A DNA stretch of 21,427 nucleotides, taken from contig JANKJI020000002.1 in assembly GCA_024626585.2 (NCBI GenBank), forward strand, positions 113,133,462-113,154,888, given 5' to 3'. The translations under genes and the position numbers were made by a program. The notes below the pieces were generated by a model. That model saw nothing but the letters and a program-made list of their open reading frames with translations. It had not been told where the DNA came from and did not search any database. Below are positions 1-21,427 of the stretch, piece after piece (position 1 is the first letter of the stretch; every line of letters starts with the position of its first letter). This DNA comes from Ginkgo biloba (lineage: Eukaryota > Plantae > Ginkgophyta).

Positions 1-1050
1 ATGACCCAAGATTTACACAATTTCCTCCAACAATGGTTCTATCCTAGATTCATTAGGTATGTCTAATGAATTAGTCGACATCTCCTTTGTACCTTCTTGT
101 ACAACATTAGTTAGAGTACTAACCTCATTCATCATACTCCCCACTATTGCATTAGCTTTCTTTTTCTTAGATTCTAACTTCATACTCCTTGTGAAACTTT
201 AAATCCTCTCATCCCCATCCTTTATCTAATTTTGTCTATGAAACCAATAATCCCTACGTTATGTGGGGGTTAAGCTCCTTTTATGGTAGCTTAAGATATA
301 TCGGTTTCCTAATGCTTAGCAACCCATCAAGAAAGCACCCAAATTCACCAAAACAATGATTATTGTATCATTGTATAAAAACAACGTCTAAAGGGGAAGC
401 AAGACCTATGAGTGATCTTGGATCAACCTCCAATCTTGGGCATGCAACTAAATCTTGAAGTCTTTCAAATTTCCTTGATCATTCACCAATGTGCTCACTA
501 CCTCGTATAGTATTTGGTTGGCATTCTTCCTTCTATCTTTCACCAACACAATTAGAAGGGATGACAGTTATCAACAAGTACCCATCATATGATCGTTCTT
601 GTGGTCCACCGTACACCCTGTTCACAATGCTTTCTAATTGTCTACAACAATTCTAGTTTGCCTTTTATCGTAACTTGTAATCAGGATTTGCATGAATGCA
701 ATCATTTGCTTGGGCTGCTCCTTCAAGCCTTTCTTTCGTGCTCAACATGTGATCTCACAATCCATAAGGATTACCTTTCCTTCATAGACTTAGACCATTA
801 GTTCATTGGAGGCACAAGATCAATATTGACTTGAAGTTTTGCCCTACCCAACAAAGAGGTTTCCTACAGTGACCATATGCAAGAATGCCTATGATTTTTA
901 TGAGTGCATGTACATATCTCTTTCTCCCTCTCTCAATCATTCAAAAGAACAATCACAATAAAGAGATATATGGAGGCAAAGTATTCCTCTAATTCTCGAA
1001 GATCACATAGAATCACATAAAACATCTCTTACACATGATTTGCAATCCCA
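1..1050 (-). mobile_element. Probable decayed internal region (5' UTR/gag-like) of an LTR retrotransposon
   Basis: The minus strand is purine-rich with broken coding-like stretches (e.g. KKKANAIVGSMMNEVSTLTNVVQEGTKEMSTNSLDIPNESRIEPLLEEIV*). It lies downstream (minus sense) of the LTR-like segment and of a degenerate tRNA-iMet PBS-like sequence (aagttggctttgtaacaa, ~1050-1067; 12/18 match to aacctggctctgatacca). No diagnostic domain was recognised. Confidence 0.3.
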
Positions 1051-1070
1051 AGTTGGCTTTGTAACAATCC

Positions 1071-2009
1071 TGACCCTTAGCCTTGTATGCCAAAGATATT
1101 AATTGCTTATATAAAACATGAATCGTTAGATTGNNNNNNNNNNNNNNNNNNNNNNNNNNNNNNNNNNNNNNNNNNNNNNNNNNNNNNNNNNNNNNNNNNN
1201 NNNNNNNNNNNNNNNNNNNNNNNNNNNNNNNNNNNNNNNNNNNNNNNNNNNNNNNNNNNNNNNNNNNNNNNNNNNNNNNNNNNNNNNNNNNNNNNNNNNN
1301 NNNNNNACACCTCCAAAAATGCCTAAAAAGCTCATCAATGAGGCCTCCTTCCTCCGTAGAAGATATTAGGGCACTCTCTTGGCAAGAAGCCTTTCAAAAT
1401 TTCACCATCCTTGCAAGAGAATGGAAGCAACTATGTAGAATGTAACAAGAACTAGAAAACAACCACTTCTACAAGAATAGATAAGCAACTAGAATGCAGA
1501 GAAAACATCTTAGAATGAGGATGCCTTGAATGTAAGGTCACAAAGAACAAGAATAGATAAGCAATTAGAATGCGGAGAAAACACCTTAGAATGAGGATGC
1601 CTTGAATGTAAGGTCACAAAGAAGACAAAAGATGATGCTTAGGGATTATCCAAGCCCAAATAAATCCTATTTATACAATAAGGAGAGACATTTAGCCCCC
1701 ATAGAGCCAGGCTCACTCCCAAAGTTGCCCTAAACTCTAGGAAACCATCTATGGTGAATTGTGCTCCATAACTAACCCTTGAAAGGGGGTGCCCTTGGTT
1801 GATATAACCTATTGGCCCCTTCTTTCCCAATTTTCACTCTCCTAATTACCCTAGCATGAGGTTGAGCCAGCATTTGCAATATAATTCACTGTGCATCATC
1901 ATTAAGCTTAGTTTAGGAGACATCCTTTAAGGCTACATTGCAAATGTTTCTTAAGGCCTTCTTTGCCCCACTCTTCAAGTTTGACTTAGTAGAAATCTGA
2001 GCCATAACA
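1071..2009 (-). mobile_element. LTR-like sequence (minus orientation), interrupted by a 173-N gap
   Basis: The minus strand starts TGTTATGG at 2009. A TATA box (cctatttatac = gtataaatagg, ~1666-1676) is followed by a pyrimidine-rich R/U5-like tract, with a PBS-like sequence just beyond the other end. It shows patchy collinear similarity to 11993-12560. Confidence 0.45.
1471..1622. repeat. 76-bp tandem duplication (2 copies)
   Basis: 1471-1546 and 1547-1622 (acaagaatagataagcaa...gtaaggtcacaaaga) differ at 3 positions, all transitions. Confidence 0.95.
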
Positions 2010-2656
2010 AGCTTTCATGAAATATACAATGATTACATTTGTTGCATTCCCTCCTGAATCATTTGAATATAATGACACATCACTTAACTTCCTACTACCA
2101 AACCCTAACTAATAATTATATTGACTTTATATTACATCATTTGTGCTTAAATTATGTGACACTTTTACAAAGGACATATGCACGACAAAAGTAATAGAAG
2201 CACCCATTTATGATGTCTAGGAACCAAAACTCATGTATCCATCGTGTAACATCGTCGGCTCAAAGTGCAACACTTGTAAGAAATTAAGGTGAAGTTGGAA
2301 ATAAAATTTGTACCAATGTAAACAAAGAACTGGATAAGTACATAAATGAGAATGTTCCAATTTTATTCTTGATAACAAATAAAAATGAAATTGCATACCA
2401 ATGTGAGGGCACTATTTGATTTGGAAAGGGCAATGACATTCACTCCCGTANNNNNNNNNNNNNNNNNNNNNNNNNNNNNNNNNNNNNNNNNNNNNNNNNN
2501 NNNNNNNNNNNNNNNNNNNNNNNNNNNNNNNNNNNNNNNNNNNNNNNNNNCAACACTTAATTATAACTATTCTTACATGAAAATACTATTAAAATACTAA
2601 TAGAATATTGACAAGATGATATTTTATGGCAATTATTTGCCATGGACATATACTAA

Positions 2657-2688
2657 TATAGTATAGTATAGTACACACACACACACAC
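2657..2688. repeat. Compound microsatellite (TATAG)3-(AC)8
   Basis: Read directly: tatagtatagtatagt acacacacacacacac. Confidence 0.9.
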
Positions 2689-2954
2689 TCATAAAGTAAT
2701 ATAAAAATATTTATGCTATAAATACTTTAAAAAATAGGTATCCATGTAACTAAACCTCTAGATAACTATGGTAAGGTCAACATTTAACCATGGTTGGGTT
2801 AGTAATTAATAATAATTATTTTACCATATATCTAAACCCTCTTAAAAAATAGGAAAAACATCTAATTGATCATACCTTTTGTGTGCATGAATGTAGTTTC
2901 ACCTTTCCGTGCAACCCCCATGGGTCGGTCCAATCACGTATAGGGTGTGTACAC

Positions 2955-3440
2955 CCTACATACACACCTCAATGTACGCTACTGTGCGATTGTGTGTGAA
3001 AAGTGCAACATAAACCAATGGAAATGGACATGTAATAGAAAGATAATATCATATGCTTTGCAGGAAAAGAGAAATGTGTTTAGTTCAATTCATGTTGTTC
3101 ATTCATTCATGATTTTCAGCATGTATATTATTAGTAGTGAGGATTGCACATGTAATCATTCATTTCTTTNNNNNNNNNNGCCTTGCTAATTAGATTCAAA
3201 ATATGCACTATAAAAGGACTTAACGCAATAAAAAATTAAATTGAGAAATCAGATTCTCTACTACAATTCAAGTATGAAATCAATTGATAAGTGCAACTTT
3301 TCTTTCCCTTTCAAAATGAAAACAAGGCAGTGGAAAATAAACCCAAGAAGTTGAAAACCCTAGAAAGACATGTGATTCCAATGAGGAATGAGAAGGAGAT
3401 GACTAATGAAAGTGTTTTTTCCTTTATAAGAGGACTTAGC
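2955..3440. repeat. Dispersed repeat, copy A (internally shorter; probably a non-autonomous TE)
   Basis: Collinear with 10362-11185 from cctacatacacacctcaatg to ataagaggacttagc. The best segment (3291-3397 vs 11036-11142) has 6 mismatches in ~107 bp; other parts are more diverged. Confidence 0.92.
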
Positions 3441-4093
3441 TATTTGTTGTGGAGAGCGAGGGGGAAGAAATACAACACACAACTAGATTTCAATCCCACT
3501 AAAGCCTATAGGGAAATAATTAGGGATTGCTATAAGCAAAACTAAAAAATACAAACAAGCCAATGTCAGGAAATCCATATTTAAAGTTGGATTCAATTCT
3601 AACTACTTGTTTTTAAATTTCCTTTTTAAATTTCTTTCAAAATCACAGAAAAGAAATATGAATAAAGGTTAGAATGTCCACACCTAAATTTGGGGCAATG
3701 AAGGTCATGAAACTGATTATAGAAGTTTAAAATTTAACTTCTTCTTGTAATGACTCTGTCCTTTAAAATTGAATTCAACAATGAAGAGAAAATTTGATGA
3801 GCCTGCAAAATTCCTCCATCTTGCTAATTGTTGTTCCAAGTATGTGAAAGGATCAAGATTGAAACTTTAGTGTAAGGAAAAATAAAACTTTAAGAGCGCA
3901 GGCTTAGGATGGGCTACAAAAGGAACTAACAACTCATAATTAGAGAAATGCAGGGGACAAGGAATATAAAATTAGCTTAACGCCTCTATGCTAAAGCTTG
4001 TGATGAGTGTTTGTAGTAAAACATTGGTAGCATCATCTCACCTAAACCTAAATTGCCTCCCCTTTGAGAATTTTTGGGGATAAATTTATACAT

Positions 4094-4110
4094 AAAGGGG
4101 GGAGATGCTG
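4094..4110 (+). mobile_element. Polypurine tract followed by TG (possible Ty1/copia PPT/3' LTR junction)
   Basis: aaaggggggaga-TGCTG. It is preceded by frameshifted LT/KP/LNCLPFENFW/DKF, faintly like the copia RNase H C-terminus (LTKPL...F..FRDKL). Confidence 0.3.
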
Positions 4111-4705
4111 GCCAATAAGAACCTTACACTCAAAAATTACATGCATCCATGAAAGAAGACAAAAAAACAACCTCGTCTGTTTGGAAAATAGATGAGTTGT
4201 TTGGGATTATATAAAAAAAAATATTATTTTTTTCCTTTAGAAATGNNNNNNNNNNNNNNNNNNNNNNNNNNNNNNNNNNNNNNNNNNNNNNNNNNNNNNN
4301 NNNNNNNNNNNNNNNNNNNNNNNNNNNNNNNNNNNNNNNNNNNNNNNNNNNNNNNNNNNNNNNNNNNNNNNNNNNNNNNNNNNNNNNNNNNNNNNNNNNN
4401 NNNNNNNNNNNNNNNNNNNNNNNNNNNNNNNNNNNNNNNNNNNNNNNNNNNNNNNNNNNNNNNNNNNNNNNNNNNNNNNNNNNNNNNNNNNNNNNNNNNN
4501 NNNNNNNNNNNNNNNNNNNNNNNNNNNNNNNNNNNNNNNNNNNNNNNNNNNNNNNNNNNNNNNNNNNNNNNNNNNNNNNNNNACCTAATCGACCAAAATG
4601 TCAATTTGAGAGCCATAAGCAGTCTCTTATTATAAAAATATGGATTTTATAATCAAAACCCCTAATTTTATGATACATTTTCTCCCTACTCAAATGTTTC
4701 TCATT

Positions 4706-4725
4706 AAGAGGGAGAATGATGATAT
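4706..4725 (+). mobile_element. Second PPT-TG junction (possible LTR start)
   Basis: catt-aagagggagaa-TGATG matches the usual copia PPT/LTR boundary pattern. No upstream pol was recognised. Confidence 0.22.
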
Positions 4726-5229
4726 GAATTGGGTGCAATAGTTAAAATCAAAGTACTACAATCTCAAGATGATTGAGGTGAATATGACACTCAAATTGAT
4801 ATAGTTATTGGTGATGAAGAGACCAAGAGTGTTGATGGAGAGGTTGTCTATGGATAAAGTGTATCAATTATAGGGAGGACCTTCTTAGAATGTCAAGGTA
4901 TAAATACATTAGGAACTGAGGAGGGTATGATGTAGATGAATCTATGAGAAATGAAAAATGGAGCATGAGTCATATTTGGTTGAAAATAATAATTTCATCC
5001 CCTCAAGAAATCTAGGTAACACAACATGACTGTTGAAGTGTTGGGACTTCCTCTATTACCTCTATTTATGAAAGTGATAAGTATAAAATTATCATATAGA
5101 TTTAATGATGAACCACAAGAGTCATTCTAAGGTTTATAAAAATGGTAAATCCAAAGAGACTCAGTGATCTAAAAAATATAGGTCTCCCATTAGTCACATC
5201 ATCTTCAAGCCCTAGCTTGTTTGACTTGT

Positions 5230-5450
5230 TTTAGATTTTTTTTCTATTTCAAAATTTTAAGACCTCAAAGGTAATAGAGATATAATTCAAATGTTTAGGA
5301 GGATTTTATTTGTTTGACATCTTATCCCCTGACAAATTTCTTTAGATTTTCCCTCATTTTACAGTTTTAATACCTCATAGGTAATAGAAACATGAGTCAT
5401 TTTAATTCTTAGAGCATATTATTTTTTTGGCCTAGAAATATGGTCCAAGA
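5230..5450. repeat. Degenerate ~110-bp tandem repeat (2 copies, trace of a third)
   Basis: tttagatttt at 5230 and 5341; acctcaaaggtaatagaga at 5262 and acctcataggtaatagaaa at 5372; a further acctcagaggt near 5496. Confidence 0.7.
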
Positions 5451-6067
5451 TCCCCTCTTTGTCAAGGGTACTACTTTCTTAACCGTGATGCATATACCTC
5501 AGAGGTTTAACGGACCAGTTGCTCTTAAGGCTTTTTTTTTTTGACATTTTATATAGGGCTTGTAGGAAGCAGGATGGTAGTGTGGTCTAACATAGGTGAC
5601 TACATCTTACGAGGCTGACGCTTCCTCCTAGGATTCTTGAATTCAGACTCGTGGGATGACTTCCCGATCCATATCCTAACTAGGTTGATATCGTATGAAC
5701 ATTGTGAAAGTGAGAGAGAGGTAGTTAGGTTCCATCTGTTGTTTCTTCTTATGAATCATGGGGGTCATTGGGTTATGTGAGGGGTGCACGCAAATTGGTA
5801 TGAGGGATAGGAAGCAAAATGGATGTAATACATTTTCTCGATATATATTTATTTTTTGGCTTTTTCTGTATTTAAGAAAAAGAGGACATATATACAGAAA
5901 ATTGCGAAGTAGTTGTTTGCAGNNNNNNNNNNNNNNNNNNNNNNNNNNNNNNNNNNNNNNNNNNNNNNNNNNNNNACGACTAGATTTCGCATAAGGGCAA
6001 CCGTGATTCGCCTCATTATGACGATTTCGAGCCAAAGAGTACCATAATCTTGCATCAACCTCAACCA

Positions 6068-6255
6068 AATGATGACATGGCGGCATGGGATGGCATGGCA
6101 ACGTGATGACGTGGCAATAGTTAAGGTGGTCAAACCTGTCCAAGTCAAGTCAAAATTGGTCAAAGTCTAGCCAAATTGGTCAAACCCAATCAAAATCGGT
6201 CAAAACCGGTCACAAACTACTCAAATCAGTCACAATCCAGTCAAAGGCGGTCGAA
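6068..6255. repeat. TE-terminal-type array: tgacgtggca-like motifs then ~10-bp (aaaYYggtca)n units
   Basis: atgacatggc and atgacgtggca, then ggtcaaa/gtcaa/ggtcaca repeated more than 10 times at about 5-10 bp spacing. Confidence 0.75.
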
Positions 6256-6266
6256 GAAGGTTGTAC

Positions 6267-6378
6267 AAGCCATACAATAGTAAATGATGACATCAACAAA
6301 AGCTATACATCAGTAAATGATGACGTCAACCAAGAAGCCGTACAACAGATAATGGTGACATCAGCAATAAGGCTGTGT
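6267..6378. repeat. 33-35 bp tandem repeat, 3 copies plus a partial
   Basis: aagccatacaatagtaaatgatgacatcaacaa (6267), aagctatacatcagtaaatgatgacgtcaaccaag (6300), aagccgtacaacagataatggtgacatcagcaat (6335). Confidence 0.85.
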
Positions 6379-6620
6379 AGCCAGAACAGGAGCATTAAAT
6401 GCATATTAAACCGATTTATGAGGAGATAGAAAAACACAGATTTATTAAGGAGGAANNNNNNNNNNNNNNNNNNNNNNNNNNNNNNNNNNNNNNNNNNNNN
6501 NNNNNNNNNNNNNNNNNNNNNNNNNNNNNNNNNNNNNNNNNNNNNNNNNNNNNNNTTTGTCATTTTAATCATCATCAACTAATATATTTATTTTTCTTTT
6601 CTCCATTGTGAGAACATTAT

Positions 6621-6702
6621 CTTTTAGGAGCAGAGTGCTCCTCCTTACTTTTAGGAAGCAGAGTGCTCCCTCTCTCTCTATTTGGATAACAGAGTACTAT
6701 CC
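6621..6702. repeat. Short triple repeat (ttttaggagcagagtgctcc) in an LTR-like pyrimidine-rich segment
   Basis: Copies at 6621 and 6648, and a degenerate one at 6681. Confidence 0.75.
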
Positions 6703-7497
6703 TTGTTATCATATACTCCCTTGTGAAGACTAGATTGTTGTTACTTCGTTGATATTGTTAGATCTGTCTCTTTTCTGATTGTTGNNNNNNNNNNNNNNNN
6801 NNNNNNNNNNNNNNGCCACCTTTTGCTATTCATCCTCCATATAACCTTATTCATTGATCATCCTTTCTGTCATACATACCAGTCCATATCATACCCCATT
6901 ACCATCAATTCCGACCACCATTTTATATCCATCCTTCTTATCTACATATCGCTTATTATTCATCATTTTCCTTGCTGTTTATTTTTCTATTCGCCCTTGC
7001 CACCACATCCATATCTTGCATTGCCTTGACCTGAACAGATCTAAAATCCTCTATCAGATCTAATACACTTTTGAACGGATCCATTTTCCTTGCCAAATCC
7101 ATCACTATAGTCCATTGCCATATTGCACATTGTTGCCATCCTCCACAATTGCCATAATTAGTTAGACCTACGACGCACTTTTGTAGTCATTGCCATTTAT
7201 CGATTCTAAGTTGCAGCCACAACTAGTGACCTGCTTGCAGCCTCACCTTAGATGCACAGTCCTCCACCTTCTTTATTTGCATACCCATTGTCGACTTGCT
7301 CTAGCCTCACCGTAGCTGCACAATTCTCATACATCATCGTCGTTCTCTGTCGTTTGCTCTCACACTTGCTGCTGCCCAAAAAGCTTCACACAATGAATGT
7401 CGTAGCAGTTGNNNNNNNNNNNNNNNNNNNNNNNNNTGCTTAGTGTCTTGTTTTTTTTTTTTTTTTTGGATCAAACATTAGTGGTAATTTAAAAAAA

Positions 7498-7544
7498 AGA
7501 ATATTCCTTGGAATATTCTCGTAAGAATATTCTTTAGAATATTT
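7498..7544. repeat. Four tandem self-complementary GAATATTC octamers
   Basis: gaatattc at 7499, 7511 and 7525; gaatattt at 7537. Confidence 0.85.
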
Positions 7545-7670
7545 TTAGAGTTTTAGTCAAAGACCCACGTCAAAGATAACCTTGAGAAAAAGAGTGGAAA
7601 TCAGAGCAGTTGGAATCCAACTTTCAATAGAATGGACTGAGAAGAATTTGAAATCATTTTCCTAGAAAGT

Positions 7671-8007
7671 ATGGAGAAAGTGCTTCGAAAATTAATTCGT
7701 CAACAAGAATTGGGAAGGGCCAAAAAAGATCATCCTCTTGATAAAGAGATAGAACTCGACGAAGGAGAAGAAAATGACTTTAAAGATATGAACACAAATG
7801 GAAATTATCCTCCTGAAGAAGATCCAGACATAGAAGACGATTTGGAATTGGAAGAACTCGATGACGAAAATAAAGATTTGACCATTAAAGTATCCATTCT
7901 GGATGGCGAGAATGTAGATGATAGTTTTTTGGCAGTCAATGACTAAGACATCGTCGAGTGCACCCCAGAGAAGATTGAAGAAGAAGAGAATCCTCTAGAC
8001 AAAGGGC
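7671..8007 (+). pseudogene. Highly acidic ORF fragment, probably TE-encoded; one internal stop, runs into an 879-N gap
   Basis: MEKVLRKLIRQQELGRAKKDHPLDKEIELDEGEEND...FLAVND*DIVECTPEKIEEEENPLDKG. The D/E-rich frame continues past the TAA at 7944-7946. Confidence 0.5.
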
Positions 8008-8886
8008 NNNNNNNNNNNNNNNNNNNNNNNNNNNNNNNNNNNNNNNNNNNNNNNNNNNNNNNNNNNNNNNNNNNNNNNNNNNNNNNNNNNNNNNNNNNNN
8101 NNNNNNNNNNNNNNNNNNNNNNNNNNNNNNNNNNNNNNNNNNNNNNNNNNNNNNNNNNNNNNNNNNNNNNNNNNNNNNNNNNNNNNNNNNNNNNNNNNNN
8201 NNNNNNNNNNNNNNNNNNNNNNNNNNNNNNNNNNNNNNNNNNNNNNNNNNNNNNNNNNNNNNNNNNNNNNNNNNNNNNNNNNNNNNNNNNNNNNNNNNNN
8301 NNNNNNNNNNNNNNNNNNNNNNNNNNNNNNNNNNNNNNNNNNNNNNNNNNNNNNNNNNNNNNNNNNNNNNNNNNNNNNNNNNNNNNNNNNNNNNNNNNNN
8401 NNNNNNNNNNNNNNNNNNNNNNNNNNNNNNNNNNNNNNNNNNNNNNNNNNNNNNNNNNNNNNNNNNNNNNNNNNNNNNNNNNNNNNNNNNNNNNNNNNNN
8501 NNNNNNNNNNNNNNNNNNNNNNNNNNNNNNNNNNNNNNNNNNNNNNNNNNNNNNNNNNNNNNNNNNNNNNNNNNNNNNNNNNNNNNNNNNNNNNNNNNNN
8601 NNNNNNNNNNNNNNNNNNNNNNNNNNNNNNNNNNNNNNNNNNNNNNNNNNNNNNNNNNNNNNNNNNNNNNNNNNNNNNNNNNNNNNNNNNNNNNNNNNNN
8701 NNNNNNNNNNNNNNNNNNNNNNNNNNNNNNNNNNNNNNNNNNNNNNNNNNNNNNNNNNNNNNNNNNNNNNNNNNNNNNNNNNNNNNNNNNNNNNNNNNNN
8801 NNNNNNNNNNNNNNNNNNNNNNNNNNNNNNNNNNNNNNNNNNNNNNNNNNNNNNNNNNNNNNNNNNNNNNNNNNNNNNNNNNNNNN

Positions 8887-9490
8887 TATTTGTTTTCAGT
8901 CTACTTTTATATCACATTTGATGAGGAGATTGTCAAACAACTGGTGAAGTATTGGGATTCGACCACCCATGTATTCAAACTACCTATCTTCAGTGAGGTA
9001 CAACTCACGAAGACAGACATTTACAGGGTGATGGGACTCAATTGCACAAGAGAGGCGGTTGACCTATGGAGGTGAGTCATTGGTTGAGAGGCAGGCCTTT
9101 ATCCGAGCGAGTGCAAGAGGCCCAATGATGTGACCACTCATGGGGTAGTTATTAGTGTGTTTTAGGAGTTGAGAGTCCCACTAATCAGGAGGGTGACAAC
9201 AATGGTCCTTGGTGTTCAGGGTCTCGCACAACCAAAACTTCGACGGTGTGTTGTTTGGATTCATCTTAGTGATCGAGAGATGCACACAGGGTATCAGGCA
9301 TGACTGGGTTCAGTATGTGCTCGATGCTCTCTTGAGTCAGTTGGATTCAGTATGGTGGAGGGGCCATGGGGCCCTCACTTACAACTCATTCTTGTAGGCT
9401 TGGTTATTCGGGTACTTTCATGCCTTCTGACCTACCATAGTGGCCCCTATTCCACTTGGACTAGATGATCCTCTTATAAGGAGGTGGTAG
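8887..9490 (+). pseudogene. Plant Mobile Domain (aminotransferase-like PMD, PF10536-type) pseudogene, TE-borne
   Basis: DEEIVKQLVKYWDSTTHVFKLPIFSEVQLTKTDIYRVMGLNCTREAVDL matches the PMD pattern D..L..LVE.W...THTF.LP..E.T.TL.DV..ILGL...G.AV. After a frameshift come HDWVQYVLDALLSQL (Y.WG.AVLA.LY..L), FL*AWLFGYFHAF*P (LLQ.W..E.F...RP) and PLIRRW. Several stops are present. Confidence 0.82.
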
Positions 9491-10361
9491 ATGCCAATAA
9501 GAGCCTCACCATTCCATCCCACTCATAATAAAAAGGGAGGTACCATGCAGTCTTTATATATTTAACACTAGATATGAGGGTCATGGAATATTATATAGAT
9601 ATCCATTAGGACATAAATATGAAGATATTTAAAAAAGAAAAAAAGGGGGACAAAGGAGAGGCAAGCTAGAAGGAGGTACATGTTATAGGTGGAGAGAAGG
9701 GCAAGGTGAGGGAGCAACAAAGAGATCAACCCTAAACAAAATATGATGGAAGATAGAGGGTGCCACTTGTATCGCCACATGGATTCCAAGAGGAGGCCCA
9801 AGGATAGGGCCCAATATTTTATTTCATATAGGAGTAGAGGTAGATAGGTGAGCCATTAGGAGATCATAGTGAGAAAATTCCATATGGTGCATAGTTTCTT
9901 ACCCTACTTTAAATTCTGTTAATCGTAGAAACTTAAGAAGTATGCTAATTATCAATTTCATATTATTAATGTAGATATATCCATGATAATAATGGTGCAN
10001 NNNNNNNNNNNNNNNNNNNNNNNNNNNNNNNNNNNNNNNNNNNNNNNNNNNNNNNNNNNNNNNNNNNNNNNNNNNNNNNNNNNNNNNNNNNNNNNNNNNT
10101 TCTTCTTCTTATGAGATTTGGGTTTCTTTCCCTATGTTTTAGCATTGTGGTTAGGGAAAGGATTTTGATAGATTTGTTGCTCTTCGTTTAGTTTGGAGTT
10201 AGGACGCTTTGAATTGGAGAAGAGCCTTTGCAACTTCTGGAGTACAAAACAATTGTCTTTGTCATGACCATGGCACTTGTGGTAATCACCCCATTTGGTG
10301 CGATCTAAAGGAAGTCGACTAGGTTTCTATAGAGGAGAACACTCAGGTGAAGACTCCAGAT

Positions 10362-11185
10362 CCTACACGCACACCTCAATGCACGCTACTGGGTGATTGT
10401 GTGTGAAAAGTGCAACATAAACCAATGTAAATGGACATATAATAGATAGACAATATCATATGCTTTGTATGAAAAGAGAAATGTGTTCATTTCAATTCAA
10501 GATGTTCATTCATTCATGATTTTTAGCATGTATAAAATTGGTAGTGAGGATTACACACACAATGTAATCATTCATTTCTTTTCTCGCCTTACTAAGAGAT
10601 TTAAAAGAAAACTTTGGATTCTCTTTCGCTTTCTCTTTCTTTTCCTTTCAAAAAATATCAAGCATGTTAAAACAAGGACACACCCAAGAAAATCGCCCAA
10701 TCTAACTTTTAGGACAAATAACAAGAATTCCACTACAACAGGGCAACAAGGGACTCACTGCTTGAAAGAGGACAACAAGCCAATGCATTGCTAAAAATAG
10801 GGCAACAAAGCTACTACGTTGCCATAAGCAGGGCAACGAGCAACGATTGTGAAATATGGCAAAAACAAATAGAATTTCACATAAGCACGGGCAGTAAGAA
10901 GAGCGAGAAGGCCCTTTTGAGCAGTGAAAACCTCGAGTGCAACAAATATGCACTGTAAAAGGAGTTAAGATAGCATAAAATCAGATTGAGAAATCTAAAT
11001 CTCCACTACAATTCAAGTATGAATTCAACTGATAAGTGCAACTTTTCTTTCCCTTTCAAAATGAAAACAAAGCAGTGGAAAATAAATCCAAGAAACCGAA
11101 AACCCTAGAAAGACATATGATTCCAATGAGGAATGAGAAGGAAGCAACCAACAAAAGTGGTCATTCCTTCATAAGAGGACTTAGC
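10362..11185. repeat. Dispersed repeat, copy B (longer; extra ~340 bp at ~10606-10943)
   Basis: Same orientation and collinear with 2955-3440 on both sides of the extra block. Confidence 0.92.
10741..10899. repeat. Degenerate ~30-bp tandem array with a gggcaacaag core
   Basis: Cores at 10741, 10770, 10800, 10831, ~10858 and 10889. Confidence 0.75.
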
Positions 11186-11992
11186 AGGAGACAAATCTTT
11201 TTAGGACTCAAAAAAAAAAAGAACAAGCCACCAACANNNNNNNNNNNNNNNNNNNNNNNNNNNNNNNNNNNNNNNNNNNNNNNNNNNNNNNNNNNNNNNN
11301 NNNNNNNNNNNNNNNNNNNNNNNNNNNNNNNNNNNNGTGAGTCATGATTGATGCATTGGGGCTTATGCATTTGAATGTGACTGTGTTTGATAATTTGACT
11401 CATGATGTTATACTATGTGAAGCAATTTTATCCAATGTGCTTATTTATATGAATATATGCAAATGTGATGATGATAATGGTTTTTGCTTTATATGGAAAG
11501 CTTTATATTATTTGCTAACCCAAGTTGTAGGCTTAAGGTTGGCTCTGTGACAAAATGACATCTGCAACAAATTCTTATGGGAATGCAACAACCATCAATT
11601 CATGTTTTGCAATAATACGCAAGAATGCCAAACAAATTATTGTGTAATGTTGGGTACAATAGAGGATTGCGCATTGTAGTCAAACATATTCTAACATGTC
11701 AGTGGTCTAGGTAGCCAAGCAACTATACAACCTAAGTTAGTAGCAAATGGATATGGTTATAGATATGTTATTGATTTAGGTACAAACACAATACTTTTCA
11801 AAATGGCATTGGGATACAACAAATGCAAAAAATCTAAATTCTAGTTTTATTTTTTGGTTGTTGTAAAAAGATGGTTCTCTTAATAGGAAAAATTACATGT
11901 TGTTATACAAAATGGGGTGGCATAGGCACACACCATGGAGATTAACCTAAAATTGACATTAAGGCTGATGGGCATGTCCTCTAATACGTGAA

Positions 11993-12695
11993 TGTTACAA
12001 GCCAAGAAAACAAAGTAAACCTAATCTTAGAGAATGTGAAAAAAGATAAGCTTTCTTTAGAAGCCAGTGCATGTGTTTTATAGATGTTCACTAGTGCTCT
12101 AGAGAATGTTGTGAATAGATGGAAAATTGTGAAGACTAAGGCCTCAAGGGTGCTCCAATAGAGGGCATCTCCATTCAAGGAATAAAACGTGACAATTAAG
12201 GTCTCCAAAGGGTTTCTTGGGGTATAGGGTAGCCCCAAGGTTAAGCTCAGCGCTTATATGTGGAGGATTGTGCACATTATGACATATGTAGGGGATTGTT
12301 TGGGATTGAGTTAGCCCTAAATCATCATTCTATTGCTCTTAGCAAGGAGTCTCCATCCTCTCTCTTATATTTTGTGTTCTAGCTGGAAAATATTAACCAT
12401 AGAAGTTGATGGTTTTTACTACCATTATTATTTTACATACAATGGGATCGAAGTGTCTTCATTATAGTGATCTTCCAATGCATATATTTGCAAGGAAATT
12501 GTGTAGATCTCTTCTTGGAAGTAAGGCAACCTCATTGGAGGTGCTTGCACAGAGTTTGGCTGCATTTTAGAGCATTAGGAACCCTTCAAACAAGTGACCC
12601 TTCTTACAGCCTAACAATTGGTTTTTGGGTGCAATTTTTGCACTTTTCAACCTTCTACGGCAAGTTGTTGCACTTCTACTTATTGATTTGCAACA
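11993..12695 (+). mobile_element. LTR-like sequence, distant relative of 1071-2009 in opposite orientation
   Basis: Starts TGTTACAAGCCAAGA (vs TGTTATGGCTCAGA). gggattgtttgggattgagttagccctaaatcatcat (~12292) aligns to the reverse complement of ~1630-1667, and tcttcttggaagtaaggcaacctcattg (~12510) to the reverse complement of ~1336-1363. Confidence 0.45.
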
Positions 12696-14209
12696 NNNNN
12701 NNNNNNNNNNNNNNNNNNNNNNNNNNNNNNNNNNNNNNNNNNNNNNNNNNNNNNNNNNNNNNNNNNNNNNNNNNNNNNNNNNNNNNNNNNNNNNNTCCAA
12801 TGGTTGTAGACCTATCATCAAACTCAAACAAGGAATGGTGCAAGGATGAATTCACAGTGAATTCGTTCATAGCCATTAGGGATAAAGAAAGACCCCACCC
12901 AAAAGGGCGGTTCTCTGGTTCAAACCAAACTATGTGAAATTAATGATCTGTAAATGCTATGATTGGGAAAAAGTTTGGTAGACTGATGCAGAATTGATGA
13001 AATGGACTGATTCATATGAGTGAATTGACACACCATCAACCCATTCAGCTCCTTTCCTCCATGCAATCATACCACCATCACGCTTTCCCTTCAAAGCTCC
13101 CTTTCCTAGAGCTCAATCAAATTCTAGAAATTTGAAATTTGTCATGTCAAATAAACAATAAAATTACAGAATTACTTAAACAAGAACATTGAGAATTTGC
13201 AATATAGAAGGTTGAATCTAGAAGTAGACCCAACCAACTCAAACTTTTGAGCCTTCAGCCATATACACATCGCCAGTATGCTGAGATATACGAGAAATAT
13301 TGGCTGCTGATACCACCCTAGAATGAGAAGCCCTGCCACTGAGTGAAGTAGATGGAGTTACAGAAGAAAGCCCTCAACATTAATGACAAAGGGCCAAGAG
13401 GAATATATTGAAATCACTCCCTTTGGGGCCACATTTCACAACTTTGGAGGCTGCTTATTGTACTTTTCCTTATTGTGGAGAGAACGGTGAAGCTTATATT
13501 AGTGTTAGTGATAGGTCTTTTCCCTTTTTATAATTAATAATTAAAAAAAATGATCAATTCTCCAGGTTTCAAGGGTATGGTAGGTGCTAGTGAGTTGGTT
13601 GCATCCACCAGGGTTCTGCATGTAGGATACCATCTGGGTTCGTCTCCATTATGTTTTGGCACTGAGATATGGTTGCGGTACATAGCCAAGGAATATTAGG
13701 TGAGTATTGACATCCAAGGAGTATCGGATATGGATATGGACATGGCATGAGAGGGGGAGTATGTTGTAACCTAAGTTACAACTTCTGGNNNNNNNNNNNN
13801 NNNNNNNNNNNNNNNNNNNNNNNNNNNNNNNNNNNNNNNNNNNNNNNNNNNNNNNNNNNNNNNNNNNNNNNNNNNNNNNNNNNNNNNNNNNNNCTACATC
13901 CTGGTTGTATCTTATGATATTGTTGCTTTATTTATTGCTTTGTTGCAGTAGATTTATATAGTATATGACTAATGATTATTGCCAAAACAATGAACCAACT
14001 GTTGATGTGTGATTGCTTCAGGAAAGTGAAGTAGCATGCAAATAGATTGAACAAAGTGTATGTTTTCTTAGTATTGCCTTTCAAGTAGGAAATCTTATGG
14101 TTGCAGAATTAAACTAAAATGCAAGAATAGCTTCAAGAATATTCCAGGCATGAATTTCAGAGGGAAGGCAGACAATTGACAACTTCAGTTGTGAATTCTT
14201 TTTGTACAG

Positions 14210-14273
14210 ATTTCTAACATCAACACCGTTGAAGAAATATAGCCAGCATGTCAACTGTCACAGCAAATATCAG
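14210..14273 (+). CDS. Possible upstream exon of the AsmA-like gene (targeting-peptide-like)
   Basis: Acceptor tttttgtacag and donor cag|gtttcc. The open frame FLTSTPLKKYSQHVNCHSKYQ joins in phase 0 to 14494. No start codon was found for it; the alternative is the in-frame ATG at 14470. Confidence 0.4.
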
Positions 14274-14493
14274 GTTTCCCCTTTTTCTTGATATTTGGTA
14301 TTTGTGCTTGGCTCAGAGTGTATAGACTTCTTTTGTGCTTACACCTTTGGGGAAAATTACACTTTTTGTGGACGGAAGTCCATGCATTAGCCTATGTATT
14401 TGCTGATTTGGCTTGGAGAGCACATTATTTTTTGTTTGCACTGATGGGTTATTGTTGCTGGAAACTAAAATGTTTAGAATGCTTATGTTACAG

Positions 14494-14839
14494 GCTATTT
14501 TGAGATGGAATAGATCCCTTAGCCCATTGCATGCAAACTCCAGTCACAATGCCTTCTACAGTTCAAGTTCCTGGTCCAAGGGAATTTTCACGAGTTATTT
14601 TGGTCAAAACTTTGTCAGTGTCAAGAACTTTGACCATTTGTCCAGGCATGGTAGAGCAAAGGCTGGCCAACGTGTTAATGTGCTTGTGAAATGGACCAAA
14701 AGCTTGCTATTCAATCTTATCAAAGTTTTTGGCACACTTTGTTTGATTATCTCTCTAGTCATAATTGCAGCACCATCCTTCTTATCATCGTCTGTTGGGC
14801 TACATTCTGCAGTATGGTTAACCAATAAAGTGATTCCAG
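14494..14839 (+). CDS. Exon of a host gene: Ser/basic-rich N-terminal extension, TM helix and start of an AsmA-like (repeating beta-groove) N-terminal domain
   Basis: Acceptor ttatgttacag and donor ccag|gttttg (phase 1), no stops. AILRWNRSLSPLHANSSHNAFYSSSSWSKG...KWTKSLLFNLIKVFGTLCLIISLVIIAAPSFLSSSVGLHSAVWLTNKVIP. Confidence 0.72.
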
Positions 14840-15023
14840 GTTTTGTATTGCTTTTACTCTGCAAACATTGCCAGCAGCCTGCTAGTTTTTAGTCTTTCAT
14901 TATAAACATGCTTATCAGTAAGTAGAAACTGTCTTCCTGCTGCTTATAGTAGAAGCATTTCACATTAGTAGGGAGCATTTTGGAGCTTTGAAACTATCAG
15001 TGATTGATTAAAACACTTTACAG

Positions 15024-15182
15024 GTAAAGCTTCAATAAAGTCCATATCAATTGGATGGACAACACCTGTAAGCATAGAGGAGGTCTTGCTAGAAGGCACA
15101 GATGGTAAAACTGTTCTTGTCATTCCCAAGATAGAGACAAAAGCTTCATTGTGGTCTTTTATTGCTGGCAGAGCCGGCTTTG
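15024..15182 (+). CDS. Next exon of the same gene (beta-strand-rich AsmA-like N-terminal domain)
   Basis: 184-bp GT-AG intron at 14840-15023, acceptor actttacag, strong donor tttg|gtgagt, 159 bp, phase 1-1. GKASIKSISIGWTTPVSIEEVLLEGTDGKTVLVIPKIETKASLWSFIAGRAGFG. Confidence 0.78.
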
Positions 15183-16040
15183 GTGAGTGGAAGTTAGAAC
15201 TATTCCTTCCTTTGCTCAGTTAATTGTTTCTTTTTCATGTTGATCCAACCTCAGTTCACTGTTGCAAGGTCTGCCACGTAGAATGTTAAAGTAAATATAA
15301 TATTCTACCAGTCCGCCATATACAATGTATTAGTGCCATTTTCAACAGGTCGTCAATGTGAAGGTTCAAAGTATTCTTTGTTTTCCATCCCTTTTGTTTC
15401 TATTGTTATGTGCTGTTTGTTCACATTTTGAATATGTAAGGCAATGCTGTATTCCTTATCAGGAATGTGTGTTTTCCAATTCCTTCATTAACTTGCCCCC
15501 TTCTAAACATGCACTGGTGTAATGGTGAGCCCTGTTTCAGTTGCAGTTAAGGATTGTTTTTTTCTTTGAGCCAACTAGCCAGATCTCAGGGGACCCCTCA
15601 CTGTTGCACAAATGGTTGGCAACTGTTTGGCTTTACACATTCCATGTTCACAACATCCATTTGCTCTGTGATCTAGTGGATGAGATGCAACACCTTCAAA
15701 TACCAATTCAAGCAAGTTGTTCATGTGCCTAAACATCCTTGGCATTCATGCATTTAGGATTCCAGTTAGTGCTTCCAGTTTGAAATACAGTCAAGCTAGC
15801 TACGGGGTCTGAATAGGCAAGCATGCATATAAGCTCATTGGAGTCCGCAATTGCCAATAGCAAAGGAATCCTGTCCTGTCATTAGAGCTAACCGACCAAC
15901 ACCTAAAACCTTACCTAAGGATCTTGAGCTAACCTCTATCTGTTGTAGGATCTAACCTATGTGTTGCAATTTTTAGGTCATGGTCTGTTGCACGAGGAGG
16001 AAGAAATCAGGAGAGATAATCACCTTGATCTTCAACATGA

Positions 16041-16400
16041 GTTTCAAGCGCTGACAATATTGTCACCAAAAAATTTGTGGATGGAGGATCGAGTGTTAAC
16101 GTATTCCTGAAGTCAACCTTGGTCAAATTGGGGGAACCTGACTATATTCCTCCCAATTATTCCATACAGTTAGCCAACCAGACTGAGATCCGCCCTCTTG
16201 GTTCCTTATTAGACGTACCTATTACAGTTGAGGGTGTTACTGTAAGACAAGATTTCACAGTGGTTTGCATCAAGACTAGTGCCTCGTAGCCAACATTATT
16301 AGGGCAGCAATGGTTCTATGATACTCAAGCAATTCAAGATTGTGGGAAATGTACATTCACCCTCATGGGCAATGGTAAATGGGTCGTCATCTCCTTGGTT
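16041..16400 (+). mobile_element. Ty3/gypsy (Tat/Athila-like) retropepsin aspartic protease remnant
   Basis: FVDGGSSVNVF...KLG...IQLANQTEIRPLG.LLDVPITVEGV....DFTVV...*PTLLGQQWF contains the catalytic DGGS motif and an LLGRPW-type motif. One stop at 16287-16289. Confidence 0.88.
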
Positions 16401-16984
16401 TCTCATGGATCCCGCACCAAAAATTGCACGGACCTTGAGATTCCAAACACTTGTTATATGTACAACACTGCGTCAAGCACTACCATTGCCAAAGAAGCCA
16501 CTTCCAACTCCTATTCTGAAGTGGAAGTGGCTAAAGATCCTCATAACATGCTCAAGGACTGCCCAGAAGAGCCTAACCTACATGGCAAAATTGAAATCGA
16601 AAATGAGGAATTCTATGTTCAAACACATGTTGCACTAGTTGCAAGGCACATATAGAAGAAGTTGGAGGAGATGGAGGCCGAGATTTGACAGTTGAATGCA
16701 CAGAGACAACTTTCAATAGACCCTCCAAAACATTCGCTCCGAATCTATGAAAGGAGAAGGAAGCCGGTGGTGTTTGAGGAGCAAGCTAAGGAACCAACGT
16801 CGAAAGAAGAAGATGAAGAGGAATTGTAAGGTGACAAAGACGAGTCATCTAAAGAGTCTAAAGAGAGAGGACCAAGGCATAAAAGATCAAATAGAGATTA
16901 GAAGTTGATATAAAATGTCAAGCAGTTTAAGAACATGCAGATTCTAGATTATGATATAACGACACCCGATACTTCATTTTGAGC
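16401..16984 (+). mobile_element. Continuation of the retroelement frame; coiled-coil/acidic, gag-like segment with multiple stops
   Basis: Same frame as the protease: ...*KKLEEMEAEI*QLNAQRQL...EEDEEEL*...NVKQFKNMQILDYD. No RT motif appears before the gap. Confidence 0.5.
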
Positions 16985-17530
16985 NNNNNNNNNNNNNNNN
17001 NNNNNNNNNNNNNNNNNNNNNNNNNNNNNNNNNNNNNNNNNNNNNNNNNNNNNNNNNNNNNNNNNNNNNNNNNNNNNNNNNNNNTGTTTAAATATGTCAT
17101 GTCCATTCATTTGAATGTATCACTTTGAATAGTTTCTCAGTAAACATCCATTGTCATAACTCTCTTCTTCTTTTCTAGTTTCAGATCTGTGAGCAATTTT
17201 ACAATTTTGTGCTAGTAATAAATTGCACCATGCGAAGATTGAATATTGATTTCTCAAGAATATTGTTTGCACTCCTTAAATGCAACGATAGTAGGCATAT
17301 AAGTGTATGGACTTAAAGACCCAAACTTGAGATGGATTACATAGTAAATTGCAACATGGTTGTTGGGGAACCAGAGATGTACTTTCATTCTAATGCAACT
17401 TGGAATATGTTAAAAACAAGTGCGTGCTAGTGTGCATTCACTCACTTCAAAGTGTTGAATTTGTTCAAACGGATCAAGGAAGCCCCATGCTCTTCTTCCT
17501 TTTTTCTACCAACCATTTTCATCAGGTTAT

Positions 17531-17930
17531 TGTTGGCTCAGTGTCCAAGGATCAAGTTGCCTATAGATGATGACTGTCTTGAGTTTTGTTGCTAGTGAGG
17601 TGGGCCAAGTGACACCTAAAGGGGGCCATTTTGGTCGCCAGTGCAACTAAAATAAATAAAGAGATGTCTAAAGTATTGAAGCGATTACTAGTCAAAATGG
17701 GCCGCAATTCAGATTGTGGAAATTGCAACTGGCATGGGGACAAAGTTACTGGCCACGACCTCGTTCCAAAAGAAGAGAAGCAACTAGGAACCGATAAAGC
17801 TGGGGTTGCATAAAAACAAAAGGAACGGACGTCGGTCGATGTGGACGTGCCACTATAGTCAGATGATCGCTCCCTATCACCCCCAATAGAGGAAATCCAA
17901 ATGTTGTCCCCAGTTGGCCCCAAAATGTAG
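17531..17930 (+). mobile_element. LINE (L1 clade) ORF1 remnant with degenerate zinc knuckle
   Basis: CWLSVQG..CL*MMTVLSFVASEVGQV resembles ORF1 WV.LP.LP......L..IAS.IG. After a frameshift, CGNCNWHGDKVTGH (17715-17756) fits CX2CX4HX4C with the last two ligands mutated. It lies upstream of ORF2 on the same contig and strand. Confidence 0.5.
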
Positions 17931-18681
17931 GAAAAAGGAGTTTAAACTCCATGGCACTGCAAGGCTCCTTGGCTTAGCACATCCACAACCATAGTTTCCA
18001 AACGCAGGTGGGTGGAGTTAATTCCCAACGAGCCACTGGAAATAAAATGGTAGGACTAGTTGTAGGTTTTTGAGCAAGGTCTTGATAAATCATAGTGTAA
18101 ATTGTTAATCACAAGGCTTGGAAACCCACTTTCAAATTCATATTTTGGCAAGGGATCTAGTATGTAAAAATAATCATAACTATAAAGTAATAGAGGATAC
18201 AAAACATACCTATGGTAAAACCCACATAATTGTAGTTTGAGTTTCTTACACATGACTTGGAGTATAATCAATATAATATCTTGGAATAGGTGGAACTAGC
18301 TTAATTTCTCATGATGGTGCCTTTATTTTATGATCAATCAGTCATAATTTTTATGATTGGTATGGTAGCATATTATCATGAATTATTGTAAATAAAAATT
18401 AGTTATCCCCTAGAATCAACTTCCTCTTAGAAGTAAGTAACCTTTAAATTGAAACCCTAAGGAACCTTATGTGTCATCGAAACAAGATAATACGTGGCCT
18501 TTGTCTATGCTTGAAGATTCCCATTCTTCTCTATATTAATGATCTAGGAGAAATAAAAGGACTTGTATGTAACAGAGCATAATATGAGAGGCAGATTTGG
18601 ATCTTCTAGAGAATTGATGACCTTTGGCATGCAGGCTATTTTGGAAAGTAGGAATAAAGACCCTAAATACAAAGATAATCA

Positions 18682-19903
18682 ATGAAAGTAGTGCCATGGA
18701 ATGTTAGAGGATTAGAATCAATGGACAAAAGAGCATCGGTGAGAAGATTTTAGAATATAGTTGTGAATTTGGAAATTTGGTGCCTACACGAGGTTAAAAT
18801 GGTTGGCAATGGCTTAATATTAGCATTAGAATATATCTGGAAATAATGGCTACAGATTAGCATTTCTATATATTTGGTGTTAAGACCCCATATATGCATC
18901 ATTTTGAAGGAAGAGGTGGTGCAACTCTTCTTATAAGAGGGGATTTGGCCTTAAATGAGATTAGCAATGGTGTTAGTCCTTGTAAGAGGGTAGTTTGGTC
19001 AGTATTTAAAAGTGCATATAGTACTTTTGGAGTGGCCTCAATCTCTGCTCCTAGTTTTCCAGAAGAAAGGAAATTGTTGTGGGATTGGCTCGCAAACAAT
19101 CTAAATTGTTATGATATTGCATGGATATTTTGAGGGGATTTTAATATGATAGAAAATCCTGGAGATAAGAAAGGAGGCCATTTGTTTGCTTGGAAACTGG
19201 AAGAGAGGATCTTGGTTTAGAATGAAAAGAAGGATTGGAATTGGACCCATTGTATAAACTTGATCCTTCTCCTTGTAGATTTACATGGTCCAATCAATAT
19301 TCTAGAAAGAAAATAATCTTGTCTAGATTGGAAAGATTTATGATTCCTATTTATGGATCTTTTAAGGCCAAATCAATTATTGTTAAACTTCTTGTAATTT
19401 TAGATCATTCTCCAATAGTAGCAATCCTAGAAGAATGCAATGAGAAAATTCACATTAATGATTCCTTGTTCAAGTTAAATTTTTCCTTGATTATGTGAAA
19501 GGCATGCCAAGAAGGGGTTAAAAAATTATGGACTCTTTTCCCCAAGCCGGATGGTAAAGTTGGTTCAATTCATTCATGGAAGAGTGTTATTAATAGTTGC
19601 ATTTTTAAGGATATTTGGGAAGCAAGTTGCTAATATCAGATGAAGGGGACATCACTTCAATGAAGCACAATTCATGAAAGCCACCAAAGTAGTGGAAGAA
19701 GATCCATTTAATGAAGCAAAATAGAGGAACCTTTTGGAGATTAAACATGAGATTAAAAAATACGAGAACTACATTGATCAAAGAGTTAGAGTTTGAAGCA
19801 AGATGAATTGGATTAAACAAGGTGATAGACGATCTAAATTCTTCTTTAATATTCTTAAAGGAAATAAAATGAAAGCCAGAATGGATGTAATCAAAGATGG
19901 AGA
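18682..19903 (+). mobile_element. L1-type LINE ORF2 pseudogene: APE endonuclease and linker, cut by a gap before the RT
   Basis: Ordered motifs MKVVPWNVRGL, CLHEVK, GRGGATLL, VASISAP..ERKLLWDWL, WIF*GDFNMIE..DKKGG, FTWSN..SRLERF, LDHSPI, FKLN and WIKQGDRRSKFFF, with stops and frameshifts. Confidence 0.93.
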
Positions 19904-20206
19904 NNNNNNNNNNNNNNNNNNNNNNNNNNNNNNNNNNNNNNNNNNNNNNNNNNNNNNNNNNNNNNNNNNNNNNNNNNNNNNNNNNNNNNNNNNNNNNNNN
20001 NNNCATGCTTATTCAATGAATAACAATTAACCATCACGTTGGTTTAAGTGGGTCCCACTGGTGTAGTGCATCCAAAATTATGAAGGGGGAAACTACAAAC
20101 CGTGCAAGATGAAAATTTTATATTTGGTCGATGAGGATGTTCAACGTTTGTGGTCGGTGAGATGCATGTAGGCAAATTGACACATTGGGTTTAGCCTTTT
20201 CATTGC

Positions 20207-20390
20207 GATTGCAATTGTAGCAAATGGTTTATGGTTGCAATAATTCTGAGTTCCATTTTGTTGTTTGGTTGCAATGCTACAACTTGATCTTAGGTTGCAA
20301 CAATATCGAATGTTCTTCGGTTGTAACCATGCACTTTTATCTCCAGTTGTAAGGCAACTTGTTGTGATGAGGATTAGTTGTTGGTCGCAA
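20207..20390 (+). repeat. Periodic GGTTGCAA motif array (mostly 26-bp spacing), like CACTA subterminal repeats
   Basis: Motif or variants at 20207, 20233, 20267, 20293, 20319, 20345 and 20383. Confidence 0.7.
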
Positions 20391-21119
20391 CACTAATTGA
20401 CAATAATAAAGATGTAAATATAATTAAGTTAGTTATCAATGTGGCATCTTCTATAATATTTGTAACCACTAGTAATGAAAAGACACGAAAGCATGTATCG
20501 CCACAAGGCAACAACTTGTAAATGAACAATCGATTAATCATTCATGGAGTTCATGAAGTATTCAACAAACTTTTGTATTATGAATTCTTTTGGTAATAAA
20601 ATTGAATTTGTTTTTTGTAGACCACAACCCTAGATATTCATTGTGGATGCATGATTCATTGGTGAGAGTAGTGCACTCGTAACTCCTCTATATCTATCAA
20701 GGGTACGATAACATTTCTTCGTTATCATACATCTTACATGTTGGCAGTTGATTACGATGTGCTAAACGATTGACCTAAAAATTAGAAAACACGTTTTAGG
20801 CAATATGGTTAGCCTTATCTAATTTGATCCATGATCTCGAGTGAATAGAGCCATCTTTATCTGTAATGCAGTAGACTTGTCTTTTCCCATGTTAGTCCTA
20901 GGGGTGATGTCTAAGGAGCATGCAAAGAATTCAGGAGGCAGACAACTCCCAAATTGGCAAACTACTTTTGACTTTGAAACAAGCCATTAAGGCTAATTGT
21001 TGGCCAATATATAGTTGCTAGTTCACTTATAAAGGCAATAAGATCCTCCACTAGGTCCCACCTTAATAAATTGGTGGATGCTAGAGTAGGAACCAATTGA
21101 CCATGTCAATCAATTGTTG

Positions 21120-21427
21120 TTGTTCCTAATCCCTATTGCACTATCTGTAACACAACTAGGGCAGGGAATTTGTTGCACACCTAGTAGCTAGTAGTCTTAA
21201 CAATGTTGTCCCTAGTCCTAAGCATACTATCGCTAGCATAACTAGAGCAGGGAGAATATTACACACCTATTGGTTGGTGCTTCTTCCTCTACCATACTAG
21301 GTCCATGGCTCACTATCGTTAATGCAACTAGGGCAAGGAGAATACTTCTCACCTATTAGCTAGTGCTTTTTCCTCTATCGTCCCTAGTCCCTAACGCACT
21401 GTGGTTAGTGCAACTAGAACAAGGAGA
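21120..21427. repeat. 86-bp tandem repeat, at least 3.5 diverged copies, running off the window end
   Basis: The anchor aactagRRcaRgga occurs at 21154, 21240, 21326 and 21412, exactly 86 apart. Confidence 0.92.

Follow-up and report, generated by a model that had tools for sequence, protein, structure and literature searches.

A Ginkgo biloba locus carrying part of a gene for an unstudied land-plant subfamily of candidate AsmA-like proteins

Does the nuclear DNA of a land plant encode a membrane-anchored, AsmA-like protein other than the plastid protein TIC236? The question is raised by a stretch of 21,427 nucleotides from Ginkgo biloba (hereafter the window), in which a sequence-only reading had claimed an intron-containing plant gene for such a protein, with its nearest kin among bacterial hypothetical proteins. 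Here we describe the exons of this locus, the family to which they belong and the role that the encoded protein may have.

Exons and introns of the Ginkgo copy

Three open exons on the + strand, 14210-14273, 14494-14839 and 15024-15182, are joined by GT-AG introns in compatible phases. The two larger ones had been claimed before as stop-free and linked by a phase-compatible intron; both are indeed open in the frames given for them, and all of the sequence motifs quoted in that reading are found in their products. The third, in-frame exon 14210-14273 was absent from the earlier description. Our searches found no second intact gene in the window, in keeping with the view that every other coding remnant is broken. 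The features of the locus are as follows.

13550-13677, + strand: first exon of database gene model Gb_37697; matches entry P0001 alone, and spliced relatives show no match
14210-14273, + strand: coding exon, 64 nt; AG/GT borders, open frame, phase-compatible
14274-14493, + strand: intron, 220 nt, GT-AG, phase 0, T-rich; missing from transcript L001
14494-14839, + strand: coding exon, 346 nt, entered in phase 0 and left in phase 1; counterpart of Riccia exon 3
14494-14700, + strand: Ser/Arg/Lys-rich, acid-poor segment, by composition; relatives show the same bias
14716-14772, + strand: single predicted transmembrane (TM) helix; hydropathy of 2.59 for 19 aa, modelled by AlphaFold as one unbroken helix in P0002
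14773-14839, + strand: conserved Pro, a helix and the beginning of the AsmA-type soluble N-terminal domain, from plant alignments and models
14840-15023, + strand: intron, 184 nt, GT-AG, phase 1, T-rich; position common to liverwort and moss-like genes
15024-15182, + strand: coding exon, 159 nt, phase 1 at both ends; counterpart of Riccia exon 4
15183-15223, + strand: read-through in Gb_37697, past the donor to a stop at 15221
15183-21427, + strand: first part of a long intron of 6.2 kb or more; strong donor GTGAGT, decayed repeat-like sequence, two 100-N gaps

A spliced transcript from a relative (L001) matches the three exons contiguously, with the introns missing, at nucleotide identities of 70%, 70% and 82%; its positions 310-380 align with exon 14210-14273. 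Given that the nine coding exons of the gene in the liverwort Riccia have borders at residues 35, 56, 155 and about 208, the window carries the counterparts of exons 2-4. Exon 14210-14273, which matches a gymnosperm-like profile with E 0.006, encodes 21 presequence residues and corresponds to Riccia exon 2 (residues 35-56). Exon 14494-14839 is contained in the longest stop-free segment of the window and encodes the end of the presequence, the TM helix and the next helix, its product being 53% identical over 117 aa to P0002, the closest full-length relative. Exon 15024-15182 encodes the Gly-Trp motif and the opening three beta strands of the AsmA-type N-terminal domain, which the structure models also show; its product aligns with the AsmA N-terminal profile. 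In Riccia as well as a moss-like locus, the donors flanking this last exon sit behind the same two codons; the moss-like counterpart of the exon is also 159 nt, and the same set of seven conserved exon blocks recurs in two further genomic contigs. The junctions of the claimed plant gene are thus backed by both L001 and identical intron positions in liverwort and moss-like genes. A chance reading frame was ruled out by the related spliced transcript, the conserved intron positions and the length of the stop-free segment, and bacterial contamination by introns that sit at conserved positions.

Crude dN/dS values of 0.29-0.64 for the TM and beta exons point to purifying selection, and the Ser/Arg/Lys-rich segment 14494-14700 is fast-evolving (0.42-0.72). 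Owing to its 159 nt and phase 1 at both ends, exon 15024-15182 could be left out without a frameshift. Exactly this block is missing from one gymnosperm-like transcript product (P0067), and its second half from a Sphagnum isoform (P0046), gaps from which alternative splicing of the first beta strands appears possible.

Part of the Ginkgo biloba gene model Gb_37697 (entry P0001) is 100% identical to the product of exon 15024-15182; the entry, which spans the junctions, was included as one row in alignments A2, A5 and A6. It is truncated at 245 aa because the model reads through the donor to the stop at 15221. We rejected both its stop, as donor read-through, and its first exon, which no relative supports and which, by comparison with spliced relatives, is probably a prediction artefact. 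Within the TM helix, at 14727-14729, the window encodes Phe and the model Ile; another assembly version, another individual or a sequencing error are the alternatives for this difference.

Neither exon 1 nor exons 5-9 turned up in the window when it was searched with tblastn, nhmmer and hmmsearch (1064 segments), and the ~375 C-terminal residues (five exons) would lie beyond it; the simplest explanations are a long intron or a gap in the assembly. We judged separately whether the family is real but its Ginkgo copy a truncated remnant, as the 245-aa model suggests, and hold this to be quite improbable. The 6.2 kb downstream contain no further exon and the 14 kb upstream no first exon, and splice support came from a related transcript, with none reached from Ginkgo itself. 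However, the three exons are all open, with intact splice sites at ancestral positions and dN/dS below 1, the stop in Gb_37697 arises by reading through a strong donor, and the seven 100-N gaps in the window may hide exons. Gymnosperm introns are, moreover, usually long and filled with repeats.

Plant members, bacterial kin and the AsmA-like superfamily

The main database search used exon 15024-15182 alone (52 residues) against one representative per 50%-identity cluster. Besides Ginkgo, named matches came from Riccia, Calypogeia, Physcomitrium, Sphagnum, Selaginella, Diphasiastrum, Adiantum and Ceratopteris, and members are found in liverworts, mosses, lycophytes, ferns and gymnosperms. The exon product is 44-71% identical to the other plant members, the upper value being reached by transcripts that we call gymnosperm-like from their similarity to Ginkgo. 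Full-length members, spliced transcripts with stop codons among them, comprise 529-623 aa and are mostly 35-55% identical between lineages. No angiosperm and no alga appeared among the named matches to this 52-residue query in 50%-identity representatives and a lossy word search, which missed some of its own query rows; absence from both groups is suggestive only.

Single-exon queries returned nothing from Pfam, NCBIfam, PDB sequences, plasmids, word searches or scans of related loci, full-length kin queries returned nothing from PDB sequences, NCBIfam, plasmids or phages, and a GTDB genome scan of low sensitivity gave no match to either of two patterns. Five long bacterial matches of the main search (P0012, P0016, P0018, P0021 and P0024) were discarded as repeat artefacts (LRR, RTX and similar). 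Two Sphagnum models, P0014 and P0047, are without an exon (profile 252-313) of which Sphagnum-like metagenome loci have an open copy (L009 2634-2870; L011 9289-9525), and by this comparison are probably mis-annotated; a similar truncation is seen in Physcomitrium isoform X3 and in the fern models P0013, P0015 and P0017.

The predicted layout of the family is a basic, Ser-containing presequence, one TM helix, a further helix, ~20 amphipathic beta strands and C-terminal helices. In Ginkgo, the first 68 residues of exon 14494-14839 include 12 Ser, 9 Arg/Lys and 1 acidic residue, and the segment is likely to belong to an organelle transit peptide. The sequence-only reading had put this Ser/Arg/Lys-rich, nearly acid-free extension at ~70 aa. 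Its composition stands, but its length does not: most full-length relatives carry an extension of ~105-145 aa (the Selaginella model has 55), because one more exon lies upstream. Presequences of the relatives are likewise acid-poor and Arg/Lys-rich (11-16%), a composition that by itself fits plastid and mitochondrion alike. The plastid-type cleavage motif V/I-x-A/C-A/S occurs in 4 of 13 presequences, which are non-independent rows, compared to 0.5 expected; three of the four carriers are ferns, and Ginkgo and the conifer-like sequences are without it. This count uses the strict form of the motif, and a looser pattern, defined post hoc, was left out. The single TM helix claimed for the protein is borne out by the best 19-residue hydropathy, at 14716-14772, and occupies the same position as in the bacterial kin. 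In the product of 14773-14839, Pro, Ser, Asn, Ile and Gly are invariant in the plant alignments.

Scanning the plant alignment against metagenomes yielded eight bacterial loci, and the closest non-plant relatives are metagenomic bacterial proteins of 447-1190 aa with a variable middle (L014-L022). These score 37-80 bits against a plant-only profile, with matches in the N-terminal 130 residues as well as the C-terminal block (E 8e-18 to 2e-6 for a database of 1e9), whereas reversed sequences gave no more than 3.4 bits and six E. coli AsmA-like paralogues at most 2.3 bits, which is noise. The 462-aa L015 protein is colinear with the plant family from end to end (HHalign probability 98.9, 26% identity, 355 columns). 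Like the plant proteins, the bacterial kin carry an N-terminal Pro...Gly-Trp...Leu-Trp block and a C-terminal Pro-x-x-Gly-Thr-x-x-x-Pro block; unlike them, they span 450-1200 aa, vary in the middle and include no characterised protein. The expectation, drawn from an N-terminal signature that these proteins share, that the nearest kin would be bacterial hypothetical proteins was thereby confirmed. Planctomycetes or Chlamydiae had been suggested more narrowly; the contigs carry no taxonomy, and the neighbouring genes examined did not assign them to a phylum. In an N-domain tree, which has no cyanobacterial row and whose outgroup includes an Aeromonas AsmA comparator without its N-terminus, the plants form one clade (95/90 support) and their fork with the bacterial kin is not resolved. 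Together with the shared intron positions, this clade argues for a plant family of one origin. The gene may have been gained horizontally, as the sequence-only reading suggested, or by endosymbiosis.

Several observations concern the neighbourhoods of these bacterial genes. A 550-aa relative (L016 4577-9557) lies directly after the housekeeping operon rpsB-tsf-pyrH-frr, and lpxB is nearby in related contigs (L022-L024), from which we take the hosts of this type to be diderm bacteria. A Peptidase_C25 (PorU-like) gene is found near both of the short relatives closest to the plant layout (L015 483-3626; L014 8312-10027), and a bacterial lipoxygenase gene (L017 3762-5384) is convergent with a 1170-aa relative. 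The gene adjoining L020 starts with a motif that may be planctomycete-like, which would agree with the affinity suggested by the sequence-only reading.

Evidence for the wider superfamily came from profile comparison. Against a profile of E. coli AsmA, YhjG and YicH plus three annotated AsmA-family proteins, the family N-domain gave an HHalign probability of 95.6 and a score of 55 (shuffles at most 13.5), the N-domain of the plants alone a probability of 91.4, and the N-domain without its TM helix a score of 35.9 (shuffles at most 12.7). The Aeromonas comparator lacks its N-terminus, and rerunning the N-domain test with it omitted left the result unchanged. The C-domain, taken with the bacterial kin, matched the AsmA C-terminal profile with probability 84 and score 40.6. 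The plant-only C-domain gave probability 1 against that profile and 98 against the C-domain of the bacterial kin, so the C-terminal link to AsmA runs via these kin.

The bacterial protein of L020 passes the Pfam DUF748 cut-off (53.6 vs 50 bits). The suggested comparison with Pfam AsmA, TamB and Chorein_N held in part: 7 of 23 members, Calypogeia included (E 1.3e-6), show weak DUF748 matches over the N-terminal region and three show weak AsmA matches, but all plant members stay below the Pfam and NCBIfam cut-offs (best DUF748 score 27 vs 50 bits) and none of the 23 has a Pfam match to TamB, Chorein_N or Mdm31. The missed cut-offs count against any single Pfam family, not against superfamily membership. 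DUF748, AsmA, DUF490 and Mdm31 are related by profile comparison, and DUF748 is related to TamB/AsmA (PMC4494059). DUF748 (PF05359) proteins are, along with kin L014-L022, the nearest non-plant relatives.

The AlphaFold model of P0002 (pLDDT 78.6, pTM 0.71) consists of the TM helix, a helix, ~20 strands with short helices interspersed and C-terminal helices. Strand face asymmetry is 3.9 compared to 2.0 in shuffles, none of 2000 of which scored as high, giving the strands one hydrophobic face, although amphipathic strands are equally seen in ordinary beta sandwiches. A Foldseek search with the full model against 350,542 chains gave no significant match; the top two, Vps13 and LPD-3 (E 0.012 and 0.015, TM 0.12-0.15), are both beta-groove lipid bridges. 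With the N-domain model the best E was 0.12 and the top matches were unrelated. The proposed layout of TM anchor, helix and beta strands therefore fits the predicted order, but the beta-groove fold found no significant Foldseek match. Collectively, the direct N-domain profile match, the C-domain match via bacterial kin and the DUF748 matches support membership of the AsmA-like superfamily at the level of sequence, as had been claimed.

At ~600 aa, the protein is of the short kind rather than the large TamB/YhdP type. The short bacterial AsmA type (E. coli AsmA 617 aa, YicH 569 aa, YhjG 686 aa; PF05170) is similar in size and shares the N-terminal TM anchor, the helix and the beta-rich soluble region, but identity to the plant family is very low, and presequence and introns occur only on the plant side. 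With TIC236/DEK5/SSG4 (plastid TamB) the family has in common a transit-peptide-like extension, one TM helix, the superfamily and, probably, location and topology. DEK5/TIC236 is, however, a 232.9 kD protein of 23 exons with a C-terminal TamB (DUF490) domain, known from angiosperms (PMC6683743), whereas the new family has a quarter of that size, 9 coding exons and no named angiosperm member. None of the 23 members matches DUF490/TamB at E up to 1, and the C-domain compared to E. coli TamB gave probability 0.1. We rejected a TIC236 orthologue on size and the missing DUF490, in line with the earlier claim, the distinction being drawn against the published DEK5 description. A VPS13 orthologue was rejected as well, given that the protein has only ~600 aa and no Chorein_N or other VPS13/BLTP Pfam match. 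VPS13 and BLTP1/LPD-3 are far larger and cytosol-facing, and their place at the top of the Foldseek results is not significant; VPS13/BLTP bridges and AsmA-like proteins have a common Chorein-N-like start (PMC10345924).

Family proteins sit in public databases as hypothetical, with the Riccia member auto-labelled 'AsmA-like C-terminal domain-containing' by UniRef. A topic search found no paper describing the family, nor did a search of the literature find any mention of six family gene identifiers, coverage of subscription journals being thin in both. We regard the family as an unstudied plant subfamily of the known AsmA-like superfamily, which itself is not new.

A candidate plastid-envelope lipid bridge and its alternatives

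What might such a protein do? From its sequence features, we favor a reading in which a nuclear land-plant gene encodes a short AsmA-like protein that acts as a lipid bridge of the plastid envelope, and give this chain as a whole a probability of roughly 0.55. The most certain of the inferred steps is that the N-terminal 105-145 residues serve as a plastid transit peptide and are cleaved. The TM helix would then be the anchor in the inner envelope, leaving the beta region to face the intermembrane space, as in DEK5/TIC236 and bacterial AsmA-like proteins (DEK5 topology, PMC6683743; family architecture and function, PMC10345924). There, the amphipathic strands may line a hydrophobic groove that shields acyl chains and lets glycerolipids move between inner and outer envelope. 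Least certain is the final step, in which an outer-membrane or intermembrane partner would complete the bridge; we propose a partner because the protein is no more than about the length of E. coli AsmA or YicH, and the C-terminal helices, along with the conserved Pro-Trp at the terminus, would probably bind it. YdbH, which needs its partner YnbE (PMC11126948), offers an analogy. On this reading, the envelope of the land-plant ancestor would already have had another bridge besides TIC236 and independent of it, which angiosperms seem to have lost.

The same place and fold could carry another cargo, with the protein acting as a tether or assembly factor for outer-envelope beta-barrels or the import machinery and moving little lipid; such a role was initially suggested for TamB and has been demonstrated by genetics for DEK5/TIC236. 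We consider this unlikely, although the one plastid member that has been characterised works in import and in the biogenesis of envelope proteins (PMC6683743) and AsmA and TamB were first tied to outer-membrane protein assembly (PMC10345924): the family has no DUF490/TamB domain of the kind found in TamB-type members, and no Omp85 gene was recognised beside the bacterial kin in the subset of neighbourhoods scanned. If the protein were instead a mitochondrial inner-membrane bridge, a plant counterpart of fungal Mdm31/32, the Arg/Lys-rich, acid-poor presequences would suit it, and Mdm31/32 belong to the same superfamily (PMC4494059), but an extension of 105-145 aa, the plastid-type cleavage motif in fern and liverwort members and the lack of a Mdm31 Pfam match make this very unlikely.

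A link to plastid peptidoglycan is also conceivable, in which the protein would be a bridge or spacer where the wall lies between the envelope membranes, lost with the wall toolkit in most angiosperms. The groups that bear members are those reported with a complete peptidoglycan gene set (PMC8227023, PMC10784329), and most plastid wall enzymes come from non-cyanobacterial bacteria (PMC8227023). This overlap of distributions is coarse, however, given that angiosperms lost many genes and that the family's absence from them was read from a lossy word search and from representatives at 50% identity. Asparagus and Citrus are among the angiosperms that retain the full toolkit (PMC10784329), no wall gene lies beside the bacterial kin scanned, and no algal member was found, yet some algae have a wall; we therefore see this link as rather unlikely. 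Similarly doubtful is a broader scenario in which land plants gained a second bridge from a non-cyanobacterial source that passes lipid across a peptidoglycan-containing plastid intermembrane space and was lost in flowering plants along with the wall toolkit. Were it true, walled plastids would have in this family an accessory component that has escaped notice, and a lipid route from inner to outer envelope besides TGD and TIC236.

Reviews name TIC236/DEK5 as the plastid AsmA-like protein and treat plastid beta-groove lipid transfer as unconfirmed (PMC10345924, PMC12096540), and a second envelope bridge would surprise plastid specialists. The apparent absence from angiosperms would explain why Arabidopsis-centred work overlooked the family. 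A short second member, found from liverworts to Ginkgo, would allow envelope lipid bridging to be tested directly in Physcomitrium, which has an annotated gene (LOC112285198), or a liverwort.

Repeats elsewhere in the window

The window as a whole has the character of repeat-rich eukaryotic DNA; N make up 11% of it and fall into 15 runs, of which seven measure exactly 100 N. The segment 8890-9072 gave a weak match to the Pfam plant mobile domain (E 0.029, below cut-off) and is probably a transposon remnant. Decayed coding-like stretches lie at 16040-16900 and 18690-19900. Their stop-free pieces have no Pfam match; by eye, the stretches may correspond to the protease region of a retrotransposon and the endonuclease region of a LINE. 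A dispersed repeat is present in two copies, 2955-3440 and 10362-11185, sharing blocks of 196 and 242 nt that are 86-90% identical, and these copies are likely LTR-like remnants. Short tandem arrays lie at 21139-21427, 1471-1623, 6138-6204 and 6267-6371, with periods of 86, 76, 20 and 33 nt, respectively.
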